Source: Escherichia phage LPEK22
Sequence record: OK283619.1
DNA length: 64,000 nt
Direction: 5' to 3' (one strand)
How positions within the stretch are numbered: the stretch's first letter is position 1; each line of letters opens with the position of its first letter. Position numbers and translations under genes: made by a program. The notes under the pieces are model-generated. The model was not told the DNA's origin and did no database searches. It was given only the letters and a program-made list of their open reading frames with translations. Positions 1 through 64,000 of this stretch are shown here, piece by piece.

Positions 1-24
1 CTATTATCAAAATTTGGTTCGCTG

Positions 25-2319
25 TTGAAAGAAGCGGACACTCCTGTTTCTGTTGAAGCACCATTTGAAATCCGTGGGGAAATTACCCACAAACTGACTT
101 TCCATCGCGGTCGCGCTAAAAACTTTCGTTCTATCGGTAATGAATTCATGGAAATTGATTACCAACGCAACCCTGCAACCTTGGTTACATCCGATGACAA
201 TGGCGCTGGTAAATCCACCATGCTTGTCTGGCTGCTGTTCTTCGTTCTGTATAATGACACATATAGCAAGAAAGAAAAGAAAGCCGGATTAGTCAATTCC
301 CAAAACAAAAAGGAATGCGTGGGTGAAGTTGAGTTCTCCACTCGAGGAAGTGAATGGAAAGTCCGTCGTGGTATCAAACCTGATTTCGTAGAAGTCTATC
401 AGATGGTAGACGGTGAGTGGAAGCAGGTCGTGAATGATGCGGCCAAAGCCGACATGAACAAATATATTGTGAACCTGATTGGCGTAGACCAGAAGATGTT
501 TGAGAACTCCCTGGTTCTGGGCAAAGAGAAGTTCATCCCATTCACGGAAATGTACACTGCCGACCGTCGCGCTATGGTAGAGACAATCTGGGATTTGGGG
601 TTCTTCAGTCTGATGAATGAAGATGTAAAAGCATCTATCAAGACAGTAACGAATGAACTCACGACGGTCACCAATGATTACGCCTTTCATGATGTAAATT
701 TAAAAGGCCAGCAATCGCAGTTGGAACAGATCAATAATTCCAATGCGATGATCCAGCAACAATCTGCTGATATCCTTGTCCAAGAGAAGGAACGTCTGAA
801 TAGCCTGAATTCAGATATCAGCGCAGTGCAGGAACAACTGACAGAGTCCCGTGCTCAAGACTCTAAATTGGAATCAGAATTATCAGAAGTCCGTAATCGC
901 CTGAATGCCGAAATGAAAGGGGATATCGATGCCATCAATGAAGAGTATGCGGCCAAAATCCAAGCAGTTCAGGATGAAGCCGATACCAAGGCTGAAGATT
1001 ATGAACGCATAGAAGTATCCGACGGCGAAAGGTCGTTACAAGAAATCCGCGAAAGAATGGCGGTGGTCACAGAACGCAAAAACGAACTAGTCGGTCAGAG
1101 GAATGCTAATCTCGACGAACTGAATAAAGCGTTGGCGCGGCGTCAACAGGGAGAGAACTTCCGTATCAAATTCGTAACAGAAATGGAAGGACATGAATCT
1201 GCCATCAAACGTTTCCACGATATGGGCACTTGCCCTACGTGTACGCAATTAGTGTCGGACGATACCAAATCACGCATTGAAAGTCAATATTATCCACAAA
1301 TCAGTGAACTGACTGACAAGATTCTTCAGGTTGATACAGCCCTAGAAGAAGTGAATTCCCTGATTGAGAATTACAATGTCAGAGATTCAGAATTATCTTC
1401 TCAGATTTCGGTTATTGACAAAGAACTGGATGCTTTGCGCAATGAAATCCGAGAAGCGGAATCGGCGATCGCTACATTAAAACGCGACATCCAAGGATTC
1501 TATGATGTCGCTGCTGTTGAGAAAACATCTTTACAGCGGGAACAACAGTCCAAAATTAACGACGTCCTCAAGGCCGTAGACACCCGTTACGAAGATATCA
1601 CGACGTCAATCCGTCAAGCGCGTGAGCAGCTCTCTAAGAGTATCAACGACACGGCTGATAAACTCACCAGCCTGAAATCACGCCGTGCCCCTCTAGAGGC
1701 ATCCATTGCCGATTTAGAGCGTAAATTGGCGGTTAAGCCGACACCAACTGAAGCCCTGGAAGGAGAGATCGCTCGCATCACGGCATTAATGGAAGATCTG
1801 AATGCGCGGCGCGTAGAGTTGGATGAGAAATTGCAAGACCTGAACCATCTTCTGTTCTTCCTAAAAGATGATCAGACCAAGGCTCGAATTATCAGCCTGT
1901 ATTTGCCTTTCCTCAATAGTAAAATAAACGAGTATCTTGAAGCACTCAATATGTTCTTGGATATTGCTGTTGATGATACATTTGAAATCACCATGAGCGC
2001 TGCAGGTCGTAAAGGGCAAAGCATATTCTCCCTGTCTACAGGACAACGCAGCCGACTCAATCTGGCTGTGACATTAGCCCTACGGGACGTGGCCAACCTC
2101 AAGGCGTCGGTGCAATGTAACCTGTTTGTGTTAGATGAAATCCTTGAGAACATGAGCGAGCGTGGCGTACAAGAATCGGTTGAGATGCTGAAACATAAAT
2201 TTGGTGGGAACAATCTATTTGTCATCAGTCAGCGTGAGCAGGAGTTCCAAGAATATTTCCAACATAACATTCGTTATGGTCTGCGTAATGGCATGACCGA
2301 AGTGATTAAGAAGGATTGA
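25..2319 (+). CDS. SbcC/Rad50-like recombination endonuclease ATPase subunit (T4 gp46-like); 5' end uncertain, frame is open to window start
   Basis: Walker A DDNGAGKST, long coiled-coil middle, zinc-hook CPTC, C-terminal LFVLDE / FVISQ motifs; collinear with T4 gp46 as recalled (LVNSQNKKE, VRRGIKPDFVEV). Confidence 0.8.
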   Translation: MKEADTPVSVEAPFEIRGEITHKLTFHRGRAKNFRSIGNEFMEIDYQRNPATLVTSDDNGAGKSTMLVWLLFFVLYNDTYSKKEKKAGLVNSQNKKECVGEVEFSTRGSEWKVRRGIKPDFVEVYQMVDGEWKQVVNDAAKADMNKYIVNLIGVDQKMFENSLVLGKEKFIPFTEMYTADRRAMVETIWDLGFFSLMNEDVKASIKTVTNELTTVTNDYAFHDVNLKGQQSQLEQINNSNAMIQQQSADILVQEKERLNSLNSDISAVQEQLTESRAQDSKLESELSEVRNRLNAEMKGDIDAINEEYAAKIQAVQDEADTKAEDYERIEVSDGERSLQEIRERMAVVTERKNELVGQRNANLDELNKALARRQQGENFRIKFVTEMEGHESAIKRFHDMGTCPTCTQLVSDDTKSRIESQYYPQISELTDKILQVDTALEEVNSLIENYNVRDSELSSQISVIDKELDALRNEIREAESAIATLKRDIQGFYDVAAVEKTSLQREQQSKINDVLKAVDTRYEDITTSIRQAREQLSKSINDTADKLTSLKSRRAPLEASIADLERKLAVKPTPTEALEGEIARITALMEDLNARRVELDEKLQDLNHLLFFLKDDQTKARIISLYLPFLNSKINEYLEALNMFLDIAVDDTFEITMSAAGRKGQSIFSLSTGQRSRLNLAVTLALRDVANLKASVQCNLFVLDEILENMSERGVQESVEMLKHKFGGNNLFVISQREQEFQEYFQHNIRYGLRNGMTEVIKKD

Positions 2320-2630
2320 TCATGGGTAGCCTGATTCGTGTATCAAAGAAATCCAAGGGCGCTGAAAAGCGCCTGTACAAAGCCGTTCGCCTGATGATCC
2401 TCTACAAGTACAAAGCGGAGAATCAATGCTGGCGCAAGAAGACACGCGCCCGATATCAGTTGGCTCAGTACAATATGAGGCGCCATGTCGTCCGACTAGC
2501 ATTGAAGATCGCAGGGAATTACAGTTATTGGACATGTGAGGCTGTGGGTAGCCGCAAGGCCATTGACCTCATATATGACCGGAACCTGTCCTTCTTGATC
2601 AATCTATCTAATTATGAGGATATGTCATGA
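2316..2630 (+). CDS. hypothetical basic protein (104 aa)
   Basis: ORF with ATGA overlap to upstream gene; no recognisable motif. Confidence 0.4.
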   Translation: MIMGSLIRVSKKSKGAEKRLYKAVRLMILYKYKAENQCWRKKTRARYQLAQYNMRRHVVRLALKIAGNYSYWTCEAVGSRKAIDLIYDRNLSFLINLSNYEDMS

Positions 2631-2785
2631 TGGCTACTATTTGTTTGGTATTTTTGATTTTAATCACAATTTGTTCTGTGAATATGTGTTTACGCCACAT
2701 AAACTCTGGAGAAATTATCTATGGTTTTATGTACGGTGGTGTAAGCGTTTGGGCAGCATACTGGTTAGCTGATACAATCATATGA
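2630..2785 (+). CDS. small hydrophobic membrane protein (51 aa, MATICLVFLILITICSV...), not in ORF track
   Basis: Fits exactly between flanking genes with TGATG and ATGA overlaps; hydrophobic segments. Confidence 0.3.
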   Translation: MATICLVFLILITICSVNMCLRHINSGEIIYGFMYGGVSVWAAYWLADTII

Positions 2786-3111
2786 AAGTCGTCCACTTCA
2801 AGAAGGAACCACACGACGTCTACATTGGCCGTCCTGGCAAATGGGGAAACCCGTTCGAGGTCAAAGACCACGGGCGGGGAAACTGTATTGAGTTGTTTGA
2901 AGACGACTTGTATGTGCGCCTGATTGAAGGGGATATCACCGAAGATGAACTCCTTGAATTAGATGGAAAGACCTTGGGATGCTGGTGTAAGCCGCGCCCA
3001 TGTCATGGAGATGTTTATGTCAAAGTGATCGGTCGTATTAAACTATTCCGTAAGTTGGGTAAATCTTTTACTGAATATTTGAGACAAACATATGTCAGAA
3101 GAGAAAGATGA
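2782..3111 (+). CDS. DUF4326-like protein
   Basis: Motifs GRPGKWGNPF and CWCKPRPCHGDV recalled as DUF4326 signature. Confidence 0.5.
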   Translation: MKVVHFKKEPHDVYIGRPGKWGNPFEVKDHGRGNCIELFEDDLYVRLIEGDITEDELLELDGKTLGCWCKPRPCHGDVYVKVIGRIKLFRKLGKSFTEYLRQTYVRRER

Positions 3112-3376
3112 AATTCAGATTGCTTGTGATATCGCTGTCGAGTTATGGAATCAGCGAAACAAACATTATCAGGTGACGTTGACCCCAAAGCGTTATCTAG
3201 AGCAAGGTGGCTTAATAGTCGTTGATGCCGTGTTAGGTTTCAACAAATATACTGACATGCAAATCTTGGACGGGAATTTCACTATTGCTTCCAATACAGC
3301 TTGGGATGATCCTATGGAATTTGTCTACGGTTGGTTGGAATGCATCGAGGAATCATACCATCTGATCTACGAATAA
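3092..3376 (+). CDS. hypothetical protein (94 aa)
   Basis: ORF overlapping upstream gene end by 20 nt; followed by terminator hairpin. Confidence 0.4.
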   Translation: MSEEKDEIQIACDIAVELWNQRNKHYQVTLTPKRYLEQGGLIVVDAVLGFNKYTDMQILDGNFTIASNTAWDDPMEFVYGWLECIEESYHLIYE

Positions 3377-3381
3377 GGTGA

Positions 3382-3414
3382 AGGGCACTAAATATCACGT
3401 GCCCTTTATCTTTT
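3382..3414 (+). terminator. rho-independent terminator-like hairpin
   Basis: AGGGCAC / GTGCCCT stem followed by TTATCTTTT. Confidence 0.5.
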
Positions 3415-3472
3415 AACCCTGTCAGGAGGCTCCAGCGAGCTGCAAGTCGACAAACACATAAGGAACGCCATC

Positions 3473-4090
3473 ATGACGATGACAACGTTGAAGGCCATGG
3501 CCTTGTCCGTGACCTTTACCATTGCCAGCGGGAGTGTGCACGCTTCCCAAAGTACCACCCAATGTGATTACGAATTTTCTGATCAACAACTTTCAACCAT
3601 GGCCACAGCCTATCACATAGGCAAACAACAAGACCTTGGTTTCACCCTCGCCGCGATATCATGGAGGGAAAGCCGCGCCGGAGAAGATGTTGTATCCATG
3701 CGGAATAACCTCAAATCGGCTAATATGGGGGCATTTCAAAATCGCGTCCAAACCGTCGGGAAACGGGAGGGATGCAAAACACAGAAGTGTTACGCCAATG
3801 TCGCGATCAAATTACTGGTCAATCAAGAGTACGCAGCCAATGCTGCCCTTGATGAAATGAATTTCTGGCTAGAATATCATAACCAAAACATCCGCAAATC
3901 CCTTTCCTCTTACAATGCCGGTTTCAGTCGTAACCAAAAATCCAATTCATACGCTGCTGATGTCGTGAAGAAGGCTAAATATCTTCAACGATGTGTGTCT
4001 TTCAAAGGCATGGCAATAAACCCAAAGGTCGACCCAGGAGTGATCGCCATGAATAAGCGCACGATTGAGAAACTCAAGAGGACCAGATAA
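3473..4090 (+). CDS. secreted lytic-transglycosylase-like (SLT domain) protein with N-terminal signal peptide
   Basis: Hydrophobic N-terminus ending ...VHASQ; SLT-like motifs WRESRAG (Glu-Ser), GAFQ, SYNAGFS. Confidence 0.5.
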   Translation: MTMTTLKAMALSVTFTIASGSVHASQSTTQCDYEFSDQQLSTMATAYHIGKQQDLGFTLAAISWRESRAGEDVVSMRNNLKSANMGAFQNRVQTVGKREGCKTQKCYANVAIKLLVNQEYAANAALDEMNFWLEYHNQNIRKSLSSYNAGFSRNQKSNSYAADVVKKAKYLQRCVSFKGMAINPKVDPGVIAMNKRTIEKLKRTR

Positions 4091-4728
4091 TGAATATCAC
4101 TCCATCTCAGACCGGATACGAGCACTTAATGGTGTTTATTGCGATTCAGGGGGCAAAAGAAGGCATCATTACTTCAGAATATTCCGGTACAATGCGCCTT
4201 GCGGATTATGTCGCGCCTGAAGCATTCATCAAGAAATGCATTGACGCTTGGTGCCTTTATGCGCTCGGCACGTATCCATCCCCTCCTGCTGGTGAGTTAT
4301 TGTTTACCATACCGACTCCGGCAACTGGTGACACAGACGCGATATTCGCTGATATGCTGTCAAAGGGTTATCTGACATATGACAGTGCTCACGGCGTGTA
4401 TGATTTTTCTGCGCTGAATCGTATCTTCGGATTCACCATAACTTCTGAAGCCAATATTCCTGATTATGGAATACTAGCATGGGGCGTCGACGGTTTGGGG
4501 GCAACATATGCATCTTCGGATGTCGGTCCTGTGTTGATAGACCCAGGGGTGACGATGGAGCAATACATGTCACAATTCCCTCAGCATAATGTTACCGGAA
4601 GCGACATCATTATTGTCTATCCTGGTTCTAATGCGTTGTCCCGCCTGGTGGACGGCTGGAAGCCTCAGCTGAAGGACATTGTCTCTGGAATCAGGTTCCA
4701 TATTCCCGTTGTCAATCCAACACCTTAA
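4090..4728 (+). CDS. hypothetical protein (212 aa)
   Basis: ORF, TAATG overlap with upstream gene. Confidence 0.5.
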   Translation: MNITPSQTGYEHLMVFIAIQGAKEGIITSEYSGTMRLADYVAPEAFIKKCIDAWCLYALGTYPSPPAGELLFTIPTPATGDTDAIFADMLSKGYLTYDSAHGVYDFSALNRIFGFTITSEANIPDYGILAWGVDGLGATYASSDVGPVLIDPGVTMEQYMSQFPQHNVTGSDIIIVYPGSNALSRLVDGWKPQLKDIVSGIRFHIPVVNPTP

Positions 4729-4742
4729 AATATTCAATAAAA

Positions 4743-4760
4743 GGGGCAAAAGCCCCTTTA
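4743..4760 (+). terminator. terminator hairpin merging into promoter -35
   Basis: GGGGC-AAAA-GCCCC followed by TTTAC. Confidence 0.5.
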
Positions 4761-4784
4761 CTTCTTCAATAACCCACGTATAAT
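4757..4784 (+). promoter_or_regulatory. sigma70-like early promoter TTTAC-N17-TATAAT
   Basis: TTTAC (about 4757) and TATAAT (about 4779), then conserved leader before ATG 4833. Confidence 0.5.
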
Positions 4785-4832
4785 TCTAAACATAAGCAGT
4801 ACGACACCAACTTGAAAAGCAGGAACTACATT

Positions 4833-5108
4833 ATGAAAATCATCCTCGACGCATATATCCGTTACGGCAGCAAATGGTTGATGGCCAAAGTTTACGACGG
4901 TGAAGAATTAGTCCACGCCCAAACCGCCCCTTCTGAACAATTGCGTGAAATTATGAAACGCGATTTTCCTACTGCTGAAATGATTGAACCTGCCAACCAA
5001 ACCGAAGTTGACAAAGAATGGGAACGCGAATGGAGTCCGGCGGCGTTGGCACAATTTGATAAGAATTACAACAATCGCCAAAACGCGTCTCGCCCGTTCC
5101 GTCGTTAA
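4833..5108 (+). CDS. hypothetical small protein; start placed at ATG after conserved leader AGCAGGAACTACATTATG
   Basis: Downstream of terminator-promoter cassette; AGGA Shine-Dalgarno 8 nt upstream. Confidence 0.5.
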   Translation: MKIILDAYIRYGSKWLMAKVYDGEELVHAQTAPSEQLREIMKRDFPTAEMIEPANQTEVDKEWEREWSPAALAQFDKNYNNRQNASRPFRR

Positions 5109-5186
5109 GAATAAAGGGGTGTTAGCATCCCTTTCTTTTCGCTAATTAAGGGAAACCGCACCGATTTTATAATCAGGAGAATTACA

Positions 5187-7568
5187 ATGGCCATCCCATC
5201 TTTCTTGAACTTTCTTGAAGAGTCTAAACAATTAGACGAAGCGTTTAACTCATCCCCGTATGAATTGACATTCGGCAAGAAGAACGCTGGCGACATTTTC
5301 TTCACATTTGTTGATGAAGACGAAAAAGAATTCCGCATCCAATTTTATACCCCGCAGGGGCTGGGCAAGAACGTTCGTCAGGTCTTCATAGGCCAGAAAC
5401 GTGGTTCGACCTATCCAGACGCAATCGGTCGTTTCAAAAACCCAATGCGTGTCATCGCATCCATGATCGAAGCAACAAAGCAATTCATGGCGACGCCTTT
5501 GGGGAAAACCATTGACGGCTTTGCAATTAACTTCTCCAAGAAAGCATTGGAACGTGGTGTTACCCTCCTGCCGAAGATCATCCGTCAGTCCGGCCTGAAG
5601 CAGAAGCTCAATGTCATGGACCTGACGTATACCCCTATCCCTGATCGTGCATTCGTATGGGTTGTGCGTAAAGGTAAGGATCCTGCTCAGGTATTCGATG
5701 GTCCGAAAATGAAAGGCGTGACTTGGGACGACCCAGACAAAGTCGGTGACGTTCCTGACCAGAAAAATAATCCTGATGTGGGTGTATCATCTTCTGTTGA
5801 TGATTCCAACGGCTGGAAATTAACTTCAGACGGGAATCAGCCTATGATGATATGGAGTGGTAGAGAGAAAGGTCGCTTAGTCACGGCAAATATCGCCCCT
5901 CACTACAATGAGCCTGGTGTGTATGTTGGTGCCTACATGAATGAGAAATCTGTGCGCGGACAAAGTGCTGATTTTATTGCTCGTCAGTTGAAATTACCGC
6001 AAGTCCCTATCAGTATCCTGAATGATTTTACCACGGCGTCCACAAAATTCTGGAAAGGTTCTCAACAGAAATCTGCGCCTGTAGATTCCAACACCACAAT
6101 CGGTGCAACCAGCATCGAACAACTGATCGACAGCGGTTTCGTCGCCCGTGTGTTGGGTATCATTGATACCAACATTGATCAGAAAGCAAGCTACCTCCCA
6201 GGAGAAAGCATTAAGAAAATCGGACAGGCGCGTTATCAAACCAAAGGCGGTCTAGTGATCATTGTCAGCTTCGATTCGGTCGACGGTAAGAATCTGAAGT
6301 ACAGCGTGTTCTCTGAGATCGAAACTCAACCTGGTGTCATCTCTGGTGATGCTCGTCGGGTGGCAAACGAAGTCATGGAAACCATCACATACGTGGCTGA
6401 ACATCAGTATCGCGGTGAATGGGAAATCAACGCAGTGCCGATGAGCGCTCCATACCCTATCAAGTCCATCCGTCATTCTCGGGGCTGGGGCTATGTAGAG
6501 ACCGCAAATTGGACTCTGAAAATAGCCGATGCGGTTCTGAATCGCGTGAAACCAGGGAATACCGCTCTGTTGGAACTCAACAAAGAGCCTCTGCGCGGCA
6601 AGCACCTTCTGGAAATCATTCCAGAGAAGGGCGACAAGACTCTGATGCTAAAAGATCGCAGCGGAGCCATCTACGGTTCCATTGATCTGAATGCTCAGGG
6701 TGCGGATCTGGTCAACTCCGGAACCCTGAAAATCCCGAGCAACGCCATGGTATTTGGTGAGACTGTTAATGGTATGTCTGTCACATGGACTGGCGTCAAT
6801 TTCCCGAAAGGCGGGAAGTATGACGGCGCGGTGTTGACAACTAATGTGACCTATTACTACGACAAAGGTAAAGTAGCATTCACTCCGATGGTCTCTAACA
6901 AAGGTCGCACCCTGAACAATCCGAAAACATATGAACTTCCTTTGAAGAAAGAATTTGTTCAAGGTGTTCTTGATGATACCTCTGACGAGATGAGTATGGT
7001 GACGAGGAACATGCAGACCCTCGTCAGCACGAATTACAACCCGAAACAAGTCTTCCTCAATGATATCTACGTGGACGACAGCGGCGCGGTGCTCTGGCGC
7101 GGCCACAACATGGGTGATCGCCGTACGACAGAGATCATGCTAAACGCCATAAGCAAAGAAACCGAACGTCTGGAAAAAGAACCAGGGACTACCAAGAAGA
7201 CGGGTGTCGACCTCGCAACATATGCTGGTTCTATCCGCGACAATGCTCCGAAAGGGCGCGATCTGGATTGGCAGATCTATGCAAGCCGTGATGGTCAAAC
7301 ACTGAACGTGGACTGGGATATCACTTTCCGTCGCAATACGACCGAAGGAGCATATCGTGAATTCAAGGATCAGATCAACCGTGCCAACCAATACCTGCAA
7401 ACGGTATACAACGACGCGAAATCTAAAGGCTATAATCCTACCGTGCCAAATCTCATGACTCTTGAACGCGCTCGCCAATCCGACGAATGGGCTGTGAGTA
7501 ATGGTGATAGTGCATACAGTGAATATGAACAATCGCTGGGTGGTAATCTTCAGATTAGTCTGAAATAA
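5187..7568 (+). CDS. large hypothetical protein (793 aa)
   Basis: Long ORF with AGGAGA SD; no motif recognised. Confidence 0.6.
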   Translation: MAIPSFLNFLEESKQLDEAFNSSPYELTFGKKNAGDIFFTFVDEDEKEFRIQFYTPQGLGKNVRQVFIGQKRGSTYPDAIGRFKNPMRVIASMIEATKQFMATPLGKTIDGFAINFSKKALERGVTLLPKIIRQSGLKQKLNVMDLTYTPIPDRAFVWVVRKGKDPAQVFDGPKMKGVTWDDPDKVGDVPDQKNNPDVGVSSSVDDSNGWKLTSDGNQPMMIWSGREKGRLVTANIAPHYNEPGVYVGAYMNEKSVRGQSADFIARQLKLPQVPISILNDFTTASTKFWKGSQQKSAPVDSNTTIGATSIEQLIDSGFVARVLGIIDTNIDQKASYLPGESIKKIGQARYQTKGGLVIIVSFDSVDGKNLKYSVFSEIETQPGVISGDARRVANEVMETITYVAEHQYRGEWEINAVPMSAPYPIKSIRHSRGWGYVETANWTLKIADAVLNRVKPGNTALLELNKEPLRGKHLLEIIPEKGDKTLMLKDRSGAIYGSIDLNAQGADLVNSGTLKIPSNAMVFGETVNGMSVTWTGVNFPKGGKYDGAVLTTNVTYYYDKGKVAFTPMVSNKGRTLNNPKTYELPLKKEFVQGVLDDTSDEMSMVTRNMQTLVSTNYNPKQVFLNDIYVDDSGAVLWRGHNMGDRRTTEIMLNAISKETERLEKEPGTTKKTGVDLATYAGSIRDNAPKGRDLDWQIYASRDGQTLNVDWDITFRRNTTEGAYREFKDQINRANQYLQTVYNDAKSKGYNPTVPNLMTLERARQSDEWAVSNGDSAYSEYEQSLGGNLQISLK

Positions 7569-7619
7569 GTCATAGCCCCTTCGGGGGCTAAATACATCAA
7601 AATCCTTAGGAGATCCACG

Positions 7620-8189
7620 ATGAAACCGTTTATCGAATATTTTAAAGAACAAGCTCAACAACCGCAAACTCATGGCGGCATACAAGGCAAAAGTGTAACC
7701 ATCACCAAACAGGCCGACGGAACCCAATGGTGTACTGGTGCCACCGTGACCCAGATCACTCCAGATAATCAGGCCGACATCTATAATCTGGAATTGACTA
7801 ACGGCAACACCACCAAAGTAAAACTCACACCGGACCAGGTTCATGCGGTTTCTGTGGGCAAAGATGTTGTTGCCGTTCATGACGGTTTTGAGTTCTTCTT
7901 TGGGAAAGATGCCAGCAAAGGTCAGGTCACAGAATCCTATGCCCAAGAATTGGCGAACATGGATAAGATGATCGGTAAAGCGCTGGGCGTTGGCAAATCT
8001 CGTAAAAGCGGTCGTACAGAGTTTGAATATTCCGGTATTCCTGGTATTGGAAAACCTGTCGCAATCGACTTCGGCGGAGAAGACGATCCATATGTAATTG
8101 TCACAGTCGCTGGCAAACAGCATGACATCAGTAAGGGGAAAACCCTAGCTGCGGACATTGCCAAATATATTGGCGTTAAACCTGTCTAA
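7620..8189 (+). CDS. hypothetical protein (189 aa)
   Basis: ORF with SD TAGGAGA. Confidence 0.55.
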   Translation: MKPFIEYFKEQAQQPQTHGGIQGKSVTITKQADGTQWCTGATVTQITPDNQADIYNLELTNGNTTKVKLTPDQVHAVSVGKDVVAVHDGFEFFFGKDASKGQVTESYAQELANMDKMIGKALGVGKSRKSGRTEFEYSGIPGIGKPVAIDFGGEDDPYVIVTVAGKQHDISKGKTLAADIAKYIGVKPV

Positions 8190-8198
8190 GGAGGTTGT

Positions 8199-8441
8199 AT
8201 GAAAGGATTCCAGGACTTCCTCTTGAAGGAAGCAAAGGTTGACCATCGCCGCCTTGGGCAGCAGGGCATGTACGACATCACGGATGTTGGTCGTCCAACC
8301 AAAGGCGAGCTGATCGATTACTACAATCGCAACGGTGATAAGCGGCAGGGGAAAGTGAAGTCCGTGAACGCGCAAGACATCATGACCCTGACAGACACCG
8401 ACACGGGTGAAACCGTCAAGATGACTCTGGTCAAGCCGTGA
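8199..8441 (+). CDS. hypothetical protein (80 aa)
   Basis: ORF with SD AGGAGG; terminator hairpin follows. Confidence 0.5.
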   Translation: MKGFQDFLLKEAKVDHRRLGQQGMYDITDVGRPTKGELIDYYNRNGDKRQGKVKSVNAQDIMTLTDTDTGETVKMTLVKP

Positions 8442-8447
8442 TTACAA

Positions 8448-8478
8448 TCCCCCTAAATACAGGGGGATTTTCTTTTTA
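8448..8478 (+). terminator. rho-independent terminator
   Basis: ATCCCCCT / GGGGGAT stem followed by TTTCTTTTT. Confidence 0.6.
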
Positions 8479-8490
8479 GGGGTAAATATC

Positions 8491-8844
8491 ATGGTCAATG
8501 CGAGTATATTCATCAACCGTGGACTGCTTGCTATAGCCCACTCTCATGCCCTCCACTTCGTTACAACGTCCTATGCCAAGCACAAGGCACTCGGGGAGTT
8601 CTACGGGGAACTGGAGGACTTGCTAGACACCTTTACGGAAGCGTATATTGGTGCGGGTGGTATATACATTCCAGGATTCGAGAACATCAAATTGTACAAT
8701 CCTGAACCGATATCGTATATCAACAGCGTGGTCATCGACGTTAATGGGATCTACAATCAGTGTGATAGCCATTTACAAAACACGCTTGACGAAATCAAAA
8801 CTTTGTGCTATCAAACGATTTACAAACTGAAGCAATTGTCCTAA
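8491..8844 (+). CDS. hypothetical protein (117 aa)
   Basis: ORF. Confidence 0.45.
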   Translation: MVNASIFINRGLLAIAHSHALHFVTTSYAKHKALGEFYGELEDLLDTFTEAYIGAGGIYIPGFENIKLYNPEPISYINSVVIDVNGIYNQCDSHLQNTLDEIKTLCYQTIYKLKQLS

Positions 8845-8907
8845 CTCAATAGGATCATCGTCAGGTTATAATTTTGCCCATTCGTCATCAATAGGATACA
8901 GATAACA

Positions 8908-9525
8908 ATGGGCAAAATCTTTATACCTTCTCACTCAGAAGGTTGTCAAATCGCTGCAAAATTTCTACACAAACAAATGAATTGTGGTGCTGTGTTCGTA
9001 GAACCAAATTCATTCGATAATCGTGAATCCCCTGACGCCATCGGGTTCAGACCTGGGGGTTGTTCTATATTAATGGAAGTTAAAGTCTCCCGCGCCGACT
9101 TCCTGACAGACAAAAAGAAACCTCATCGCATGAATCCTTCCATAGGCATGGGAGCATATCGTTTCTATGTTTGCCCAGCAGATGTTATTAAAATTGAAGA
9201 CCTCCCTCCCAAGTGGGGTTTGTTGTACTTCACCCCTAGAAAATCTTTGAAGCCCGTTCACGTTCCGAATATGCAATATTCCTCTTTGTCTTCACCGGAA
9301 CATTATGCATCATATTTGTCTAAATCTTTGGACAAAAGAAGACCTACAGATATCCCTCATTATCTATTAGGGTACAAACAGATGCTGGAAGAATTCGCCC
9401 ACTTTGAACGCAATCAGGTTGCGGAACAAAATATTTTGTATGGGGCTTGGCGACAGCTTTGCATAGCTCAAAGTCGCGGGGTGGATTATAATGTGACAGA
9501 AGTGTTCCAGAGGCCAAATATCTAA
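8908..9525 (+). CDS. PD-(D/E)xK nuclease-like protein (MmcB-like fold suspected)
   Basis: Motif DAIGFRPGG...ILMEVKVSRADF resembles D...E-x-K nuclease core. Confidence 0.4.
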   Translation: MGKIFIPSHSEGCQIAAKFLHKQMNCGAVFVEPNSFDNRESPDAIGFRPGGCSILMEVKVSRADFLTDKKKPHRMNPSIGMGAYRFYVCPADVIKIEDLPPKWGLLYFTPRKSLKPVHVPNMQYSSLSSPEHYASYLSKSLDKRRPTDIPHYLLGYKQMLEEFAHFERNQVAEQNILYGAWRQLCIAQSRGVDYNVTEVFQRPNI

Positions 9526-10589
9526 TGAAATTCTTGGACGAACAATACATCAATTTTCTCGCCCCCCGACTTGATAAATTCAGCTGGGAACGTGTTGGCG
9601 CTGTCGCCAAATTTCGTTGCCCATTATGCGGGGATTCTAAGAAGAGTGCCAACAAGCGTCGTGGTCACTTCTTTTATGATCGTGATGACGATGTGTTTCG
9701 TTTCAAGTGCCACAACTGTAATGAAATGAGCGGTTGGGCGTTTGAATTCTGGTTGAAGAAGTTTGACGAGCGTCTGTATAATGAATACAACCTTGAAAAA
9801 TTCAGGATCATGGGGGATACCAGTTCCCGCCCGTTACAAAAACTCAAACCATTACAGCGCCTGACCCAGACAGCACGTATCGGTTCTCAGGTCGCCAAAC
9901 GGGATGAAGAGCACCTTGGGAATATGATACGCCTTGATCTTCTTGACCGTGATCATATCGCCCGTCGTTATGTTGAAGGCAGGGGAATGCCGGAGAGCAC
10001 GTTATCTTTGTTGTATTACAGCAGAAATTTTCGTCAAGATCTTCTGAGTTTTGAAACGGATGTTGAGAAGCAAAAGAAGATACCCGAAGATGAGCGGCTG
10101 GTAATCCCATTCTGGACCCAAGACGGGCGCATGAAGATAGTTCAGGGGCGCGCATTCGGCGATAACCTTCCTGATGGGGTATTACGGTATGCCACTGTCA
10201 AGCCTAAGAACGAAGACACTAAAATCTACGGGGAAGAGCGCATCATTTGGAACAAAACAAAGTTGGTAGTAGAAGGTCCAATTGATAGCTTGTTTCTACC
10301 TAATTGTCTTGCGACTGCCGATGCCGACTTATTAAGTGCTAAGGGAGACATCTATATCCCCGATAACCAATACAGGAACAAACAAGTTTGTGACGGTATA
10401 CAGAAGATGATAGACAGCGGAGTCAAAGTCGTTCTGTTTCCACCGGAAATACCGTGGAAGGATATCAATGATATGGTTCGCCCCGACAAGGGAAATATCC
10501 CGATACGTGATCTGCTTCAGATCATAGCCAAGAACGTATATCAGGGACTGTCGGCGTCCTTACGATTTTCTGACTTGAGGAAGATATGA
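9525..10589 (+). CDS. DNA primase (T4 gp61-like): zinc ribbon plus Toprim domain
   Basis: N-terminal CPLCGDS...CHNC zinc ribbon, Toprim-like VVEGPIDSLFL, size 354 aa. Confidence 0.7.
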   Translation: MKFLDEQYINFLAPRLDKFSWERVGAVAKFRCPLCGDSKKSANKRRGHFFYDRDDDVFRFKCHNCNEMSGWAFEFWLKKFDERLYNEYNLEKFRIMGDTSSRPLQKLKPLQRLTQTARIGSQVAKRDEEHLGNMIRLDLLDRDHIARRYVEGRGMPESTLSLLYYSRNFRQDLLSFETDVEKQKKIPEDERLVIPFWTQDGRMKIVQGRAFGDNLPDGVLRYATVKPKNEDTKIYGEERIIWNKTKLVVEGPIDSLFLPNCLATADADLLSAKGDIYIPDNQYRNKQVCDGIQKMIDSGVKVVLFPPEIPWKDINDMVRPDKGNIPIRDLLQIIAKNVYQGLSASLRFSDLRKI

Positions 10590-10795
10590 TGGATTTGAAA
10601 GAACTGAATAGTATGGACGATGAAGAGATTCTTCGCGGGTATATGCAAGCCCGTGAAGGATATGTCCTATCTGGCTTAGAATCTAAGAGTTTCATCCATG
10701 GTTGGAGGAATGGAATGGTGGACTTCGGCGGTTGTCCTATCACTGAAGAACAAATGGATTTGGCTCGCCAGTATTTGAAAAAGAAGCCGACCTAA
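10586..10795 (+). CDS. hypothetical protein (69 aa)
   Basis: ATGA-coupled to primase gene. Confidence 0.4.
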   Translation: MMDLKELNSMDDEEILRGYMQAREGYVLSGLESKSFIHGWRNGMVDFGGCPITEEQMDLARQYLKKKPT

Positions 10796-10823
10796 AACTT
10801 TTTAACTCAAATTATTTCCCTTC

Positions 10824-10848
10824 AGGCCTCATTCTACGAGGCCTTTTA
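10824..10848 (+). terminator. rho-independent terminator
   Basis: AGGCCTC / GAGGCCT stem followed by TTTT. Confidence 0.6.
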
Positions 10849-10888
10849 AAATACTTCAAAAATAATTTAAAAATTTATTGAAAAAGAC

Positions 10889-10917
10889 TTTACTCTTCAA
10901 TAATCATGCACTATTAT
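10889..10917 (+). promoter_or_regulatory. sigma70-like promoter TTTAC-N18-TATTAT with AT-rich upstream element
   Basis: AT-rich tract 10850-10888, TTTAC, TATTAT; drives gene 10995. Confidence 0.5.
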
Positions 10918-10994
10918 AGTTCACATAGGGCGGTACACAACACCCCGCCGAATGAAAAGTGAAACGACCCAACTACATTATGAGGAATTACATC

Positions 10995-11483
10995 ATGGCT
11001 ACTACCAAAACTCTGATCACCAACGGCACCATCTCTTTTGAACTGAACACCGAAGTTGCAAAAGTTGAAATGTTCCGCATCGCTCAGGCAGCTGGCTTCA
11101 CTGGTGGCAAAACTTCCTTCATGAATCTGCTGAACGGCAAAGTGAAAGCGACCAACGGCTTCACCCTGGTAGAGCAGGTTGTCGTAGACAAAGCCGTGGT
11201 TGCCAAAACTGCTGACAAGGTTGGCATGCTGAAAGACCTGGGCCATGACATCCACGTTGTCGAAGCGAACACCGAAACTTACGGCACCATCGTAGTCGGC
11301 AAAGGCCGCATTCAGCTGAACCCGCTGAACAACGGAACCTTCTCCGTGATGGTATTCCCGAAAAAGGGTTATGACAACAGTGATATCGTGAAAGCGGCTG
11401 GTGGCGAAGCAAAAGCTCAGTACGTCAAAATGGGTAAACTGACCGCCAAAGACGTTCAGACCCTGGTAAGCAAACTGGCTTAA
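10995..11483 (+). CDS. hypothetical protein (163 aa), likely abundantly expressed
   Basis: Strong promoter with AT-rich upstream element, GAGGA SD, host-optimal codons (ctg, ggc, aaa, ccg), terminator immediately downstream. Confidence 0.55.
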   Translation: MATTKTLITNGTISFELNTEVAKVEMFRIAQAAGFTGGKTSFMNLLNGKVKATNGFTLVEQVVVDKAVVAKTADKVGMLKDLGHDIHVVEANTETYGTIVVGKGRIQLNPLNNGTFSVMVFPKKGYDNSDIVKAAGGEAKAQYVKMGKLTAKDVQTLVSKLA

Positions 11484-11489
11484 TCGAAA

Positions 11490-11518
11490 GGGGGGGGGGG
11501 GAAACTCCCCTCCTTATT
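11490..11518 (+). terminator. poly-G (12 nt) / CCCCTCC hairpin, terminator-like
   Basis: G12 tract, AAACT loop, CCCCTCC, then TTATTC. Confidence 0.45.
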
Positions 11519-11542
11519 CAGATTTTTGGTAGGAGATTCAAA

Positions 11543-11665
11543 ATGGACGAAGAAGTTCTGTATTGCCCGCATTGTGGTTCGGAAATGGAATTTGAAGACG
11601 GTGATTGCCCGCATTGCGGTGAGCACATGGACTCCTGGAAAGATAGTGAAGGAGACGACGAATGA
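11543..11665 (+). CDS. small zinc-ribbon protein (40 aa, MDEEVLYCPHCGSEMEFEDGDCPHCGEH...), not in ORF track
   Basis: Two CPHCG motifs; AGGAGA SD 6 nt upstream; ATGA overlap with next ORF. Confidence 0.4.
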   Translation: MDEEVLYCPHCGSEMEFEDGDCPHCGEHMDSWKDSEGDDE

Positions 11666-11859
11666 CCGCATACGAAATGTGCATCAACAACATCGCATTC
11701 ACTTTGTTCAACCGCAACCCGAACATGGTGAACTCAAGCCCCCCGAGCGCATTCGATTTCTCCCTCGGGCTGGCAGTGGGGTTCTGTAAGGACGCTCAGG
11801 AAGTGGTGATGGACATCGCCGCTGCCGTCGCTAAACTCCAGAGGGAGGAAGCAGCATGA
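11662..11859 (+). CDS. hypothetical protein (65 aa)
   Basis: ATGA-coupled chain. Confidence 0.35.
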   Translation: MTAYEMCINNIAFTLFNRNPNMVNSSPPSAFDFSLGLAVGFCKDAQEVVMDIAAAVAKLQREEAA

Positions 11860-12044
11860 GCCGGGCAGTCATTCAAGCCTCTTCAGGCGCTCTATGGGTT
11901 GCCGACCGAATTCCCAACGCGCACTTTCCTCAGTTCCAAGAGGAACTGGAACAAGCGATGTTGAAAATATTTGAAAAATATGGGTATGATTCCGAAGTTA
12001 GGACTTCCTTCAAAGAAATCATGCCTGTCGTCGTAGTCAGATAA
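11856..12044 (+). CDS. hypothetical protein (62 aa)
   Basis: ATGA-coupled chain. Confidence 0.35.
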   Translation: MSRAVIQASSGALWVADRIPNAHFPQFQEELEQAMLKIFEKYGYDSEVRTSFKEIMPVVVVR

Positions 12045-12113
12045 TCGACACTAAATCCTCAAGTTCGACTTTCACTTTAAATACCTTCGCATACATTGCG
12101 GAGGTATTTTCTT

Positions 12114-12908
12114 ATGGCCATTCTAAAACTTGGCAACCGAGGTTCTGAAGTCAAAGCACTTCAACAAAGCCTCAACAAAATCGGTTTCTCCCTTACAGCC
12201 GATGGCATATTTGGTAAGGCAACAGAGAATGCTGTCAAATCCGTTCAGGCAGGTGCTGGATTGGTTATTGATGGTATTGCTGGACCAAAGACCTTCTATG
12301 CTATCCGCAACGCTGGAGACGCTCATCAGGAACATCTGACCGAAGCGGACTTGGTTGACGCAGCACGTGAACTTGGTGTTGAGCTGGCCAGTATGAAAGC
12401 GGTGAACCAGGTAGAATCCCGTGGCACGGGTTTTACCAAAACTGGCAAGATCAAAACTCTGTTTGAGCGCCACATCATGTACAAAAAGGTGACGGCCAAA
12501 TTCGGGCAAGCAAGAGCCAATGCTCTGTACCAACTCTACCCAACATTGGTTAACCCCAATTCTGGCGGGTATATCGGCGGAGACGCGGAGTTGGAACGCC
12601 TTCAGGGTGCAATCACCCTTGACGAGGACTGCGCTTACGAGAGTGCTTCCTACGGCCTATTCCAGATCATGGGGTTCAACTGCCAAATCTGTGGATATCC
12701 AAATGCCAAAGAGATGTTCACTGATTTCCTGACTGGTGAACGCGCTCACCTTCTGGCATTTGTCAAGTTCATCAAGGCTGATGCCAATATGTGGAAAGCC
12801 CTGAAGAACAAGAATTGGGCCGAGTTTGCTCGTCGGTACAATGGTCCGGCATATGCGAAAAACCAGTATGATACTAAACTGGCGGCAGCATACAAGAGTT
12901 TCTGCTAA
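12114..12908 (+). CDS. endolysin: N-terminal peptidoglycan-binding domain plus C-terminal muramidase-like (DUF3380-type) domain
   Basis: PG_binding_1-like LKLGNRGSEVKALQQSLNKIGF...DGIFGKATENAV; C-terminal NWAEFARRYNGPAYAKNQYD; GGAGG SD; terminator downstream. Confidence 0.7.
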   Translation: MAILKLGNRGSEVKALQQSLNKIGFSLTADGIFGKATENAVKSVQAGAGLVIDGIAGPKTFYAIRNAGDAHQEHLTEADLVDAARELGVELASMKAVNQVESRGTGFTKTGKIKTLFERHIMYKKVTAKFGQARANALYQLYPTLVNPNSGGYIGGDAELERLQGAITLDEDCAYESASYGLFQIMGFNCQICGYPNAKEMFTDFLTGERAHLLAFVKFIKADANMWKALKNKNWAEFARRYNGPAYAKNQYDTKLAAAYKSFC

Positions 12909-12914
12909 TTCTCA

Positions 12915-12939
12915 AGGCCGGAAACGGCCTTTTTCTTTA
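12915..12939 (+). terminator. rho-independent terminator after endolysin gene
   Basis: AGGCCG-GAAA-CGGCCT followed by TTTTTCTTT. Confidence 0.65.
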
Positions 12940-13012
12940 TCTGATATACAGGTATGCTGGGCGTGTCGCTTAATTAAAGGTGTCGACAACCCCTGTAGAT
13001 ATAGGAAGGTTC

Positions 13013-13855
13013 AACATGCAATCTGCGTCTAAAGTTGTATCCATGAAGCCAGCGAAGACAAAATCTGCTCGTAAGAAAGAAACCATCCAGAAGGAAGAAG
13101 ACTGGATGAAATTTTCTAAAGGTGATTTCAAAATTGCTCCGTTCAATGGCCTCTCAGAAAATCAGAACCTCGCATATCAATCCGCATTAAACGAACACCT
13201 CACTATCGCTATCGGTCCGGCAGGTACAGGCAAATCCTATTGTGGTGCATCTGCTGCAGCAAAACATCTGATAGACAAAACCATCAACAAGATTATCATC
13301 ACACGTTCTCCCCTTCCAACTGGCACCACAGCAGGGTTCCGGCCTGGTGACACATATGAAAAGCTGATGCCTTATTTGATGCCGCTCATACAGACATTCA
13401 AAAAGGTTCTCAAAACAGATACGGGTTCCGACGGTTTCTTCAACTATCTGTGGGAGAAACGCATCATAGAAATTCAAGACCTTGAAACTGTAAAAGGGAT
13501 GACTTTCGATGATTGTTTCCTGATTATCGAAGAGGCGCAGGAATGCGATATGGAGCAGCTGAAGAACTTGTTGACTCGCGCTTCAGATTCTTCGTACATC
13601 TTCGTGAATGGAGATATCAAACAGTCTAACAAGCGACTGCGTGATAGTGCGTTACAGACGTATGTGGATTCCTTTAAAGACTTCAACAACAAGCTGGAAA
13701 CAGGTTCCTTGCAAATTGACGGTGTAGAAATCGGGGATGAATATCCAGAGTGGGTTCAACCATTCAGCATCATCGAATTCGATAAGTCTGATCGTAATGG
13801 TCGCGGCAACTTCACCCGCCTGATGTTAGAAATTAACGACCTGTACAACATTTAA
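13013..13855 (+). CDS. phoH: PhoH-like ATPase
   Basis: Walker A GPAGTGKS, IIEEAQ, FVNGDIKQ motifs. Confidence 0.8.
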   Translation, partial: NMQSASKVVSMKPAKTKSARKKETIQKEEDWMKFSKGDFKIAPFNGLSENQNLAYQSALNEHLTIAIGPAGTGKSYCGASAAAKHLIDKTINKIIITRSPLPTGTTAGFRPGDTYEKLMPYLMPLIQTFKKVLKTDTGSDGFFNYLWEKRIIEIQDLETVKGMTFDDCFLIIEEAQECDMEQLKNLLTRASDSSYIFVNGDIKQSNKRLRDSALQTYVDSFKDFNNKLETGSLQIDGVEIGDEYPEWVQPFSIIEFDKSDRNGRGNFTRLMLEINDLYNI

Positions 13856-13939
13856 ATACCACACGAACTTCCCCGCCGCCTTCAATCCATGGAGGCGGCG
13901 TATAATAACAGCCTGCATAAACACAAACCGAGGATCGCT

Positions 13940-16216
13940 ATGATTAACATCATAAAGCGGGACGGATCTTCTGTCCCCTTTGACATTGAAAAACTCCATA
14001 CCGTTATTGAACGAGCATGTGACGGCCTTGAAGGAGTATCGGTGTCTGAGGTGGAAGCTGCATCGAAGATCCAATTCACCGATAACATGAAAACCGAACG
14101 CATTCAGGATATCATTATCCAAGCTGCGGCCACCTTAATTTCTGTTGATAAACCCAACTATCAATATGTTGCTGCCCGCCTGAAGTCGTATGACCTGCGC
14201 AAGGTTGTCTATGGTCAGTACAAGCCACCTCATTTGCTGGATATCTTTGCAAAGAACACCAAGCTGGGTGTTTATGACCGCGAATTCCTCGAACTTTACT
14301 CTAAAGAAGAATTCGAAGAACTTAACACAGTCATCAACCACAAACGCGACAAGAATTTCACTTGGGCAGCAATGGGCCAGCTGACTCAAAAATATCTTTT
14401 GCGTGATCGTTCTTCTGACAGCAAAGTGTATTATGAAACCCCTCAAGTCATGTACATGGCAATCGCTATGGCATTATTCTCAGCGTGGGATAAAGAAAGC
14501 AGACTGACAATGGTGAAGAAGTTCTATGAATACGCCAGTACAGGCAAATTCAGTCTTCCAACACCTATTATGTCCGGCGTCCGCACCCCGACCCGACAGT
14601 TCAGCTCTTGTGTATTGATCAAAACTGGTGACACATTGGACTCAATTAATGCCACTGCGAAAAGCATCGTGGATTATGTTTCCAAACGTGCTGGCATCGG
14701 ATTCGATGTTGGGGCAATTCGTGGCATCGGTAGCCCTATCCGTAAAGGGGAAATGGTCCATACAGGTCTGGTTCCATTCATCAAGTATTTGACTGGTGCC
14801 CTGAAGTCTTGCTCTCAAGGCGGTATCCGTGGTGGATCGGCAACATGCTATGTTCCCATCTGGCATTATCAATTTGATGATGTCGTTGTTCTCAAAAACA
14901 ACCGTGGATTGGAAGAGAACCGTGAACGCCGTATCGACTATGGGATTCAGATTAACCGCGTCATGTTCGAGCGCCTGGTGAACAAACAGCCTCTATACCT
15001 GTTTGATCCAAAAGACAACCGCGAAATGTATGAAGCATTTTTCGCAGACGTCAATAAATTCCGCGAAATGTACGACAATATGATCAAGGCCGCCGACGCC
15101 GGGTTATGTCGTTCCAAAAAGCTGCAAGCTGAAGAAGTGTTCCAAATGCTACTAGACCAGCGTTCTGACACTGGACGGATCTACATCGCATTCGTTGATC
15201 ACATGAACGAGTATAGTCCGTTCAATTTGGACACGATTTATAGCTCTAATCTGTGTTTAGAAATCGCGCTTCCGACTCGTGAGTTCCAACAGTATGATGA
15301 TGAAGATGGTCGCATTGCCCTGTGTACACTCGCATCATTTAACCTGACGGCGTTTGAAGATCCAACAGAAATGGAAGATGTTGCTTTCGTTCTGGTTTCA
15401 GCTTTGGATATGTTGTTGGAATATCAGGACTACCCAGCTCGCCAAGCCCGTTTGGCCGTAGAAGAATATCGTCCTCTGGGTATCGGTATCGTCAACGTCG
15501 CACATTTCCTGGCCAAGAATTTCACGGGTTATGGATCGCCTATCGGATTAGAACTTCTAGACAAGTGGATGGCGCATCTTCATTTCTACTTGGTCAAAGC
15601 GTCCAACCGTCTGGCCATGCGTTTCGGATCTTGTAAGAAATCAACTATCCATGATTCCGGATTTGTAACAGCCGACCTTCAGCCTCTCCCGCTGGACATC
15701 CTACCCAATGGCAAAAAGCCTGTTGGGCAAGCCTATGGTCTTGACTGGGAAGGTCTTAAGCAGAACCTATCCGAGTATGGGATCCGTAACGCCACGTTGT
15801 TAGCCGTAGCACCAACTGAAAGCTCCTCTCAGGTGCTGAACGCAACGAACGGTATAGAGCCACCCAAAGGCCTCATCAGTATCAAAGGCAGCAAGGATGG
15901 CGTCTACAAGCAGATCGTTCCGGACGTTGAAACCCTTGGTCCTCTATATGACCTGAAATGGAATCTGGATTGTATTGAATACCTGAAGACGGCTGCGGTC
16001 ATACAACGTTGGGTAGATCAATCTATCAGTACCAACACATGGTATGACCCAGAGAAATATCCAGAAGGCAAGATCCCGCGCTCTCTTATGATGCAGGATA
16101 TTCTGTCTTTCTACATGTGGGGTGGTAAAACTCTGTATTACAACACCAACAAAGACTCCAAGGAAGATGAAGAGTTGAAACAAGTTGAAGAAATTTGTGA
16201 TACCTGTGTTGTTTGA
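13940..16216 (+). CDS. nrdA: ribonucleoside-diphosphate reductase large subunit (class Ia)
   Basis: ATP-cone N-terminus (IIKRDGSSVPFDIEKL), catalytic core NLCLEIALP, C-terminal CDTCVV; about 758 aa. Confidence 0.9.
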   Translation: MINIIKRDGSSVPFDIEKLHTVIERACDGLEGVSVSEVEAASKIQFTDNMKTERIQDIIIQAAATLISVDKPNYQYVAARLKSYDLRKVVYGQYKPPHLLDIFAKNTKLGVYDREFLELYSKEEFEELNTVINHKRDKNFTWAAMGQLTQKYLLRDRSSDSKVYYETPQVMYMAIAMALFSAWDKESRLTMVKKFYEYASTGKFSLPTPIMSGVRTPTRQFSSCVLIKTGDTLDSINATAKSIVDYVSKRAGIGFDVGAIRGIGSPIRKGEMVHTGLVPFIKYLTGALKSCSQGGIRGGSATCYVPIWHYQFDDVVVLKNNRGLEENRERRIDYGIQINRVMFERLVNKQPLYLFDPKDNREMYEAFFADVNKFREMYDNMIKAADAGLCRSKKLQAEEVFQMLLDQRSDTGRIYIAFVDHMNEYSPFNLDTIYSSNLCLEIALPTREFQQYDDEDGRIALCTLASFNLTAFEDPTEMEDVAFVLVSALDMLLEYQDYPARQARLAVEEYRPLGIGIVNVAHFLAKNFTGYGSPIGLELLDKWMAHLHFYLVKASNRLAMRFGSCKKSTIHDSGFVTADLQPLPLDILPNGKKPVGQAYGLDWEGLKQNLSEYGIRNATLLAVAPTESSSQVLNATNGIEPPKGLISIKGSKDGVYKQIVPDVETLGPLYDLKWNLDCIEYLKTAAVIQRWVDQSISTNTWYDPEKYPEGKIPRSLMMQDILSFYMWGGKTLYYNTNKDSKEDEELKQVEEICDTCVV

Positions 16217-16247
16217 TTAGGTCTATACAACACAAACGTTTAATATC

Positions 16248-16272
16248 AGGGGTGATTCGTCACCCCTTATTC
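16248..16272 (+). terminator. hairpin between nrdA and nrdB (terminator / attenuator-like)
   Basis: AGGGGTGA-TTCG-TCACCCCT followed by TATTCATC. Confidence 0.45.
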
Positions 16273-16286
16273 ATCAGGAAAGAAAC

Positions 16287-17390
16287 ATGAACGAACAAAA
16301 GCAATTCTCAGTATTCGATCCATCTTCAAATAATACAGGACTGCCATTCTTTGGCGACCCTGTAAGTATCCAGCGTTATGACAAAGTGGCTTGGCCTTTT
16401 GTTCAAAAATGGTATGAAAAAGGCCTCAGCCAATTCTGGCGTCCGGAAGAAGTGGATGTCACCAAAGACAAAGCAGACTTTGCCACTCTATCCGCTGCGG
16501 AACAACACATCTACTTCAGCAACCTGAAACGACAGACCATGCTGGATTCTATCCAGGGTGCTGCTCCGTTCGAAGCGTTTGGCCCATGGGCATCAACACC
16601 AGAAGCGCAATTTGCTATTCTGGAGTGGACGCGCCAAGAAGCCATCCACTCACTATCTTACACGCATATCCTTCGTAACACAGTGAATGATCCTGGTATC
16701 GTTTTTGACCATGTTCTGGACGTTCAGGAGATCGTCGATTGCGCCGGACAGATCAGCGTATACTACGACGACATGGTGCGTTACAGCGGGATGCGTATGG
16801 CTGGACGCGCGTTCACCCGTGAAGACATCATGAACGCCAAGCGTGCATTCTGGCGTGCTCTGTTTGCCGCCAACTCCCTCGAAGGCGTCCGTTTCTATGT
16901 TTCATTTGCGTGTTCTTGGGCATTCATGCAATTCCTCAACAAAATGGAAGGCAACGCTAAAATCATCCGTCAGATTGCTCGTGATGAGCAAGATCACCTC
17001 ATCCTGACCCAGACTTTCCTGAACCGTCTGCCACTGATGGACCCTGATTTTGCCATTATTAGAGAAGAACTGCGCGGCGAAATGACCCAGATGTATGTCG
17101 ACGTTGTCAACCAAGAAAAAGAATGGGCGAATTATCTGTTCAAAGACGGCTCAATGCTGGGACTGAATGCAAATATCCTTCATCAAATGGTGGACTGGTT
17201 GGCAACACACCGTATGGGAGCTATTGGCCACCCATATCCAGGACAAGCCCGTAAAGACAATCCGGTGCCATGGATAAATGAGTGGCTAGATAATAAAACA
17301 ATGCAATATGCATTACAGGAAGCGGAAGCCCCTGATTATCTGACTGGTGTCCTTACTGGATCAGTCTCCGACGGTCTGAAATTTGCCTAA
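16287..17390 (+). CDS. nrdB: ribonucleoside-diphosphate reductase small subunit
   Basis: 367 aa protein directly downstream of nrdA, separated by hairpin; size and acidic C-terminus as in NrdB. Confidence 0.85.
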   Translation: MNEQKQFSVFDPSSNNTGLPFFGDPVSIQRYDKVAWPFVQKWYEKGLSQFWRPEEVDVTKDKADFATLSAAEQHIYFSNLKRQTMLDSIQGAAPFEAFGPWASTPEAQFAILEWTRQEAIHSLSYTHILRNTVNDPGIVFDHVLDVQEIVDCAGQISVYYDDMVRYSGMRMAGRAFTREDIMNAKRAFWRALFAANSLEGVRFYVSFACSWAFMQFLNKMEGNAKIIRQIARDEQDHLILTQTFLNRLPLMDPDFAIIREELRGEMTQMYVDVVNQEKEWANYLFKDGSMLGLNANILHQMVDWLATHRMGAIGHPYPGQARKDNPVPWINEWLDNKTMQYALQEAEAPDYLTGVLTGSVSDGLKFA

Positions 17391-17399
17391 AGGTGAGAA

Positions 17400-17624
17400 A
17401 TGATTACGATTTATTCCAAACAAGGTTGTGCGCAATGTTTACAAGCTGAAAACATCTGTCGCATTCGCGGTATTGAACATAAGATTCTGAAACTTGATAA
17501 AGATTACAAGCTGGAAGAATTACAGAAAATCACTGGTAAACAGCGCATGTCTATGCCCGTGATTGTCCTGGCTGATCAAACCGTGACCGACGTTACTGGA
17601 CTCGCCGCAAGTTTGAAACGCTGA
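17400..17624 (+). CDS. glutaredoxin-like protein (NrdH / T4 NrdC-like redoxin)
   Basis: 74 aa, CAQC redox motif at N-terminus, immediately downstream of nrdB. Confidence 0.7.
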   Translation: MITIYSKQGCAQCLQAENICRIRGIEHKILKLDKDYKLEELQKITGKQRMSMPVIVLADQTVTDVTGLAASLKR

Positions 17625-17633
17625 TCTTTCAAA

Positions 17634-17660
17634 GCCCCTCAATGAGGGGCTTTACTTTTG
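17634..17660 (+). terminator. terminator hairpin merging into promoter
   Basis: GCCCCTC-AAT-GAGGGGC followed by TTTACTTTT. Confidence 0.55.
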
Positions 17661-17679
17661 AAACCTTTCCGCCTATACT
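17651..17679 (+). promoter_or_regulatory. sigma70-like early promoter TTTAC-N18-TATACT
   Basis: TTTAC and TATACT spaced 18 nt; conserved leader follows. Confidence 0.45.
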
Positions 17680-17730
17680 TCCCAGTAATTTATTGGCAAA
17701 CGCCACAAATTGAATAGCAGGAACTATATC

Positions 17731-17964
17731 ATGACCAACTCTGAAATATATCATGCTTCTATGCATTATCACGACCTACGCGCCCGTCCAGGACACGCAA
17801 AACAAAAAGCATTCTGGGTGGCAGAACTCAGATTACGCCGTGCTGTCGTTAACCACCAAATAATCATGAATCGGAAAAACGACAAATCACCGTTGTTGGC
17901 AGATTCTTATCTTGAACTCCGCACAGCCTATGAACAAGCCAAACAGCACGTAATAGGAGCATAA
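17731..17964 (+). CDS. hypothetical small protein behind conserved leader AGCAGGAACTATATCATG
   Basis: Terminator-promoter cassette upstream; leader near-identical to that of the 4833 gene. Confidence 0.45.
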   Translation: MTNSEIYHASMHYHDLRARPGHAKQKAFWVAELRLRRAVVNHQIIMNRKNDKSPLLADSYLELRTAYEQAKQHVIGA

Positions 17965-17965
17965 C

Positions 17966-18427
17966 ATGTCCAACAAATTACTCACCAACCCTCGTCACAA
18001 CTTCGGTTACATCCAATTGCCTGAAGTGATCGATACGTTATTCCCAGAAGACAAGGAAGAAGTTTGTTGGGCACCAGCGACTCTTATTGAACGCGAAATT
18101 TTCAAATCTGAAGTAGACGTGATGTTCCGCATCGGTTCATCCGGAGACCTCCATTATTTGGGGAAAGTGACCGAGTTAAAGACCTGCCATGCTCAAAGAT
18201 TTTTGCGCATTGACACCACTCAATGTGAAGACTTTTCATTCAGCATTCTGCGTGAATATGTTCAGGTCAACCGTCCTGTGTATCAACACCGTCCTTATTT
18301 GACGTCGATGCATATAGACAATTATATTTCTGACATTCATTTACGTGCATCAACTATCCATGAAGAAGATTCTGGTGTCGCGGTTGATACAGTACTCAAT
18401 ATGATCGTCATTACTTTGGTGCCGTGA
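17966..18427 (+). CDS. hypothetical protein (153 aa)
   Basis: ORF, tightly coupled. Confidence 0.45.
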   Translation: MSNKLLTNPRHNFGYIQLPEVIDTLFPEDKEEVCWAPATLIEREIFKSEVDVMFRIGSSGDLHYLGKVTELKTCHAQRFLRIDTTQCEDFSFSILREYVQVNRPVYQHRPYLTSMHIDNYISDIHLRASTIHEEDSGVAVDTVLNMIVITLVP

Positions 18428-18428
18428 T

Positions 18429-18767
18429 ATGTACAAATTCCCGATATTAGAAACAGTGTACTCTGTTCACAAAAAGGAAGGTCCATTATTTGAAAATTTG
18501 GATATTCTGTTAAAGGAAAATGTCCGTATCCCTCTGGTTCTAAAGGGAAAGCAAATAGGATATAGCCATGACTGCCAAATAATGCGTTCTGAAGGCACCA
18601 ACGTCTTACGCATCCGTCTGACATTTGTGTTGACAGGTAATCTGGACGGTATGGTGGTTAATCTGAAACCAACCACCATAGTCCACAGAACGGGTGGGAA
18701 AATATTATATCGTTTATTAACTCATTTTGAGTTGGTGACAAAATGCTCTGCCACGGACGTTCTTTAA
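18429..18767 (+). CDS. hypothetical protein (112 aa)
   Basis: ORF, tightly coupled. Confidence 0.4.
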   Translation: MYKFPILETVYSVHKKEGPLFENLDILLKENVRIPLVLKGKQIGYSHDCQIMRSEGTNVLRIRLTFVLTGNLDGMVVNLKPTTIVHRTGGKILYRLLTHFELVTKCSATDVL

Positions 18768-19181
18768 TCAATTTGTCCGTTTCAACCATATGGTGTCTGT
18801 TATCGGCTCTGGGTTGTTGACCACATAGAACGTGATGGTTACGCCCAGAGAATGATAATCGTCCGACAATGATACATCAACAGATTGCAATTCAGCTCTT
18901 GGCTCAAAAAGAGCAATGGCATCTTCAACTTTGTTCTTCACGTCGACCTGTATCGTGGGATTTGTGTTTTCTCCCAACATGGTATACAACCCCGCCCCAA
19001 TACTCGGATACGTCGGCCAATCACCTACCGTCGACATTACTATATTACGCACAGATTGTAGTACAGCATAAATGCCTGTTTTCTTAGTGACATCTTTGGT
19101 GACCGGATGCATGCCAAACTTCAGGTCAATGTCCTTGTACTCTTTCATGTTAAACCCCTTTGGATATTGCCTCTCCAGCAC
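18768..19181 (-). CDS. baseplate wedge protein (T4 gp25 / GPW family)
   Basis: 137 aa; pattern ...DWPTYPSIGAGLY...LFEPRAELQSVDVSL...ITFYVVNNPEP parallels T4 gp25 as recalled. Confidence 0.6.
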   Translation of the reverse strand: MLERQYPKGFNMKEYKDIDLKFGMHPVTKDVTKKTGIYAVLQSVRNIVMSTVGDWPTYPSIGAGLYTMLGENTNPTIQVDVKNKVEDAIALFEPRAELQSVDVSLSDDYHSLGVTITFYVVNNPEPITDTIWLKRTN

Positions 19182-19212
19182 GAGAGGGCATTATCTGCCC
19201 TCACCAGTGTAA

Positions 19213-20838
19213 TCATGCGCCTTTACCACCAAAATTGCCGCCGTTATCCTCTAACTCCGGTTTTATATCAATTGGACCTGGGCCTGTAGTTGTTACAGGA
19301 GTTGCCCCCGCACGTGAGGCGGCGCGACCAGCGCCTTCAGCATATTTGATGTTGCCTTCAATAGTCTGCGCCACCGACAACTTATCACAAACTATTTCAC
19401 TAGCCAGTATTTTAGGCACTTTCAAAGTATTGGAAACTTCCAACATTTCACAGATGAGACGCAACACGTTCTGTGCCTGTATCTCAGCCAATTGGGAAAA
19501 TTTCATCAACGCTGTTCCAGCGACCACATTGGAATAGTTAGAAGAGTGTAAGTGGTAAACTTCTCCTTTCTTGCGCTGTACTTCAGTCCCACCAATTGTC
19601 AGGTTATGATCACCCCCCACATAATAACGTTTGTCGAACATCGTCAGGTCATAATGATCTTTGACTGATTTATTAACAACATCACCGTCAGGAAGCATTT
19701 GCTTGTAAGACCCAGAAGAGTGCATCCAATGCAAACGTTCCCCGCCTGGAGTGTCATCGACCTCCATAATATGCCCAGCGCGAGAAGCCATAACATTGTT
19801 GTATGGATAACGAGACCCCCCAGCCGAAGGAACCGATACCTCTCCTGTGTTGTCAATATCCTGAACACGACCAGAAGGAGGCGGTGTTTCTTGGACTTTC
19901 GGGGTACGATCCGGAATAGGTTCAGACCATTTACCATTTTGTTGTGCCGGAGCTGCTGAAGCTGTAGTTGCTGGACCTGGCCAACGATAACCCAACACGG
20001 ATGAGCGGCTAAAACGGCTCACCTTCACAGAATCGGATTGGTTTCCCCCGATACACCAAACGTAGTTGGCGTCAAATTTCTGAACGAATGCAACGTGACC
20101 GAATGTCGGGTTGTTCCCGCGCCGGAACACTACAACAGCGCCGTAACGTGGTTCTGACAGAGGAGACCCCCATTGTAAATATGAACGAGCCAAAGCAGAA
20201 CGTGTTGATGTATATCCGGCCTGTATCAGAACCCATCCGACAAACGACGCACACCAACTAACTTCATCTTCTGACGCCCCCAGGGAAGTTGTCTTATGAT
20301 ATTCCAATATCCTTGGGTTGTTATTGAACTTACCAGAATATTCTTTGACACCCAATTCCCCACGAGCCACGGTCATCCACTTCTCAGGATCATATCCGTC
20401 TACTGGTGGTTGTGGATCCGGTTGCGGTTCATCCTCAATCTTAACAGGAACATTCTCGACGGCATTATACTTCTGCCTTTCTATAGATTGAACGACCTGA
20501 CCCAGCGCCAATGGGTTTGTATCTGACCCATCTGTTGGTGTTGCTGCTGGCCATACCCATGCAATACGGATGTTCTGATATGCTTCATCCAAAGCAAACC
20601 CCATGACGTCAGAGCCGACAGTGATACCCGTCGGAGACCAGCCTAAACCTGCCGAGGAGGCGTTAGATGCTGGCATAAGCATTTTACCCCAAGGCAATAA
20701 TTCGGTAGGCAGGAGAGTGGTATCCTCCGTGTGTACCCCATAGATGCGTACTGCGACGCGCCCGTTTTGATCGGGATCATTCACGTCTTCAACGCGCCCG
20801 TAAAACCAACGCAAGTTGTCTAACATATTGAAACCCAT
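19213..20838 (-). CDS. baseplate hub / cell-puncturing protein (gp5-like) with internal Cys/His peptidoglycan-hydrolase-like domain
   Basis: N-terminal gp5 OB-domain signature WFYGRVEDVNDPDQNGRVAVRIYGVH...LPWG; central SWCASFVGWVL...FGHVAFVQ (CHAP / NlpC-P60-like). Confidence 0.6.
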   Translation of the reverse strand: MGFNMLDNLRWFYGRVEDVNDPDQNGRVAVRIYGVHTEDTTLLPTELLPWGKMLMPASNASSAGLGWSPTGITVGSDVMGFALDEAYQNIRIAWVWPAATPTDGSDTNPLALGQVVQSIERQKYNAVENVPVKIEDEPQPDPQPPVDGYDPEKWMTVARGELGVKEYSGKFNNNPRILEYHKTTSLGASEDEVSWCASFVGWVLIQAGYTSTRSALARSYLQWGSPLSEPRYGAVVVFRRGNNPTFGHVAFVQKFDANYVWCIGGNQSDSVKVSRFSRSSVLGYRWPGPATTASAAPAQQNGKWSEPIPDRTPKVQETPPPSGRVQDIDNTGEVSVPSAGGSRYPYNNVMASRAGHIMEVDDTPGGERLHWMHSSGSYKQMLPDGDVVNKSVKDHYDLTMFDKRYYVGGDHNLTIGGTEVQRKKGEVYHLHSSNYSNVVAGTALMKFSQLAEIQAQNVLRLICEMLEVSNTLKVPKILASEIVCDKLSVAQTIEGNIKYAEGAGRAASRAGATPVTTTGPGPIDIKPELEDNGGNFGGKGA

Positions 20839-20892
20839 TAGTCAATTAGAATCATGTGATATTTATGGCGGGGATTTGAAATCTGTCGAATA

Positions 20893-20925
20893 ATATATTA
20901 TAGGAAGCTCTGCTTCCGTTCAACC
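20893..20925 (-). promoter_or_regulatory. candidate promoter for gp5-like gene with palindrome in spacer
   Basis: Minus strand TTGAAC-GGAAGCAGAGCTTCC-TATAAT about 45-75 nt upstream of ATG 20838. Confidence 0.35.
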
Positions 20926-21165
20926 TTTATTCTTTTCGTTCCTACTCGCTGAAGCTCGTAACACCGCCTTGACAGGCAGTCCCATTCCAATGCCATGGAG
21001 GCATAAAGGCGAGGAAAATACTGTACACCTCAGAACATGCGTAGAAAAGGATTATTTTTGCTTCAAAACAAATTCAAACCCCAATTACACAACACTTACT
21101 TCAGCAACAACGGTGTTATAGCAATTTAAGGTTAAACGTTCCTGTCTTAACCTATAAAACAGGTA

Positions 21166-21193
21166 AGCAAAGAAAACCCCACATTACGTGGGG
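21166..21193 (-). terminator. rho-independent terminator (minus strand)
   Basis: Minus strand CCCCAC-loop-GTGGGG followed by TTTTCTTTG. Confidence 0.55.
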
Positions 21194-21344
21194 TTGGAAG
21201 ATTTCTTAGACAATCTAATTTTCAGTGTCTCGGTAAGCAAATCAAGATGCCACGGCATCGATTCACTGATTTCAAATATGCTATAGCCGTGTGCCTTTAA
21301 TTCGTCACACATCACAAAATAGGAGAGTAAATCAATTTCAAAAA

Positions 21345-22151
21345 TTAAATGAAAATCTCGGTGACACTGTTAAATTTGACTTCGTGTTCTTTCCCACACG
21401 AAGGGCATTTAATTTTTGTCGCGTAACGAATACGCGGAATCTTTTTAAAGAAATCATTCGAAATGTCCTGAACAATCTCAGATTCAATATTGTCCCCGAC
21501 CCATTTGACAAATTCATCCTTAATGCGTTGGCGTTCTTTAGCAACTTCTGGATCGATACCAGGTTCAGCCGGATTTTCCACCTTCCAAACCTGACCATCG
21601 TCGTCATACAGACAATCGATAAAGGTGGCAATCATTTGTTCAACAGAGGATGCTTCATTAAGCACTGAGGCATCCGAGAAGGACGGCTGGCGCATCTTTA
21701 TATGATAACCACCTGGTAGATCAAACGTCTCCCTGAAGCCTTCTGGGGACACGCATTTTACCTGATTGAGCGGGATCGGTAACACAAGCTCTTGACCACA
21801 ATCTTTAAGGCCAGAAACTGGTTCTTCACCACCTTCATTGGTTTCGGCTTGAACTTTGTTATTACATTTGTAACGTATCTTCATGACCTCGCCGATAGAT
21901 ATACAGCGCATCTTTAAAAATACTTCTTCAGTAACACCGATTGGCAGTTTACTAAAGGGAACGCCAGCATCAACACAACTGTCAAATAGTTGCTCCAATG
22001 TTGCCACGCGCTCACTCATAGGAGTGTTCGGATCAGCAACCTGAAGTAACATGGTCTGTTGCCCTGCTGTAAAGGCGCGGTATTTGATCACAGTCGGCCA
22101 GAAATCACTTTTATGTGTTCTCTCAGTTTTGGGCAATGATGGTAAATTCAT
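21345..22151 (-). CDS. late-expressed hypothetical structural protein with C-terminal zinc ribbon (possibly baseplate-associated)
   Basis: Exact TATAAATA late-promoter box about 28 nt upstream of ATG plus GGAGA SD; C-terminal CPSCGKEH; adjacent to gp5-like gene. Confidence 0.5.
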   Translation of the reverse strand: MNLPSLPKTERTHKSDFWPTVIKYRAFTAGQQTMLLQVADPNTPMSERVATLEQLFDSCVDAGVPFSKLPIGVTEEVFLKMRCISIGEVMKIRYKCNNKVQAETNEGGEEPVSGLKDCGQELVLPIPLNQVKCVSPEGFRETFDLPGGYHIKMRQPSFSDASVLNEASSVEQMIATFIDCLYDDDGQVWKVENPAEPGIDPEVAKERQRIKDEFVKWVGDNIESEIVQDISNDFFKKIPRIRYATKIKCPSCGKEHEVKFNSVTEIFI

Positions 22152-22179
22152 AATGTATCTCCACGGTATATTGTAATTG

Positions 22180-22187
22180 TATTTATA
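22180..22187 (-). promoter_or_regulatory. T4-type late promoter box TATAAATA
   Basis: Exact TATAAATA on minus strand about 28 nt upstream of ATG of gene 21345..22151, with GGAGA SD between. Confidence 0.55.
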
Positions 22188-22200
22188 ACGAGGACTGAAA

Positions 22201-22725
22201 ATGCACGCGTTCTGTTTCAGTAAAGTGGGGGAGCAACTCGCAATTAATTATCCGGATGCAAACACGGACTTTTTTGTATTACTCACAGATTTTGCAAATA
22301 AATTGGGGATAAAGAATGTCGCCATGACCGTGTCCGATATGAAATTCGGGTGGCTGGGAGTTAAAGATTTATTGAATTATGGATTCAATGTGATTATCGT
22401 TGATCCAACGTACAGCCCAATTGACGAGGAAGATGTTATTCCAGTTTGGGTTCAACGAGACATAAACACTCTGGATAAGCATTATCCCGATTGTGTCATC
22501 ATTGGCGAATTAATACCGTATTTTCATAAACGTCGTCGCCTTGAAACAATTAAAAGTTATTTTCAAGATAATGATTGTGGATATAAAATGGATGTCCTTA
22601 CGAGCGGTTGGGTTGTGAAGAATACCACAGGCAATGCCGACCGAATTACTTCTCGTCTTTATGAATATGTTAAAGAACGGGATTATGAACTGGAGAACAA
22701 TAATGCCAAACGTAGAACGCGCTGA
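22201..22725 (+). CDS. hypothetical protein (174 aa)
   Basis: ORF with GAGGA SD. Confidence 0.45.
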   Translation: MHAFCFSKVGEQLAINYPDANTDFFVLLTDFANKLGIKNVAMTVSDMKFGWLGVKDLLNYGFNVIIVDPTYSPIDEEDVIPVWVQRDINTLDKHYPDCVIIGELIPYFHKRRRLETIKSYFQDNDCGYKMDVLTSGWVVKNTTGNADRITSRLYEYVKERDYELENNNAKRRTR

Positions 22726-23188
22726 TATTCAGCAGGTACAAGACGTCATCCTTCAACGCCTTCGCGCTGTGATCACAAATGAAAAGGGAGAAATTGCGCC
22801 AGGGTTTGAAGGCGCATTCGACGGTTTCGTTGCTGATGATCAGGGGAACCCCGTTGTACAAACGATCGCTGGCATGATTATGCTGAATAGCGAATTTATG
22901 GCTGATGGTAAAATCCATTATTCACCCAATCTCAGTGTTGACGGAGAATCTTTGGCTTCCGAAGTGGTTGATTTAACGGTTGCCGTTGGTGAGTTGGGTT
23001 ATGTTTTGATGGTTTGCACCGCGCATTATGTGGACGCCAACGGCCATGTGTCATATGGTGATGAAGCGCGGGGGATCAAACGTCATGTGGACACTTCTGC
23101 ATTACTGCAACAGATACGTCAGATGCAAGAAGAAATGGACTCCAAACCTCGCCTGATTTTACCGGAAAGCAAAATCGTCACCAGATAA
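22703..23188 (+). CDS. hypothetical protein (161 aa); start at internal ATG with GGAGA SD
   Basis: ORF overlapping upstream gene by 23 nt. Confidence 0.45.
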   Translation: MPNVERADIQQVQDVILQRLRAVITNEKGEIAPGFEGAFDGFVADDQGNPVVQTIAGMIMLNSEFMADGKIHYSPNLSVDGESLASEVVDLTVAVGELGYVLMVCTAHYVDANGHVSYGDEARGIKRHVDTSALLQQIRQMQEEMDSKPRLILPESKIVTR

Positions 23189-23237
23189 TCCGGTCTAAAT
23201 ACCCATAACACAATGAAACTTCGTTATGGGTATTTTT

Positions 23238-23837
23238 ATGAAATTTTGCGGAATCGACTATTCTTACGGCTGTCCAGCCATGTGCTTCTGGGACGACAAA
23301 GATCCTCTGGATTTTGATCATCTTCATTTCTATGCACATCATACCGTTGAGAAGCACTGTCGTCAAGTGCGACACAATATTCTTATTTTACGTCAACCCA
23401 AATATGAATCCCCCGAAGAACGGTTTTATAACATTTCCAAATGGGCTGAAGCCGTACTTCTTACAGAGAAGCCGGATTTCATCACCCTAGAAGGCTATGC
23501 TATGGGGAATTCAAAAAACTCCAACAACATATGCCAAACCGCCGAGAACACATCTCTATTGAAACAAGCGATGCGCCGTAACAATATGGAATTTCAGATT
23601 GTTACCCCGTCTTTTGTTAAGAAACATTTTTGTGGTAAAGGAAATGCCGACAAATTGGTCATGATAGATCACTTTGAGAAGCTGTTCAACGTTAAGATGC
23701 GCGGTATAATGGACATGTTGGATGTGAAGGATCCAAAGCCAATCGATGACCTCGTGGATTCGTTTGCAAATATGGTTTCTGGTCCTTACTTCATAGAAAA
23801 TTATCCTGATTTCAATAGAGGTGTAAGAAATGATTAA
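23238..23837 (+). CDS. RuvC-like Holliday junction resolvase (putative)
   Basis: N-terminus MKFCGIDYSYG (RuvC-like GIDxG), ITLEGYAMG, GKGNADKLVMID; start choice uncertain (23226 or 23238). Confidence 0.45.
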   Translation: MKFCGIDYSYGCPAMCFWDDKDPLDFDHLHFYAHHTVEKHCRQVRHNILILRQPKYESPEERFYNISKWAEAVLLTEKPDFITLEGYAMGNSKNSNNICQTAENTSLLKQAMRRNNMEFQIVTPSFVKKHFCGKGNADKLVMIDHFEKLFNVKMRGIMDMLDVKDPKPIDDLVDSFANMVSGPYFIENYPDFNRGVRND

Positions 23838-24126
23838 TTACTGGCTGCTGGCAGATATACTGCTTTTCGCCTTGCTGTTGATGACGGCGTTTGTTTGGAT
23901 TAAGGGATTCTTGACATTCCTTCATTCATTAAGTGCCATGGTATCTTTCTATGCGGTTTCGCCACATAGTGACGTCAATGTAAGAGCTGCAAATCAATCT
24001 GATATGTTGGCCGAATATGTTTTGCTGCGTGATAAAGCAAGCAGGATTGTCCTGTTTTCTACGCTGGTGGGAGCAGTTATTATATTTCTACGACACGTAT
24101 TGGAGGCGATTCATGCCGTTTTATGA
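23830..24126 (+). CDS. small membrane protein (98 aa)
   Basis: Hydrophobic segments LLADILLFALLLMTAFVWI and VLFSTLVGAVIIFL. Confidence 0.4.
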   Translation: MINYWLLADILLFALLLMTAFVWIKGFLTFLHSLSAMVSFYAVSPHSDVNVRAANQSDMLAEYVLLRDKASRIVLFSTLVGAVIIFLRHVLEAIHAVL

Positions 24127-24358
24127 TTATGCCTGTACAGGTTGTGGAAATTCGTTTAGTGCTCGAAAATCTTGTGCTGAACGTCATACACCTGAATTAG
24201 AGCCATGTTCTGAATGTGGCGGTGAAATAAAAATGATTATTGGAGCACCAAAGATCGTATCTGGTGTTCGTGGTCCTCAGTCCGCGCCTGATGGCTTCAA
24301 AGACGTTTTGCGTCATATTAAGAAGCAATCAGGGAAGGGGAATACAATCGATGTCTGA
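24113..24358 (+). CDS. FmdB-family zinc-ribbon protein
   Basis: MPFYDYACTGCGNSF...CSECGG pattern. Confidence 0.55.
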   Translation: MPFYDYACTGCGNSFSARKSCAERHTPELEPCSECGGEIKMIIGAPKIVSGVRGPQSAPDGFKDVLRHIKKQSGKGNTIDV

Positions 24359-24593
24359 TCAACAAATAGCACAAGTGCTCACACCAGATTCTTTTTCCGA
24401 ATTGGTGTTGATGAGAGCAAGCCAACGCAAGGAATCAATCCTTGAAACGATGGCCAGTGTTTGTGAAGAGTATGACATCGAAGAAGCAAAGGTCAAAAAA
24501 TTGATCACGCCTCCTCTTTTGTCAAGGCTAACAGCTGAATGTTCTGATGCTCGGTTGTTGAAGGGTGAATTGAAATCTAAAAAACTCATTTAA
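24351..24593 (+). CDS. hypothetical protein (80 aa)
   Basis: ORF, internal start with overlap to upstream gene. Confidence 0.4.
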   Translation: MSDQQIAQVLTPDSFSELVLMRASQRKESILETMASVCEEYDIEEAKVKKLITPPLLSRLTAECSDARLLKGELKSKKLI

Positions 24594-24602
24594 GGTTGTA
24601 AC

Positions 24603-24842
24603 ATGAGCAAAGAGCAAATCTATAAAATGTTGAAGGCGCAAGAGTATCTGCCAGGTTCTATCCGCTGGCGTCACGGTAGCCTCAATGAACATGCTGATGA
24701 TATGGATCGTGTACGTTACACGACGCCGGAAGGTAAATCCTATGTCATCGAATACCATACATTCTTGGAAGGACACAAAACCTTCTCGGATGTGTACGAC
24801 ATTATTGAAATAGACCCAGCAAAACAAATGATTGCGGGTTAA
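24603..24842 (+). CDS. hypothetical protein (79 aa)
   Basis: ORF. Confidence 0.4.
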   Translation: MSKEQIYKMLKAQEYLPGSIRWRHGSLNEHADDMDRVRYTTPEGKSYVIEYHTFLEGHKTFSDVYDIIEIDPAKQMIAG

Positions 24843-24938
24843 CTCAATAGCAAAACGCAGTATAATTACACCGTCGGAATAATTGACAAATACATTTACA
24901 GAATAGCCCGAAGGGGCGGATTATAGAGGAATATTAAA

Positions 24939-25976
24939 ATGGGTAATTTATTTGATCGTCTTAAACAATCTCGTGGCCAACAAGCCGAAGCTATGCAACA
25001 GCGACTCGCTCAGCAAGGCCAGCGTGTTGGTGGCGGTCGTGACCCACGCATCTGGAAGTGGACCTGGAATGATAAGGGTACTTCTGAAAACATCATTCGT
25101 TTCCTGTCGATCCCTTTGGTGGACATGAAGGCTAAAGAAGAAGGCACCATCCCTGAAGATGCTGTGTTAACTCCGTGTGCCATGATCATGAAACACGCAT
25201 TCCAGGGCGCTGGTGGTTGGTATATCGAAAACTCTCCTCAGACTTTCGGTAACGATGATCCTGTTCGTGACCATGACCGTCCTCTGTGGGCACAACAGAA
25301 AGAAACGAATGATGAAAAGCTGAAAACAGTTCTCAAAAAACGTCTGCCGGACACCAAATACTACGCCAACATCCTGGTGATCAAAGATGGCAACAATCCG
25401 GAAAACAACGGCAAGGTCTTCTTGCTTGAGTTCGGTAATGCCGTCAAGAAAATCCTGGATTCGGCTCAGAATCCTAAGTTCTCAACTGACCCTAAATTCG
25501 ACCCGTTCGATATGTGGGAAGGCGCGAACCTGATTCTGAACCTCTTTGGTGAAGAGAAAGAGTTCGGAAACTGGAAAGGTCTGGTGGCCAACTTCACCAA
25601 TGTGAAGTGGGATAGTCCGGCACCGCTGGGAACCGACGAATACATTGAAGAGATCTGGGAAAAAGAGCACAGCTTGTTTGAGTTCTTTAATCCGGCCAAC
25701 TTCAAATCGTACGAAGATCTGGAAAAACGTTTGCGCAAAGTTCTGGCCATCCCTGATAATCAGCCTCTGGTTGAAGGTGGTGCTTCTACTATGGCACATG
25801 CGCCTACCCAGTCTCAGGAACCCCAGCGCCCGACAGCGCAGGAAAGTCTGAACCAACAACAATCTCAGCCTTCTAATGCACAGCAATCTGTTCCAGCCAA
25901 TAATGGTGGTGCGGGTGCCGATGCGAAACAGACGGCTTCCATTGATGAGTTCGAGCAGTTCCTGAAGCAAGACTAA
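24939..25976 (+). CDS. single-stranded DNA-binding protein (T4 gp32-like)
   Basis: Collinear with T4 gp32 as recalled: IRFLSIPL, WYIENS, YYANILVIKD, PENNGKVF, DMWEGANLIL, SYEDLEKRLRKVL; acidic C-terminal tail; strong terminator downstream. Confidence 0.85.
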   Translation: MGNLFDRLKQSRGQQAEAMQQRLAQQGQRVGGGRDPRIWKWTWNDKGTSENIIRFLSIPLVDMKAKEEGTIPEDAVLTPCAMIMKHAFQGAGGWYIENSPQTFGNDDPVRDHDRPLWAQQKETNDEKLKTVLKKRLPDTKYYANILVIKDGNNPENNGKVFLLEFGNAVKKILDSAQNPKFSTDPKFDPFDMWEGANLILNLFGEEKEFGNWKGLVANFTNVKWDSPAPLGTDEYIEEIWEKEHSLFEFFNPANFKSYEDLEKRLRKVLAIPDNQPLVEGGASTMAHAPTQSQEPQRPTAQESLNQQQSQPSNAQQSVPANNGGAGADAKQTASIDEFEQFLKQD

Positions 25977-25984
25977 TTTCACTA

Positions 25985-26011
25985 AAGCCCCTTCGGGGGC
26001 TTTTTAGTTTT
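25985..26011 (+). terminator. strong rho-independent terminator after gp32 gene (likely bidirectional)
   Basis: AAGCCCC-TTCG-GGGGCTT followed by TTTTAGTTTTT. Confidence 0.75.
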
Positions 26012-26948
26012 TAACGACGTCCTGCAACAATCCGAGTAAACTACTCTTCTCAGACGCCGTCAGGTTATCATTGCCTAATATATCCCTCTGGATGCCGATA
26101 GAGATCCTTTCGAAGTCTGCCAGGCTGATACCCGCCAAATTATTTACAAGCTGATCGAGTTGCTTGTAGGCCAGTAGGGCTTCACCTGTAAAGTTTCCTT
26201 CCTTAATCTTTTTATACAGCTGTCCGGCTTTTGACGCTGCGGTTTCCCAATCTCCGGAAGCAAGAGCATCAGCAATGCCCAAAGGAAGAAAGTCGCTGGC
26301 GAGGCTGCGCGTTTCATATTCAGTCTCCGATAATACTTTATTGTAAGAGAACGATATATTGTACTGGTTAAATTGGTCGGCGGCACTTTTGTCTAGGTCG
26401 ATGGAACTGAAGTTAATAGGATGAGCCTCAGTCACATAAACGCGATGAACAACCTGATCTTCCGTATCCATCTGCTCTATACAAATGTCTGTAACGAAGT
26501 CTTCATAATAACCCATCTTGGTTGTGTATGGGTCGAATATCAGGTTCTTCCATTTGTCCATGACCGACTTTTCATAATAATCGTTGGCGAGGAGGAACGA
26601 CAACTCCAGATCAACGTTCGTCTTGTTATTTGGCATTTTAATGTGGTTGCCGTTGTTGGTCATGGGAGTAGTGTCAATCCCTGTACCAGGTAAAGATGCG
26701 ACCATACACATCATTTGTAAGGAACGAGACGTCTGGTTTGTCCCTCCAAAGAAAGCGTTTACAATACGGGCGCTTTGTTTGAACAGATCCCCAAATGATG
26801 AAGATGAAGGATATGCGTTCCCATCATTTGCTAGTGTTGCATTGGAATCAAATATTCCAGGCGGCAACGGAATTGTAACACGAAATCTGTTCTTGCGGGA
26901 AATACCCCGTTGAAGCAGTTGCGTTAGAAAATTGCGATAGTCTTCCAC
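26004..26948 (-). CDS. hypothetical protein; start uncertain (GTG at 26948 with GGAG SD proposed; ORF-track start at 27143 would overlap divergent gene)
   Basis: C-terminal two thirds look protein-like; N-terminal part of the track ORF is antisense to gene at 27003. Confidence 0.4.
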   Translation of the reverse strand: MEDYRNFLTQLLQRGISRKNRFRVTIPLPPGIFDSNATLANDGNAYPSSSSFGDLFKQSARIVNAFFGGTNQTSRSLQMMCMVASLPGTGIDTTPMTNNGNHIKMPNNKTNVDLELSFLLANDYYEKSVMDKWKNLIFDPYTTKMGYYEDFVTDICIEQMDTEDQVVHRVYVTEAHPINFSSIDLDKSAADQFNQYNISFSYNKVLSETEYETRSLASDFLPLGIADALASGDWETAASKAGQLYKKIKEGNFTGEALLAYKQLDQLVNNLAGISLADFERISIGIQRDILGNDNLTASEKSSLLGLLQDVVKN

Positions 26949-27002
26949 GATGAGGACTCCATTTAAATAATATATCTGTTGATATTTATAAGGAGTTGAC
27001 AA

Positions 27003-27707
27003 ATGGCTAAGAACGCTATGGGTGAAGAAGACCCGTTGTTGCTTCCCGCCGAGATGGACGCCCCAGAACTGGTCAAGCGTTACATCCGCAAATATCGTCA
27101 ACATTTTGGGCCGGAAGCGAAGCGTAATATTCGTCGTTCTCATGTATGGTTTATGGAGCGCGTATCGAAAGATGCCAATTTATCCCCCAACCACATGATG
27201 AAGGCGTTTGCTGAAAATAAACGTCCTGTCCAGGGTGTGCGCTATATTGTTGGTCGCATGTATTATTTCAAATATGATGCGCTGACCAAAGATGAACTCC
27301 CGTATTGGGATATGTATCCCCTGGTATTCTTCTTCAATTTTGTGAAGGGGGACGGGGTGAAATTCGGTGAACGTGGTGTAACCTATCTTTATGGTCTAAA
27401 CCTCCATTATTTACCGCCTAAACTCAGATTGTTGGTGTTTGAAGATCTTATCAAGTTGAGGAACGAAAGAGCGTACCGTTCTAAAACTCGTTTGAGACTT
27501 ACTTGGGATGCCCTGAAACGGTTCGCCAATCACCCTCTGTACAACCATTGTGTGAAACTGTACCGCGCTGATCAATTTCGTTCACAGCTTTATGAGATTG
27601 AGCCTCAATACTGGGAAGTTGTTTTGTTTATGCGCACTGCTCGATTCCAGAAACAGAGCCAGATGTCTGTTTGGAAAGACGCTCGTCGTAAACACAAAAA
27701 TGGTTAG
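27003..27707 (+). CDS. hypothetical protein (234 aa)
   Basis: ORF with AAGGAG SD. Confidence 0.5.
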   Translation: MAKNAMGEEDPLLLPAEMDAPELVKRYIRKYRQHFGPEAKRNIRRSHVWFMERVSKDANLSPNHMMKAFAENKRPVQGVRYIVGRMYYFKYDALTKDELPYWDMYPLVFFFNFVKGDGVKFGERGVTYLYGLNLHYLPPKLRLLVFEDLIKLRNERAYRSKTRLRLTWDALKRFANHPLYNHCVKLYRADQFRSQLYEIEPQYWEVVLFMRTARFQKQSQMSVWKDARRKHKNG

Positions 27708-27712
27708 TTCTA

Positions 27713-27750
27713 AAAGCCGTTCTATGGGATAATTCGCGAACGGCTTTCTA
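27713..27750 (+). terminator. terminator-like hairpin
   Basis: AAAGCCGTTC / GAACGGCTTT stem, weak T tract. Confidence 0.4.
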
Positions 27751-27768
27751 TAAACATGAGGTTATGAT

Positions 27769-28515
27769 ATGTCACAGCTACACCGTATTTTTGGTATTGA
27801 ATTCAGTTCTAATTGCGTTCGTTATGATCGCACTCATAAAGATTCGGGTGGTAAAACCGGATATGAACTCGGTAGCCAGTTGGGATATTCCAGGGAACAA
27901 TTGTTCAATCAATACAGGCTGAATGAAACGGATCTTCTTAGGGTTATGGGCATTGAACTTGATTCCGAAGCCAGCTTGGATCTGGGCGACGAAATTCGTT
28001 TTGGTAAACCAGAAGCATTGGAATTCATTGAAGATTTCGTTTCTGGTTATACCCAAGCCGCTACGAACCGCCGCGCTGCTAATGATGCAGTGGGTAAATT
28101 CTACTTTGCGGCGAAATATCTTGCCGACAAACGTATACAGATGGAAGCCGAATTCAGTAAAGAAAATCTGAAAGCAGTTTTCGGCGAAGAAGGCGATTTC
28201 CGTTTAATGCCAGAATCTGGCACTGAATCAGCTCGTGATTTCTTTGAAAAACCATTTGTGGTCAAAGGTTGTAAAATTCTTACCGACGAAGACCACGCTT
28301 TCGCAATCCATACTGAAGTCGTTTACAATGAAGAGAATTGCCTTGTTATTTCCAGATTGTTCAACAGTCTGTCATATACAGCGTATTCTTTGATTGAACG
28401 TTGTATGGAAGAAGAGCATCGTCAGGTGGTGGTGAACAAAATTCGCTTACACGTTGAGCAGAATTTTAACGGGTTTGGTTGTGAATCCGGCGAAATCCCT
28501 AATTTCTATCTGTAG
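27769..28515 (+). CDS. hypothetical protein (248 aa)
   Basis: ORF with GAGG SD preceded by hairpin. Confidence 0.5.
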   Translation: MSQLHRIFGIEFSSNCVRYDRTHKDSGGKTGYELGSQLGYSREQLFNQYRLNETDLLRVMGIELDSEASLDLGDEIRFGKPEALEFIEDFVSGYTQAATNRRAANDAVGKFYFAAKYLADKRIQMEAEFSKENLKAVFGEEGDFRLMPESGTESARDFFEKPFVVKGCKILTDEDHAFAIHTEVVYNEENCLVISRLFNSLSYTAYSLIERCMEEEHRQVVVNKIRLHVEQNFNGFGCESGEIPNFYL

Positions 28516-28532
28516 CACAAGCAGGGGGCTGT

Positions 28533-28820
28533 ATGAAGAAATATGTTCGCCTGAACACGGTACTGGAATCTGTAATCGAATATTTCATAATGCAGCACCT
28601 CAGAGCAGAAAATGATCATGTGAGCGATGCTTTGACTTATGACCACCGGATAGTGGTTCATTCCGTCGAAATAGTGGACGACGAATTGTTGATTGCCAAC
28701 ATAGAACATGCTCTCTGGGACGAAGTTTTGGACCAGTATGTTCAACCCAAATTCACACAAATCGAGTTGTCTGCCATGTGGCCACCTGAAACAGTTTTCA
28801 ATATTGATATACAAAGTTAA
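28533..28820 (+). CDS. hypothetical protein (95 aa)
   Basis: ORF with AGGGGG SD. Confidence 0.4.
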   Translation: MKKYVRLNTVLESVIEYFIMQHLRAENDHVSDALTYDHRIVVHSVEIVDDELLIANIEHALWDEVLDQYVQPKFTQIELSAMWPPETVFNIDIQS

Positions 28821-28898
28821 TATTCACGCCAGTCCGCGCTGATACAGCGTTCCGTTGTCTAACACAGAAGTGTTAACCAACTTTTCAATAAAAAGTGG

Positions 28899-28926
28899 TT
28901 TACATCTTCTAAAAAGGCAGTATATT
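28899..28926 (+). promoter_or_regulatory. sigma70-like promoter TTTAC-N17-TATATT
   Basis: Preceded by TTCAATAAAAA box; upstream of gene 28994. Confidence 0.45.
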
Positions 28927-28993
28927 AATGTTCCAGACGCACAGTTGAACATTAGACTGCCAAAGAAGGTTACTACACAAAAGGGTTTTTATT

Positions 28994-29953
28994 ATGTCCT
29001 ATATTCTTCATATCGAGTCCGGCCTGAAATTTGAAATTGATGGTAAAACCGCTGCTGATCTTCAAGCAGAAATCAAAGGTGCAGACCTTATCATCGGCAA
29101 CGTCACGTTACGCCGTATGATGGAAGGCGTCCTCCAGTCAGCCAATGGCTTTGAACTCATCGAAGGTCTGAGCCAGGAAGAGAAAGAAGAGACTCTCGAA
29201 GCTCTTGACCGCGCTGAAGCCGAAAAAGTTAAACCGACCGAAGATGCGGGGGTTAAACAGGGCGACGGTGAATCAAATCCGGTGATTGACGCCGAAGAAA
29301 CGGTTGGGCAACCTGTCGGTGATCAAAATTCCCAGACCGTCGAAGACGGTTCTCTTGAAGTCAACAAAGACGGTTCCATTTCCCTGGTAGTTGAAGGCGA
29401 AGAAGTTCTTGACGAAGAAGCGCAAGCCCGTGCTGAAGAAGTTCGCCGTCGTATGCTGGGCACAACCGTTGCTGAAGCAATCGCCGACGTTGAAAATCCG
29501 AAGGATGATCAGGCTTTAGCGAACGCGAAGGCGGTTCTGGCCAAGAAATCTTCTGAAATGCGCCCTGCATCTTCTACCGAAGAACGCAAGCGTCGTCATA
29601 ACAAGCGTGAAGAAATGGTTGAAGCGGCTCGCGCATCCAATTATGGTCCTATCCTGGCTGCGGTTGAATCAGGGGTTGTGCCTGGGGTTTATTTGAGCTA
29701 TGTGAATCCGGATATGCGCTGGTTCCAGTTCCCTGTTACCGAACTGGCAGATGAAGCCAATCCACACGCCCGCACCAATACTTATGTTGATCTGGCGCCA
29801 ATCGTTTCCGGCGGCTGGGGGTTCAGTCTGTATGTGAATGGTAAATCATTCACCAAACGCCAGAAAATCAAAGAAACCGATGCCGAATCTCTGGTGAAAG
29901 CAATCAATGAATGGTTGCCTCAGGCGTTGGCCGAAGCGAAAGCTGCTGCGTAA
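28994..29953 (+). CDS. acidic hypothetical protein (319 aa)
   Basis: ORF downstream of TTTAC-N17-TATATT promoter; Glu/Asp-rich central region. Confidence 0.5.
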   Translation: MSYILHIESGLKFEIDGKTAADLQAEIKGADLIIGNVTLRRMMEGVLQSANGFELIEGLSQEEKEETLEALDRAEAEKVKPTEDAGVKQGDGESNPVIDAEETVGQPVGDQNSQTVEDGSLEVNKDGSISLVVEGEEVLDEEAQARAEEVRRRMLGTTVAEAIADVENPKDDQALANAKAVLAKKSSEMRPASSTEERKRRHNKREEMVEAARASNYGPILAAVESGVVPGVYLSYVNPDMRWFQFPVTELADEANPHARTNTYVDLAPIVSGGWGFSLYVNGKSFTKRQKIKETDAESLVKAINEWLPQALAEAKAAA

Positions 29954-29974
29954 TTTAATTCAGAAGCGTTCAAT

Positions 29975-30008
29975 AGATAAAGGGGCTGCTATAATAGCAG
30001 CTCCTTTT
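29975..30008 (+). terminator. hairpin with TATAAT in loop, terminator-like
   Basis: GCTGCT-ATAAT-AGCAGC followed by TCCTTTTGTTTG. Confidence 0.45.
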
Positions 30009-30010
30009 GT

Positions 30011-30688
30011 TTGTTGGAGCATGTCATGTCTTATTCGCTCAAAGGGCTGTTGAAGCGCCCTGTGCATTTGTTTGTCAAACCACCTGCTGTAGAAGGGGAA
30101 TATTCGGCACGAGGAGAGTTGTATTACATTAAAGGCTCCAATGGTAGTGGTAAGTCTACTGTGCCTTCTTATTTGGCGGAGAATGATCCTCAGGCGTATG
30201 TCGTAACCCATAACAGTAAGATCATGCTCACGGTTTGTCCATCTTACAATATTGTCTGTGTCGGTAAATATGACAAGTCTAAGTCCAAAGGGGTTGATTC
30301 TCTGAAGGATACTGAGCAGATGTTGTTCGCGTTGTCTATTGCTGACCAACCAGAATACCTGAAATATGATGTGATTTTCGAAGGCATCATTCCGTCTACA
30401 TTATTGAGTTCTTGGATTCCCCGCCTGACACGCCCACCACGTGAATTGGTCGTCCTCTTTATGGATACCCCTCTTGAAACCTGTATTGCCCGTGTTAAAT
30501 CGCGTAACGGTGGCGCAGACTTCAATGAAAGTCTGGTGGTCGAGAAGTGGGAGAGAGTTCATGATCACCGTCAACGGCATAAAGGCTTGTTCCCTACCGT
30601 TCCCGCAGGTATGATGAAGTCCGATGGCCTGACTGTAGAGCAGGCTGTTTTTGCGTTTCTCAATCGTGATTTTGGGAGTATTTATTGA
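30011..30688 (+). CDS. P-loop NTPase, putative nucleotide or nucleic-acid kinase
   Basis: Walker A GSNGSGKST; first gene of ATGA-coupled operon with TS-fold enzyme and dNMP kinase; start may be 30011 or 30026. Confidence 0.55.
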   Translation: MLEHVMSYSLKGLLKRPVHLFVKPPAVEGEYSARGELYYIKGSNGSGKSTVPSYLAENDPQAYVVTHNSKIMLTVCPSYNIVCVGKYDKSKSKGVDSLKDTEQMLFALSIADQPEYLKYDVIFEGIIPSTLLSSWIPRLTRPPRELVVLFMDTPLETCIARVKSRNGGADFNESLVVEKWERVHDHRQRHKGLFPTVPAGMMKSDGLTVEQAVFAFLNRDFGSIY

Positions 30689-31734
30689 TGGAAATCAAAG
30701 CAATTAACAACAACGACATGCTGAAACAGGCTGTCTTGGCTATCCGTGAGCACGGGATTGAATCTGACCCTGGTAACGCGGAGATCAACACAGACGGCAC
30801 TCGTTTTATTGATGGCGTGACGATCACCGTCTCTGACATCCGCGACCGTTGGCTGTCTGTTGAAGGACGCAACTCATCGGCTATTGCTGCCATCGGCGAG
30901 ACCTTCTGGGTTCTGTCTGGGCGCGATGATGTGCGCTTCTTGTCCCGTGTCCTCCCTCGCGCCGCCAACTTCTCTGATAATGGCCATACATGGCGAGCCG
31001 CTTATGGTCCGCGTCTGTACGCCCATGGCCAGCTGGATAGCGTTATCAACCGCCTACGCAAGAACCCAAATACTCGTCAAGCGTACCTCACCATCTATGA
31101 TCCGGCTCTAGATTCGGATGCTGGTCTGGCGAAGTTCAGCGAGAGCGGCGAAGCAAAGACTAAGGACATGGTGTGTAACCTGGCTCTGTTGTTCGCCATC
31201 GTTGAAGGTCGTCTGAACCTGACGGTCATCAACCGCTCACAGGATGTTCTGTGGGGGATGAGTTCAATCAACTTCATTGAGTTCTCTATTCTTCAGGAAG
31301 TGATTGCTCAGGTGTTAGATGTTGATGTCGGTCAGTACAAGCTATTCTCTAACAATCTTCATTACTACAACAATGAAGTCAGCCAGAAGCAGCTTGGCAA
31401 GATCACCAAAGACACAAAAGTCACTGGTGGTTTCATCAACTCCATGATCTACTTCACGAACGTGACCAACCAGAACCATATCCGCAATCTGTTCACTGGT
31501 GTGCTTCATCACTGTGATATCGGCAGCCCGTGGGAAACTGTTGTCGCTCACCTGAAGGAGTACGGCGCGGATCGCGGCCTGATCGTGCAGATGGCGTACT
31601 GCCTGTACTGCAAACTGAACGACAAGCTCATCAACATGAACCTGATTCAGGATCATGGTTTGAACATCGCGCTCGCTCATTCTCCGATTGACCGCAAGAT
31701 CGTTGATCCCAAGTTCTTGGAAGGTGCAGTATGA
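30685..31734 (+). CDS. thymidylate-synthase-superfamily enzyme, divergent: putative pyrimidine (dUMP/dCMP) hydroxymethylase
   Basis: Collinear with TS / dCMP hydroxymethylase core as recalled: ETFWVLSG, NPNTRQAYLTIYDP (versus NPxSRR..SAWNP), Cys in DMVCNLALLF (versus PCH), RSQDVLWGMSSINFIEFS (versus RSxDxxLGxPFNIASY); 349 aa with N-terminal extension. Confidence 0.65.
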   Translation: MMEIKAINNNDMLKQAVLAIREHGIESDPGNAEINTDGTRFIDGVTITVSDIRDRWLSVEGRNSSAIAAIGETFWVLSGRDDVRFLSRVLPRAANFSDNGHTWRAAYGPRLYAHGQLDSVINRLRKNPNTRQAYLTIYDPALDSDAGLAKFSESGEAKTKDMVCNLALLFAIVEGRLNLTVINRSQDVLWGMSSINFIEFSILQEVIAQVLDVDVGQYKLFSNNLHYYNNEVSQKQLGKITKDTKVTGGFINSMIYFTNVTNQNHIRNLFTGVLHHCDIGSPWETVVAHLKEYGADRGLIVQMAYCLYCKLNDKLINMNLIQDHGLNIALAHSPIDRKIVDPKFLEGAV

Positions 31735-32300
31735 TGTATCCGAACCTTGAATTCTTTACGGGGCGCAAGCGCTCCGGCAAGGACTTCTGTTTGGAGTCCC
31801 TCATCAGCTATCACCATTTACAGGGTGATATGGACATCCAGCGCTTATCTTTCTCGGACGAGTTGCGTCGGGTGGCTCATTACATCTATCCTTGGTTGCC
31901 AGAGGAAGTAGAGGACGATATCAAGGACTTGCCATATGTTCACCCAGATAACCCCAAGGGATTAACCCCAAGGCAGATCTGGCTTCATCTCGGCAGCGAT
32001 ACGGGGCTTCGTTATGTCCAACCGGATCTGTTTTTGTCTTTCTTTAAGCGTTACCAACTCCCATTAGTTGAACAGAATCCTAACATTCATTATATTGTGA
32101 GTGATCTACGGACGCCTCAAGAATATGAATGGGCGCTGAGCACTAAATGTCCCATCACCCGCATTTCAAAGGCAGATCGCGGCGGTATCATAGAGGACGA
32201 CATAGAGGCTTTCATTGATGAGATGAAAGTTGATTATGAATTTGTTAACCCATTTGAAGGTTGGCAACCATTCGTCAAATTTTATAGGGAACGGAAATGA
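31731..32300 (+). CDS. deoxynucleoside monophosphate kinase (T4 gp1-like)
   Basis: P-loop FFTGRKRSGKDF (T4 gp1 recalled as FLSGVKRSGKDT) and IVSDLRTPQEYE. Confidence 0.65.
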   Translation: MMYPNLEFFTGRKRSGKDFCLESLISYHHLQGDMDIQRLSFSDELRRVAHYIYPWLPEEVEDDIKDLPYVHPDNPKGLTPRQIWLHLGSDTGLRYVQPDLFLSFFKRYQLPLVEQNPNIHYIVSDLRTPQEYEWALSTKCPITRISKADRGGIIEDDIEAFIDEMKVDYEFVNPFEGWQPFVKFYRERK

Positions 32301-32848
32301 TCACAGCAGAGCATATCAAAAGTCTGCTCGAACTTCAAAAGGCCACCAACGTGGCCTATTTTGGGGAAGAGTGGCGTAAACATTGGACTCATGTGGCGGT
32401 GGTGAACTCCATCTATCGTGAGTGGGCAGAGTTTCTTGACGAAACAACCCAGGACTGGAAAATCTATGGCGGTGGGATACAATATGACCGAGAAGCAGCT
32501 GTCTACGAATTGGTGGACGTGGTACATTTTATGTTGTCTTCCATTTTATCTGGATTTGGTTCTGCTTTCCCAGTTGAAATGCAGATTGACCTTTTCTTCA
32601 AGGACGGACGAGTGATAGACAAATCGGCCAATCTGGAATCGGTCACAGAATGTTTTACGTCATTTATGGTTCAACCAGATGTTATCCGTTTTGTGCGGTT
32701 TTTATCAAAGGCTTGTGGTTATTTGGATCTGGACACCGAAACCTATATGCTGGCCCACAAGCGCAAGAACGATCGCAATCGTCTACGTGCTGCTGGCGGT
32801 GCGAACTATGACAAGTCTGCCGAAACCCCTCTGACTCTGGAGTTCTAA
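32297..32848 (+). CDS. all-alpha NTP pyrophosphatase (T4 gp56 dCTPase/dUTPase-like)
   Basis: Acidic motifs EEWRKHWTH, EWAEFLDE, ELVDVVHFML resembling dimeric dUTPase/dCTPase family. Confidence 0.5.
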   Translation: MITAEHIKSLLELQKATNVAYFGEEWRKHWTHVAVVNSIYREWAEFLDETTQDWKIYGGGIQYDREAAVYELVDVVHFMLSSILSGFGSAFPVEMQIDLFFKDGRVIDKSANLESVTECFTSFMVQPDVIRFVRFLSKACGYLDLDTETYMLAHKRKNDRNRLRAAGGANYDKSAETPLTLEF

Positions 32849-33378
32849 TGTTTACAGTTGTCGTATCATATTATGCGGAACATGCCCCGTACATGGCAGA
32901 GAACTTCGCTGAGTTTATTAAACCAGGCGGTCATGTCGTTATTGCGACCAATTTCAAGAAAGAGCCAGATGGTGCGGCTACTGTAACACAACATATTACA
33001 ACCAAAGAGCCGGAAACACTTTTTAAACGCATTGAAGATTTTGCTTTTGGCGGGGAAGAAATTCCAGAGTCATTACAGCATATCTATTTTGAAGATGCGA
33101 TATATTATGTTCATGCTATTCCAAAGGATGTTACAACTGAACAAATGATGTATATCCTGAATATCGCATTGAATGTTTCTTGTGTCAACAGGGCACAGCA
33201 CAATCGTCTGCGTAATATGTATTTAACAGAACGCGGGGGTTCCGAAATTAACGATGAAAAACTCCCGTCAATAATGGCGATTCACGAAGCAATCAATATA
33301 TTGTCCAAGAAAGTCTTGGGCACCGATTTATTAATTACGATCAACAAGCAAGAGGAAACGAAATGGCCGATTCATTGA
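32848..33378 (+). CDS. hypothetical protein (176 aa)
   Basis: ORF coupled within nucleotide-metabolism operon. Confidence 0.45.
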   Translation: MFTVVVSYYAEHAPYMAENFAEFIKPGGHVVIATNFKKEPDGAATVTQHITTKEPETLFKRIEDFAFGGEEIPESLQHIYFEDAIYYVHAIPKDVTTEQMMYILNIALNVSCVNRAQHNRLRNMYLTERGGSEINDEKLPSIMAIHEAINILSKKVLGTDLLITINKQEETKWPIH

Positions 33379-34448
33379 TGGCTCGCATGCTCAAGACAGC
33401 AAAGAAACTGGACCCGAATGCCGAAGTGCTGTCAAAGACCGATGCGCTGAAGCCTGACATTATTTGCAGTACGGGTATTCCTATTCTGAATTTGGCCTGG
33501 TCCGGTCGTATTGATGGTGGTCTGATATCAGGCATCAAACAGTTGGTGGGGGATTCTCGTACATTCAAAACCATGTTTGGGCTGGTGGATGTTAAGGCTT
33601 ACATGGATAAGTTTCCTGATGCAATTTGTATCTTCGCGGATTCAGAAGGCGGTGCGAATGAAAACTACTGGACATCTATGGGTATTGACATGGACCGTGT
33701 CTTGTATCTGCCGATTGAAAACGTTGAAAAGACGAAGATCAAGCTGACACAGCTTCTGAACGATGCACAGAAAGGTGACAAGATCATCGTATTCATTGAC
33801 TCAATCAGCCAGTTGCCGTCTACCAAAGAAGTTGATGATGCCATAGCGGGCAAAGACACACAAGATATGACCCGCGCTCGCGCTCTCAATAGTTTTTGGC
33901 GTGTTATCACCCCGTTGGTCACTGAAAAGAAATTCGTTTTGGTATGGATCAACTCGTACTATGATGAAATCGGGAACCAATACGCCGAGCCGAACATCAA
34001 AGGCGGTAAACAGGGGTTCCTGTCTTCTAACCAATTGTGGTTCATCACGCGTTCTCAAGTTAAAGAAGACAAAGACCTTTTGGGATGGCAGTTTACAGTC
34101 AACATTATGAAAGGCCGCTTTGTCCGTGAAAAAGCCAAGTTCCCTGTCACTGTGTTGTATGAAGGCGGTATTGACCGTTGGTCCGGTATGTTAGAAATTG
34201 CGCGCATGCTGGGGTATGTGGATTTGGTGAGTGGCTCTTGGTATCAACGCACTGCCAAAGGCGGGTTTGATCCAGAAAAAGAAAAGAAATATCGTAAGGC
34301 AGAGCTGGGGGATGACTTCTGGTATCCGCTGCTGGAAAACCCAGACTTTGTTGACGATGTGAACAACATGTTCGGTATCTCTCAGAGTTCGGTTATGCCT
34401 GCAGATATGCTGGAGCGCCTCGATAATGTCATCAAAACAACCGAGTAA
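33363..34448 (+). CDS. uvsX: UvsX recombinase (RecA-like)
   Basis: Collinear with T4 UvsX as recalled: ILNLAWSGRIDGG, GDSRTFKTMFGL, VFIDSISQLPSTKEVDDA, DMTRARALNSFWR, GGIDRWSGMLE. Confidence 0.85.
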   Translation: MADSLMARMLKTAKKLDPNAEVLSKTDALKPDIICSTGIPILNLAWSGRIDGGLISGIKQLVGDSRTFKTMFGLVDVKAYMDKFPDAICIFADSEGGANENYWTSMGIDMDRVLYLPIENVEKTKIKLTQLLNDAQKGDKIIVFIDSISQLPSTKEVDDAIAGKDTQDMTRARALNSFWRVITPLVTEKKFVLVWINSYYDEIGNQYAEPNIKGGKQGFLSSNQLWFITRSQVKEDKDLLGWQFTVNIMKGRFVREKAKFPVTVLYEGGIDRWSGMLEIARMLGYVDLVSGSWYQRTAKGGFDPEKEKKYRKAELGDDFWYPLLENPDFVDDVNNMFGISQSSVMPADMLERLDNVIKTTE

Positions 34449-34755
34449 TATTGCAGGGGGAGGAGACTCCCCCGTTAATTACAAAATCATCGACCCTGGT
34501 TCTGATCAGTTAGCAATAATCGAAATAACGGAAGGCAAATTCCGTGGCGTTCAATTTCGTATAGGGAAAGTGGGTGTCCATTTAGATAATGGAGAGCCTC
34601 GGTTATCCTTTACAACAGATATATTGAAGAAACCATGGCGTTTGTTATTTGTTAATTTGAAAGAAAATGACTTGTTCACTGTGGTGTCTGGGGATATCTT
34701 AGTTGATCTGATACAGCAAAATGCTCAGGATTACAACAAAATTTTGGTGGGGTAG
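34426..34755 (+). CDS. hypothetical protein (109 aa) between uvsX and helicase gene
   Basis: ORF. Confidence 0.45.
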   Translation: MSSKQPSNIAGGGDSPVNYKIIDPGSDQLAIIEITEGKFRGVQFRIGKVGVHLDNGEPRLSFTTDILKKPWRLLFVNLKENDLFTVVSGDILVDLIQQNAQDYNKILVG

Positions 34756-36186
34756 TTGCCAATGTTACTCGAATCTGTCGTGCTTTCCCAATTAATCTAT
34801 AACGAAGAATATCAAAGAAAGATCCAGCCGTATTTGAAAGCCGATTATTTCGATAACGAAGGCGAGAAAATTATATTCGGTCTCATTGACCATTACACTT
34901 GCGAATATAATGCTCGTCCTTCGGTTGAAGCGTTGTCTATTATGCTGGAAAAGACTTCGCTCAACGAACACGTATTTGAACAAGCTATTTCTGCTCTTGA
35001 GAATATCAATGACAACACATTCCATCAGGAATGGCTTGTAAAAGAAACAGAAAGTTGGGCGCGGCAGAAAGCTGTTCATAATGCGATCAAACACGCCGTC
35101 AACATCTATGGTGATGAGAAACGTAAAGATGAGATGAACACGATTCCAACTCTCCTACAAGAGGCGTTGGCGATAAGTTTTGATTCTTATCTTGGCCATA
35201 TCTATTGGGAAATGGCTGAACAACAATACGACCACATGAACTCTAATGAAGCGAAGATTCCTTTCGCTGTAGAGATATTCAACAAAGCGACTCGTGGTGG
35301 TGTTGGTAAGAAAACGCTGAACATCGTGACGGGTGCAATTAATGCGGGTAAGACAACAACTCTGATTGATTTGGCTGCTGGTTACTCCGAGCAAGGGTTG
35401 AACGTATTCGTATTCACCCTAGAAGTGGCTGAGAACGTCTGGCGTCACCGCCTTGATGCCCGTATGATGCGCAGGGACTTCGAGTCCTTAGAGAAGCTCT
35501 CACGACATGAATATGTCGCCACGATACAAAAGTTGCGAACTCGTCAAGACGGTTCCATGAAGGGTGATATTGTTATCAAGGAATATCCTTCAGGCGCTGG
35601 GCATACAGGACTATATCGCCGCGATATCCTTGATTATGCGACATCCACGGGAATTACGCCGGACGTCATTATTATAGACTACTTGGGTGAATCAGCGTCT
35701 TCTCGCCTTCCTGCCCATTTAATGCAGAACACCAACGTGTATTATACGTCGGTGGCGCGTGAATTCCGTGCGCTTGGATTTGAATTTGATTGCCCTGTAT
35801 GGACAGGTATGCAATTTAACCGTGAAAAACAATCGGCGACTGATGGTGATATTAGCGACCTGGCAGATGCTATCGGTATTCCGAAGGTTGCAGACTTCAT
35901 CATGGCGTTCTATGCCCCTGATGAACTGGCGGCTGTTAAGAAAGCCCGAGCGTCTATCTTGAAAAACCGTTATGCCAATAAACAGAAACTCAAATCGTTC
36001 TTGTTCGGTATGGATCAAGATAAACAGATATTGTTTGACTTGGATTGGAATGAAGTCAAGCGAGACCTGACAGAAGAGGAAGCCCGTTATGTTGAGAATG
36101 TTCATATCAAACATGACTTAAACAAAACAGGCGACGTAAATGATGTCAAGAAAGCCGAGACCGTGAATAATTGGAATTTCGGTTAA
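34756..36186 (+). CDS. replicative DNA helicase (T4 gp41, DnaB-like)
   Basis: Walker A GAINAGKTT; EWLVKETE and ALAISFDSYLGH parallel T4 gp41 as recalled; 476 aa. Confidence 0.85.
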   Translation: MPMLLESVVLSQLIYNEEYQRKIQPYLKADYFDNEGEKIIFGLIDHYTCEYNARPSVEALSIMLEKTSLNEHVFEQAISALENINDNTFHQEWLVKETESWARQKAVHNAIKHAVNIYGDEKRKDEMNTIPTLLQEALAISFDSYLGHIYWEMAEQQYDHMNSNEAKIPFAVEIFNKATRGGVGKKTLNIVTGAINAGKTTTLIDLAAGYSEQGLNVFVFTLEVAENVWRHRLDARMMRRDFESLEKLSRHEYVATIQKLRTRQDGSMKGDIVIKEYPSGAGHTGLYRRDILDYATSTGITPDVIIIDYLGESASSRLPAHLMQNTNVYYTSVAREFRALGFEFDCPVWTGMQFNREKQSATDGDISDLADAIGIPKVADFIMAFYAPDELAAVKKARASILKNRYANKQKLKSFLFGMDQDKQILFDLDWNEVKRDLTEEEARYVENVHIKHDLNKTGDVNDVKKAETVNNWNFG

Positions 36187-36249
36187 CTTCAATAATGGTG
36201 ATCATAGGGTATAATCTCTATGATCTGAATATTAACCCAGGAGCACATC

Positions 36250-36582
36250 ATGTCGGATGTTGCATTTATAGCTGACCTGATTCGGGCGGCACAACAGGTG
36301 TGCCAGTCTGGAGAAACCAGTCTCAAACTCACTACAGAGCAGACTCTAGAATTTTATAAGAATCGTCGGTATTGGGGTAAGAATGTCAAGATACATTGCG
36401 AACCAGGTGAATTGGTTCAGCTTGATCTTCCGTCTTTTCCGTTGCCAGTACAGACCAACACTCAGGAATATTACAATGTTGAAGGCGTTGATATTATTCC
36501 TAAGTTTGGTTTTCACAGTATCGTTTATTTCTTCCTGCGCCGTTTGGGAACCAGTATCGGTCCACTCGGTTCTCGTCATTAA
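36250..36582 (+). CDS. hypothetical protein (110 aa)
   Basis: ORF with AGGAG SD. Confidence 0.45.
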   Translation: MSDVAFIADLIRAAQQVCQSGETSLKLTTEQTLEFYKNRRYWGKNVKIHCEPGELVQLDLPSFPLPVQTNTQEYYNVEGVDIIPKFGFHSIVYFFLRRLGTSIGPLGSRH

Positions 36583-36594
36583 TGAGGATATATT

Positions 36595-36897
36595 ATGTCA
36601 GTTGAACAAATTGGTTTTTATCAACTCCCTTCTGATCCAAAACTGCGTCAAAAGATGATGCAGACTTTAGAAAATTGTCGTGCCGCCCAGATCCGTATCA
36701 AGTCTGAACAGACCTTTGTTACCGAAGCCCTGGCTGAATTGGCAAAAGAAACAGGCATCAAAGCCGTTGATCTGCGCAAAGTCGTTACCGATCGCGCTGG
36801 TGGAACTTATACCAAGACCATCGAGACCAGCGCCAAATACCAAGATCTTTATGAGTCGCTGTATCCTAACGCCGCGCCTGATCGCACGGATGAATAA
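36595..36897 (+). CDS. hypothetical protein (100 aa)
   Basis: ORF with GAGGA SD; terminator downstream. Confidence 0.45.
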   Translation: MSVEQIGFYQLPSDPKLRQKMMQTLENCRAAQIRIKSEQTFVTEALAELAKETGIKAVDLRKVVTDRAGGTYTKTIETSAKYQDLYESLYPNAAPDRTDE

Positions 36898-36906
36898 TAT
36901 CGGTTA

Positions 36907-36930
36907 AAGCCCAACATTTGTTGGGCTTTA
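36907..36930 (+). terminator. terminator hairpin merging into promoter
   Basis: AAGCCCAAC-ATTT-GTTGGGCTT followed by TACTT. Confidence 0.5.
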
Positions 36931-36971
36931 CTTCAATAAAACTTTACTTCAATAAAACTTGCGGCTATCAT
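36926..36971 (+). promoter_or_regulatory. tandemly duplicated promoter -35 region: 2 x CTTTACTTCAATAAAA, then TATCAT
   Basis: Exact 16-bp direct repeat; second TTTAC is 18 nt from TATCAT. Confidence 0.45.
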
Positions 36972-37014
36972 TTAACCTACATTGAAAAGTTTCACTACAT
37001 CATGAGAGGCAAAA

Positions 37015-38208
37015 ATGAAAGCCAAGACCTTCAGCATCCCAATTGATAACATTGGTCGTGTCAAGGAACGTCTTGCCAAACTTGAAAGAACGGCAAACCG
37101 CCTGAAACTCGAGTTCCCTCTTGTTGAGTTCAGTGAACCATACAAAACACAACACCGCGATTCTATCACTGGCGAAAAATTTTATCGTTGGTGGCAAGAT
37201 TGTACTCTAACTGGTGAAGGCATCGACCGCCCCGTTTCTTATGGTGGGTGGAGTATCATTGGACAATTCAACCACCAGTATCCAAAAGTCATTCTGAATA
37301 AACTGTCAGATGACATCCACCCAAATTTCGTTCAAAGATTTGAAGCTGAAAACGTATCTTGGTGCGAGCATTGCAACAAATCTGTGCGTCGTCATAACAC
37401 ATATGTCGTTCGTAACGAACAATCTGGCGCACAGATGCTCGTGGGTAGCAGCTGTATGCATCATTATGTCCCGCATCAGAAATCCCTTGATGCGGTTATG
37501 TCTTATTACATGTCTATTCACGAAATGTTTACCCCCGATGAAGATGACCCAGAAGGGATTTATCGGGTTAATGAACCAGATTATGTTGACACAGAAGGAT
37601 ATTTGTGTAAATGTTTTCAGGTTTTGCTGTCCGGCCTGAGCATTAAAAGTGATGATTTTGGTCGGGTTCTTGGTCATATCTCTAGCGGCACTCGTCCGGA
37701 GAAAGGTTCTGACATTGAGATATTCTATAACAAGGCTGTTAAAGCCCGTGAAGATGCTCAATCAGAGATGTATCATATGATGCTTTTCATCGCATCGTTG
37801 TCTGAAAATAACGATTTCAACGTCCGGCTGAAACGTATGTGCGAACCTGGTTATCACCTTGTTAAAGACTCAACAACAGTTCGTTGGGGAGCAGCAAAGT
37901 ATTATGATTATATCCACACCCCCCGCCAAACGCGCACTGTATCAAATTGGGTTGGTGAAGTTGGTGAAATGTTAGAAGCACAGGTCAAATTTGAAGCAAG
38001 GATTTTCCTGTATTCATCTGATTATGGTGACACGTATCTGTATACTTTCAAAACCAAGGAAGGCAATACCATTACATGGAAGACTTCCTATATGGAAACC
38101 GAGTTTTTAGAAGGCGATATGATCATTCGAGGTCGTGTCAAAGAATTGACCGAATTCAAAGGTATTAAACAAACTCAGATTACAAGGGCAAAACTGAGGA
38201 AATTATGA
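37015..38208 (+). CDS. hypothetical protein (397 aa) with Cys/His cluster
   Basis: ORF after tandem promoter; WCEHCNKS...SSCMHHY. Confidence 0.55.
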   Translation: MKAKTFSIPIDNIGRVKERLAKLERTANRLKLEFPLVEFSEPYKTQHRDSITGEKFYRWWQDCTLTGEGIDRPVSYGGWSIIGQFNHQYPKVILNKLSDDIHPNFVQRFEAENVSWCEHCNKSVRRHNTYVVRNEQSGAQMLVGSSCMHHYVPHQKSLDAVMSYYMSIHEMFTPDEDDPEGIYRVNEPDYVDTEGYLCKCFQVLLSGLSIKSDDFGRVLGHISSGTRPEKGSDIEIFYNKAVKAREDAQSEMYHMMLFIASLSENNDFNVRLKRMCEPGYHLVKDSTTVRWGAAKYYDYIHTPRQTRTVSNWVGEVGEMLEAQVKFEARIFLYSSDYGDTYLYTFKTKEGNTITWKTSYMETEFLEGDMIIRGRVKELTEFKGIKQTQITRAKLRKL

Positions 38209-38321
38209 TTCTTTTACAATTTGTTTTGAAAGCATTTGCATTCGGTCTTATCGCATGCGGAGTGATCACAGCTATGCTGTTAATCATAGCCCTGATCATC
38301 CCATTTAAGAGGAAACGTTAA
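38205..38321 (+). CDS. small membrane peptide (38 aa, MILLQFVLKAFAFGLIACGVITAMLLIIALIIPFKRKR), not in ORF track
   Basis: ATGA overlap upstream and TAATG overlap downstream; single TM helix. Confidence 0.3.
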   Translation: MILLQFVLKAFAFGLIACGVITAMLLIIALIIPFKRKR

Positions 38322-38521
38322 TGAAACGGGAAATCTTGGATGTTTACTACCCTGGATCTTGTTGTCCAGGCCATGACAAGTACCCAGCGGACACATACAA
38401 AAATCGCCGCTCTAAATCAAAACGTTCAGACGGTATTAAAAAGGAGCATCGACATGTCCGCCGTGTCAAGCGCCAAAATCTGAAATCTGATTTGCTCTTC
38501 ATTACCAAGGAGGATTTCTAA
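38321..38521 (+). CDS. hypothetical basic protein (66 aa)
   Basis: Coupled chain. Confidence 0.4.
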   Translation: MKREILDVYYPGSCCPGHDKYPADTYKNRRSKSKRSDGIKKEHRHVRRVKRQNLKSDLLFITKEDF

Positions 38522-38733
38522 TGGAATGTTCATGCGGAGGGCAAGGCACAAGTGCATACTTGCCATTTAACACCGTGAAGGAAGCCGAAGAAGCCGGATA
38601 TGCCGTGGATAAGGCTCCCTGTGTAATTGCCACCAAGGATTGTCCGTGCTGTAAGAGGCACTCTCAGGACGTGCATTACTCACCAAACGCACGTTCAGAT
38701 AAAGTCAATCTTCTTTCACTGATGAGTAAATGA
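38521..38733 (+). CDS. Cys-rich small protein (70 aa)
   Basis: MECSCGG...DCPCCKRH. Confidence 0.4.
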   Translation: MECSCGGQGTSAYLPFNTVKEAEEAGYAVDKAPCVIATKDCPCCKRHSQDVHYSPNARSDKVNLLSLMSK

Positions 38734-38734
38734 C

Positions 38735-39088
38735 ATGCGCAAATATTTTAACTGGTTGTTGGGGAAACCCCTAAGCGTCGAAATCCGTTGTCTTATTGAT
38801 GCCATCGACGCTGATGACGTTGAATGGAATGGTGAACGCTTTGTCGGTATCGATGCTGTCATCTATAACGGCGTAAGGGTATGTGCATATACAGTCAATA
38901 GCAGCGCAGGGTATAGAGTCGATATCGGTTTTTGTTTCGATTGTCTGCCATACCATGAGGCCAAGGCCGTGTATAAAGCGCTCACCCGACATCACAGGCG
39001 TCGGATTAATCGTGAAGCAATTCAGGTCGATACATATGACCGTGAAAAAGTCCGCAAAGCTCTGGGGTGTCACAATGTCAAAAGTTGA
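38735..39088 (+). CDS. hypothetical protein (117 aa)
   Basis: Coupled chain. Confidence 0.45.
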   Translation: MRKYFNWLLGKPLSVEIRCLIDAIDADDVEWNGERFVGIDAVIYNGVRVCAYTVNSSAGYRVDIGFCFDCLPYHEAKAVYKALTRHHRRRINREAIQVDTYDREKVRKALGCHNVKS

Positions 39089-39494
39089 AATCCAATGCAA
39101 ATGCTGTCCGAACAAGAAGATGGTTCGCCAGGCCGACATTGACCGTGGCTGGGGGTTGTTCTGTTCTAAGTCTTGCGCCGCCTACTGGAAGACCTTTGGG
39201 TGTCGTAAAGATACCCCAACAGACCTGTCCCTGAATGGCAAGCGACCTAAATCGGCGCAGGCAATCCTTTCTGATTTGCGGAAAGAGTCTGTCCGCCTTT
39301 CTGCTGGCCTCACTGAAGAGCAGATGGACAAACTCAATAAGGCGGGTTGTGGTCATATCCGATTCGACGGAATGGACTATCCTCTGTTCAGTTCTCGCCA
39401 GCTCAGAGTCCTTGGGGCTTCAAAGGCTGAGATAAGAGAAGCTGAACGCGATGAAGCCGAAGAGGGCGCATACGGCCATCACGATTTTCAATAA
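39075..39494 (+). CDS. Cys-rich putative zinc-binding protein (139 aa)
   Basis: CKCCPNKK...CSKSCAAYW; internal ATG of track ORF 38883..39494. Confidence 0.45.
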   Translation: MSKVEIQCKCCPNKKMVRQADIDRGWGLFCSKSCAAYWKTFGCRKDTPTDLSLNGKRPKSAQAILSDLRKESVRLSAGLTEEQMDKLNKAGCGHIRFDGMDYPLFSSRQLRVLGASKAEIREAERDEAEEGAYGHHDFQ

Positions 39495-39541
39495 ACGATT
39501 TACCCATATAATGCATGGGAACTTTACAGAAGGATCAGACT

Positions 39542-39901
39542 ATGACCACACTTGTAGAAACATTATTCCCAGGATGCACCCTTGGGCGCGGCGGTAGCGA
39601 AGCCAACGGGCTGGCAATTGACGCCGAACCCCAGAACTGTGTTGTTATCGACAAATTCCATGACAATCATTATGCTCTGAATGATCGTCGCGATCATTAT
39701 TTGGTTTCTGTGGGAGAATCTTTGGTTCACCTTCGAATCTGTTCTGCTTTACCAGGATATGGGTATGACGCATTTGCTTATATCCATGATGTTTCCAACG
39801 GTGAGATGGGGAAAGAATCCCTGATTGAAAAATTCAAGAGTTGGAAGGAATCTTTCACCTCTGCCACACCACCGAACAACAGAAAAAGACGCAGCAAATA
39901 A
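39542..39901 (+). CDS. hypothetical protein
   Basis: Internal ATG with AAGGA SD within track ORF 39515..39901. Confidence 0.4.
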   Translation: MTTLVETLFPGCTLGRGGSEANGLAIDAEPQNCVVIDKFHDNHYALNDRRDHYLVSVGESLVHLRICSALPGYGYDAFAYIHDVSNGEMGKESLIEKFKSWKESFTSATPPNNRKRRSK

Positions 39902-39954
39902 ATCTATTGAAGTCTCTAGGGTTATAATAGCATGACGAATAACCCTGGAGACAC

Positions 39955-41382
39955 ATGATGCTTCCTCTTTTAGAAATAATTCAAAATCTTCGCGATACCA
40001 AAGGCACCAACGCCAAGAAAGCTGTGCTGACCGAGGCGTTCAGAAACAACCCAGAATTGGTTGATTTCCTTCAATACGTCTACGACCCGATGCGTTCTTA
40101 TTACCGCACTCAATTCAATCTAAACGCATTCCCTCGCATGCTTTCGCGCGGCGTTGTTGGTAGCTGGGATCAGGTTTATGACGTTCTCGATATGATGGCC
40201 GAACGCAAGATCGGTGGGATGAAGGCAGATCAAGAACTTGCGAAGGCCGCGACCAACATCCATCCGGATTACCATACCCTGATACAAATTATACTCGACA
40301 GAGACATCAAAGCGGGAATTGCCGAGAAAGGTATAAACGCAGCATTCAATGCGGCAGGTGGTACAGGGCGTCTGATTAATATCCTTCCATATCACCGTTA
40401 TGATAACATGACGATTGACTTGCTGAAGAAGATGGACTTCAAGCGCGGCGTCTTCAGCCAGCTGAAGTCAGATGGCATGTTCGCCAACATCATCTGTCGT
40501 TATGGAAGAGACCCAGAGATTCGTTCTCGTTCCGGTTCTCTTATTGCGGGTGGTTCCGTTGATAACCTGTCATTGGTTTTCAAAGACCTGATCTATGATG
40601 CGGGGATTGGTGAAAGCGTCTTCCATGGTGAACTGCTCGTCATTGATCTGAAAACGAATACAGTGTTGCCTCGGGCTATCGGCAATGGTAAGCTCAACAG
40701 TGTCATCCAAACGGGTGAACCCCTGGAAGATCGTTACAAGGTGATCTACCGAGTGTGGGACGTTGTGCCGTATGATAATTGGTTCAATGCTCAGCGTGTG
40801 GACACCCCATATGAGCGCCGTTTTGATATCATACAACAGTTGTTCGAAGGGGATGACGGACTGGTTCAGGTTCAAGAAACCCGTGTTGTTCATTCATTTG
40901 AAGAAGCTGTCGAACACTTCAAAGACGCTTTGGCTCGTCGGGAAGAAGGCACGATTTGTAAGGCCGCAGATATGCCTTGGGAAGATGGAACATCATCTGA
41001 AGGGTTAAAGCTAAAAATGGAAGTAGAATGTGACCTTGAAATCGTTGGCTTCAACGAGGCCGATAAGAAAGGGAAGCACGCCAAGACATTTGGATCTCTC
41101 CTCTGCAAGACCTCTGATAGCCTCTTAGTTGTTGGCGTATCGGGGATCTCAGATGAGTTGAGACTACGAATGTGGGAAAACCAAGAGGACTTCATTGGTA
41201 AGATTGCCGCCGTGCTCTCTAATGGCGTACAGGATAAAACCGATGACGCCATGAAGTCTCTATTCCTTCCACGTCTCGTTGAAGTACGCACAGACAAGAA
41301 AGTCGCTAATACACTGGCTGAAGTCTATGCTATCCAGAAAGCATATATCGAAAATATTTTGGTGTTGTTGGAAGCGGCATGA
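39955..41382 (+). CDS. ATP-dependent DNA ligase (T4 gp30-like)
   Basis: Adenylation motif QLKSDGMF (KxDG), 475 aa. Confidence 0.8.
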   Translation: MMLPLLEIIQNLRDTKGTNAKKAVLTEAFRNNPELVDFLQYVYDPMRSYYRTQFNLNAFPRMLSRGVVGSWDQVYDVLDMMAERKIGGMKADQELAKAATNIHPDYHTLIQIILDRDIKAGIAEKGINAAFNAAGGTGRLINILPYHRYDNMTIDLLKKMDFKRGVFSQLKSDGMFANIICRYGRDPEIRSRSGSLIAGGSVDNLSLVFKDLIYDAGIGESVFHGELLVIDLKTNTVLPRAIGNGKLNSVIQTGEPLEDRYKVIYRVWDVVPYDNWFNAQRVDTPYERRFDIIQQLFEGDDGLVQVQETRVVHSFEEAVEHFKDALARREEGTICKAADMPWEDGTSSEGLKLKMEVECDLEIVGFNEADKKGKHAKTFGSLLCKTSDSLLVVGVSGISDELRLRMWENQEDFIGKIAAVLSNGVQDKTDDAMKSLFLPRLVEVRTDKKVANTLAEVYAIQKAYIENILVLLEAA

Positions 41383-41386
41383 AAAT

Positions 41387-41410
41387 CGGGGTTCTTCGGA
41401 ACCCCATTCA
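41387..41410 (+). terminator. terminator-like hairpin after ligase gene
   Basis: GGGGTTC-TTCG-GAACCCC followed by ATTCAATAAA. Confidence 0.45.
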
Positions 41411-41459
41411 ATAAAGACAGTAGCAGTATAATTCCAAGAAATCATTACCAGGTGTTATT

Positions 41460-41723
41460 ATGAAACTTATTGATAAGAAACCAAGGAAAGACAATGATTC
41501 TCTTAATCTCATAAACATTATGAGGGAATTGGGAGTTTCTGAATTACAGATGATGAAGATGATGAATTGTTCTGACGTTGTCTATAATTGGACAAACGGT
41601 TATCGTCTTATCCCAAAATCTTTTCGGCGTTTTATTCTGGCGTTGGTTTTTATTCACCGACAAGGGAAGACAGAAGAGTTTCAACGTTTCGTTCGCACAG
41701 AGGAGAGATCACGTGGTTGGTAA
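41460..41723 (+). CDS. hypothetical protein (87 aa), possible HTH
   Basis: ORF. Confidence 0.4.
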   Translation: MKLIDKKPRKDNDSLNLINIMRELGVSELQMMKMMNCSDVVYNWTNGYRLIPKSFRRFILALVFIHRQGKTEEFQRFVRTEERSRGW

Positions 41724-41866
41724 AAATCCGCCGTCATATGCCAAGATTGGAATTGCTTTTCGAAACGCCATTCTCTTTATAAAGGAGAAAGGCTTGGTGA
41801 CGGAGTTCAATCAGTTCTGTTCTGAACGCCGCAGATTACAGAAACAGAAAAGCAGGGAGAAACGCC

Positions 41867-42529
41867 ATGATAACTGAGTGGGAGAAAATGCAATATGAAA
41901 GGGCATTCAACGTTTATTGCATCTATATGGCGATCAAATTGCATTTCACCACAAAAGACTTTGATTATGGCCTGTATGGGCCGATGAACAATTACAAGTT
42001 TGAAACGTTCTATTCTAAACAGGGCGTGGCCAAACAATTTGCTAAACTTGCTCGTCGGTTCGAATCTTCCCAAGGTGAAGTGGTGGAAAATTATATTATT
42101 GCCAACTTTGTTAAATCACCAAAGACGTGGGTGACAACATTACTTACAAGACAGGCTCAAGAAAATTATAATGAATATCGCCGCCTGTATGACAACTTCT
42201 CATATAATTTTCTTGAACATTTTGAGAGATATATGATCCCTGAGATAAAAGAAAGAGGCGTGAATTTTATCCAATATATCAAAGGAAATGGTAATGGGCA
42301 TCCACCTTTACTGACAGATATTATTGTTAAACGCTATCCAATTTGGTTTCTCGTTGGATTGAATAAAGTAGTGGGGTTCATCCATTTATATGATACAATA
42401 CTCAAGGATGACATCTATTGGAACTCTGAGTCCTTTTTATTAAAGAAAACCAATTCAGTTGTTCCTGATGAAAACACAGAATACACAAAAGGAAAACTCC
42501 GTGAGCTAATCCTTGCCCACGGAATTTGA
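41867..42529 (+). CDS. putative helicase loader (T4 gp59-like)
   Basis: Weak resemblance to T4 gp59 N-terminus as recalled (YMAIKLHF...DFDYGLYGPMNNYKFETFYSK). Confidence 0.35.
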   Translation: MITEWEKMQYERAFNVYCIYMAIKLHFTTKDFDYGLYGPMNNYKFETFYSKQGVAKQFAKLARRFESSQGEVVENYIIANFVKSPKTWVTTLLTRQAQENYNEYRRLYDNFSYNFLEHFERYMIPEIKERGVNFIQYIKGNGNGHPPLLTDIIVKRYPIWFLVGLNKVVGFIHLYDTILKDDIYWNSESFLLKKTNSVVPDENTEYTKGKLRELILAHGI

Positions 42530-44470
42530 TTACCAATCCCAGAGAATGCGCCCTGTATCAGTACGGTTGGACGGCTCCAACTGTGAACTATTGAAGTTGT
42601 TCGTCGTACTGACTTTCTTCGAGTTGTCCACATTTTGTTGTACTGGAACCACAACACTGGCTGGCGGGTTAGCATAGGCGGATTTAACTTCTTCGATGTT
42701 ATTGGCTGCTCTTCCTTGAACCGGATAAGCCCCGCCCAGAGTACCTCCCCCAATCCCTGCGTATGCGTCTTTCAATTGTGAAGTTCTATCCGTAACGTTG
42801 ACAGCGTCTGAGGACACCCCAGAAGGCATTGGAGTTAACGTGCTGATATTGGCATTGGGTTGTGCTGGTGATTGGCTGCTTGGCGGCGTAGACGCATTCT
42901 CAGGAGCCTTATCGTCTTGGCTGATTAGCATAGACTGTCTTGCTTCCGCCATTTTGTTCCTGGCTGCTTCACCACCCAGAGCATCAGGTATGATACTCAC
43001 GAATTTATCCACGATATCAAACATGGCATTGGTTATGGCATTCAACATATTAAAGAATGGTTTCTTCACGTTTTCCGCAAATCCTTTCTTCATATCTTCA
43101 ACGACTTTATTTGCAGCCGCCATGCCATCATCAATCAATCCTGATATCCCGCCCGTTACCCAATCAACCAATTTTATCAATTGGCCTTGTAAGTTGTCTG
43201 CAAGTTTACCAGGGATTTCGGTCAGTGATGTACTCTTCCCGATACCCGCAAACAAATCGTTGGTGACCCAATCAACAATCGAGTTCAACCAACGCACGGG
43301 CGCTTCGGTCATTTTCAGCACTTGTTCACGGAACGCCTTTCCAAACCCAGCATTGTTCCATCCGAATATTTCAGCAACCCAATCAGCGAGATCCCCGAAA
43401 CTACCGACCAGCTCTGTTATCCCTGCCTGAACCCGATCAACGATCGATACTTGCGCTTTACCAAGGATTTCTTTAGCATTAAAGAAACCTTTACCGAATT
43501 CAAATACAGATGTTATTAACGCCAGAGGTCCAACTCGAAGCATCTTGGTTGCTGCTTTCAGAGGCGCAAGCAACCCGCCGATCCCAGCACCAAACCCCAT
43601 GAATAATTTAATGAAGCCACCAACAAGTTTTAATGGGGACATCAGGAGTTTTAACGCGCCCAGTCCAAGGAGTGCCCCCAGCGCCGCGCCTAACCCAGAA
43701 GATTGACCATCTTGTTTAGGCTCAGACGGAGGGATAGAACCAGCCTCTGGGTTGTTCTTGTTTTCCTTACCTTCTTCGCCACGACGGAATTTCTCTTCTT
43801 CTCTATATTTTTGATCACTTTCATAGATACGTGTCAGAGTATCATTAAGATCTTCGTTCATGTATCCCAATTTGTCATCAATGCTGTCGAGGCGGGTAAC
43901 AGTTTCGTTACTGGCATCTTTATTGAAATCCAGCGTGTCCTTATGTGTTTGAAGCATTATGTCAGTCAGGTTTACGATCTCCCCTCCGACCAACGCCAGC
44001 TTATCCTTTAATCCATCAAGGCGTTCAAGACTATCTTCGTTGGCCGCACCTAATTGATCTGATATCATGTCAAGATATTCAACTGACATGTCGTCAACCG
44101 GACCATTCGCCGCTTCACCAAATTTTTCGATCTTGGTGGCGATACGCATCAGTTCTTCATTGCCATCCTTTGTTAGACTGACGGTGTCTTTCATCCAAGT
44201 GCTGTAATCCCTTGTGAAAATAGGACTGACGCGGACAAACCCACCAACAATATCATTCACCGATGGGAATTTAATTGGCGGGACTTTCTGCTCCTGATTA
44301 GACGCCTGGCGTGTCTTCAGAGATTGCAGTTGTTTGTTGACATCGGCGAGCTGTTTATTCGTCTCGGATTGGGCGCGCAATTGCTTGCGCTCCATCATTT
44401 CTTTTTTGATTTTATCCAAAACCTTGACGATGTCTTGCTGCCCTGGTGTCGGTTGATTGTTATCTGCCAT
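42530..44470 (-). CDS. tail tape-measure-like / baseplate hub length-determining protein (gp29-like)
   Basis: 646 aa, N-terminal coiled coil, Gly-rich hydrophobic stretch GLGAALGALLGLGALKLL...GFGAGIGGLLAPL. Confidence 0.5.
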   Translation of the reverse strand: MADNNQPTPGQQDIVKVLDKIKKEMMERKQLRAQSETNKQLADVNKQLQSLKTRQASNQEQKVPPIKFPSVNDIVGGFVRVSPIFTRDYSTWMKDTVSLTKDGNEELMRIATKIEKFGEAANGPVDDMSVEYLDMISDQLGAANEDSLERLDGLKDKLALVGGEIVNLTDIMLQTHKDTLDFNKDASNETVTRLDSIDDKLGYMNEDLNDTLTRIYESDQKYREEEKFRRGEEGKENKNNPEAGSIPPSEPKQDGQSSGLGAALGALLGLGALKLLMSPLKLVGGFIKLFMGFGAGIGGLLAPLKAATKMLRVGPLALITSVFEFGKGFFNAKEILGKAQVSIVDRVQAGITELVGSFGDLADWVAEIFGWNNAGFGKAFREQVLKMTEAPVRWLNSIVDWVTNDLFAGIGKSTSLTEIPGKLADNLQGQLIKLVDWVTGGISGLIDDGMAAANKVVEDMKKGFAENVKKPFFNMLNAITNAMFDIVDKFVSIIPDALGGEAARNKMAEARQSMLISQDDKAPENASTPPSSQSPAQPNANISTLTPMPSGVSSDAVNVTDRTSQLKDAYAGIGGGTLGGAYPVQGRAANNIEEVKSAYANPPASVVVPVQQNVDNSKKVSTTNNFNSSQLEPSNRTDTGRILWDW

Positions 44471-44480
44471 TTGTCACCTC

Positions 44481-45869
44481 TCAGACCTTCTGGGCTTGTC
44501 CTTTCTCTATTGGCGTCGGAGTTGGTGTAGAAGCCACAGTTTGACCAGTCTGAGGCGGTAAGACCTTCTGGATCATACTATCTTTGGCAATCTCGGCGAC
44601 GCATTGATAATCATTTGTCAGGCGTGAAATCTTATGGCGTATCTTTGTGACGATATAATGGCCTGTTGATAACTTACTTAACTCGGCAATGTTTTCATTA
44701 GATTTCGGGCGGTTCGACAAATCTTCAATATAATAAACCTGCCCAACATTCAGACGGTTATCCCCCACGACCAGTAAACGCATAACCGTTGACGCGAGGC
44801 TGAATTCTATAACGCGTCGTGCGTAATCTATTTGTTCGGCACCATCCGGTTGCGCTTCAATGTACCTAACGTTCTCGCGGTCGAATTGATCAGAGAACAA
44901 AGGGAACGGATCAAGGTGAGCAGTGCTGTCAAACCATTCTGAATAAATGCGTTGGGTCGCTGTCGTGGATTTTGTACTAAAGTCATACACGCGCTCGTTC
45001 ACTGCCAAGATATCCCGATAATTCGCCATGTACTGATCACGCGCCAGTTTCTTTTCAGCCTTGATGATCGTCCGCATAAAACGTTCGGAGTTGAAGTTAT
45101 TGTCTTGCATTAACGGGGCATCTTGAGGATCACGGAAGAATTTCTTTTCCGCGCTTGCCTCTTGTTTCTCTTCAGCAGTCATAGACTGGTTGCCCTGGTT
45201 GAACAATGTTGTCATGCTTTTGAAGTGATAACCCGTAAAGTCTTCATAGAAAACGAACGGCATGAATAATTCGTCATATGCACGGCTGGCCATATAATCT
45301 ATGGAGCGGAGTACAGGCCAAAGAGGGGTAGCGAACCTTTCTTGTATCCCATATGAAGGATCTATGTCTTCAAATTTGGTGCGTGAATTCAGTTGCTCAA
45401 AGATCTTAGCTGCCATCTCAGAATAAGAACCGCTTAATCCAACAGATTTACGCAACATGCTATCTCGATACGCGTCTGTTGTCACCAAGTGTAACCAAAA
45501 TGCCTTTTTCGAAGAAGAGTTCGATTCGTCAGCAACTCTCCCCACCCGACTGACTCGTAATGAAAGTGTAGTGTAATCAGAAGCTGCAGGCGATTTGAAC
45601 GATACCACTACTTCCTCACCTCCGAGGATTGGCATCGTATCCAATATATCCCAGCCTTCTTTGATCAGAATATTAGCTGTCAGCGACGGTGAAGCATTCC
45701 CTTCCAGACCAAGATCCTGATATACGTTGAATTCTTGAAACAACGATGAAAGGTCATAAGGCTTGGGAGTACCGCCTTCAGGCGTGTGTGGTAATATCGC
45801 CATATATTTCAAATCAAATGTTGTGGACGGAGTTAAAATTCCGTCCTGGGATTCTTTATTTTCGATCAT
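44481..45869 (-). CDS. baseplate hub-like structural protein (gp27-like?)
   Basis: Position in tail/baseplate block; product name is a guess. Confidence 0.35.
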   Translation of the reverse strand: MIENKESQDGILTPSTTFDLKYMAILPHTPEGGTPKPYDLSSLFQEFNVYQDLGLEGNASPSLTANILIKEGWDILDTMPILGGEEVVVSFKSPAASDYTTLSLRVSRVGRVADESNSSSKKAFWLHLVTTDAYRDSMLRKSVGLSGSYSEMAAKIFEQLNSRTKFEDIDPSYGIQERFATPLWPVLRSIDYMASRAYDELFMPFVFYEDFTGYHFKSMTTLFNQGNQSMTAEEKQEASAEKKFFRDPQDAPLMQDNNFNSERFMRTIIKAEKKLARDQYMANYRDILAVNERVYDFSTKSTTATQRIYSEWFDSTAHLDPFPLFSDQFDRENVRYIEAQPDGAEQIDYARRVIEFSLASTVMRLLVVGDNRLNVGQVYYIEDLSNRPKSNENIAELSKLSTGHYIVTKIRHKISRLTNDYQCVAEIAKDSMIQKVLPPQTGQTVASTPTPTPIEKGQAQKV

Positions 45870-46423
45870 TTGGTCAGCTCCTGTTCCAGCTGATTAACAA
45901 AGGAAGAAACATAATCTGGGTCTAGAACCTGAATATTCCGTTTGGCTTCGTTTTTGTTTATAGCATCATCATGATATGTAATACCTGTCAGACCATAGTT
46001 GGCGATAATCGTGGAATCATCCATAGAACCAAGGCCATATGCTAAACGTATTGCTCTAGGATCTGTTTCATGACCGAATTCGTCAACGTAGTATTTCACA
46101 TCCCACATTCCGTCAAGGCCGTATCGATCCGTCAGTTCTTCAATGATACGGCGCTCTGGTTTTGGCCAGTCCTCTGCGATGTCCATGATACCATTGATAA
46201 GACATGGGATCCAAAACAGCTCGAAGGAACCGTAGACGCGTTCGGCAAAAGACCTTGGGGTTTCCCCATCGAAAACAGTATACGGCAGGAGAAGCCCTTC
46301 TATGTCCCTAATTTTCTTAACAACCATAACCCGTCGTGTTAAGTTCTGTAACAGGACTTGGTCATCCTCTTTGACACCAATTAATTGATGCCACACGAGT
46401 GGAAATTTCTCAAAATATTTCAT
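45866..46423 (-). CDS. baseplate/tail structural protein (185 aa)
   Basis: Start at internal ATG with AAGGAG SD; within structural block. Confidence 0.4.
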   Translation of the reverse strand: MKYFEKFPLVWHQLIGVKEDDQVLLQNLTRRVMVVKKIRDIEGLLLPYTVFDGETPRSFAERVYGSFELFWIPCLINGIMDIAEDWPKPERRIIEELTDRYGLDGMWDVKYYVDEFGHETDPRAIRLAYGLGSMDDSTIIANYGLTGITYHDDAINKNEAKRNIQVLDPDYVSSFVNQLEQELTK

Positions 46424-46436
46424 GGCATCTTTCTCC

Positions 46437-47405
46437 TTAGAAGCTGTCGCCTTCGGTATCAAAGCGGCCTTTGTGCAACGGTTCTAGTTCTATAAACGTC
46501 ATGTCGATTTGTGTCGACACGATGCTGTCATCTTTGTGTACAGCATATGAAGAGTCAGGCGTCTCGTTGACAAACATATTTGATAGGACGCAAGTCGATA
46601 TCCGATGCAACCATTTGTTGCGTTCTCCCTGGACCATGAACGTGATATCAAACGTGGATGGATGAAGATAGAATGCGCTGGAATTCTTGTTGTATTTGTA
46701 TTCTGGATACATGTGCATCTTGAATAAACGGATAATCTCCCGCACCATTTTCGCCTCTTTTTGCGATCTTGGAGTGAATTTGAATGTGAACGGGATTTCT
46801 CGGTTGCGCACCCCTTGGAAAATCATTTCCACATACGGGTTGGTCATCGTACCTGTAAACAATTCTAATGTGTCATGAGCATTAATTGTCGGCAAGAAAG
46901 GAATTGCTTCCGAAGCAGATTGAATGGCCTTTGTTGCCGCAAATCTCCCCATTTCTTTCCCAACATTCAAAGCATCCCCAAGTTTGAATTGACTCATATC
47001 TTGGGCGGCGCGTGATAAGAATTGGGCACCCATACCTGCTAATCCCAACTCGGAGCCGTTCCAGCCAACGCCATAGTTGGTTGTAATGGATTCGGGCATA
47101 CACAACACAATTGACTCGTTAGAGCGGACATGACGCGCCCAAGCATATTTGCTAATAGAACCCGATTTAGAGCCGTAAACCACAGGAGTCTTACCCAATG
47201 GATTTTGTATCGGATTTTCGACGGTTTGGGTTGTGGTGTCTCCATATGAAGAACCAGATATTCGGTTGATGTTGAATAGAACATAATGGCCGAGGGTTTT
47301 ACCCCCTGTTATGTCTAAAGGATAGACCAATTGCTTCTGAGACTTGGCCAAGCCTTTTGTGTTCAGAACTTTGATCTTATCGATGGTCGACTTGAAATTC
47401 GCCAT
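46437..47405 (-). CDS. baseplate tail-tube-associated protein (gp48/gp54-like?)
   Basis: 322 aa, first gene of minus-strand structural block; family assignment tentative. Confidence 0.35.
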   Translation of the reverse strand: MANFKSTIDKIKVLNTKGLAKSQKQLVYPLDITGGKTLGHYVLFNINRISGSSYGDTTTQTVENPIQNPLGKTPVVYGSKSGSISKYAWARHVRSNESIVLCMPESITTNYGVGWNGSELGLAGMGAQFLSRAAQDMSQFKLGDALNVGKEMGRFAATKAIQSASEAIPFLPTINAHDTLELFTGTMTNPYVEMIFQGVRNREIPFTFKFTPRSQKEAKMVREIIRLFKMHMYPEYKYNKNSSAFYLHPSTFDITFMVQGERNKWLHRISTCVLSNMFVNETPDSSYAVHKDDSIVSTQIDMTFIELEPLHKGRFDTEGDSF

Positions 47406-47458
47406 GGTCTGAAGCCCTTTAATTAGAATAGAGTGATGACACTATTTAGGACTAGAAT

Positions 47459-48079
47459 ATGGCTATGTATTTGCAGGGGAAGTATGTTCCCGTAAATCCC
47501 AAGAAATATAAAGGCGACGTGAACAAAATAGTATTTCGTTCTTCGCTAGAACTTGTCGCCTTTAAATTTTGTGATATGAATCCTGCTATCGTCTATTGGT
47601 CTTCAGAAGAAACTGTAATCCCTTACATATCTCCGGTTGATGGCCGCGCCCATCGTTATTTCATGGATTTGAAGGTTTGGACTCGTCGGCAGGATTCCGA
47701 TGAATTACAAATTACTCTTATTGAAATAAAACCCAAAGACCAGATTAAAGAACCTCGCAAAACTAAAACGATGAAGGAATCAACATTCAATAATTCAATG
47801 CGCACTTGGTTGGTAAATCAGGCAAAGTGGACAGCAACTAAAGAACATTGTGCAAAGGTGGGTTGGAAATTCATTATCTGGACAGAAGAACATTTGGTGC
47901 CAGGTGAAGACCCAGAAGTTAAAAAACAATTTGCTCTTCGTTCTAAGAAAAAGCGCGAAGTCGAAATGGAAGATCGACGCCGCGCTCAAAGGATTAATGC
48001 GTTGAAAGAGCAAATGAAGAAGGAAACTGCTAATAAACAACCAACGCAATCGGAAGATGATGGTTTGTTATTACCCTGA
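47459..48079 (+). CDS. head completion protein (T4 gp4 family, PD-(D/E)xK-like)
   Basis: KYKGDVNKIVFRSSLEL...WSSEETVIPYISPVDGRAHRYFMD...LIEIKPKDQ matches recalled gp4-family signature. Confidence 0.55.
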   Translation: MAMYLQGKYVPVNPKKYKGDVNKIVFRSSLELVAFKFCDMNPAIVYWSSEETVIPYISPVDGRAHRYFMDLKVWTRRQDSDELQITLIEIKPKDQIKEPRKTKTMKESTFNNSMRTWLVNQAKWTATKEHCAKVGWKFIIWTEEHLVPGEDPEVKKQFALRSKKKREVEMEDRRRAQRINALKEQMKKETANKQPTQSEDDGLLLP

Positions 48080-48289
48080 TTTCCTTGGATGTCCAGGGGC
48101 AAAGCAAGTTTGTTTGTCCCTGCATATCATCCACCCATCAGCACGGGCTTGTCTAGCACAGTCTCCCCAAGATTCACCAGCATAAGACTTCATCCCACAT
48201 CTGGGGTGATGTTCTTCCCAAGCCCAATTACAAGATTTGCATTCAACACACTCACAATACAAATCGACGGTGTATCCTGCAGTAATCAT
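48071..48289 (-). CDS. Cys-rich small protein (72 aa)
   Basis: CECVECKSC...CGMKS...CARQ...CRDKQTC. Confidence 0.4.
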   Translation of the reverse strand: MITAGYTVDLYCECVECKSCNWAWEEHHPRCGMKSYAGESWGDCARQARADGWMICRDKQTCFAPGHPRKSG

Positions 48290-48697
48290 TTAGTCACCCA
48301 GATGATCATAAATTTTTTGACGGAATTCGTTCCCTTTAGCACAACCTGTAGCCAACAGGCGAGTACCGCCCGTGCCAATAACACTGATGGTTGAAAACTT
48401 CAGGATACGGCCTGTAATAGACTGGTCCACCTTAATGGTTTCTACTTTACCAAGACGAAGTTCATCAGCATCACGACGAATAAATCCCCGTTTGACAATA
48501 ACACGCTTGTTGGTGACTGCGAATTCAGTTGTCAATACATTTAAAATTGTTGGTATCAGAAATAACAAGCTGAATCCAAATGTTGGGATAATCGTTAAAA
48601 TAACCAGAACATAAATCCAAAAACCGCTCCACCAAGTCGGGCGGGTGAAAGCGATGACATGTTCATTTTCGCCGAGCATGCGGTCTACATAACGCAT
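48290..48697 (-). CDS. membrane protein with bacterial PH domain (bPH_2 / DUF304-like)
   Basis: Two TM helices (FWIYVLVILTIIPTFGFSLLFLIPTIL) then YAVTNKRVIVKRG...LRLGKVETIKVDQS...ISVIGTGG. Confidence 0.55.
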   Translation of the reverse strand: MRYVDRMLGENEHVIAFTRPTWWSGFWIYVLVILTIIPTFGFSLLFLIPTILNVLTTEFAVTNKRVIVKRGFIRRDADELRLGKVETIKVDQSITGRILKFSTISVIGTGGTRLLATGCAKGNEFRQKIYDHLGD

Positions 48698-48698
48698 T

Positions 48699-49226
48699 TT
48701 AATTCCTTACTTTGTCTGGGTTGGATAAGATTTGTTCGTATCCGACTTCGCCTTGATCGTCGAAAACGTGTTTAAGGATCGCCATATCGTCTACCATCCG
48801 ATAAACTTCAATTCCAGCGTTCATCAATTTTTTGATTCCATCCATGATACGATATGGCTCTTGATAATATACTTTATCGATCTTGCCGTTGTCGATGATC
48901 TTCTGAGTGCAATCAGGGCATGGGCTATGTGTCACAAACATAACCAACCCTGTGAAATCATCTGCATTTTCGGGGATACGCATTAGAGCATTTTCCTCCG
49001 CATGAATGACACACGGGTTTGTAACAATTTGCCCGTGTTGTTCCATCTCACAAACATTCGGCATGCCAGGAGGCGTTCCGTTCCATCCGATAGCCACAGG
49101 CTGATCAGTTTCAGGGTTTACGATAACACAACCGACTTGCAGACGCCGAGCATAACTGGTTACACCATATGCTGCAGCTGATCGCATATGGGCGAACATC
49201 ATACGTGGTTTAATCATTTTTAACAC
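48699..49226 (-). CDS. dCMP deaminase
   Basis: Zinc-binding HAEENAL and SPCPDC motifs. Confidence 0.8.
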   Translation of the reverse strand: MLKMIKPRMMFAHMRSAAAYGVTSYARRLQVGCVIVNPETDQPVAIGWNGTPPGMPNVCEMEQHGQIVTNPCVIHAEENALMRIPENADDFTGLVMFVTHSPCPDCTQKIIDNGKIDKVYYQEPYRIMDGIKKLMNAGIEVYRMVDDMAILKHVFDDQGEVGYEQILSNPDKVRN

Positions 49227-49617
49227 CCTTTAATTTGTTCATGAAACGGCGGAAAATGCTTGGTTTGTTATTTTCCATATTTTCTGTCAAGGTCAATTTC
49301 ATCACATAATTCGTTGCCATATCAACTTTAGATTCACGGATGAAGATATGTTCCCCTGGTAGATCTATGGCTATCGCTTCAGACACTATTTCTAAAGCTG
49401 AACCAATCATGGCCGCGACTCGAAGATGACCAAAACTTAATACTCCTTTGGCGTCCTTTTCAATGGCACGGTATACTTTATCGACTTCACCAGCCAATAT
49501 TATCTTCAGCCATTCAGTGTATTCCGTATCATAAGGATCATATATGAAAATTTCCCCATATATGAGTTCGTTGTCTTCCCTTCGAGTTAACTCAAACTTC
49601 AGGCGATAACGTTTCAT
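49210..49617 (-). CDS. hypothetical protein (135 aa)
   Basis: ORF. Confidence 0.45.
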   Translation of the reverse strand: MKRYRLKFELTRREDNELIYGEIFIYDPYDTEYTEWLKIILAGEVDKVYRAIEKDAKGVLSFGHLRVAAMIGSALEIVSEAIAIDLPGEHIFIRESKVDMATNYVMKLTLTENMENNKPSIFRRFMNKLKGVKND

Positions 49618-49955
49618 TTGACCACCACATTTTTCTCAATGTAGAAAATAAGATCATCATGGTCCTGGCGACCAAATACTTGTCCCAACGCCAACATAGA
49701 GTTCACAACACCAGAGATAGCCGTGTGGACTTTATCCATACCCAATTTGTCATACGTGATTGGGGACAGTTTTTCCAGTTCAACGTTCACACGTTCAACA
49801 ATGTGAGGTGGGTGATTGATATAACGTTGAAGATACTTTTCACGCAACGCAATTTTTTCGATAAGATCTGACATTTCTGCATTCTCTTCTGAATACAGAC
49901 GTTCTTTAGATTTCAGTTCTTCGAGGCGTTCGTACATTTCTTTTAATGAAATCAT
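49614..49955 (-). CDS. hypothetical protein (113 aa)
   Basis: Start at internal ATG with GGGAGAG SD after terminator hairpin. Confidence 0.45.
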   Translation of the reverse strand: MISLKEMYERLEELKSKERLYSEENAEMSDLIEKIALREKYLQRYINHPPHIVERVNVELEKLSPITYDKLGMDKVHTAISGVVNSMLALGQVFGRQDHDDLIFYIEKNVVVK

Positions 49956-49987
49956 GTTTGTCTCTCCCAATAAATTAAGGGGAAGTA

Positions 49988-50015
49988 TACCTTCCCCTTT
50001 CTTCAATAACCTAAA
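49988..50015 (-). terminator. rho-independent terminator (minus strand)
   Basis: Minus strand GGGGAAG-loop-CTTCCCC followed by TTAATTTATT. Confidence 0.5.
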
Positions 50016-50018
50016 ATA

Positions 50019-50369
50019 TTATTCAGTACATGCTTTACCGAGGTCTGTAAGCCTATAGAATGTTACTTCAGACTTCGGCCAATGCTTATACTCTTCAGAG
50101 TTGTCATGAACCATTGTAAACGCAGGTTCTATCAGACCTTTAGACAACAAGGATTGACCTGAACGCGTATCCCATGGATCACCCTTTACAGAACGAAACC
50201 CGCCAGATATCGGTGGCGCATGAAAAGTCCAAACCGTTTTCCCTTTATCGTTCGTCCAAGATTTGGGATTGAAATACCAATGACAAAGGCGTCTAGCTTC
50301 ACCTTTTTCAAAATTCAACATTCCTAAAAGGACGCAGAGTTGATGTCCTGTGATGCGTGGCTTTTTCAT
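50019..50369 (-). CDS. hypothetical protein (116 aa)
   Basis: ORF. Confidence 0.45.
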   Translation of the reverse strand: MKKPRITGHQLCVLLGMLNFEKGEARRLCHWYFNPKSWTNDKGKTVWTFHAPPISGGFRSVKGDPWDTRSGQSLLSKGLIEPAFTMVHDNSEEYKHWPKSEVTFYRLTDLGKACTE

Positions 50370-50698
50370 AAGATCCCCAAGTCAGTAAGGTAACGATAAA
50401 ACAAGATTATAGACAGAAATCCAATTAACACCCAAGACGACAGGATGGGCTTGCAATTTAGCGTAGTCTTTCCATTGGGTATGTTGGGACTTCCGGTAAT
50501 AACGACGGAGTCTGTTTTGGCTCTCAGCGTCATGACAGAACCCATGAGGATGATTGGGCGCACATAATGCCCTTCATGATTGCGCTTCACGATACATGGT
50601 GAAGAAAATCGCAGGAACGGATCACCGCTTTTATAACCAAATAACTCGACCTTTTGTATTTCTTCGGGTACTTTCTGACCAGGAAAGAATATTCTCAT
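50366..50698 (-). CDS. hypothetical protein with C-terminal TM segment (110 aa)
   Basis: ORF; C-terminal [13 protein letters not shown]. Confidence 0.45.
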
Positions 50699-51255
50699 AA
50701 CACAATTCCTAAATTTGTGTATAATAACTCAGCCAGGGTTACAGGACGCTTGAATTGTTCCCAACTGCAGTTCAGGTATTCGCGCTCTTCGCGAATATTT
50801 TCGTGAAGATGACCATGGATATTATACGCCCAACGGTCTAATTGATAAGGAACATGTGTTGTCAACACACGGCCAACAGGCGTGTCACGTTCATACATAG
50901 CGCCGAAGGAGCTAATCCAGCCGTCCAGATACAGAGACAACAACATCTTAAAGCTGTCATGGTTGCCTTGTGCCACCTTGATGATAAAGTTCGGACGCCA
51001 GTCATCGGGAACGGGGCGTCGCTTAAACTCATCAATGTTTCGCTTGGCACCCTCCCGCATCAGGCGAATGAACCCTTCAGCCCCGATGAAGCATATATCA
51101 CCAGCCAGTTCAAGAACGTCCCGAGACTTCAACCCCTGAAAGATACTGTCAATGACCGCAGCGTCATGGGCTTCCTGTGTATCAAATCCACGCGGTTTAA
51201 AGACCTTCTTATGCCCAAGATGAGTGTCACCAAGGTGCTTTACAATTCCCGCCAT
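50695..51255 (-). CDS. calcineurin-like metallophosphoesterase
   Basis: Motifs [22 protein letters not shown]; start at internal ATG giving TGATG coupling. Confidence 0.6.
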
Positions 51256-51596
51256 TATGGTTTCCTCAGCCATTCTAAAATCGGCACGTTCACAAACCCT
51301 TTATGCCAACGATGCGGTTTGTGACCTCTATTATGTTCGAGCAAACACGTGTCTGGTGGGACACTGAAGTGGATGCCTTCGATGTCGTAGTAATGTCCGT
51401 CAATCAGAGTATACACATGACCTTCGATCTGGCTGTAATGGATCTCTGCTTGAGGATACACATGCTTCAGAACCAGAGCAACCTGATAGCACTTTCCGTT
51501 CTTCCCAACATACTCAACATCCACCTGTTGTGGGAAGACGTCTTTGATAAGATTTATCAATCTCGTGATGTCATTTACAACAACTGAACGTTTCAT
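51255..51596 (-). CDS. hypothetical protein (113 aa)
   Basis: ORF. Confidence 0.45.
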
Positions 51597-51598
51597 CT

Positions 51599-52261
51599 CT
51601 ATGATAACTCATGGCGATGTCGAACACACGCAGGGCAATCACAATTCTTTTTCAAAATTGGCAATTCACACCATGTCATTAAGTCATGTATTGGGGACAT
51701 GTGATGATAGAACCAAGATTTCTTGAGACTAATCAATGGATATAAAATTTCAATAGGTCTTTCCCCGTCTCTGGTCATCATGTTGTACCCTTCAATGACT
51801 TTATTAAAGGCGGGTATCCAGTGTATTGCGTCATCGCCGTTAACATATGCCAATATATACGTGGAAGGCAAGCTCCTGCCTTTAAATTGCGTGTTTAATA
51901 ACCATATCGGGGCTTGTGCTAAACAAGAGCGAAAACCACCGTTCGGGACGTTGATGCTACTGATAGGTTCTTGATGATGTGTCCAACGATACATGAGAAG
52001 TGGGGCATTTTTATTAATCCAGTTGTGTATTTTATTCCTCGCCCAATTTTCGCGCTTAGATTTAAATTTATTATTTTCGAGGTGGCAATACACAGTATGA
52101 ACTGAATATCCTTTCGATAACAACCAAATCAACATGTATGTGCTATCCACCCCACCAGACCAGAACAACGTCACTTCTTGATTATTCTCCGGTAATGGAG
52201 CATCCCCTTGAAGAACACGGTATACAAAATCACAATCAGATATTGAGACAACAATTTCCAT
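51599..52261 (-). CDS. QueC-like PP-loop ATPase (7-cyano-7-deazaguanine synthase family) with divergent active-site region
   Basis: PP-loop FWSGGVDST; C-terminal Cys cluster WCELPILKKNCDCPAC parallels QueC zinc site as recalled; central GVCETDFSGYPDCR-equivalent region replaced. Confidence 0.6.
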   Translation of the reverse strand: MEIVVSISDCDFVYRVLQGDAPLPENNQEVTLFWSGGVDSTYMLIWLLSKGYSVHTVYCHLENNKFKSKRENWARNKIHNWINKNAPLLMYRWTHHQEPISSINVPNGGFRSCLAQAPIWLLNTQFKGRSLPSTYILAYVNGDDAIHWIPAFNKVIEGYNMMTRDGERPIEILYPLISLKKSWFYHHMSPIHDLMTWCELPILKKNCDCPACVRHRHELS

Positions 52262-52557
52262 TAAAATATTCCTCTTAAAGAATCATTTATCCTGCGCAAT
52301 TCGTTTTCCACTTTTATCTTCATATTTTTATCGTCGTTCACGAAAATCATTTTATCTAAATCTTCGCCATTAATCTTTGTATAAAAATAAATGTCATGCT
52401 CAAAGAAAATCGTTTTTCCAACAGAACGCATGGCAAAGAACGTTGCGATAGTTCTTGATAAAGGTTTGAATTTAATGGCATTGAAACGCAAAGCCTGATA
52501 GAGAGGTTTTAATGTTCCTAAGCGAATACAATGCTGGATAATTTCTTGCTCTTTCAT
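52261..52557 (-). CDS. hypothetical protein (98 aa)
   Basis: ORF. Confidence 0.45.
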   Translation of the reverse strand: MKEQEIIQHCIRLGTLKPLYQALRFNAIKFKPLSRTIATFFAMRSVGKTIFFEHDIYFYTKINGEDLDKMIFVNDDKNMKIKVENELRRINDSLRGIF

Positions 52558-52595
52558 TTGTTGTGCGCCATAAAGATATGATGGTACAATGATAA

Positions 52596-52630
52596 TACAT
52601 TATACAAATAGAAAAGCCCCTTTCGGGGCT
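52596..52630 (-). terminator. rho-independent terminator (minus strand)
   Basis: Minus strand AGCCCC-GAAA-GGGGCT followed by TTTCTATTTG. Confidence 0.55.
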
Positions 52631-52920
52631 TATTTGTCTTCAGATTCGTACAAACGCCAATTGCCGATGCTAAACCATTCCCCCACATTATTTGAATATC
52701 TGGTTGTTCGGACTCCTCCGACTTCATACGCCCATTTGAAGAATTTCCATTTGGACGATAAAGAAGGGCATTCGCTTCCGGATTTCAAAGAACACGCTGT
52801 GAGCCAACGCGTAATACTGAGAGCCTGAAAAATCGGATGGATAAATGAAGAATACAATATCCAAAGCGTTATGGCAACAAAAACAATGGTCGTGATCACC
52901 CCGACAATTTGAAAGAACAT
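52630..52920 (-). CDS. small membrane protein (96 aa)
   Basis: N-terminal TM VGVITTIVFVAITLWILYSSF. Confidence 0.4.
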   Translation of the reverse strand: MFFQIVGVITTIVFVAITLWILYSSFIHPIFQALSITRWLTACSLKSGSECPSLSSKWKFFKWAYEVGGVRTTRYSNNVGEWFSIGNWRLYESEDK

Positions 52921-52996
52921 TTAAGAACCTCCAAAATATTGAACACAGACTATGAAGAAAACTATGATTGTAAACAACCATGAAACAAGGAAAGAT

Positions 52997-53629
52997 TCAT
53001 CCTTCCACCTTCAGCCCCATCAGGTCTTCCATGGTTTTCTGAATGCGTAGCCAGTCAAGCGCCGCATCATAACGAGGGTCATGATAGATCATACCTTCCA
53101 GTTCCCACGCCTTGATACCAGCATATCGATCCTGCTGCCCAACACCCTTCAGCCAGCTTACGATGTCAAATGTGTGGTGATAGTCCCAAGGTTCGTTGGA
53201 ATCTTGCTTACACGTCACCTCAATGATGTGCTGAGCCTTGCGTAGGTCAAACAGATTCCTATCACACCAGTCAACCGATCGCGGGTCGATCCCAAGGCGA
53301 TGGCATCCCCTGCGAATTTCATCGGCCAATTTGAAAATAGAAATATCCTTGTCGGTCGGATATAGACTGATAGCTCGGGCGGCGTCGCACGGGTTGCGTT
53401 TACCTGTACCCAGCCACCATTCCACAGTGCCCTGGTCTTTCACACGGCCAAGTTCAATCTGTTCTTTGACATTCAGTTTGATAAATGTCGTGCGCTCTAC
53501 AACAAGCTGCTGAAGAGTATAACGCTTGGTCAGGTCGGCGATAGTCTGTGCCCAAGACAACATGACAGCATCATCCCAACGACCGAGAGTTTCGCTATCA
53601 GCGACGGCCAAGAAATTAGATTTATACAT
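52997..53629 (-). CDS. DEDDh-type 3'-5' exonuclease-like protein (DexA-like?)
   Basis: Candidate Exo I motif VADSET and Exo III-like YHHTFD. Confidence 0.4.
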   Translation of the reverse strand: MYKSNFLAVADSETLGRWDDAVMLSWAQTIADLTKRYTLQQLVVERTTFIKLNVKEQIELGRVKDQGTVEWWLGTGKRNPCDAARAISLYPTDKDISIFKLADEIRRGCHRLGIDPRSVDWCDRNLFDLRKAQHIIEVTCKQDSNEPWDYHHTFDIVSWLKGVGQQDRYAGIKAWELEGMIYHDPRYDAALDWLRIQKTMEDLMGLKVEG

Positions 53630-53966
53630 CAGTTTCCCCTGCTTTCTCTAAAAGAAGTTTCAAAGGATATGTCCCACAAGCGGTGGCATACTCGACTTTG
53701 AAATATGAATTATCGTTCATGGCGAAATTTCGATGTGGGAAATATTCCCCGTCATCCAACCCGCCTAATCCCCCGCCGACGCGATATTGTTTTAACTCGA
53801 CTTCGCCGCCATAACGGAGTTGGGCATATAGGCCGATAGGAGCGCGAACATAATGCTCCAGCCATACCCAATTTCCATCGTGTAAACGTGTAGGGATAAA
53901 TGCAAAACGCACCTTGGGATGAAGAACGGCTTTGGCGAGCATCTCTTCTGTTATTTCACGCTTCAT
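53622..53966 (-). CDS. hypothetical protein (114 aa)
   Basis: ORF. Confidence 0.45.
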   Translation of the reverse strand: MKREITEEMLAKAVLHPKVRFAFIPTRLHDGNWVWLEHYVRAPIGLYAQLRYGGEVELKQYRVGGGLGGLDDGEYFPHRNFAMNDNSYFKVEYATACGTYPLKLLLEKAGETDV

Positions 53967-54568
53967 CCAATACCTTCCTCTTCGATGATATCTTCTTCAC
54001 TAGCGACGACAGAGATTCCGTAGTCTACCATCTGGGAAAGTTCTTGTAAATCTTGTTCAAACCCGTCACCCTGTCGGATATAAAAGACGGGTACGACACG
54101 ACGCCTGGTATCTTCGAAGATAGTATCTGCGATTTTATTAATCTGGCTCACCACATGAAACAGTTTCAATCCACCGATGCCACAGCCGATGGCGGGTAAA
54201 CCAACATAGACTGTTTCGTCAGTTTTTGCCTCAATGATATCGTGAACTTGTTCAAACATAATCTGAACTGAACTGATAATGGAAGGCATGCGTGCGTTAG
54301 GACCAGGGTAGAACTGAGTGTACAAATTGAATCCCCAGACACCAGTGTCATGATCAAACGCATAGGACATGTTCCCCAAACGTTGTTCCGGACCACGTTC
54401 ATCTAATTGGTCGGCTCGGTAAATTTCTGGGAAATCTAATCGAACATGGTTGGCGATACCTGCGCCCATCACAGACCAACAATTTGCGCCATGAGCGAAA
54501 GCATTGATGAGATTAAAACTCGTAGCGGCTTTCAGTAAATCGCCGTTTGTGATAACATATGTGGTCAT
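53963..54568 (-). CDS. macro-domain protein (ADP-ribose binding / hydrolase-like)
   Basis: INAFAHGANCWSVMGAGIA resembles macro-domain NAAN...GGGV motif; ATGA coupling at chosen start. Confidence 0.6.
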   Translation of the reverse strand: MTTYVITNGDLLKAATSFNLINAFAHGANCWSVMGAGIANHVRLDFPEIYRADQLDERGPEQRLGNMSYAFDHDTGVWGFNLYTQFYPGPNARMPSIISSVQIMFEQVHDIIEAKTDETVYVGLPAIGCGIGGLKLFHVVSQINKIADTIFEDTRRRVVPVFYIRQGDGFEQDLQELSQMVDYGISVVASEEDIIEEEGIG

Positions 54569-54801
54569 GCGTAACGTCTCCATTGTATAATTTCGTTGTT
54601 GACACAGCTAACCTGGATGATACACATATTCTGGCGATGGTCAGTGAGTGTCATAATAAAACTGTCTGTCTGTGCCATAACGCAATTGACAGATATTCCT
54701 CGCATTATCAAACGAACACAGATTTCTTGATATAATCGTTTCATGTATCCTGAAACTGAAGCGGACTCATACACGCGTTCAAATTCATATAACTCGTTCA
54801 T
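54565..54801 (-). CDS. hypothetical protein (78 aa)
   Basis: ORF. Confidence 0.4.
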   Translation of the reverse strand: MNELYEFERVYESASVSGYMKRLYQEICVRLIMRGISVNCVMAQTDSFIMTLTDHRQNMCIIQVSCVNNEIIQWRRYA

Positions 54802-55022
54802 TTATTCAGACCATCAATAGCGTGTTCAGAAATATATTCAACGAATTGGTTATCAGCTGCCATCTTTAAAAGTTCAAATAATTCCGTTCCAACGGTACTC
54901 CCAAACATCCCTTCCAATACACCCTGAACATCTTCATCTATTTCTTCGATGACGAGTCCATACGATTTCAGGCGGCGTGAAATAGCACGGAACTGGGCAA
55001 TATCACCAATTTCATTTGCCAT
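54798..55022 (-). CDS. hypothetical acidic protein (74 aa)
   Basis: ORF. Confidence 0.4.
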   Translation of the reverse strand: MANEIGDIAQFRAISRRLKSYGLVIEEIDEDVQGVLEGMFGSTVGTELFELLKMAADNQFVEYISEHAIDGLNK

Positions 55023-55071
55023 GTTATTTGTCTCATTATGGGGTTAGGCGGCAATTATACCGCCAATTTAT

Positions 55072-55485
55072 TCAATAGAGGTCTTCGGAAAAGAGTTCTT
55101 TGAAAGGAGTGTTCTTCAAACGGACCTGATTAGTTTGTCCGGCTTCACGAGCGACCACAGCAGCCTCTTCACGGGACATCCATTGCCCATAGTTATCAAT
55201 AAACCCTTGTTCACGAGTGTGGGTGGTTTCGATAATACCTGCTTCCTTCAATCGTTTGAGTTGCGTGTTCATCAATTTGTCGTGATGTCGGGCGCTTACA
55301 ACGATCACATCACCATATTTGTTGGCAGCAGCCACAACACGCCGATCAAACTTGGTTGGGTCAGGTATATCACGAGCATACAAGGCGATGTGAGTGTCGT
55401 TCACGTCCCCTTTCACTTCAGAGTATAATTGACACCCATTAGGAGATCCAGTAGGCAAAGAACGAAAATATCCAAGTAATTTCAT
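55072..55485 (-). CDS. hypothetical protein (137 aa)
   Basis: ORF. Confidence 0.45.
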   Translation of the reverse strand: MKLLGYFRSLPTGSPNGCQLYSEVKGDVNDTHIALYARDIPDPTKFDRRVVAAANKYGDVIVVSARHHDKLMNTQLKRLKEAGIIETTHTREQGFIDNYGQWMSREEAAVVAREAGQTNQVRLKNTPFKELFSEDLY

Positions 55486-55488
55486 AAT

Positions 55489-55800
55489 CTAATCTATCCA
55501 TATTTCAGGTTCAGGAATATCGACCATCTCCACGGTTTGATTCTTTAATTCGTGGAAACAATCTCCAAGGAATTGTAATTTGCCATCTGTCAAAAATAAA
55601 TGGCAACGGCTATTTGGATCAGAATGATTCACCAACAGACTAGGAGTGAAAGTCGGTGCTTCGAGATCGTGATTCCATTGCCATATTGGGCCAGGCGTTT
55701 GCCCTGAAATGCGATAAGGATGAAGCATATTACATCCAGGACAATGAAAATATATGGAACCACCCATTGATAATAATTTTGGGGTCAATAATTTTGACAT
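55489..55800 (-). CDS. hypothetical Cys/His-containing protein (103 aa)
   Basis: Internal ATG with GGAGG SD; motifs YFHCPGC...DCFH. Confidence 0.45.
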   Translation of the reverse strand: MSKLLTPKLLSMGGSIYFHCPGCNMLHPYRISGQTPGPIWQWNHDLEAPTFTPSLLVNHSDPNSRCHLFLTDGKLQFLGDCFHELKNQTVEMVDIPEPEIWID

Positions 55801-55801
55801 A

Positions 55802-56080
55802 TCACGCCTCCACTTCTTCATCAGGATTGTATGGGCGTAATTCTCCAATTAACTTAGGGAATAATGCGAATCCAAATAAATTAAATGAACGCATGGTGCC
55901 AACCATACCCACTTCATCCGATTCGGTTACATCAGAAAGAGCGCAAAGAGGTATCCATAAATCTTGTTGACCTTCATGATTGACAAAAGCAACTTCCTCT
56001 TTAATAAAACGAGGGCATAAGATATCGAACAACCAATAGAAGAAAGTCAGCAATGAGAGACTGCGGAAATATACAAACAT
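55802..56080 (-). CDS. small membrane protein (92 aa)
   Basis: Internal ATG with GAGGGG SD; N-terminal hydrophobic MFVYFRSLSLLTFFYWLF. Confidence 0.4.
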   Translation of the reverse strand: MFVYFRSLSLLTFFYWLFDILCPRFIKEEVAFVNHEGQQDLWIPLCALSDVTESDEVGMVGTMRSFNLFGFALFPKLIGELRPYNPDEEVEA

Positions 56081-56122
56081 GGTGAACCCCTCGCTTGTTT
56101 GGAGGGAATTCACCCTCCAGAT

Positions 56123-57454
56123 TTATAGGCCCAATGCCTTTTCAAGATCATCTAAATCTTCAGTATAAAGATCGATGTCTTGCTTATTATTTAATTCTTC
56201 TCGTTGAACTTCTAAATTCTTTATCTGGTTCAACAAACGTTCACGGGCATCTAGTGTAATTGATGATAAAGACATCTTGAATAAATCATCGAGATCGCCA
56301 TCAAAATCAGGATAGTCTGTCTGGAATAACGCTTTCAGTTCCGTGAGGCTCCGGCGCATATCTGTAACGACAGCCCACCCAATGAATATGGCACGATTGT
56401 TCAAACGGTGTATTTTGTCGGTCAATTCCTTGATAAGATACTGACGTCTATCTTCATAGCGACTCAGGCGATAATTGAAAAATGGAAGCAACATATCTTT
56501 CCAACCATCGTAACGGTGAATAACACCATCTTCATCCCAAGCTGTCCACACGGGCTTATTAGCTGAGTAGAGGCGGAACATTTGTTCAACCTGTTCGTCA
56601 TTCAACTTAGACAATTCACCCCGCTTGAATACAACAGTGATATCCCAACCATCTTCGGTCGTATCGTTAGCATATTCAGTGAGTATGCCGGATTTGTACA
56701 ACGGCAACAACACTTTGGTCTCATAGGTTTTAGAGAACCAACCAATAGGAACCTCGGTGATGTTCAGAGTGGTTGCATTGACGCGGGTGAACAAACCACG
56801 ACTGTATGCTCTTCCTTCCTCAGTATAGCCTGTCTCTCCTTTGAAACCATTCCAGTACGGTTTTAAGTCCTTCGGGTCTTCGCCACGGAGAAGTGCTCTC
56901 AGGGCACTGAGCACGGACTTAACGCAGTGGCATGGGGTGTCGGTGGCATAACCCGAGCCGATACCATTGATACCATTCACGAGAAACATGGGCAGGATGG
57001 GTAAAAAGAATTTCGGCTCCAGTTTCTCTTCCCCAAGATAATTGTATTCCAATATCCCATCGTCCTCCTTTCGGAAGATCTTACGGATAACTTCAGACAC
57101 TGCCACTGAAATATAACGAGCGGAAGACGCTTCGCGCCCCATGATTGAACCAAACTGGCCATCGCGGTCAAAGTATGGGATGTTGTTCGTACCTGGGAAC
57201 CCCTGAGCCATGTTCACGATCGTACCGCTCATGTTCTCACCACCAGATTTGTAATTCGTGCGAGCGGCGGCGAACATGCCAAGGCGGTCAACAATCTCCT
57301 CCTTGTTGTATTCAAGAGCAGCGAAGAGTATCTTGCGCTGGCTTGGCTTCAGGCTGTCAATCAGCTGAGGGATTTGACGGATGCTGTTGACCACGGAAAA
57401 CTCCTTGTGGTCGGTGTTGACAAAGTCCGTTACAGTAATGCTCTTGGCAACCAT
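56123..57454 (-). CDS. DNA topoisomerase II medium subunit (T4 gp52-like, GyrA-type catalytic domain)
   Basis: LKPSQRKILFA and active-site region SSARYISVAVSE parallel gp52 as recalled; start placed at ATG after gp39 stop (GAGGA SD). Confidence 0.85.
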   Translation of the reverse strand: MVAKSITVTDFVNTDHKEFSVVNSIRQIPQLIDSLKPSQRKILFAALEYNKEEIVDRLGMFAAARTNYKSGGENMSGTIVNMAQGFPGTNNIPYFDRDGQFGSIMGREASSARYISVAVSEVIRKIFRKEDDGILEYNYLGEEKLEPKFFLPILPMFLVNGINGIGSGYATDTPCHCVKSVLSALRALLRGEDPKDLKPYWNGFKGETGYTEEGRAYSRGLFTRVNATTLNITEVPIGWFSKTYETKVLLPLYKSGILTEYANDTTEDGWDITVVFKRGELSKLNDEQVEQMFRLYSANKPVWTAWDEDGVIHRYDGWKDMLLPFFNYRLSRYEDRRQYLIKELTDKIHRLNNRAIFIGWAVVTDMRRSLTELKALFQTDYPDFDGDLDDLFKMSLSSITLDARERLLNQIKNLEVQREELNNKQDIDLYTEDLDDLEKALGL

Positions 57455-57455
57455 C

Positions 57456-59369
57456 TTATTCATCCTCGGTTTCAAATAGGCAAACATCGCTAAACCAGGT
57501 TTTGCGGTAATCGGCGGCCTCATCACCGAAGCCATTCTTCAGTGACTGCTTGTATCCATCGTCCAGCGTGACCGTCGTAGTATACGCATCCAGGTTGTTT
57601 AGAATACGCTTGAAGTCTTCAGTGCTGTTACCGCCAAGACCTTTCAGATATTTCTTCTTCGTGATCTTCTTGGCGTCTGGTGTCTTCAGGAACTCCTCAT
57701 ATTCGGCATTGTTCATGAATTCATGCATTATATTACCACACCACACGCGCATGTATGGAGTACGAAGGAGCTTCAGCCTACCCTGACGAACGTATTCAGG
57801 CCAGAACGTACAATACAGAGTTATTAACAACCCACGGATGTGAATGCCGTCGTCATCCGCGTCTGTTGCCACGACGGTCTGTGGATAGCGACTGATATCA
57901 AGCGGCTGGCCTGGCACAGCACCGCCGTGAATGGTGCATAAATTCTTGAATTCTTCGTTCGCCATCACCTTTGAGCGCGGGGCGTTCAGGCAGTTGATGA
58001 ACTTACCACGAAGCGGGAACAAACCAATTTTCTTGGTATCACGAGCGTTCAGGATAGGGTTGGATGCGCTATCACCTTCTGTCAGTAGCAGAGAACACCC
58101 ACTGCGGTCGCCTCTGGCGGTCGCCGGATAATACTTCTCAATCTCACGATAATCCCGTTTGCTGATATCCTTCTTCGCCTTTTCAAATTCGGCATCTTCT
58201 TGTTCATTGCGTAATGAAGCCAGTTCTTTACTCAGCCCTGCTGTCACGAACTCAAGCGCCTTGCGAATCAGTTTATCGCTGGGCTTGTAGGACGTACCAA
58301 ACTGGCTCACAGGAGTCGTCATGCGCTCCTTGGTCTGGCTGTCAAAGCGAGGGTTGTTGATGTCGGCGGCGATGAACAATGACATGTGGTTCTTGATCAT
58401 CGCTGGCTTCAGTTCGGTCTTGAACTTCTTAACCAGCTGAGGGCGTATCGCCGCCACAATCTGGTCGGCAACATAATCAACGTGAGGTCCACCGATGTGC
58501 GTGGCGATTGAGTTCACGTATGACGCATGCATGAACACACCAGATGAGGGAGTGATAGCAACAGACCAATCATCCGTTTCATCAACAGCCGAGCCAGCGT
58601 AGAAGTAATCAACGAAATGACCAAATCGATCAATGCGGATTTGCTTGCCGTTGAGAACAACCTTCAGGCGCGGGTTGCATGCCGCCACTTCGAATGCACG
58701 ACGGTAAATCATGAGCAGGTTGTTCTGGTCAAGCCCCTTAACACCCAGGCGCGCATAATCAGGGATCCAGGCAATAGTGGTGCCGAACTCTTTCGGTGTA
58801 TTGCCGATGACCGGATTGGACTTCTTGCTCATGTTGTCTTCAAACAGCTGAGTATAAGACTTCTTGCCGTCACTGGTAGCAACGCGGAACCACTTTGAGA
58901 ACACGTTGACGAGCGAAGCCCCTTCACCGTTCTGGCCGCCGGACTTCTGGTTGTTGTACTCCTCGTCCTCATCGTTGAAGTTGCTGCCCGCATAGAGCGA
59001 GCCAAACAACATCTCAGGGAGCCACTCATTGGTGACGCCATGCTTGACCACAGGGATACCCCCGTTGTCGGAAACGATGATTTGACCGTTCATAGGGGAG
59101 ACCGTGACGGTGATTTCCGTCAAGCCTTTACCCTCAGGGGTCTTGCTGTGGTCAACACAGTTGGTGATGATTTCATCAAACTGTTTGATCAGCGCAGGGG
59201 AGTACTCAAAGTTGTCACGGAAGATGACTTTGTCTTTGGTTGGGTCATACACCCACACCGTCCCCACAGACGAACGGATACTGCCCAGATGACGCTCTGG
59301 GCGAAGTAGGATATGCTCTATGTGAGTGAGCTTTTTGTATTTGCGTTCAATATCAATTTTGTTGGACAT
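57456..59369 (-). CDS. DNA topoisomerase II large subunit (T4 gp39 with gp60 region fused; GyrB-type ATPase plus Toprim)
   Basis: GHKL ATPase N-terminus, Toprim LLTEGDSA, 637 aa. Confidence 0.85.
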   Translation of the reverse strand: MSNKIDIERKYKKLTHIEHILLRPERHLGSIRSSVGTVWVYDPTKDKVIFRDNFEYSPALIKQFDEIITNCVDHSKTPEGKGLTEITVTVSPMNGQIIVSDNGGIPVVKHGVTNEWLPEMLFGSLYAGSNFNDEDEEYNNQKSGGQNGEGASLVNVFSKWFRVATSDGKKSYTQLFEDNMSKKSNPVIGNTPKEFGTTIAWIPDYARLGVKGLDQNNLLMIYRRAFEVAACNPRLKVVLNGKQIRIDRFGHFVDYFYAGSAVDETDDWSVAITPSSGVFMHASYVNSIATHIGGPHVDYVADQIVAAIRPQLVKKFKTELKPAMIKNHMSLFIAADINNPRFDSQTKERMTTPVSQFGTSYKPSDKLIRKALEFVTAGLSKELASLRNEQEDAEFEKAKKDISKRDYREIEKYYPATARGDRSGCSLLLTEGDSASNPILNARDTKKIGLFPLRGKFINCLNAPRSKVMANEEFKNLCTIHGGAVPGQPLDISRYPQTVVATDADDDGIHIRGLLITLYCTFWPEYVRQGRLKLLRTPYMRVWCGNIMHEFMNNAEYEEFLKTPDAKKITKKKYLKGLGGNSTEDFKRILNNLDAYTTTVTLDDGYKQSLKNGFGDEAADYRKTWFSDVCLFETEDE

Positions 59370-59418
59370 CGGCCTATCCCGTCAATGGTAAACACACAAG
59401 ATTATGTATGGGGTTGGC

Positions 59419-59997
59419 TTATAGACCAAATTTACCACGCCACTTTTCAACTTTGTGTTCTATGGCATGTTCTACTTTAACGATCGTGTTGATATGGTTT
59501 TGATTATACCCACACGCCAATTTGGCAGTATTGCGTATCAGATTTGAAACCAGGTCCACCATATTATCTTCTGAACGTTGAGGTTGGTTCAGTAAACGAG
59601 TGATGCGGCCTTTGTAATGATTAACCATCGCAAGATATTTGTCTATAGTTTCAACACCACTACAGAACCAATAATCTTCCAACGTATGTTGGCTGAGATC
59701 AGTTGTGTGATTGGCCGTAGCCAAAGCAAACACCATGGAGTCAAAGATTTCTTCTTTGGTCATAGACCCATGTTGTTGAACTTGTTGATAATCCACAACA
59801 TATAATAGATCCAGAGCCGAGATGATAACGTCCGCCACTTCACCGTTCAGGGGTTCGGATGCAGCGATTCCATAAAGCACATCTGATAGTTCACAAGACT
59901 CTTCCACGAGTTTGCAATATACAAACACAGGAGAACGATTAGGATCGCGCTGGCTGAGTTCATATGATGTATTGAAGATAGTTTTTAGAAAATTCAT
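59419..59997 (-). CDS. MazG-like all-alpha nucleotide pyrophosphohydrolase (putative)
   Basis: Acidic helix motifs KLVEESCELSDVL and EVADVIISALD. Confidence 0.4.
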   Translation of the reverse strand: MNFLKTIFNTSYELSQRDPNRSPVFVYCKLVEESCELSDVLYGIAASEPLNGEVADVIISALDLLYVVDYQQVQQHGSMTKEEIFDSMVFALATANHTTDLSQHTLEDYWFCSGVETIDKYLAMVNHYKGRITRLLNQPQRSEDNMVDLVSNLIRNTAKLACGYNQNHINTIVKVEHAIEHKVEKWRGKFGL

Positions 59998-60494
59998 TTC
60001 AAATATCCTTCTAGACGGAAGCGGTTAATATGCTGTATGATAAAATCCATAGAGTTTTGAAAACTGTATTTCCCCTGATGTTCATAAGCGTGAATCAGGG
60101 GAAGACGGCTGTGGGCCAATTGGAATCTCAACTTGGATGGCATTGTCAGCAATTTTTGACTCGTCGCTGCGATAATGTCTCGTTTAAATTTGGGATCATC
60201 AGGGGACAATACAACGATGCGTGACTTGGCCAGGGTTTGTCCAAATTGCTTGGCGTCGTTCCCGTAAAGACTACGCAAGTCGTCGTGGCGATATTTTAGC
60301 CAATACCAGTAGCCTTCTAACGAATTGAAATTACCATCAACAGTATCCATGGGATGGTATGCAAAATGGGAAAGGAATCTGCCTAGTTCTGTGCGGCTTC
60401 GACTGTATATGTTGTAATGGGTCTTGCCTTCACTATCCGGCGTCATACGTTCTTTTGGAACATTGAGTAATGGGAGCATGATATAGGGTCTCAA
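59994..60494 (-). CDS. hypothetical protein (166 aa)
   Basis: ORF. Confidence 0.45.
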   Translation of the reverse strand: MRPYIMLPLLNVPKERMTPDSEGKTHYNIYSRSRTELGRFLSHFAYHPMDTVDGNFNSLEGYWYWLKYRHDDLRSLYGNDAKQFGQTLAKSRIVVLSPDDPKFKRDIIAATSQKLLTMPSKLRFQLAHSRLPLIHAYEHQGKYSFQNSMDFIIQHINRFRLEGYLK

Positions 60495-60522
60495 ATCAAA
60501 ATTGCTGTGTGTGTGAGTTAAA

Positions 60523-60672
60523 TCAGATCTTTTTGTACGCTTTCAAAGCACTAATAACCGAGACACCGCCAAATAGAACTAACAATATGAATCGTTCCAT
60601 CCTGAAATCAGGAAGGGAAAGCAGTCCCACAAGGCTGTCTAAAGCAATCATGAACGTTACTCCAGTCAGCAT
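60523..60672 (-). CDS. small two-TM membrane peptide (49 aa), tentative
   Basis: MLTGVTFMIALDSLVGLLSL...FILLVLFGGVSVISAL; weak SD; competing plus-strand ORF looks less protein-like. Confidence 0.25.
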   Translation of the reverse strand: MLTGVTFMIALDSLVGLLSLPDFRMERFILLVLFGGVSVISALKAYKKI

Positions 60673-60761
60673 ACCCAACTTAAAGGAGTTGGAACCTCTC
60701 TTGCAACGTAACATAAATCACCTCCGATTCAAAATGGGGAGTTCTCTCCCCACACAGATAT

Positions 60762-61271
60762 CTAGCCCAGAAACACTACTAAAGTCAAATTTGTGAGACT
60801 GGTCCGAGCATCCTGCAACATTTCACGGGCAGCGGCTAAACGTTTTACATCATGTAGAGTGTCAGAGAACACGATTATGTTAGCCTTATCGATCCTGGTC
60901 CCCATGAAATGGGTGATTGTCGTCGTGCTCTCTTTCTTGTCGACATCAGGGATAAGTAATTCTTCGCCCGTCTGAGGGTTGCGGGAAGGATAGAAGAATG
61001 CATCACGTTCACGAGAAGTATGGAAGATGCCAAACACATATGCGTCGTTTTCGACCTGAAACTTTTTAGAAAGTAGTTTCTTCAGAGCGGCTGTATGTCC
61101 GGTCTGGCGGAGCATTCTGTAGTAGAGCATGTTGCCGGAGCAAATAGGGTCTATCACTCCCCTAATCTGACGTTCCTTTTGTATCTCATACGCATCTGCC
61201 ACAAGCTGCTGGATCATATCGACATGGGCATTCATGGAGATTTCTATTTTACGTTTGATCATAGATTGCAT
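60762..61271 (-). CDS. hypothetical protein (169 aa)
   Basis: ORF. Confidence 0.45.
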   Translation of the reverse strand: MQSMIKRKIEISMNAHVDMIQQLVADAYEIQKERQIRGVIDPICSGNMLYYRMLRQTGHTAALKKLLSKKFQVENDAYVFGIFHTSRERDAFFYPSRNPQTGEELLIPDVDKKESTTTITHFMGTRIDKANIIVFSDTLHDVKRLAAAREMLQDARTSLTNLTLVVFLG

Positions 61272-61332
61272 TTGGTATATCCTCAGTTAGGTTCCGCTCA
61301 TGGGGAACGGGTCCATTATACACCCAATGCTG

Positions 61333-61358
61333 GAAATGAAAAAGAGGCCGAAGCCTCT
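61333..61358 (-). terminator. rho-independent terminator (minus strand)
   Basis: Minus strand AGAGGC-TTCG-GCCTCT followed by TTTTTCATTT. Confidence 0.55.
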
Positions 61359-61580
61359 TTAATCGTCGTATTGGCCTGTCCTGAAATTCCATTTTCGTGC
61401 CTTGGATAAATCCAAATCTTTGAAAATGTTGCCAAAGATCTTTTTAAAATCAGACTCTTCTTCAAGATCTTTTGGTTTTTTGACAGGCTCCTTGACCATA
61501 CCGCCTTCGGGTTTCCCCACATCGGCGGTCGTGGTTGCCGGAGCAGAAGAGTCTTCAAGGAAATCCTGGAAGCTCTTCAT
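61359..61580 (-). CDS. hypothetical acidic/basic small protein (73 aa)
   Basis: ORF followed by terminator hairpin. Confidence 0.4.
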   Translation of the reverse strand: MKSFQDFLEDSSAPATTTADVGKPEGGMVKEPVKKPKDLEEESDFKKIFGNIFKDLDLSKARKWNFRTGQYDD

Positions 61581-61583
61581 AAA

Positions 61584-62405
61584 TTACACCACAGCCATTT
61601 CACAACGAGTAGACGTGACAGAATGGCCATCTGCATCAGAAACAACACACCAATATTCGCCTTCATTTGCGGCTTCAACTGCTGTGATAACCAGGTTAGC
61701 AGTGGCGGCGGTGGCATTAGTGCCAGCATCGATAACTGACCCCGCACCCCCAGGAGTATCAGAGAAATGCCACACATAAGTGTATGGAGTTGTACCACCC
61801 GCAGCAACAACACTAAAGGTTCCGTCTTGTCCGGAAGTTACGTCTTTGGTGGCAGGTAAATCAGTAGACAAAGACAGAGCGCCTGCAACTGTAATAACCG
61901 TAGAATCTGTGTGATTCCCTTCAACCGTGACACCATAAACCGTTACAGTTCCTGAAGCCAGCAATTTGAATTTACCACCACCGACATGTACAGCTTTCGT
62001 AATATCACCAGAATACCAATTAACGCCTTGATATGTGGCATTGGCAGGGGATACCGTCGCTAGCAATTCAACAAATTGTCCGATCTCCCCGCTGGCTGTA
62101 GCTGGAGTAATCACAAGTCCGGTGGTTAAAATGGCATTCGGATCGTGGATTTCATAAGATACTTGAAAGCCGATAGGCTTGGTGGGATCCACTTTGGTGA
62201 CACCGTCCGCTTGTAAATTGCTCTTGGTGAGCAGAGCGTCAAGACCTTTACATTCGGTCAGGATCTCATCAGGATCTTGGTTGAGGCTGGTCTTTTGCCA
62301 ACCCTTTGCAACACCCGTCACGACATGATTGCGTTCGGTTTCGGGTTTGTTGCGGACAACTTCCGGTGCGACTAATACTGTGATTGTTGGCATGGTTTCC
62401 TCCAC
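61584..62405 (-). CDS. Ig-like domain-containing virion protein (Hoc-like?)
   Basis: Ig-like signatures (TVYGVTVEG, EGEYWCVVSDADGHSVTS), Thr/Ala/Gly-rich repeats. Confidence 0.5.
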   Translation of the reverse strand: MEETMPTITVLVAPEVVRNKPETERNHVVTGVAKGWQKTSLNQDPDEILTECKGLDALLTKSNLQADGVTKVDPTKPIGFQVSYEIHDPNAILTTGLVITPATASGEIGQFVELLATVSPANATYQGVNWYSGDITKAVHVGGGKFKLLASGTVTVYGVTVEGNHTDSTVITVAGALSLSTDLPATKDVTSGQDGTFSVVAAGGTTPYTYVWHFSDTPGGAGSVIDAGTNATAATANLVITAVEAANEGEYWCVVSDADGHSVTSTRCEMAVV

Positions 62406-62764
62406 TCATCCAAATCGTTGTTCAGAGCCATCATCAGCTCGTTATCTGGTTCGTATGAACCGGAACATAAATCATCTCGCCAAACACCTAACGTCAACAG
62501 TGCTGCTTTAAGACGAGGATGTTGGTTCTTATCCGTTTTCAACACCAACATTCGACACACGGCTTCGGTTTCAAAGGTATTGAAAAGAATAATCAATTGA
62601 TTGATAAGTACTCGAGGACTTTTCCCTGGCACAAATCTTTTCAATGATTGATTAATTAGCGAAATTCGCTGAATGTCTACCATCAAATCATCTCTTGAGA
62701 CACCAGGGGTGATATAATGTCTTAGAGCGTACTCCATCAAATTGCTTTCGTCAACGATAGCCAT
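62372..62764 (-). CDS. hypothetical protein (130 aa)
   Basis: ORF. Confidence 0.45.
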   Translation of the reverse strand: MAIVDESNLMEYALRHYITPGVSRDDLMVDIQRISLINQSLKRFVPGKSPRVLINQLIILFNTFETEAVCRMLVLKTDKNQHPRLKAALLTLGVWRDDLCSGSYEPDNELMMALNNDLDEWRKPCQQSQY

Positions 62765-62796
62765 ATTGAATTATAATCAGCAGTTATACACTGGGA

Positions 62797-63210
62797 TTAT
62801 TTAATCTGCAGTTTTTCAGCCAATTGCGAGATTATTTCATTACGGTCAGTCGCGTCGATACCCAGGGGTTCCGCAAGTGTTTTAAGATCATTGATATCGA
62901 GCAAAAGAAGAACTTCAACTGTAATATCGGTTGATACCACAGTACCTGGTTTCATCGGCTTACCGAATTTATCTAACCCATAACGGCGCAAAGTTCCGGC
63001 AAGTCCGGTGAGTTCCTCTAGAAGCTCCTTAGAGCCGTCTTTATATTCACACACCCAACCGTAGTCACCAGCGTAGACAATACCGCCGTCGCCGCCCTGA
63101 GGCACGTTATCCACCACGCGTTGCAGATAACTGGGAAGTTTATTTTCTTCCTGTGCAGTGATTTCTTGAATGGTTTGGGTGTTTTCAATTTTCTTTTGTG
63201 TCTTCGCCAT
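62797..63210 (-). CDS. hypothetical protein (137 aa)
   Basis: Internal ATG with AGGAGA SD. Confidence 0.45.
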   Translation of the reverse strand: MAKTQKKIENTQTIQEITAQEENKLPSYLQRVVDNVPQGGDGGIVYAGDYGWVCEYKDGSKELLEELTGLAGTLRRYGLDKFGKPMKPGTVVSTDITVEVLLLLDINDLKTLAEPLGIDATDRNEIISQLAEKLQIK

Positions 63211-63484
63211 GATCAGTTCTCCTATAGACTGTAATATATTTACCACAACAATTGCAGCAATAAACATGCATGGAATATCCGTCGTCGTTAAAGTCACAGC
63301 CGCCACAACGACAAAATAATTTCACGAACTGGTCGCCTATGACTTCTCTCGGAGGAAAATTCCTGAACGAGTATTCCTTGAGTTCTCCATCAAATTGGAA
63401 TGAATCAACAAGGAACTTTGTTTTTCGGCGCAGTGATCCAAATGCCTGTTGCTCATACACGAAGTAAACATCTCTGGTTTCCAT
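63185..63484 (-). CDS. Cys-rich small protein (99 aa)
   Basis: FCRCGGCDF...YCCNCCGKY; terminator hairpin upstream. Confidence 0.4.
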   Translation of the reverse strand: METRDVYFVYEQQAFGSLRRKTKFLVDSFQFDGELKEYSFRNFPPREVIGDQFVKLFCRCGGCDFNDDGYSMHVYCCNCCGKYITVYRRTDHGEDTKEN

Positions 63485-63494
63485 ATCGACCTCA

Positions 63495-63525
63495 AAGAAA
63501 AGGAGGCCGAAGCCCCCTCTTTTAT
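63495..63525 (-). terminator. terminator-like hairpin (minus strand)
   Basis: Minus strand GAGGGGGC-TTCG-GCCTCC followed by TTTTCTTTG. Confidence 0.5.
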
Positions 63526-63537
63526 GTCAGTTCGCGG

Positions 63538-63981
63538 TTACTTGTATAGACCTTCAACATCAATGGATTTATGTTGGCGGTTGTATTCCGTGGTATAGTC
63601 ATCCAACACGAGATATTCACAGCAGCGGATTTTACTGGAGCCATAATCATCAGTGATAGACACGATATCTTTCGGGTTCAGTTTGCAACGGACAACGCGT
63701 TGTCCCAGGCTACCAAAACATTGTTTCAGATAAGCCAGAGAACAAACGTGAAGACCGTAAGAGCACAGATCTTTGTTGTTATCGTTCACGAATGAGCGAG
63801 CCATCCGAACAATGGTGCCAGGAGCATTACTAACTTTTCCTGTGCGCTTGTCCATGTAGTTACCGCGAACGGATTTATACAGGATGATATCACCGTCTTC
63901 ATGAATTTCGATATCCGAATATGCCATGAATTCATAGATTCGACCGGACTGAACCAGCGCGGCGCTCGGGTTTTGGAACAT
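63538..63981 (-). CDS. hypothetical protein (147 aa)
   Basis: ORF near window end. Confidence 0.4.
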   Translation of the reverse strand: MFQNPSAALVQSGRIYEFMAYSDIEIHEDGDIILYKSVRGNYMDKRTGKVSNAPGTIVRMARSFVNDNNKDLCSYGLHVCSLAYLKQCFGSLGQRVVRCKLNPKDIVSITDDYGSSKIRCCEYLVLDDYTTEYNRQHKSIDVEGLYK

Positions 63982-64000
63982 TTTGTCCAGGAAACGACCC

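Follow-up and report, generated by a model that had tools for sequence, protein, structure and literature searches.

The 64,000-nucleotide stretch of Escherichia phage LPEK22 analyzed here (OK283619.1; the window) contains five intergenic cassettes that are probably ~100-bp composite regulatory elements, acting as insulated early expression platforms and exchanged by recombination of the type described for promoter-early stem-loop (PeSL) elements. Comparison of sequences supports the same arrangement as in the PeSL of T4-type phages: related phages keep the cassettes but exchange the small gene that follows. The window is a segment of a Kuttervirus genome with 97-99% identity to Salmonella phages Se-B and kage (about 98%), and its phage belongs to the ViI-like family Ackermannviridae; intergenic DNA makes up 6.6% of it. 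The comparison set comprised 22 related genomes, 10 of them Kuttervirus loci at site A, the label of cassette 1 after structural gene k81. Papers on ViI-like phage genomes give no more than about eight generic sigma70 matches, and the CBA120 paper states that informatics was unable to identify early promoters (PMC3184105). The literature searched neither describes these motifs for Ackermannviridae nor reports PeSL-like cassettes for the family, and no transcription start site, termination, expression or transcriptome results were found in it for any Ackermannviridae phage.

The five cassettes share one plan: TTTAC(T/A) is followed after 16 to 17 nt by a TATAAT-like box, and this by a leader of ~45 nt that lacks structure (Table 1). 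A GC hairpin abuts the promoter in three of them and is absent in one. These three display the full PeSL plan, namely, a stem-loop, a sigma70-like early promoter, a Shine-Dalgarno sequence and an ATG within ~100 bp. The preliminary description had proposed an order of hairpin, TTTAC, TATAAT-like box and leader; it holds at the coordinates of cassettes 1 and 2, but the hairpin of the related copy, cassette 3, lies 45 nt upstream of its -35 box. The spacer of 17 to 18 nt given there is correct when counted from the pentamer TTTAC and becomes 16 to 17 nt from the hexamer TTTACT. The leaders, first described as near-identical, are so over their last 35 nt (30/35 bases, z = 11), whereas the spacers and 5' leaders of cassettes 1 and 2 differ; conservation is uneven in that these two share only this end. 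Both leaders finish with the same 23-nt ribosome-site (TIR) module, with the consensus TGAA-NN-G-N-AGGAA-N-TAYATYATG. Two further promoters suspected near 28899 and 36943 are indeed present, as TTTACA with TATATT at 28921 and TTTACT with TATCAT at 36966, and the stretch of cassette 4 is annotated as a repeat_region in phage kage. Cassettes with a -35 box and a -10 box are called class I, and sites with TTCAATAA and a -10 box, without a -35 box, are called class II.

Table 1. Positions of cassettes, their parts and class II promoter-like sites in the window
Feature	Position	Strand	Details
Cassette 1 (site A)	4729..4835	+	Between structural gene k81 and ORFan k82
Cassette 1 upstream TTCAATAA box	4733-4740	+	
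Cassette 1 terminator-like hairpin	4740-4759	+	AAAGGGGC-AAAA-GCCCCTTT; dG -13.6 kcal/mol, z = -3.6
Cassette 1 -35 box	4757-4762	+	TTTACT
Cassette 1 spacer TTCAATAA box	4765-4772	+	
Cassette 1 -10 box	4779-4784	+	TATAAT
Cassette 1 conserved initial transcribed block	4791-4799	+	CATAAGCAG
Cassette 1 TIR module	4813-4835	+	ATG at 4833
Cassette 1 cargo slot	4833..5134	+	ORFan k82 plus own terminator hairpin
ORFan k82	4833-5108	+	PHROG 5704, category function unknown
k82 terminator hairpin	5113-5134	+	
Cassette 2	17625..17733	+	Between glutaredoxin and ORFan k96
Cassette 2 hairpin	17631-17653	+	dG -16.6 kcal/mol, z = -4.3
Cassette 2 -35 box	17651-17656	+	TTTACT
Cassette 2 -10 box	17674-17679	+	TATACT
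Cassette 2 TIR module	17711-17733	+	ATG at 17731
Cassette 3	10824..10997	+	Between k88 and k89
Cassette 3 hairpin	10824-10844	+	45 nt upstream of -35 box, not abutting
Cassette 3 inverted box	10875-10882		TTATTGAA; inside AT-rich stretch
Cassette 3 -35 box	10889-10894	+	TTTACT
Cassette 3 TTCAATAA box	10896-10903	+	
Cassette 3 -10 box	10912-10917	+	TATTAT
Cassette 3 small leader hairpin	10928-10949	+	
Cassette 3 ATG codons	10980 and 10995	+	
Cassette 4	36906..37017	+	Between k124 and k125; gene ATG at 37015
Cassette 4 hairpin	36906-36929	+	dG -16.9 kcal/mol, z = -6.2
Cassette 4 tandem duplication	36927-36942 and 36943-36958	+	Unit TTTACTTCAATAAAAC
Cassette 4 TTTACT	36943	+	
Cassette 4 -10 box	36966-36971	+	TATCAT
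Cassette 4 leader content			TTGAAAAG...ACTACATCATG
Cassette 5	28884..28996	+	Upstream of k114; ATG at 28994; promoter without abutting hairpin
Cassette 5 TTCAATAA box	28884-28891	+	
Cassette 5 -35 box	28899-28904	+	TTTACA
Cassette 5 -10 box	28921-28926	+	TATATT
TTCAATAA true copies	4733, 4765, 10896, 28884, 36188, 36932, 36948, 41407, 50002; also 39487		
Class II site, gp41 helicase/k123	36188..36225	+	TTCAATAA, 14 nt, TATAAT
Class II site upstream of k130	39487..39512	+	TTCAATAA, 12 nt, TATAAT
Class II site after ligase, upstream of k135	41388..41432	+	Hairpin GGGGTTCTTCGGAACCCC, TTCAATAA, 12 nt, TATAAT

A comparison of motif frequency with shuffled sequence, the check set at the outset, placed every cassette motif above expectation. 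In the window, AGCAGGAACTAYATYATG has two exact copies and one with three mismatches (0.10 expected), the longer module TGAANNGNAGGANNTAYAYYATG has two copies (0.03 expected), and TTTAC-N16-19-TAWNMT has seven matches against 2.0 expected, a number reached in only 1 of 100 shuffles. Leader identity is partly the genome-wide ribosome-site consensus, which is aGGAatAtATcATG. The late-promoter candidate CTAAATAC was not significantly enriched (3 versus 1.2 expected). The 22-base core TTTACTTCTTCAATAA-N6-TATAMT has 49 matches in IMG/VR: 44 are in Ackermannviridae genomes, with two to three in every such genome matched, 2 are on contigs of a distant relative, and 3 occur by chance in unrelated AT-rich sequence. 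The full core is common to only three sites.

Several copies of the cassette are found per genome, five in the window and nine in phage kage, about 9 per 158-kb genome, and pairwise z values reach 25 over ~105 nt. Two kage copies, at 37.5 kb (z = 25) and 148.7 kb (z = 19), can be aligned with the whole of cassette 1, and a collapsed hairpin-to-TIR copy lies at 149.39 kb of the same genome. Among relatives, cassette 1 is kept in 10 loci, down to a k82 protein identity of 75%, with compensatory changes in its stem, and is better conserved than the flanking coding ends. Cassette 3 is conserved in LIMEstone1 and phiMAM1; its similarity to the other cassettes (z = 5 to 12) runs over its AT-rich stretch, -35 box and TTCAATAA box. 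The TTCAATAA, -35 and -10 boxes of cassette 5 are conserved in Kuttervirus and Limestonevirus-like loci; in Taipeivirus and phiMAM1 the -35 and -10 boxes are kept and TTCAATAA is not intact. Orthologs of cassette 4 in other genera carry the repeat TTTACTTCAATAAAAC in single copy. The hairpins of the cassettes fold with dG values of -12 to -17 kcal/mol, corresponding to z values from -3.6 to -6.2 relative to shuffles. Across genera, the stems of cassettes 1 and 2 are swapped for other complementary stems, always abutting TTTAC. The consensus fold of the cassette 2 hairpin contains only two compensatory pairs, with the phiMAM1 stems misaligned by MAFFT; folds of individual sequences are clearer than the MAFFT-based consensus for this stem.

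The TTCAATAA box is a second recurrent element, with 19 copies in the window versus 4.9 expected. The preliminary description listed nine positions, each of which lies within 5 nt of a true copy; the copy at 39487 and the inverted box at 10875-10882 are additional. TTCAATAA is the top-enriched intergenic 8-mer of the window, and the excess, with 11 of the 19 copies falling in the small intergenic fraction, excludes a chance AT-rich word. A canonical -35 box is excluded as well: read as TTCAAT, it would leave a spacer of 14 nt, at sites without any other -35 box. The box is also enriched in the loci of LIMEstone1 (9 versus 1.2 expected) and phiMAM1 (7 versus 1.1) that were compared. Its positions are fixed: the distance to the -10 box downstream is 6 nt in the strongest cassettes and 12 to 14 nt at class II sites, and an inverted pair, TTATTGAA...TTCAATAA, brackets the -35 box.

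Comparison of the gene content behind the cassettes among related phages supported the earlier suggestion that these modules spread by copy and paste, as PeSL elements do. At site A, where the cassette is conserved across genera, five unrelated first ORFs from five different PHROGs start at its ATG across the 22 genomes, and the way they are distributed does not follow primase identity. Of the 10 Kuttervirus loci, 5 have k82, as do 8 of the 22 loci of the family as a whole; unrelated ORFs replace it elsewhere. k96, behind cassette 2, is present in 10 of 22 genomes, and k89, behind cassette 3, is constant in all 22. Cargo families number four at site B and three or more at site C. All cargo ORFs, including the extra ORFs of genomes L028 and L031, belong to PHROGs of unknown function, and tblastn found no cargo homologues elsewhere in the same genome. 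A variable gene stands behind two to three of the five window cassettes versus ~13 of 47 other genes, a difference that is not significant, and the variable genes k76-78, orfX1-3, k127 and k129 have no adjoining class I cassette.

Signs of recombination typical of PeSL elements are also present, including tandem, chimeric and degraded cassettes and non-orthologous cargo sites. Two complete tandem cassettes flank the extra ORF of L028 (IMG/VR UViG_2974516482) at the glutaredoxin site, and that of L031 lies between a collapsed upstream hairpin copy without a -10 box and a full cassette. In L025, an ORF for a 266-aa HNH endonuclease is inserted exactly at TTTACTTT of cassette 2, and k96 is lost. 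Serratia phage phiMAM1 encodes a k82 homologue (40% amino-acid identity) in a polymerase-divergent locus, behind a near-identical homologous cassette. L102 has a promoter and leader that match Kuttervirus site A without a difference over ~50 nt, followed by a cargo homologue of only 30% identity; this insertion separates the tail sheath gene from the tail tube gene, and its cassette is a chimera of a type C upstream half and a type A downstream half. Leaders are mosaic, since one cargo is found with different leader 3' ends and one leader end with different cargos. Cargo junctions fall exactly at the TIR module or the ATG, and crossover points differ for the same cargo. In Shigella phage Ag3, the order is cassette, k82, second TIR module and MTQLK ORF, which leaves the k82 cargo flanked by direct TIR repeats; such repeats around the first cargo ORF may account for the ATG-precise swaps. 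A looser TIR-like sequence ending in GTG follows the k82 homologue of phiMAM1. L027 and L028 have apparently imported a whole RegB-k81-cassette-cargo block from a Limestonevirus-like donor.

How might such a cassette work, and how might its cargo be exchanged? The GC-rich hairpin is predicted to be an intrinsic terminator that would stop transcription from the upstream gene, and its T-tract would also provide the -35 box, TTTACT, for a sigma70 promoter of the T4 early type whose -10 box is TATAAT-like. This promoter would in turn drive the ~45-nt unstructured leader ending in the conserved TIR module. The combination of a terminator, its own promoter and a TIR module would make each cassette an insulated early platform for a small cargo gene, the promoter, terminator and ribosome-site activities and the early timing being predictions from motif content. 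Near-identical cassettes and TIR modules, within one genome and between co-infecting relatives, would serve as homology patches, and recombination in these patches may insert, delete and exchange the ORFs behind the cassettes, as with PeSL elements. We infer homologous recombination as the exchange mechanism; allelic exchange of cargo could also proceed via the conserved flanking genes alone.

This last route is part of an account that we consider unlikely, in which ordinary terminators, promoters and ribosome sites have converged on a functional consensus, turnover results from flank recombination or illegitimate events, and the cassettes are bystanders. In its favor, the end of the leader is already similar to the ribosome-site consensus of the whole genome, genes that are conserved or nearly so follow three of the five window cassettes, L027 and L028 seem to have acquired their RegB-k81-cassette-cargo block whole, and the conserved k83 leader to the right of the slot would permit flank-mediated replacement. 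However, the identity runs through positions without a known consensus role, namely, the spacer, the CATAAGCAG block and, at z = 19 to 25, about 100 nt. Against convergence also stand junctions exactly at the TIR module or ATG with varied crossover points for the same cargo, duplicated cassette copies around extra ORFs, the same cassette with related cargo at non-orthologous loci or the chimera of L102. It is possible, though it is not the reading we favor, that identity is maintained because the repeats are operators for putative regulators, with TTCAATAA binding a transcription factor and the TIR module binding a repressor, e.g., a RegA homologue, rather than by copying. The rank of TTCAATAA among intergenic 8-mers, its enrichment in phiMAM1 and LIMEstone1, its fixed positions and the near constancy of cassettes whose cargo proteins drop to 30-40% identity are all in line with operators, and kage encodes RegA-like and RegB-like proteins. 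To our knowledge, the TIR module bears no obvious likeness to the T4 RegA site, and selection alone is insufficient for duplicated cassettes, ATG-precise replacement and non-orthologous placement. Operators are compatible with exchange of the cassettes by PeSL-type recombination.

Homing endonuclease genes that insert in intergenic regions and co-convert their neighbors could also drive turnover, with recombination between cassettes playing no part. In favor of this are the HNH insertion of L025, the 14 homing endonucleases reported for LIMEstone1 and, in kage, a GIY-YIG gene at the same sheath/tube junction that holds the cassette and cargo in L102. This explanation is nevertheless improbable, because an endonuclease gene occupies only 1 of ~20 slot variants observed and neither the five site A cargos nor the extra ORFs of L028 and L031 are endonucleases. 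The conservation across genera of the CATAAGCAG block and the TGAA...AGGAAC module would suit a cis-regulatory role of the leaders as structured RNA, for example as attenuator, thermometer or riboswitch. The leaders are not more stably folded than their shuffles (z from -0.9 to +1.3), and a search of Rfam at gathering thresholds gave no family match anywhere in the window, so we reject this idea as scarcely credible. Exchange of insulated cassettes by PeSL-type recombination remains our preferred explanation.

PeSL cassettes are known in the T4-type phages RB49/phi1, T4/PST and KVP40/nt-1 (Arbiol et al. 2010, PMC2839356; Comeau et al. 2014, PMC4122927). Both they and the Ackermannviridae cassettes are ~100-bp intergenic units of stem-loop, sigma70-like early promoter, Shine-Dalgarno sequence and ATG, with an AT-rich stretch upstream. 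The -35/-10 consensus is close to that of T4/PST early promoters, TTTACW-N17-TAYWAT (PMC2839356; PMC4122927), and both systems have several conserved copies per genome. In both, neighboring small ORFs of unknown function are gained, lost or exchanged from one relative to another, which is seen here at sites A, B and C and at the glutaredoxin site; both include 'half' or degraded copies, and crossovers lie in the interval from the -10 box to the ATG. The present carriers, in contrast, are Ackermannviridae, only distantly related to T4, with few copies (~9 per genome) and the full core at three sites only. Here the hairpin usually abuts the -35 box, which coincides with the terminator T-tract, a family-specific TTCAATAA box lies in the spacer or upstream region, and a separate 23-nt TIR module is repeated before successive cargo ORFs. 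Further traits of PeSL elements are promoter and terminator activity and the formation of cassette-bounded mini-circles during infection, assayed by inverse PCR on infected cells or virions (PMC2839356).

Overlapping terminators and promoters, with the same DNA serving both, are also found in the promoter-coupled terminators of bacteria (Fletcher et al. 2026 preprint, 10.64898/2026.08.19.745784). In the construct tested in that preprint, the -35 box comes from the stem-loop DNA and the -10 box follows the T-tract directly, whereas here the -35 box is the T-tract itself (class I) or a hairpin loop contains the -10 box (class II); moreover, the feature is general in bacteria, while here it forms a repeated, exchangeable cassette. 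[quoted passage not shown] As far as that discussion goes, morons are not thought to move via conserved flanking regulatory repeats, in contrast to the shared near-identical repeats of the present cassettes.

These comparisons extend the PeSL model beyond the T4-like subfamily and add the detail that short ribosome-site repeats between cargo ORFs can, by inference, act as crossover points. For the family, we offer the early-promoter consensus TTTACT, 16-17 nt, TATAMT, often in the form TTTACTTCTTCAATAA-N6-TATAMT. The cassettes would mark slots for the exchange of small early genes and thereby the likeliest places for host-takeover or anti-defence functions. Kuttervirus phages are used in biocontrol and therapy, and loci built for turnover matter to engineering and genome stability.

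Class II sites point to a candidate second promoter class, TTCAATAA-N12-14-TATAAT. The pattern TTCAATAA-N11-14-TAWWMT occurs three times in the window versus 0.03 expected, and in kage the histogram of spacings between TTCAATAA and the -10 box peaks at 12 nt, with six sites. By eye, no -35 box or TG extension is visible at these sites. At the k123 site, the -10 box lies inside the loop of the hairpin GATCATAG...CTATGATC; from Kuttervirus to phiMAM1, the box and the -10 are nearly invariant, with single-base TTCAATAA variants in L055 and phiMAM1, and the spacer and stem vary with compensatory changes. Another class II site is conserved across genera upstream of MAM_018. A box ~12 nt upstream of the -10 that replaces the -35 box is the arrangement of MotA-type promoters, and the class II geometry recalls the T4 MotA-type middle promoters, described as a Mot box TGCTT at about -30 plus a -10 box (Hinton 2010, as cited in PMC3184105). 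PmSL/MotA promoters (PMC4122927) and class II sites have in common a box 12 to 14 nt from a TATAAT-like -10, without a spaced -35 and often with a stem-loop. The box here is TTCAATAA, not TGCTT, and homologues of MotA and AsiA are reported absent from ViI-like phages (CBA120 paper, PMC3184105). We tentatively suggest that TTCAATAA might be the site of a putative phage-encoded (or recruited host) DNA-binding regulator that times Ackermannviridae transcription, with one protein making the early-to-middle switch. Located 12-14 nt upstream of the -10 box, TTCAATAA would substitute for the -35 box and define a middle-type class analogous to MotA-box promoters; located in the spacer 6 nt upstream, or as an inverted pair on both sides of the -35 box, it would turn off the strong early cassettes. 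The 39487..39512 site lies where a 466-nt segment divergent from kage ends on the right. The phage DNA reportedly carries hypermodified thymidine (Lee et al. 2018), which might affect recognition of these T-rich boxes.

Megablast places the window in the genus Kuttervirus of the family Ackermannviridae (ViI-like phages), with 97-99% identity over 25 kb to Salmonella phages Se-B, ps4, and kage; its gene map (k-numbers) was carried over from the kage annotation, and ~6.6% of it is intergenic. The terminator-promoter-leader plan of the preliminary description is real and non-random: direct reading of the sequence found it at 4729-4835 (cassette 1, k81/k82 junction), 17625-17733 (cassette 2, between the glutaredoxin gene and k96), and 10796-10997 (cassette 3, k88/k89), the last with 45 nt separating the hairpin from the downstream -35 box. 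The further promoter-like sites proposed at 28899 and 36943 are also present, as TTTAC(A/T)-N16-17-TAT(A/C)(T/A)T, and the 36.9-kb site has TTTACTTCAATAAAAC duplicated in tandem. The cassette hairpins are stable (dG, -12 to -17 kcal/mol; z, -3.6 to -6.2). Leaders as structured RNAs were rejected: their folding is no better than that of shuffles, and an Rfam search of the whole window gave no match, so they are regarded as open translation-initiation regions. The kage genome, assembled whole and scanned for cassettes, contains nine class I cassettes (TTTAC -35, TATAAT-like -10, and leader, often with a hairpin), with -10-to-ATG distances of 49 to 83 nt (49 to 59 nt in six of the nine); the strict leader end GGArNTAYAYYATG is found at 7 of 209 genes, 5 of which are cassette genes.

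Coordinates of cassette elements, class II promoter-like sites, and orthologous cassette sites
Feature	Position	Strand	Remark
Cassette 1 hairpin, AAAGGGGC/AAAA/GCCCCTTT	4740-4759	+	Sequence
Cassette 1 -35, TTTACT	4757-4762	+	Start of TTTACT is the hairpin T-run
Cassette 1 box, TTCAATAA	4765-4772	+	Sequence
Cassette 1 -10, TATAAT	4779-4784	+	Leader reaches ATG at 4833
Cassette 2 hairpin	17631-17653	+	Sequence
Cassette 2 TTTACT; TATACT; ATG	17651-17656; 17674-17679; 17731	+	Sequence
Class II, window	36188-36225, 39487-39512, 41388-41432	+	TTCAATAA, 12-14 nt, TATAAT or TATTAT
Class II, kage	1403, 49567, 59884, 137162, 140156, 144772		TTCAATAA, 12-14 nt, TATAAT or TATTAT
Site A	After k81		
Site B	kage 37.5 kb		Outside window
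Site C	Beside DNA polymerase gene		Outside window

When motif frequencies were compared with dinucleotide-shuffled sequence, every cassette motif exceeded its expected count in the window: 7 versus 2.0 for TTTAC-N16-19-TAWNMT, 3 versus 0.10 for the 18-mer leader end, 2 versus 0.03 for the 23-nt module TGAANNGNAGGANNTAYAYYATG, and 19 versus 4.9 for TTCAATAA, which is the top enriched intergenic octamer (11 of the 19 copies are intergenic). The near-identity claimed for the leaders holds for the last 35 nt of cassettes 1 and 2 (30/35; z = 11) and is confined to them, and a genome-wide ribosome-site consensus, aGGAatAtATcATG, accounts for part of it. Full-length alignment of cassette 1 with two kage copies, one at 37.5 kb (z = 25) and one at 148.7 kb (z = 19), revealed common blocks that include positions with no consensus role, such as the spacer sequence TTCTTCAATAA and the block CATAAGCAG of the initial transcribed sequence.

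The cassette 5' of k82 is kept in place in ten IMG/VR genomes, with k82 identity down to 75%; its loops vary, and one stem has changed in a compensatory manner from GGGGC/GCCCC to GGGAC/GTCCC. At the glutaredoxin site, the stem has been exchanged wholesale between genera, yet it is complementary and always abuts TTTAC. A 22-base core, TTTACTTCTTCAATAA-N6-TATAMT, has 49 matches in IMG/VR: 44 in Ackermannviridae genomes, at 2 to 3 per genome and three orthologous sites (A, B, and C), 2 on contigs of a distant relative, and 3 arising by chance in unrelated AT-rich sequence. The Se-B contig, whose gene content is that of the window, has both sites B and C.

Do the cassettes move? The window proteins were mapped onto two sets of 22 genomes, one for the region of the primase gene and one for that of the gp41 helicase gene. 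The copy-and-paste spread suggested in the preliminary description, as in the promoter-early stem-loops (PeSLs) of T4-type phages, is backed by cargo swaps, duplicated cassettes, and non-orthologous units. Kuttervirus, Taipeivirus-like, and Limestonevirus-like genomes share the site A cassette. At its ATG lies the cargo ORF, which is k82 in eight loci and one of four unrelated ORFs in the others, starting MTKTELNN, MNAIKTDF, MTQLKNFT, or MTTVTGFY. These five cargos belong to five different PHROGs, all of unknown function, and which of them is present does not follow primase identity; one cargo can have differing leader 3' ends (e.g., loci L020 and L025), and one leader end differing cargos. 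Four cargo families occur at site B and at least three at site C. At the glutaredoxin site, 10 of 22 genomes have k96, and an extra ORF is flanked by two complete cassettes in L028 and by a collapsed and a full cassette in L031. The order in Shigella phage Ag3 is cassette, k82, TAATTTGAACCGAAGGAACTATATCATG, MTQLK, meaning that the second cargo ORF owns a copy of the ribosome-site (TIR) module, and phiMAM1 has a looser, GTG-ending TIR-like sequence 3' of its k82 homologue. Recombination between such direct-repeat modules would delete or exchange a cargo exactly at the ATG, matching the pattern seen.

Two cassette-plus-cargo units lie at non-orthologous loci. The k82 homologue of phiMAM1 (40% identity) is located at site C, behind a cassette reading TTTATTGAA...TTTACTTCTTCAATAA...TATTAT...CATAAAGCAG...CTTGAAACGAAGGAACTAC. 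The second unit, in the Limestonevirus-like genome L102, is a terminator-flanked insertion that separates the tail sheath gene from the tail tube gene and carries a distant MTKTEL homologue. Over ~50 nt, the promoter and leader of this unit are the same as at Kuttervirus site A; the upstream half of its cassette is type C and the downstream half type A. This chimera, together with a 12-nt type A leader block at the Taipeivirus-like site B, points to sequence exchange between paralogous cassettes. Recombination via flanking genes operates too, and the whole RegB-k81-cassette block seems to have been imported by L027 and L028. Within the window, the variable first genes behind cassettes are only k82, k96, and, marginally, k125 (k89 and k114 are constant), and several variable genes are not beside a class I cassette; thus, an association between cassettes and variable genes is not statistically demonstrable there.

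Single loci show other rearrangements. In L025 (18088-19025; IMG/VR UViG_2974667786), a 266-aa HNH homing-endonuclease ORF, bordered on both sides by TTTACTTT, lies exactly at the glutaredoxin-site -35, and k96 is lost. At ~149.39 kb in kage (149370-149400), a collapsed cassette lacks the -10, its hairpin leading directly into the ribosome-site module (GGGGGCTTACTTTGAACTGAAGGACTATATTATG), as if the promoter had been deleted by recombination at a short TTGAA repeat. The next kage gene, at 149558, has another TIR-like module (149530-149560); both kage loci are outside the window.

PeSLs are ~100-bp composites of a stem-loop, a strong sigma70-like early promoter, and a Shine-Dalgarno sequence with ATG, repeated within genomes and concentrated in hyperplastic regions, where their mutual recombination excises or inserts ORFans (PMC2839356; PMC4122927). 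In T4/PST, the consensus reads TTTACW-N17-TAYWAT; Mot-box variants (PmSLs) and "half" elements are also known (PMC4122927). Since the window cassettes share their structure, multiple copies, and recombination signature, we file them as PeSL-type elements in a new phage family, Ackermannviridae, with promoter and terminator activity predicted from sequence. Compared with PeSLs, the peculiarities of these cassettes are the TTCAATAA box, a ribosome-site module that occurs repeatedly, and a T-tract serving also as the -35 box; terminator and promoter likewise overlap in promoter-coupled terminators (Fletcher et al. 2026 preprint, 10.64898/2026.08.19.745784). Previous studies of Ag3 and CBA120 listed about eight generic sigma70 matches, early promoters not being identifiable in CBA120 (PMC3184105), and the LIMEstone1 paper predicted 5 early, 5 middle, and 33 late promoters in silico. 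Our literature search found no published transcription start, termination, or timing data for Ackermannviridae and no prior description of such cassettes in this family, so that an element kind already known from T4-type phages is apparently undescribed here.

The TTCAATAA box also occurs in a second class of promoter-like sites (class II), composed of box and -10 only; the sites tabulated have no recognisable -35 box or TG extension. In kage, the distance from TTCAATAA to a TAWWMT -10 has two modes: six sites have 12 nt and three have 6 nt, the 6-nt class being the TTTACTTCTTCAATAA core found in the strongest cassettes; the 11- to 14-nt class occurs three times in the window (36188, 39487, and 41407) versus 0.03 expected. 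The class II -10 often lies within a hairpin loop, 33 to 72 nt from the ATG (33 to 42 nt except at one site). This class is conserved across Ackermannviridae genera: upstream of k123, box and -10 hardly change across the range from Kuttervirus to phiMAM1 (two loci have a box that differs by one base), while the spacer between them varies. TTCAATAA is also enriched in the loci fetched from phiMAM1 (7 versus 1.1 expected) and LIMEstone1 (9 versus 1.2). Some cassettes carry an inverted copy, TTATTGAA, just 5' of the -35, so that a box pair brackets it. The box/-10 geometry of class II resembles that of T4 MotA-box middle promoters, and both MotA and AsiA are reported absent from ViI-like phages (PMC3184105). 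By this analogy, a dedicated regulator might recognise the box, a possibility that we consider rather unlikely, and the larger significance hinges on whether the box marks a new transcription-control system. In the minus-strand gene block at k145/k146 (49979-50009), the box has the opposite orientation, the minus strand reading TTATTGAA, 12 nt, TATACT, with the -10 in the loop between the hairpin arms GGGGAAGG...CCTTCCCC; the box may be functional in either orientation, or the plus strand may carry an antisense promoter.

Other features of the window were recorded. CTAAATAC, which may be a late-promoter candidate, lies just 5' of k84 (7588-7595), the structural gene k85 (8453-8460), and a RuvC-like gene (23195-23202), one copy being within a hairpin loop; its enrichment in the window (3 versus 1.2 expected) is not significant. 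Just 3' of the site A cargo slot, k83 (5187-7568; 793 aa) is hypervariable, being ≥90% identical in 1 of 10 Kuttervirus loci, 54-77% identical or absent in the others, and missing from several genera. A run of 13 G (11489-11501), which could be a slippage-prone or assembly-sensitive homopolymer, forms one arm of a hairpin 3' of k89 at the left edge of the orfX2/orfX3 insertion (11526-11859); this insertion is found in 1 of 10 Kuttervirus loci, and orfX3 in 5 of 22 family loci. A gap of 506 nt with no annotated gene (20839-21344) separates two minus-strand genes, those for the gp5-like hub/lysozyme and the baseplate hub. A 466-nt segment with no kage counterpart (39076-39541) holds a putative Cys-rich ORF in frame and ends at the class II site at 39487; in kage, the "ligase fragment" k130 and the ligase gene are separated by a different insert, 1.4 kb long (kage_131-133).

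Follow-up and report, generated by a model that had tools for sequence, protein, structure and literature searches.

A run of twelve guanines in a conserved gene-end RNA hairpin of a Kuttervirus: a probable product of base substitution and polymerase slippage

The run of 12 consecutive Gs (G12) described here forms the 5′ strand of an RNA hairpin, GC-rich and closed by a tetraloop, which is conserved behind a gene predicted to be very highly expressed. An A-to-G change made this strand a homopolymer, and slippage would then have lengthened it. This reading, which we consider probable, builds on the hairpin itself and the covariation of its stem, the interrupted run from which the pure G run derives, the polymorphism of tract length between isolates, and the expression signals of the upstream gene. 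The G12 element is an ordinary slippage-prone repeat in a conserved 3′ hairpin and not a new kind of element. Sequence comparison places the window (the whole stretch of DNA that was analyzed, 64,000 nt) in a Salmonella phage of the genus Kuttervirus (Ackermannviridae, Vi1/CBA120-like), near the SeB/BSP101/moki/SeHz-1 group, to which it is 98–99.5% identical over 24 kb, with no identical record in the collection searched. The features discussed below are collected in Table 1.

Table 1. Features at and around the G12 tract, with similar hairpins elsewhere in the window
Feature	Position	Strand	Basis or remark
Canonical terminator hairpin, AGGCCTC-ATTCTAC-GAGGCCT then TTT	10824-10847	+	sequence; conserved in Vi01 and IME250
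A/T-rich UP-like stretch before promoter	~10853-10888	+	
Putative sigma-70-type promoter, -35 TTTACT, 17-nt spacer, -10 TATTAT	10889-10917	+	consensus scan; predicted function
Stem-loop near 5′ end of 5′ UTR, GGCGG (10929-10933) pairing with CCGCC (10945-10949)	10924-10954	+	MFE fold
Shine–Dalgarno GAGGA of upstream gene	10982-10986	+	
Upstream gene, 162 aa, phrog_3764, function unknown, highly codon-optimized	10995-11483	+	
Recombination patch inside upstream gene, GG32-type within SeHz-1/SeB-type backbone	11042-11384	+	
Outer weak helix, 5′ side AAUC GAA, pairing with 11517-11519 and 11521-11524	11482-11488	+	MFE and centroid fold
G12 run: hairpin 5′ arm and first loop base in GAAA register	11490-11501	+	sequence and folds
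Loop AAA; with G11501, a GAAA (GNRA) tetraloop	11502-11504	+	fold
3′ arm: conserved core CTCCCC (11505-11510) and TCCTT	11505-11515	+	fold
U-rich tail ATTCAGATTTTT, mediocre U tract partly taken into outer helix	11516-11527	+	sequence and fold
Shine–Dalgarno AGGAG of first downstream gene	11531-11535	+	
First downstream gene, 40-aa CxxC...CxxC zinc ribbon, ATG at 11543	11543-11665	+	
Other GNRA/UUCG hairpins	2357, 7573, 12914, 16248, 25984, 34456, 41388	+	
Other GNRA/UUCG hairpins	44390, 52631, 57534, 61360, 63521	-	

The G12 tract and its genomic background

Read from the sequence, the stop codon TAA (11481–11483) of the upstream gene is followed by TCGAAA (11484–11489), G12, AAACT (11502–11506), CCCCTCC (11507–11513), and TTATTCAGATTTTTGG, in exact agreement with an earlier note on this DNA, which had placed G12, followed by AAACT and CCCCTCC, 7 nt past the TAA. 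The tract lies 6–7 nt from this stop codon and 41 nt from the next start codon. An open reading frame on the minus strand (11480–11671, ending in ...PPPPFD) that would give the tract a coding role was rejected as spurious; it is antisense to the conserved zinc-ribbon gene.

The same note had called such homopolymers rare, and the background is indeed extreme in this respect, since the genome strongly avoids homopolymers and every run in the 64,000-nt window other than G12 has 6 nt or fewer. Dinucleotide shuffles of the window contain 24.5 ± 4.7 runs of at least 7 nt (minimum 14), against the single one observed, and the 17 observed runs of at least 6 nt across the window compare with 82.5 expected, which in both cases represents a depletion. 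For a G10 pattern, such shuffles give an expectation of 0.07 per window, and the three overlapping matches observed were equaled in one of 100, whereas a run of at least 12 of any base was present in 10 of 200 shuffles. Because the window is so strongly depleted in homopolymers, G12 is an outlier against its own genomic background, and an extreme one compared with the real run-length distribution of the genome. The avoidance of homopolymers is greater than we would expect from coding constraints alone, and the depletion may reflect selection against slippage.

The upstream gene and its transcription unit

High expression of the gene that ends at the hairpin is well supported in silico, as had been proposed in the earlier note. 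Its fraction of E. coli-type optimal codons (Fop), computed on the open reading frame begun at the upstream in-frame ATG (10980), ranks first among 95 ORFs (0.83, compared with a mean of 0.49 and a standard deviation of 0.08), and the gene has its own conserved, predicted sigma-70-type promoter, a stem-loop in the 5′ UTR, a GAGGA Shine–Dalgarno sequence, and flanking hairpins. The promoter motif CTTTAC(T/G)-N17-TAT(T/A)(A/T)T is also found upstream of the homologous gene in Vi01, IME250, phiEa2809, and Serratia phage 3M, and the GGGCGG...CCGCC motif of the 5′ UTR, which may have a role in mRNA stabilization, is found in Vi01, IME250, and phiEa2809 too. Both the promoter architecture and the 5′-proximal stem-loop are kept across Kuttervirus, Taipeivirus, Nezavisimistyvirus, and Miltonvirus.

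Judging from these elements, the gene would form its own monocistronic, early-type transcription unit, which the canonical terminator hairpin upstream of the promoter would insulate from the preceding gene (10586–10795). This early/middle unit, which the G12 hairpin is predicted to close at its 3′ end, probably has the strongest expression of all in the 64-kb window. The 162-aa product is a family-wide protein of unknown function and is worth studying in its own right.

Structure of the hairpin

A 60-nt region containing the tract has a predicted folding energy of -25.8 kcal/mol and an 11-bp stem (z = -2.6 versus shuffles). The predicted stem of the G12 allele consists of seven G-C pairs and four G·U pairs closed by a GAAA loop, in which the twelfth G is placed. 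Because the opposite strand, CUCCCCUCCUU (11505–11515), is made of 11 consecutive pyrimidines, 11 of the 12 Gs are able to pair, either as G-C or as G·U. The predicted stability of the local hairpin is -10.8 kcal/mol with G6, -15.0 with G8, and -20.1 with G12, with a plateau at 12 or more Gs, and the predicted stem grows on expansion from 6–7 bp to 11 bp by absorbing 5 nt of the U-rich tail. An all-pyrimidine partner strand of this kind would buffer the structural effects of growth of the G run.

A scan of positions 10700–11800 against Rfam 15, with E-values up to 10, gave no match to a curated family and only sub-threshold noise, the best match overlapping the tract being Clostridiales-2 (18.6 bits, against a gathering score of 58.6). 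The 3′ arm and tail (11507–11516) read CCUCCUUA, the sequence with which the 16S rRNA of E. coli ends (the anti-Shine–Dalgarno sequence), and the ancestral 5′ arm contains the Shine–Dalgarno-like GGAGG. The CUCCU of the 3′ arm could pair with the downstream Shine–Dalgarno AGGAG in read-through transcripts. The likeness to 16S rRNA is probably a coincidence, and both the 5′ arm as a Shine–Dalgarno sequence and CCUCCUUA as a 16S-like signal were set aside as by-products of a G/A-rich stem.

Conservation and covariation in Ackermannviridae

A GC-rich tetraloop hairpin follows the homologous gene in every Ackermannviridae genus examined, with representatives in Kuttervirus, Agtrevirus, Limestonevirus, Taipeivirus, Miltonvirus, and Nezavisimistyvirus, as well as among the Vibrio members. 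The stem-loops read GGGGAG-GCAA-CUCCCC in Marshall, Vi01, and vB_SenM-AKM_ssTn; G-GGGGAG-GAAA-CUCCCC in SKML-39, maane, allotria, and Klebsiella phage May; GGGGGAG-GAAA-CUCCCCC in 0507-KN2-1 and IME250; GGGGAG-ACAA-CUCCCC in AV101; CCGGGG-G(C/A)AA-CCCCGG in Serratia phages Kevin and 3M; GCGGGG-UUCG-CCCCGC in Erwinia phage phiEa2809; and, among Vibrio phages, GAGGGGG-UUCG-CCCCCUC in K452, CGGGGGC-AACC-GCCCCCG in 1.244.A, and GAGCCC-UUAAUU-GGGCUC followed by UUUCUU in VAP7.

In a trimmed alignment of eight distinct stems, 100% of the cells are paired, and in three of the six pairs both partners have changed in a compensatory way. The covariation score of 0.565, from an alignment that was trimmed by hand to the stem and so leans towards structure, compares with 0.193 in shuffles, was reached by none of 500 shuffles, and collapses when the pairing partners are slid. 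In seven distant phages, independent minimum free energy folds also give a hairpin at this position.

Two of the matching database records carry unexpected host names: MN871475.1 ("Pseudomonas phage Pa-sanjiao") is 97% identical to the Salmonella Kuttervirus locus over the full 1.1-kb query, and OR844944.1 ("Enterococcus phage Efm 3-10", a 38.5-kb record) is 92% identical over the 67% of the query that it covers. Both look like host mislabeling or contamination in public records.

Origin and length variation of the G run

The 5′ arm is commonly interrupted, G4–6 being followed by A and GG, and most relatives have GGGGAGG or GGGGGAGG at this site. Members of the SeB/BSP101/moki clade have a G in place of the interrupting A, which yields an uninterrupted run, and the pair with U11506 is kept as G·U. 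Pure runs are confined to two sublineages, and their length varies in both. Comparing tract length in related isolates, a check suggested in the earlier note, gave G6, G7, G8, and G12 in the clade of the window and G5, G6, and G9 in a sister lineage. Within the former, G6 is carried by BSP101, Se-B, ps4, and, judged by record span, about eight more records (about 11 in total), G7 by moki, G8 by SeHz-1 and Liang dang 541, and G12 by the window alone. In the sister GG32/Det7 lineage, whose loop reads AAACC, PhiSH19 and pertopsoe have G6AGG, FrontPhageNews has G9, GG32 has G6, and Det7 has G5, with many more G5 and G6 records according to record span. The G9 of FrontPhageNews (MW021754.1, position ~341–349 of the locus) is the second-longest allele and goes back to a separate replacement of A by G in an arm of the G6AGG form. 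The change to a pure run thus arose independently in two Kuttervirus lineages, and the compared sequences follow a consistent pattern: tract length is nearly stable in interrupted arms and variable in pure ones.

The tract is the only indel in a collinear alignment of 21.2 kb with ps4 (98.5% identical), and likewise in one of 15.6 kb with SeHz-1 (99.5% identical); one other gap relative to ps4, a single base at 2321, belongs to another block of greater divergence. This finding can be read in two ways, as such a site may be a truly hypermutable position or a position where sequencing fails.

The second of these possibilities, an assembly artefact having also been raised in the earlier note, leads to a reading that we consider less likely, namely that the hairpin exists but that its tract in fact has fewer Gs (~6–8, as in relatives), the number 12 having come from a miscall, from consensus polishing, or from collapsed heterogeneous reads. 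Long G/C homopolymers are a recognized weak point of several sequencing platforms. G12 is unique among approximately 15 genomes of the clade, the others having G6–G8, and no other genome has more than nine Gs at this site; the nearest relative over the region, SeHz-1, carries G8 at 99.5% identity. The records of SeHz-1 and Liang dang 541, both length-variable, are flagged UNVERIFIED in GenBank, and exact-protein look-ups in Logan/ENA assemblies returned nothing for the 162-aa protein; no independent assembly of this phage to confirm the length was found. The same look-ups with the neighboring 40-aa and 65-aa proteins returned only 11 already known NCBI contigs. In addition, a pattern scan of IMG/VR found only six loci, all of them copies of GenBank-type genomes, a pattern scan of metagenomes gave no matches, and a literature search for Kuttervirus together with homopolymers found nothing.

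Against a pure artefact, no other homopolymer in ~21 kb differs from the relatives, and the large collinear blocks are otherwise free of indels, from which it follows that the assembly is not generally error-prone at runs of up to 6 nt; as all other runs have at most 6 nt, this says little about a 12-mer. The tract lengths in independent records (5, 6, 7, 8, and 9) exceed the usual miscall of ±1 and occur in two lineages, which argues for real variability at the tract site. The flanks are perfectly conserved, and G12 is therefore not a contig-end poly-G artefact of two-color chemistry.

We thus consider real slippage to be the main cause of the length differences, slippage being the presumed mechanism. 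The comparisons support the earlier note, which had called such tracts prone to slippage; what it had not recognized is the loss of an interrupting A from an older GGGGAG arm and the 11-nt pyrimidine strand with which nearly all the added Gs can pair. The proposed history begins with an ancestral arm GGGG(G)AG whose partner strand is CUCCCC and whose loop is of the GNRA type. Replacement of its A by G in the SeB/BSP101/moki clade kept the pair as G·U and made the arm a pure G run, on which slippage of the DNA polymerase would have produced G6, G7, and G8 in the relatives and G12 here, 12 presumably being the true modal length in the phage stock. Expansion would be structurally tolerated because the opposite strand of 11 pyrimidines pairs 11 of the 12 Gs. 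If this is correct, a single transition that removed the interrupting base turned a stable hairpin arm into a slippage-prone repeat. From a practical point of view, the tract is the one site where near-identical Kuttervirus assemblies differ in length, and a check of the reads is advisable before strain typing or SNP/indel phylogeny.

Termination, read-through, and the downstream genes

The earlier note had suggested that the G/C-rich element could fold as a terminator hairpin. This idea gains strength from the conservation of the hairpin, whose stem has changed in a fully compensatory manner across seven or more genera of Ackermannviridae, and from the record OR122688, which annotates the homologous site as a terminator; the U tract is mediocre. 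Past the stem, U accounts for 5 of 8 nt in the 6-bp register (UCCUUAUU) and for 3 of 8 nt in the 11-bp register (AUUCAGAU), and in the register of G12 the stem is followed by AUUCAGAUUUUU, a poor U tract. A simple terminator scan called the site in the G6 relative BSP101 and did not call it in the window or in Marshall. A U tract directly after the stem (UUUU or UUU) is present in IME250 and Det7-type relatives and absent from Serratia phage Kevin and phiEa2809. A literature search found no Ackermannviridae transcriptome or 3′-end mapping of terminators. True termination at the site is therefore putative, and the hairpin may only stabilize or process RNA.

Downstream of the hairpin, a consensus scan detected nothing resembling a promoter ahead of the three small genes that come next. 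Consequently, these genes depend on read-through, and the hairpin must be leaky. Taken together, the element is probably a leaky terminator and/or a stabilizer of the mRNA 3′ end; most likely it would serve as a leaky intrinsic terminator and at the same time as a 3′-end cap against 3′-to-5′ exonucleases. In this role it would keep the upstream mRNA in large excess over the small downstream genes, which have no promoter of their own, and it may chiefly protect the abundant upstream mRNA from 3′ exonucleases.

Including the G12 hairpin, the window contains 13 GC-rich hairpins with GNRA or UUCG tetraloops, several of them directly past long ORFs. The T tract is good in roughly half of these 13, and about half are without one. 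The hairpin at 34456 (GGGGGAG-GAGA-CTCCCCC) is nearly identical to the ancestral form of the G12 hairpin. As in T4-type phages, the GNRA/UUCG hairpin is the standard gene-end element of this phage.

Could the length of the tract be under selection? The G run might act as a non-coding contingency locus or "terminator rheostat", in which tract length tunes the strength of the hairpin and so generates heritable, reversible heterogeneity of expression, a property that would have arisen twice in Kuttervirus. Its targets would possibly be read-through to the zinc-ribbon gene, two small ORFs, and perhaps the endolysin, or else the half-life of the upstream mRNA. We find this improbable. In its favor, the predicted stability is nearly two-fold higher with G12 than with G6, the stem taking in more and more of the U tail as the run grows; the scan gave no promoter candidate from the hairpin to 11543; two lineages acquired a pure run separately; homopolymers are otherwise purged from the genome, so that keeping one could be meaningful; and phage contingency loci have recently been described (PMC12633550). 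However, the interrupted, stable form prevails in the family, and the majority of the clade is at G6, its shortest pure allele. The gene set past the hairpin differs between lineages, which means that there is no conserved regulatory target. Known contingency loci work by frameshift or promoter spacing, neither of which applies to G12, and neutral slippage explains all the data. If such tuning did exist, the dosage of the most codon-optimized early protein would shift relative to the promoter-less downstream genes, and, should tract length change read-through, the concept of phage contingency loci would extend from coding frameshifts to terminators.

Recombination around the tract

The upstream gene contains a recombination patch. 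All 26 substitutions relative to SeHz-1 between positions 9000 and 12000 fall inside this patch, nearly all of them at third codon positions and with two amino-acid changes. Over the 285 nt that could be compared, the patch matches GG32 at 100%, and its identity with FrontPhageNews is 99.6%. As the hairpin downstream is still of the SeB type, the crossover must lie between 11385 and ~11474, within 100 nt of the G tract. On the other side, nucleotide homology with most Kutterviruses ends ~20 nt past the hairpin, or ~35 nt past the tract (~11536–11545). The gene that follows the hairpin differs among lineages: the SeB clade has the 40-aa zinc-ribbon gene, Klebsiella phage 0507-KN2-1 has a gene with a similar start, and Marshall, Det7, and allotria lack the zinc-ribbon gene. 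The hairpin thus marks a mosaic boundary.

It is very improbable that G12/C12 acts at the DNA level, whether by forming a G-quadruplex, by pausing replication, or as a hotspot of recombination: the patch does end within ~100 nt upstream of the tract and homology with most Kutterviruses breaks ~35 nt downstream, but relatives with an interrupted arm share the mosaic boundary, which is therefore independent of the homopolymer, and the conserved RNA-type pairing (G·U pairs, GNRA and UUCG loops) points to an RNA function. A canonical three-tetrad intramolecular G-quadruplex was rejected as a candidate, as it needs four G3 runs and loops (at least 15 nt) and only 12 consecutive Gs are available; no further G3 run is found on the same strand within 25 nt of G12.

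Comparison with known systems

The preferred reading, a conserved gene-end hairpin with a slippage-prone arm, can be set beside three groups of known phenomena. With homopolymer errors of assemblies, the tract shares a single long G run that differs from all relatives at a site where assemblies disagree. Unlike such errors, the differences between records range from 5 to 12 nt, occur in two lineages, and leave all other homopolymers untouched.

Hairpins of the C(UUCG)G type were reportedly first seen in T4 mRNA (Tuerk et al. 1988). Stable C(UUCG)G tetraloop hairpins occur at gene ends in T4-type phages (PMC4371310). The hairpin studied here resembles these elements and intrinsic terminators in its GC-rich stem with a GNRA or UUCG loop a few nucleotides past the stop codon of a gene with predicted strong expression, in the U-rich stretch that follows, and in its covariation. 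It differs from them in that the U tract is interrupted (UCCUUAUUCAGAUUUUU), that one arm is a pure homopolymer, which is unusual, and that the G12 allele contains four G·U pairs.

Homopolymers of at least 6 nt show detectable indels in populations of T2, T4, and other phages, and 6 nt has been used as the threshold for contingency loci (preprint PMC12633550). PolyG tracts of 7–11 nt are reported in receptor-binding genes of Fletchervirus phages (Sorensen et al. 2021, as cited in PMC12633550). As with these loci, in the form in which the preprint presents them, G12 belongs to phage G homopolymers of 7–12 nt that differ in length between isolates, presumably through polymerase slippage, and it combines a slippable length (at least 6–7 nt) with length polymorphism among close genomes. 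The repeat lies neither in an ORF nor in promoter spacing, the placement that is characteristic of contingency loci. Whereas the Fletchervirus and T2/T4 loci, as described there, are situated within ORFs and act as frameshift switches, G12 is non-coding and part of a hairpin, and its length would at most modulate RNA structure.

Follow-up and report, generated by a model that had tools for sequence, protein, structure and literature searches.

A gp5-type central spike protein of Escherichia phage LPEK22 with a predicted cysteine-peptidase domain in the position of the T4 tail lysozyme

Which enzyme does the contractile tail of Escherichia phage LPEK22 carry for cutting through the cell wall? 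The question is raised by a single open reading frame (ORF) of 541 aa found on the minus strand of the window, i.e., the whole stretch of 64,000 nt from sequence record OK283619.1 that was analysed (Table 1). A sequence-only reading of this ORF had proposed a gp5-like cell-puncturing protein carrying a Cys/His peptidase-like domain in place of lysozyme, and all of the motifs quoted for it were located in the translation: WFYGRVEDVNDPDQNGRVAVRIYGVH at residue 11, LPWG at residue 48, SWCASFVGW at residue 194 (Cys196), and FGHVAFV at residue 246 (His248). The results presented here indicate that the ORF very probably codes for the central spike with which a contractile tail of the Kuttervirus (Vi01/CBA120) type punctures the cell, the predicted enzyme of this spike being a papain-like TIGR02594 cysteine peptidase instead of a glycosidase. 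Counted from the ATG at 20838, the spike is 541 aa long, and counted from the ATG at 20826, it comprises 537 aa. The latter codon (Met5) is probably the true start, because 15 of the 19 sequences in an alignment of spike homologs (overall identity down to 34%) begin there, as do the annotated proteins of CBA120 and BSP101.

Table 1. Features of the LPEK22 spike gene and its surroundings, with positions in the window.
Feature	Position	Strand	Basis or remark
gp5-type baseplate central spike protein, whole gene	19213..20838	-	ORF; PHROG 430, E-value 5.5e-158
N-terminal OB-fold domain, residues 5-100	20539..20826	-	Pfam Gp5_OB
Post-OB segment (DTNPLALGQVV...) followed by Pro/Glu-rich linker, residues 101-153	20380..20538	-	alignment of spike homologs
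Central TIGR02594/CHAP (NlpC/P60-superfamily) cysteine-peptidase domain, residues 154-286	19981..20379	-	occupies the position of the lysozyme in T4 gp5
Cys196 codon, predicted catalytic nucleophile	20251..20253	-	conservation; codon checked
His248 codon, predicted catalytic base	20095..20097	-	conservation; codon checked
Asn266-Gln267 codons (GGNQ motif), candidate third polar member of the triad	20038..20043	-	conservation and spacing
Pro/Ala/Thr-rich linker with conserved motif NGKWSEPIPDRTP, residues 287-342	19813..19980	-	alignment of spike homologs
gp5C-like region, residues 343-450	19489..19812	-	homologous to the beginning of the triple-stranded beta-helix in T4 gp5
C-terminal 91 residues (451-541) and stop codon	19213..19488	-	ends in L-x-D-N-G-G-N-F
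gp25-like baseplate wedge protein, 126 aa, downstream neighbour	18768..19148	-	Pfam GPW_gp25 (PF04965), E-value 1.2e-8
T4 gp26-type baseplate hub subunit, 268 aa, upstream neighbour	21345..22151	-	Pfam T4_baseplate (PF12322), E-value 1e-51
Further tail genes: gp48-like, gp53-like, 462-aa tail protein, 646-aa protein	42530..47405	-	
CATAAATA, 7/8 match to the T4 late-promoter box TATAAATA	20860..20867	-	29 nt upstream of the ATG at 20838; consensus match only

The relationship to gp5 of phage T4 was detected in both flanking parts of the protein. The N-terminal domain matches Pfam Gp5_OB (PF06714; E-value, 6.2e-10) above the curated cut-off, was aligned with residues 6–91 of T4 gp5 (E-value about 1e-11), and has a pLDDT of about 77 in the full-length AlphaFold2 (AF2) monomer model. 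In T4, the OB domain is the part of gp5 that docks on the gp27 hub. The segment following the OB domain contains nearly invariant columns in the alignment of the 19 spike homologs and is modelled with low pLDDT; its 'DTN.L..G' stretch was also aligned with residues 126–138 of T4 gp5. On the C-terminal side of the enzyme domain, residues 343–450 correspond to residues 385–493 of T4 gp5 (profile search; E-value, 3e-18), and hhalign comparison of this gp5C-like region with a T4-like gp5 yielded a probability of 98%, with 39% identity over 93 columns. The linker that precedes it, also of low pLDDT, contains residues N301, W304, E306, P307, I308, R311 and P313, which are nearly invariant in the 19 homologs, and is the positional counterpart of the T4 gp5 linker holding the Ser351/Ala352 maturation cut. 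We can only infer from this analogy that proteolytic maturation might take place within the linker of the LPEK22 spike.

The homology to T4 gp5 ends at about residue 450. No PDB or T4 gp5 match for residues 451–541 was found by a profile search of the PDB or by hhalign, and homologs of this part were detected among the spike proteins of Ackermannviridae only. Within the C-terminal motif, the columns L529, D531, G533, G534, N535 and F536 are kept in the 19 spike homologs, and non-Kuttervirus relatives carry a further extension of ~75 residues beyond it. Residues 451–541 are presumed to make up the distal portion of the spike or its tip. The full-length AF2 monomer model, which was built from the 19-sequence alignment, has a mean pLDDT of 47, the C-terminal 250 residues being below 50; a trimeric needle is assumed by analogy with T4 gp5.

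The genomic neighbourhood and the relatives of the gene point in the same direction as its domains. The gp25-like gene located downstream belongs to PHROG 261/43 ('baseplate wedge subunit') and bears the same annotation in BSP101 and CBA120, and the gp26-like gene located upstream belongs to PHROG 150 ('baseplate hub'; E-value, 1.1e-63). A 3.5-kb stretch around the spike gene matches 274 phage records, 250 of which cover at least 80% of the stretch, and the best matches (99.3–99.7% identity) come from Kuttervirus (Ackermannviridae) phages of Salmonella. At the protein level, the spike shares 100% identity with its counterpart in SFP10, 98% with that in Vi01, and 534 of 537 residues with CBA120 orf092. 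In public databases, the cluster of this spike is assigned to PF05257 and PF06714, and one copy is named 'TIGR02594 family protein' by NCBI. According to the virion proteome cited by Kutter et al. (2011; PMC3184105), the ViI ortholog is present in virions, and a mass-spectrometry list for phage Sajous1 includes gp13, a putative ortholog named 'Tail associated lysozyme' (PMC10892097). Taken with the OB domain, the gp5C-like region and the baseplate neighbours, these reports bear out the first part of the sequence-only reading, i.e., that the protein is a spike of the gp5 type.

The enzyme domain itself was assigned by both sequence and predicted structure. The NCBIfam model TIGR02594 matches it with 132.9 bits (E-value, 8.5e-39; curated cut-off, 70.55 bits) over profile positions 2–132 of 132, and Pfam CHAP (PF05257) matches with 40.7 bits (E-value, 3.3e-10; gathering cut-off, 26 bits). 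By these above-threshold matches, the domain belongs to the TIGR02594 subfamily of the NlpC/P60-CHAP superfamily (Pfam clan CL0125); it is scored by Pfam as CHAP, not as NLPC_P60. An AF2 model of the domain, for which an alignment of 41 TIGR02594 relatives served as input, has a papain-like alpha+beta fold, with a pLDDT of 93.1 and a pTM of 0.89. When this model was compared with the PDB by Foldseek, the top matches were NlpC/P60 and CHAP domains only, including the Clostridioides difficile autolysins Acd33800 and Acd24020, the CHAP domains of LysGH15 and LysK, MepS, and LytE. A viral structure library contained 44 significant matches, with the spike homolog of Serratia phage 3M in the first place. 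Among these, 43 are unnamed, annotated as CHAP/TIGR02594/NlpC-P60, or labelled as lysins or tail proteins, and the remaining one is labelled as a transcriptional regulator.

The family profile places Cys196 and His248 opposite the catalytic Cys and His residues of CwlO and CD630_03720, and His248 matches the catalytic His in the 'HVG' motif of NlpC/P60 enzymes. At least 90% of the 41 TIGR02594 relatives have Cys196, which is invariant in the 19 spike homologs; His248, Gly265, Asn266 and Gln267 are invariant in both of these alignments. In the model of the central domain, Cys196 opens helix 57–67 (residues 196–206 of the full-length protein), and His248 lies within strand 108–116. Asn266 and Gln267 sit 18–19 residues past His248, and, judged by the spacing typical of CHAP domains, either of them is a candidate for the third catalytic residue. 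The residues invariant throughout the TIGR02594 family, as judged from the 41 relatives, are D191, W195, H248, G265-N266-Q267 and R285 (spike numbering). The presence of a Cys/His peptidase domain where T4 gp5 has its lysozyme, as had been proposed from the motifs, is thus upheld by the CHAP and TIGR02594 matches, by the NlpC/P60 and CHAP neighbours in the PDB, and by the alignment of Cys196 and His248 to catalytic residues.

A lysozyme was rejected as the identity of the central domain. In the Pfam search, no match to Phage_lysozyme (PF00959) was found in the spike at E-values ≤ 0.1. The structures of T4 gp5 match the spike with an E-value of about 1e-30 in its N-terminal (4–87) and C-terminal (339–436) parts only, and the lysozyme part of T4 gp5 (residues about 174–339) is left unaligned. 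The prediction of the structure of the central domain, which had been suggested as a check for a lysozyme fold, returned an NlpC/P60-CHAP model and no lysozyme among its fold neighbours. Since the lysozyme match, alignment and fold are all absent, the protein is a gp5 homolog by its scaffold, not a 'tail lysozyme'.

On the basis of the fold, it may reasonably be inferred that the bond cut would differ from the one attacked by lysozyme. Most likely, the peptidase would cut the stem peptides of peptidoglycan locally, and the most probable target is the gamma-D-Glu-meso-DAP bond. This preference reflects the structural neighbours of the model, among which canonical NlpC/P60 D,L-endopeptidases stand closest. 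Neither biochemical work on the spike or on any TIGR02594 enzyme nor a structure of the Kuttervirus baseplate was found in the literature searched.

The assembly of the spike was modelled on the organisation of T4 gp5, reportedly described by Kanamaru et al. in 2002. By analogy, three copies of the spike protein would assemble, with their N-terminal OB domains sitting on the baseplate hub beneath the tail tube, their C-terminal parts intertwined into a needle, and their enzyme domains placed laterally. Contraction of the sheath would drive the needle through the outer membrane and carry the enzyme domains into the periplasm. There, a peptidase of the TIGR02594 branch of NlpC/P60-CHAP, with Cys196 as the predicted nucleophile, His248 as the base, and either Asn266 or Gln267 completing the triad, would open the peptidoglycan locally, and the tail tube would pass.

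With the same spike and the same fold, the enzyme might instead be an N-acetylmuramoyl-L-alanine amidase or a DD-endopeptidase acting on mDAP-D-Ala cross-links. Such a specificity is possible because the domain was scored as CHAP by Pfam and has a CHAP-like spacing between the His and the Asn/Gln residues, and CHAP enzymes include MurNAc-L-Ala amidases. However, the nearest fold neighbours are canonical D,L-endopeptidases, and we regard the amidase or DD-endopeptidase as unlikely. Less probable again is that residues 451–541 constitute a new membrane-attacking tip or a self-contained cap replacing PAAR, or that the TIGR02594 domain has a bond specificity undescribed among the virion-borne enzymes with which phages attack Gram-negative hosts. 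In tblastn searches of the window (about 40% of the roughly 158-kb genome), RB18 gp5.4 (PAAR) and gp5.1 as queries gave only chance-level matches.

The lysozyme of T4 gp5 is dispensable under some laboratory conditions, and on these grounds the central domain could be imagined as a catalytically dead structural or peptidoglycan-binding module. This is very improbable, however, as Cys196, His248, Asn266 and Gln267 do not vary in any of the 19 spike homologs, even at 34% overall identity, and their conservation extends to the wider TIGR02594 family, a pattern that is expected under selection for catalysis. Finally, it is hardly credible that the protein is an endolysin acting from within late in infection and not a virion component: although the central domain is 45–57% identical to small stand-alone TIGR02594 proteins, many relatives of the family are fused to PG_binding_1, LysM or SH3 in an endolysin-like architecture, and some records of the spike protein carry the name 'cell wall-associated hydrolase', this was ruled out by the OB and gp5C domains flanking the peptidase, the position of the gene between baseplate genes, the ViI ortholog and the putative Sajous1 ortholog reported in virions, and a separate muramidase endolysin encoded at 12114..12908. 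The latter is a protein composed of PG_binding_1 and N-acetylmuramidase domains and, since it is a separate muramidase, the phage would appear to leave the cell by means of a glycosidase and to enter it with a cysteine peptidase carried on the spike.

The spike with a TIGR02594 cysteine peptidase is not new as an architecture, which has been known since 2011; the reading is supported, and the novelty that had been implied for it is not. Kutter et al. (2011; Virol J 8:430, PMC3184105) described the 537-aa CBA120 orf092 (534/537 identical to the LPEK22 protein) as a gp5 homolog without the usual lysozyme, with a CHAP domain of the TIGR02594 family/NlpC_P60 superfamily at residues 150–282 and T4 gp5-like regions at residues 3–109 and 334–437, and Hooton et al. 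(2011; Virol J 8:498) listed the 541-aa protein of PhiSH19 as 'Gp5 OB family & CHAP domain'. CBA120 orf092 and the 'tail-associated lysozyme' of Vi01 and PhiSH19 are essentially the same protein as the spike of LPEK22, and nothing of substance differs. What is added here to the published description is a confident model of the fold, an assignment of the catalytic residues, and the recognition of residues 451–541 as a part without a known relative.

In comparison with T4 gp5 (1K28, 1PDL, 5IV5), the LPEK22 spike has a homologous OB domain and a homologous first part of the C-terminal beta-helix region, its enzyme domain occupies the same point of insertion between them, and its gene is likewise baseplate-associated. 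The two proteins differ in the enzyme, which is a GH24 T4-type lysozyme in T4 gp5 and an NlpC/P60-CHAP cysteine peptidase in the spike, and in the 91 C-terminal residues, which are unrelated. In addition, unlike in T4, no gp5.1 or gp5.4 (PAAR) gene is adjacent to the spike gene, the neighbours of which are gp26-like and gp25-like.

The domain resembles other members of the TIGR02594 family in its match to the whole profile, its identity to stand-alone members and the invariant residues shared with them. Most of the members, however, are small (137–250 aa) proteins, either free-standing or joined to peptidoglycan-binding domains, and they occur in phage-like and chromosomal contexts, whereas in LPEK22 the domain forms an internal part of a spike protein. 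A TIGR02594 module has also been reported at the C-terminus of a Stenotrophomonas protein predicted to be a VgrG-linked T6SS effector (PMC13055248). Peptidases at the tip of the tail are found in other systems as well, namely the diffocin Hub-Hydrolase CD1368 (8V3W), the hub of Staphylococcus phage 812 (Peptidase C51/CHAP; 9EUF, 9EUM), and the tail tip lysin gp10 of phage Andhra (8EJ5). The sequence identity of these three is only 10–18%, and they differ from the LPEK22 spike in that they act on Gram-positive walls and are carried by hub or tip proteins, not by a spike built of a gp5 OB domain and a beta-helix. A further group is formed by metagenomic gp5-like proteins, which share the Gp5_OB scaffold with an exchangeable wall-degrading module and differ in the content of that module, with only 27–48% identity to the LPEK22 protein over the OB part. 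Among them, P0145 consists of OB, SLT, CHAP and Gp5_trimer_C domains, P0148 combines OB with Peptidase_M15_4, and others carry Peptidase_M15_3, Phage_lysozyme or Phage_lysozyme2. The 'Gp5' of Vibrio phage ICP1 was rejected as a second example of the LPEK22 type, since it is a 238-aa protein that has only the TIGR02594 module in common with the spike. The label has been passed on by annotation transfer to this non-spike TIGR02594 protein.

The LPEK22 spike illustrates that gp5-type spikes can exchange their wall-cutting module, of which versions with lysozyme, CHAP/NlpC-P60, M15 peptidase and SLT domains exist. Phages of this kind are widely used in the biocontrol of Salmonella and E. coli O157. 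Inhibitors specific for lysozyme would not block the predicted entry peptidase, which could also find use as an enzybiotic module of the peptidase type; in principle, there is nothing new in these implications for biocontrol, inhibitors or enzybiotics.

With regard to the expression of the spike gene, an imperfect late-promoter box lies upstream of it (Table 1). An Rfam search of the whole window at gathering thresholds gave no matches, and the untranslated stretch of 336 nt upstream of the gene thus contains no known RNA family. Perfect TATAAATA boxes occur twice in the window, upstream of the gp26-like gene and upstream of the annotated start of the tail tube gene. In the region 18600–22300, sigma-70 promoters and terminators were predicted in numbers no higher than in shuffled sequences. 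A hairpin at 21195..21175 was the only well-placed candidate obtained from that scan.

The window contains only two perfect T4-type late-promoter boxes (TATAAATA), both found on the minus strand, one ahead of the gp26-like hub gene and the other ahead of the start annotated for the tail tube gene. Chance occurrence of this box, estimated from the base composition, would amount to about 4 in the whole 64-kb window vs. the 2 observed, and therefore it is the placement of the boxes rather than their count that is suggestive. As of 2011, the late promoter in ViI-like phages had not yet been identified (Kutter 2011, PMC3184105). The tail tube ORF has a PHROG match beginning only at residue 67, and the corresponding product is 314 aa long in the annotation of the related phage BSP101; thus, the first 65 codons of the longest ORF are probably not translated.

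Directly upstream of the spike gene lies a stretch of about 345 nt (20839–21183, minus strand), which is bounded by this gene and a small upstream gene, harbors no convincing ORF, and has no match in Rfam. An imperfect box (CATAAATA) is located within it.

Features of the LPEK22 window and of other loci with TIGR02594 genes
Feature	Location	Strand	Remarks
Endolysin	12114–12908	+	PG_binding_1 + N-acetylmuramidase (PF11860, E-value 3.7e-58)
CATAAATA box	20860–20867	−	Inside the ~345-nt stretch ahead of the spike gene
Terminator-like hairpin AACCCCACgtaatGTGGGGTT + T-run	21195..21175	−	Directly after the 43-aa ORF
43-aa ORF	21184..21315	−	PHROG 9633, unknown function
TATAAATA box	22180–22187	−	Perfect; 36 nt upstream of the hub gene
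Tail tube-type gene	26004–27143	−	Longest ORF, 379 aa
TATAAATA box	26983–26990	−	Perfect; ~35 nt upstream of the annotated tail tube gene start
ICP1 'Gp5' gene	L002, 2752–3468		Vibrio phage ICP1_2005_A (HQ641352)
Stand-alone TIGR02594 gene	L003, 360–1261		Phage-like run of small co-oriented genes
Stand-alone TIGR02594 gene	L004, 8001–8983		Ordinary bacterial chromosomal neighbourhood

The C-terminal tail of the spike (encoded at 19213–19488) ends with a conserved L-x-D-N-G-G-N-F motif, beyond which the Serratia/Erwinia-type Ackermannviridae homologs (605–617 aa; among P0134–P0142) have about 75 more residues. This extension, which has no match in Pfam, consists of a low-complexity Ser/Ala/Thr stretch followed by a conserved end (P-x-A-S...V-I-I-L-R...S-N-G-x-T-W-E).

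The endolysin gene of LPEK22 adjoins phoH and nrdA; according to the 2011 paper, no lysis enzyme was identified in CBA120 (Kutter 2011, PMC3184105). The 'Gp5' gene of ICP1_2005_A has nrd and phoH genes as neighbours and seems to have received its name through annotation transfer from Vi01-type spikes. Each of the two stand-alone TIGR02594 genes is then overlapped by a downstream gene of about 160–175 aa, to which no Pfam family could be assigned, and which might encode a partner of the TIGR02594 protein, e.g., an immunity or spanin-type protein.

Other wall-degrading modules are found in gp5-like proteins as well. The metagenomic homolog P0145 (644 aa) carries two of them in tandem, with Gp5_OB followed by an SLT transglycosylase, CHAP, and then a Gp5_trimer_C-like region, and the homolog P0148 combines Gp5_OB with Peptidase_M15_4.

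Follow-up and report, generated by a model that had tools for sequence, protein, structure and literature searches.

The leader of T4 gene 32 carries a compact H-type pseudoknot at its 5' end, a probable protein nucleation site in an autoregulatory translational operator. In phage HK022, putL and putR are two paralogous cis-acting structured RNAs, each of which closely follows a promoter and precedes the genes under its control; they consist of two stem-loops, with neither a pseudoknot nor G·A motifs, and their action on RNA polymerase has been demonstrated. On a smaller scale, GCGAAGC is the sequence of an unusually stable mini-hairpin. Among the replication origins of T4, oriE lies close to gene 5. 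The T4 origins oriF and oriG combine a promoter with a downstream unwinding element, while oriE has 12-nt iterons (review). For the phage group to which the DNA analysed here belongs, two regulatory motifs, one reading TTCAAT[N14]TATAAT and the other CTAAATAcCcc, have been published as sequence predictions without mapped starts (PMC7283392). In phage AG3, late promoters were predicted upstream of gp5 and gp6, and homologues of gp55, gp33 and gp45 were identified (PMC3121705). Our literature search found no transcriptome and no report of a non-coding RNA for Ackermannviridae.

Here we describe an intergenic region of Escherichia phage LPEK22 (OK283619.1; positions 20839-21344 of a 64,000-nt stretch given as one strand, hereafter the window), in which the comparative analysis establishes a conserved, strand-specific, pseudoknotted element with a paralogue elsewhere in the genome. 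That the element is transcribed, where its RNA starts and ends, and that it has a regulatory role are points we infer from the sequence. Like the gene 32 leader, it comes from a T4-related phage and is predicted to open a leader RNA with an H-type pseudoknot. In contrast, the sequence and the gene are unrelated to gene 32, more than 100 nt and a predicted late promoter separate the pseudoknot from the start codon, no unstructured A/U-rich operator tract adjoins it, and the motif contains two more hairpins. The predicted arrangement also resembles the put system in having two paralogous, promoter-proximal structured elements per genome upstream of genes; unlike put, the element has a pseudoknot and G·A motifs, no evident strong terminator follows it, and its action would be a prediction.

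The gap between the gp5-like and gp26-like genes

The window derives from a Kuttervirus (Ackermannviridae), and the region is 99.9-100% identical to that of Salmonella phages SFP10 and GG32 and Escherichia phage CBA120. The initial annotation had pointed to about 500 bp without a credible open reading frame between structural genes. A gap of this kind exists: 506 bp separate the gp5-like baseplate hub gene (19213-20838, minus strand), encoding a Gp5 OB domain and a CHAP domain, from the gp26-like baseplate hub gene (21345-22151, minus strand; Pfam T4_baseplate, E 1e-51). A gap of 400-530 bp is found at the same place in relatives, including Erwinia phage phiEa2809 and Vibrio phage D531, and since these distant phages keep it, it is a stable feature of Ackermannviridae. 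The gp5 gene probably starts at its second ATG (20826), because gp5 in other genera begins with ML(D/P); the gap would therefore be about 12 nt longer. All features found in the gap lie on the minus strand, which is the sense of both flanking genes, and the region is best read as a compact regulatory region of five parts.

The claimed absence of genes holds for about 345 bp of the gap, in which no frame is conserved, but fails for the 162 nt adjoining gp26. These encode a small conserved gene (21345→21184, minus strand, 53 codons plus stop) of the phrog_9633 family, with residues 1-49 matching the 49-position profile at E 5.6e-37. A weak match (E 1.6e-3) links it to phrog_634, the gp51-like baseplate hub assembly catalyst. 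Its homologues share an MPWHL motif in every Ackermannviridae genus examined, Vibrio phages included, and substitutions concentrate at third codon positions, both in codons 12-38 (357 versus 140 and 100 at the other positions) and in codons 2-11 (94 versus 39 and 50). The ten codons 3' of the first one thus evolve as coding sequence, whereas the first codon itself is variable. It overlaps the TAA stop of the gp26-like gene and reads ATT in Kuttervirus and Taipeivirus, ATG in Aglimvirinae and a Vibrio phage, ATC in Miltonvirus and ATA in phiEa2809. The frame lies at -1 relative to gp26, and no stop interrupts it at the junction. Two mechanisms would fit this organization: translation could re-initiate on a near-cognate AUH codon, giving an N-terminal fMet-FEIDLL, or ribosomes could slip by -1 on U_UUC where gp26 ends, giving a junction sequence ...EIF-HLIFEIDLL. 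The Kuttervirus gene has no canonical start codon at the conserved position. In some GenBank records a hypothetical protein is annotated here, in a shorter version with GTG or an internal ATG as its start, whereas many omit this conserved gp51-like gene altogether; in this respect the analysis corrects the annotation.

The stop region of the small gene overlaps a predicted intrinsic terminator (about 21195-21166, minus strand), which would end the transcription unit of the gp26-like and small genes. The initial annotation had placed a minus-strand terminator at about 21166-21193, and the terminator scan agrees, reporting a 9-pair stem (21195-21175) followed by the T-rich tail TTCTTTGCTT. As predicted from the sequence, 21166-21195 has the GC-rich stem and subsequent T/U run typical of intrinsic terminators, and its stem differs in other genera yet still pairs (CCCCAC/GTGGGG, TCCCGC/GCGGGA, CCCCGC/GCGGGG), i.e., the stem changes across genera are compensatory. 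A further hairpin proposed nearby, GGTTAA/TTAACC, fared worse: the repeat is present (21130-21135 and 21147-21152), but its pairing is lost in Taipeivirus and CRW-SP2.

When conservation was profiled as mean identity to the window per 30-nt bin in a six-genus alignment, identity reached 0.76-0.87 over 20959-21048, at or above that of the flanking genes, while it was 0.40-0.48 in the neighbouring spacers 20869-20898 and 21049-21108. Comparison with related genomes, as the initial annotation had proposed, singles out a block of about 67 nt that is as conserved across genera as the genes around it. This bears on the notion that the gap is a decayed gene or a neutral spacer without function. Short open reading frames of 20-32 codons do overlap the block in some genera, but these frames are not kept, conservation is at or above that of the flanking genes, and a paralogous copy is maintained at a second locus, so that we give this explanation hardly any chance. 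As for the degraded gene suggested initially, what had been missed was an intact one, and the remainder of the gap lacks frame conservation.

The predicted structured RNA element and its second copy

The conserved block corresponds to a predicted structured RNA motif of about 67 nt (21008→20942, minus strand) composed of a pseudoknot and two hairpins. Stem S1 pairs 21004-21000 with 20994-20990 (5 bp, AUGCC/GGCAU), and its loop CCAU (20998-20995) pairs with a downstream AUGG (20985-20982) to form the 4-bp pseudoknot stem S2. Hairpin P3 follows (20980-20974 with 20969-20963, 7 bp, ACUGCCU/AGGCGGU), and then P4 (20959-20954 with 20949-20944, ACGAGC-loop-GCGAGU), the pairs of which read A-U, C-G, G·A, A·G, G-C and C-G.

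The fold was evaluated on an alignment of 21 distinct sequences, which represent both loci and five genera or more, with statistics computed on the 16 pairs of S1, S2 and P3. Every one of the 336 pair cells (336/336) holds a standard pair, and compensatory change occurs in five pairs, two in S1, two in P3 and one in the pseudoknot (A-U to C-G), a level of support that comes from covariation within one virus family and represents perhaps 7-9 independent events among related sequences. None of 500 shuffles equalled the observed pairing or covariation score, and in slid controls, with partners moved by 1-3 columns, only 20-56% of positions were paired. The loop-downstream pairing that defines an H-type pseudoknot is present in 21/21 sequences and covaries, CCAU/AUGG changing jointly to CCCU/AGGG in Taipeivirus and CRW-SP2 at both loci. 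The gp6 copy described below has CAGCC/GGCUG in S1, where one further G-C or G·U pair is possible (GCAGCC/GGCUGY). In P4, a C-G pair flanks the G·A tandem in 11 sequences and a U-A pair does so in two, the change having occurred in Aglimvirinae at locus 1 and independently in a Vibrio phage. The P4 loop varies (GAA, GUA, AAC, AUA, UUCA), and in Kuttervirus locus 2 an 18-nt perfect helix takes its place. A covariance model finds a single match in the window (81 bits, E 1e-26). The folding energy is unremarkable (z -0.79 for the minus and -0.20 for the plus strand).

The motif belongs to one strand and is non-coding. G·U pairs occupy two P3 positions in 19/21 and 11/21 sequences; the opposite strand would have C·A in their place, which confines the fold to the sense of gp5 and gp6. 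No reading frame is conserved over 20942-21008: indels of 1-2 nt shift all frames while the nucleotides downstream remain conserved, and in each frame stops, lost starts (ATGs) or frame-shifting indels occur in some genus. These features also weigh on the possibility that the region acts as double-stranded DNA only, with protein-binding sites and gp5 promoters, the pairing being a by-product of palindromic operators and shared ancestry. The density of promoter-like elements would suit such a view, and related sequences can beat shuffle controls without any structure. On the other hand, the G·U pairs make the pairing asymmetric between the strands, a DNA operator has no need of a pseudoknot stem, an 18-nt helix inserted in the P4 loop would wreck a spacing-dependent site, and stem sequences change with pairing kept both between paralogues and between genera. 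We regard a pure DNA function as very improbable.

The initial annotation had listed a small non-coding RNA among the candidates for the gap and suggested scans with known RNA families. An RNA candidate is now backed by the covariation, the strand-specific G·U pairs and the paralogous copy upstream of gp6. The family scans gave nothing to identify it with: Rfam 15 returned only three chance-level snoRNA matches in window positions 20000-22200 (E 1.3-3.3, far below threshold) and no match at E up to 10 at the gp6 locus (L018, 1150-1700), and ARAGORN reported no tRNA or tmRNA in the whole window. The pseudoknotted motif, supported by covariation and absent from Rfam, is new. The hammerhead ribozyme, defined by a CUGANGA ... 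GAA core, three stems and a cleavage site, was considered and discarded; Yersinia phage YEP3 has a core-like CUGAUGAGC-GAA-GCGAA where P3 and P4 join, but Kuttervirus reads UUACGAGC...GCGAG, a stem III partner is missing and there is no Rfam hammerhead match. Several other structures were also set aside. An outer helix UCGC/GCGA proposed by RNAalifold clashes with the covarying P4, is missing at locus 2 and is at most an alternative pairing; a GAGG/CCUC hairpin 5' of S1 is lost in Taipeivirus and CRW-SP2; a kink-turn reading of P4 conflicts with its symmetric G·A helix, which has no 3-nt bulge; and a boxA-like CGCUCUUA in Aglimvirinae, absent from the other genera and from locus 2, was treated as chance.

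P4 itself resembles known tandem sheared G·A helices (C-G / G·A / A·G / G-C), and most copies carry a GC-GAA-GC cap. The GCGAAGC mini-hairpin is a structural building block rather than a functional family, and the 17-mer GGTGAGCGAAGCGAACC caps long hairpins in unrelated viral contigs. The P4 loop in this window is UUCA, and therefore the conserved feature is the G·A helix and not the GAA loop.

BLAST revealed that 49 bp of the conserved block (20954-21002) are present twice in these genomes. The second copy precedes gp6, a baseplate wedge gene, and is oriented to it as the first is to gp5. It is about 86 kb away in SFP10 and has an additional 5' hairpin with several G·A tandems in which compensatory changes are present. 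Within the 64-kb window, neither BLAST nor the covariance model with filters off found further copies beyond 20942-21008. Searches for its pattern in IMG/VR, JGI metagenomes and 185,579 genomes gave true matches only in Ackermannviridae, two per genome; the remaining matches in these collections were chance hits in GC-rich DNA.

More distant relatives keep parts of the arrangement. Miltonvirus KNP4 and Erwinia phage phiEa2809 have no pseudoknot, but retain one or two CGAGC-loop-GCGAG hairpins together with the promoter block, the late motif and a hairpin with a TATAAT-like sequence after it, which is TATAAT itself in phiEa2809 and TAATAC in KNP4. The region upstream of gp5 in KNP4 resembles the one upstream of gp6 in other genera, which argues that the whole regulatory module was duplicated. 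In the Vibrio phages D531 and D509, the P4-type hairpin GGGGUGAGCGAAGCGAACCCC is all that is kept of the motif, again twice: one copy sits in the gp5 leader, 22 nt before the ATG and just after TATAAT, and the other about 600 nt upstream of gp6. From the Vibrio phages to Kuttervirus, the G·A hairpin is linked to both baseplate genes in all genera sampled, and it is thus the ancient core of the element.

Predicted promoters around the element

Upstream of the motif lies a promoter-like block (21059→21020, minus strand) with an A-tract at 21059-21055 and the hexamers TTCTAC (21046-21041) and TACAGT (21025-21020) separated by 15 nt, from which RNA is predicted to start near 21013, just 5' of S1. 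The hexamers are weak in Kuttervirus. The bipartite motif TTC(T/A)A(C/G/T)-N15-TA(Y)NNT with its upstream A-tract recurs at both loci in nearly every genus; the sole exception seen is the gp6 copy of CRW-SP2 (CATGCT), and phiEa2809 has the form TTCTCA-N16-TATAAT. Further upstream, an extended -10-like sequence, TTGCTATAAC (21115-21124, minus strand), could conceivably be an extra promoter. Its TTGnTATAAy form occurs in most genera and is missing in phiEa2809, and the sigma-70 consensus scan did not report the site.

Downstream of the motif, a predicted sigma-70-type promoter encloses a hairpin (20923→20897, minus strand): TTGAAC (20923-20918) and TATAAT (20902-20897) flank the palindrome GGAAGCAGAGCTTCC (20917-20903). 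The initial annotation had read this perfect palindrome, GGAAGCTCTGCTTCC on the strand given (20903-20917), as lying inside a candidate promoter of the gp5-like gene, and the minus-strand hexamers around it and the conservation of the hairpin are consistent with that proposal. The stem takes the compensatory forms GGAAGC/GCTTCC, GGATGC/GCATCC, GGCTGC/GCAGCC and GGCGGC/GCCGCC, an AT-rich hairpin TTAATTC/GAATTAA stands at its place in KNP4, and the -10 is kept as TATAAT or TATAGT. The hairpin may mark the 3' end of the upstream RNA. Termination at this point is uncertain because a U-tract is lacking: the tail TATAATAT has 4 T in 8, and the terminator scan did not report an intrinsic terminator at 20903-20917. 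At locus 2, a conserved hairpin-plus-promoter arrangement was not found.

Both short-spacer sites were missed by the sigma-70 scan, since their spacers fall below its 16-18 nt rule. The pairs TTGAAC-N15-TATAAT and TTCTAC-N15-TACAGT are similar to the published TTCAAT[N14]TATAAT, and both are off its consensus. The exact TTCAAT-N14-TATAAT occurs three times in the window (13881, 39487, 41407), against about 0.008 expected from base counts, and N15-16 variants occur at 29969 and 36188. In most of these short-spacer sites, inverted repeats occupy the spacer or surround the -10. The form TTTTCWAS-N15-TANNNT, with three occurrences observed and 0.5 expected, is not a common type in the window.

The last signal before gp5 is a predicted T4-type late promoter core, CATAAATA (20867→20860, minus strand). 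Late promoters of this type have a TATAAATA-like -10 upstream of a late gene in phages encoding gp55, gp33 and gp45, and CATAAATA corresponds to this description. Measured against the published late motif of the group, the gap holds one late-type match, CATAAATAT (20867→20859). The sequence nTAAATAyC precedes gp26 (22186), gp5 (20866) and further genes of the window. All genera conserve it, also upstream of gp6, and at both loci the RNA motif comes before it. Late transcripts would therefore not contain the element.

The order of these signals is what lends some appeal to a stand-alone small RNA of about 120 nt acting in trans, with two paralogues per genome, transcribed from the TTCTAC-N15-TACAGT promoter to the GC hairpin, the adjacency to gp5 and gp6 being incidental. 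A promoter, a structured RNA and a hairpin come first, and gp5 then has a promoter pair of its own; other promoters of the class in the window likewise overlap hairpins or terminators of upstream units; and structure begins right at the 5' end of the predicted RNA, which is frequent among stable RNAs. Nevertheless, in every genus both copies stand upstream of the baseplate genes and in the same sense, even in the Vibrio phages that have P4 only. Moreover, a U-tract terminator is missing, no 3' hairpin is conserved at locus 2, and no consistent target complementarity emerged, the match of GGUGUU to AACACC in the gp6 leader being lost in other genera. A trans-acting RNA is accordingly an explanation that we find unlikely, if by no means far-fetched.

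The initial annotation had also considered a replication origin or a packaging signal, and promoters at such a position recall the R-loop origins of T4. As at oriF and oriG, the transcript might stay hybridised to its template; the displaced coding strand, identical in sequence to the RNA, would then fold and hold the loop open or offer a clamp-loading site close to the late promoters. T4 oriE, oriF and oriG are near points of transcriptional divergence, with repEA near oriE (review). Similarly, both loci described here have a predicted sigma-70-type promoter, with a divergence point no more than about 1 kb away; the motif is followed by AT-rich sequence, and the fold of a displaced DNA strand and that of an RNA look alike in sequence. 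The T4 origins, however, need no specific RNA structure, and since T4 R-loops need no specific sequence either, the conserved pseudoknot would be left unexplained. A G·U pair conserved in 19/21 sequences is typical of RNA, the equivalent G·T being weak in DNA, and the region is not markedly AT-rich except at 21000-21399 (GC 0.37). The gap contains no iterons and no skew shift: the GC-skew minimum falls outside it at about 22.2 kb, where gene orientation switches. The initial proposal of an origin or packaging signal thus finds no backing in these features, and an R-loop origin seems to us improbable.

A proposed cis-linked RNA upstream of two baseplate operons

The explanation we lean towards, with a little more confidence than doubt, is a structured regulatory RNA, made close to its promoter and linked in cis to the two baseplate operons, those of gp5 and gp6. 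The case for it is that the same module stands upstream of gp6 and that its same-sense position is kept across deep divergence; the location of the Vibrio phage hairpin within the gp5 leader also counts in its favour. Against it, the element lies upstream of the late promoter and so could not act in cis as RNA on late mRNA, and the pseudoknot is missing in the Erwinia and Serratia (Miltonvirus) relatives, which keep only G·A hairpins.

In such a cis-linked arrangement, the late unit of the gp26-like gene would run through the translationally coupled gp51-like small gene and end at the intrinsic terminator. About 150 bp further on, the short-spacer promoter of sigma-70 type (A-tract, TTCTAC-N15-TACAGT) would start an RNA near 21013 that folds at once into the H-type pseudoknot S1/S2, P3 with its conserved G·U pairs and P4 with its tandem sheared G·A pairs. 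The RNA would then reach the conserved GC hairpin that forms the spacer of the second promoter, TTGAAC-N15-TATAAT, beyond which come the T4-type late promoter and gp5. The element is probably a protein-binding or structural platform on pre-late transcripts and would govern whether these stop at the hairpin or are extended into gp5 and gp6. One candidate protein partner is the conserved FmdB-type zinc-ribbon protein whose gene lies at 24017-24358. Transcripts from the late promoter, beginning downstream of the element, would escape its control.

A bolder version, which we hold to be quite unlikely, is that the element represents a class of regulatory RNA new to phages, which the host polymerase would make early and which would set the timing or dose of both baseplate operons, either by binding a phage protein or small ligand or by providing an R-loop clamp-loading site that activates the adjacent late promoters. 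Were this true, early transcription would be coupled to late-gene activation.

Ackermannviridae (ViI, CBA120, Det7, LIMEstone) are widely studied for biocontrol and therapy. In this family, the motif offers a handle on the timing of baseplate assembly.

Start codons of the genes flanking the gap

The gap containing the structured RNA motif lies between the gp5-like and gp26-like genes, and the starts of two coding sequences at its borders deserve comment. The annotated gp5 start, an ATG at 20838 (window 20824-20838), places MGFN before MLDN, the latter being the start used in other genera; the true start is probably the second ATG, at 20826. On the other side, the conserved small gene located 3′ of gp26 (21184-21345, minus strand) has ATT as its first codon in the window; the same position is occupied by ATG in Aglimvirinae and Vibrio phages, by ATC in Miltonvirus, and by ATA in Erwinia phage phiEa2809. 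Coding-type evolution is retained in its first ten codons despite the non-ATG codon. This suggests one of two mechanisms: ribosomes may re-initiate at the AUH codon, which is near-cognate and overlaps the stop as TAATT, or they may slip by -1 on U_UUC, which would fuse the product to gp26.

Among GenBank records, Kuttervirus sequence over the gap region, with 94-100% identity, is also found in "Enterococcus phage Efm 3-10" (OR844942/OR844944, marked UNVERIFIED_ORG) and "Pseudomonas phage Pa-sanjiao" (MN871475); these entries look like contamination or mislabelling.

Candidate partners of the motif and similar hairpins elsewhere

A gene for an FmdB-type zinc-ribbon "putative regulatory protein" (24017-24358, plus strand) is located about 3 kb from the gap, and such a gene is also present near the corresponding locus in phiEa2809; its product is a possible candidate partner of the motif RNA. 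At the RNA level, the junction GGUGUU, which links hairpins P3 and P4, shows complementarity to AACACC in the leader of the baseplate gene gp6 (~1240-1290 of the gp6 locus, L018), where the late gp6 transcript is predicted to begin; neither the gp5 locus nor other genera retain this match consistently.

Upstream of gp6 in Vibrio phage D509, a mostly non-coding stretch of ~780 bp (60-850 of locus L094) contains two direct repeats of ~60 nt (~495-555 and ~670-730), along with the G·A hairpin and another of related type, GGGUUAC-GAA-GUAACCC. Among unrelated viral contigs (IMG/VR loci L097-L160) there are 66 occurrences of the 17-mer GGTGAGCGAAGCGAACC, which caps a long perfect hairpin in several of them (e.g., L120, L133, L106, and L114). 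Its excess may partly be due to the (GCGAA)x2 repeat and coding sequence.

Promoters carrying inverted repeats

Promoter motifs of the TTCAAT-N14-16-TATAAT type are found on the plus strand at 13881, 29969, 36188, 39487, and 41407. The hairpin belonging to the first carries, within its loop and 3′ arm, CCATGGAGGC (13887-13896), which is reverse-complementary to GCCUCCAUGG of the pseudoknot stem-loop. The chance expectation for such matches is ~0.1; this one may be a coincidence. Most of these motifs carry inverted repeats within the spacer or on either side of the -10 element, as exemplified by GGGGCTGCT-ATAAT-AGCAGCTCC, followed by TTTTGTTTG, and by CCCAT-ATAATGC-ATGGG. Promoter and terminator/hairpin seem to be built as a single unit genome-wide in LPEK22.
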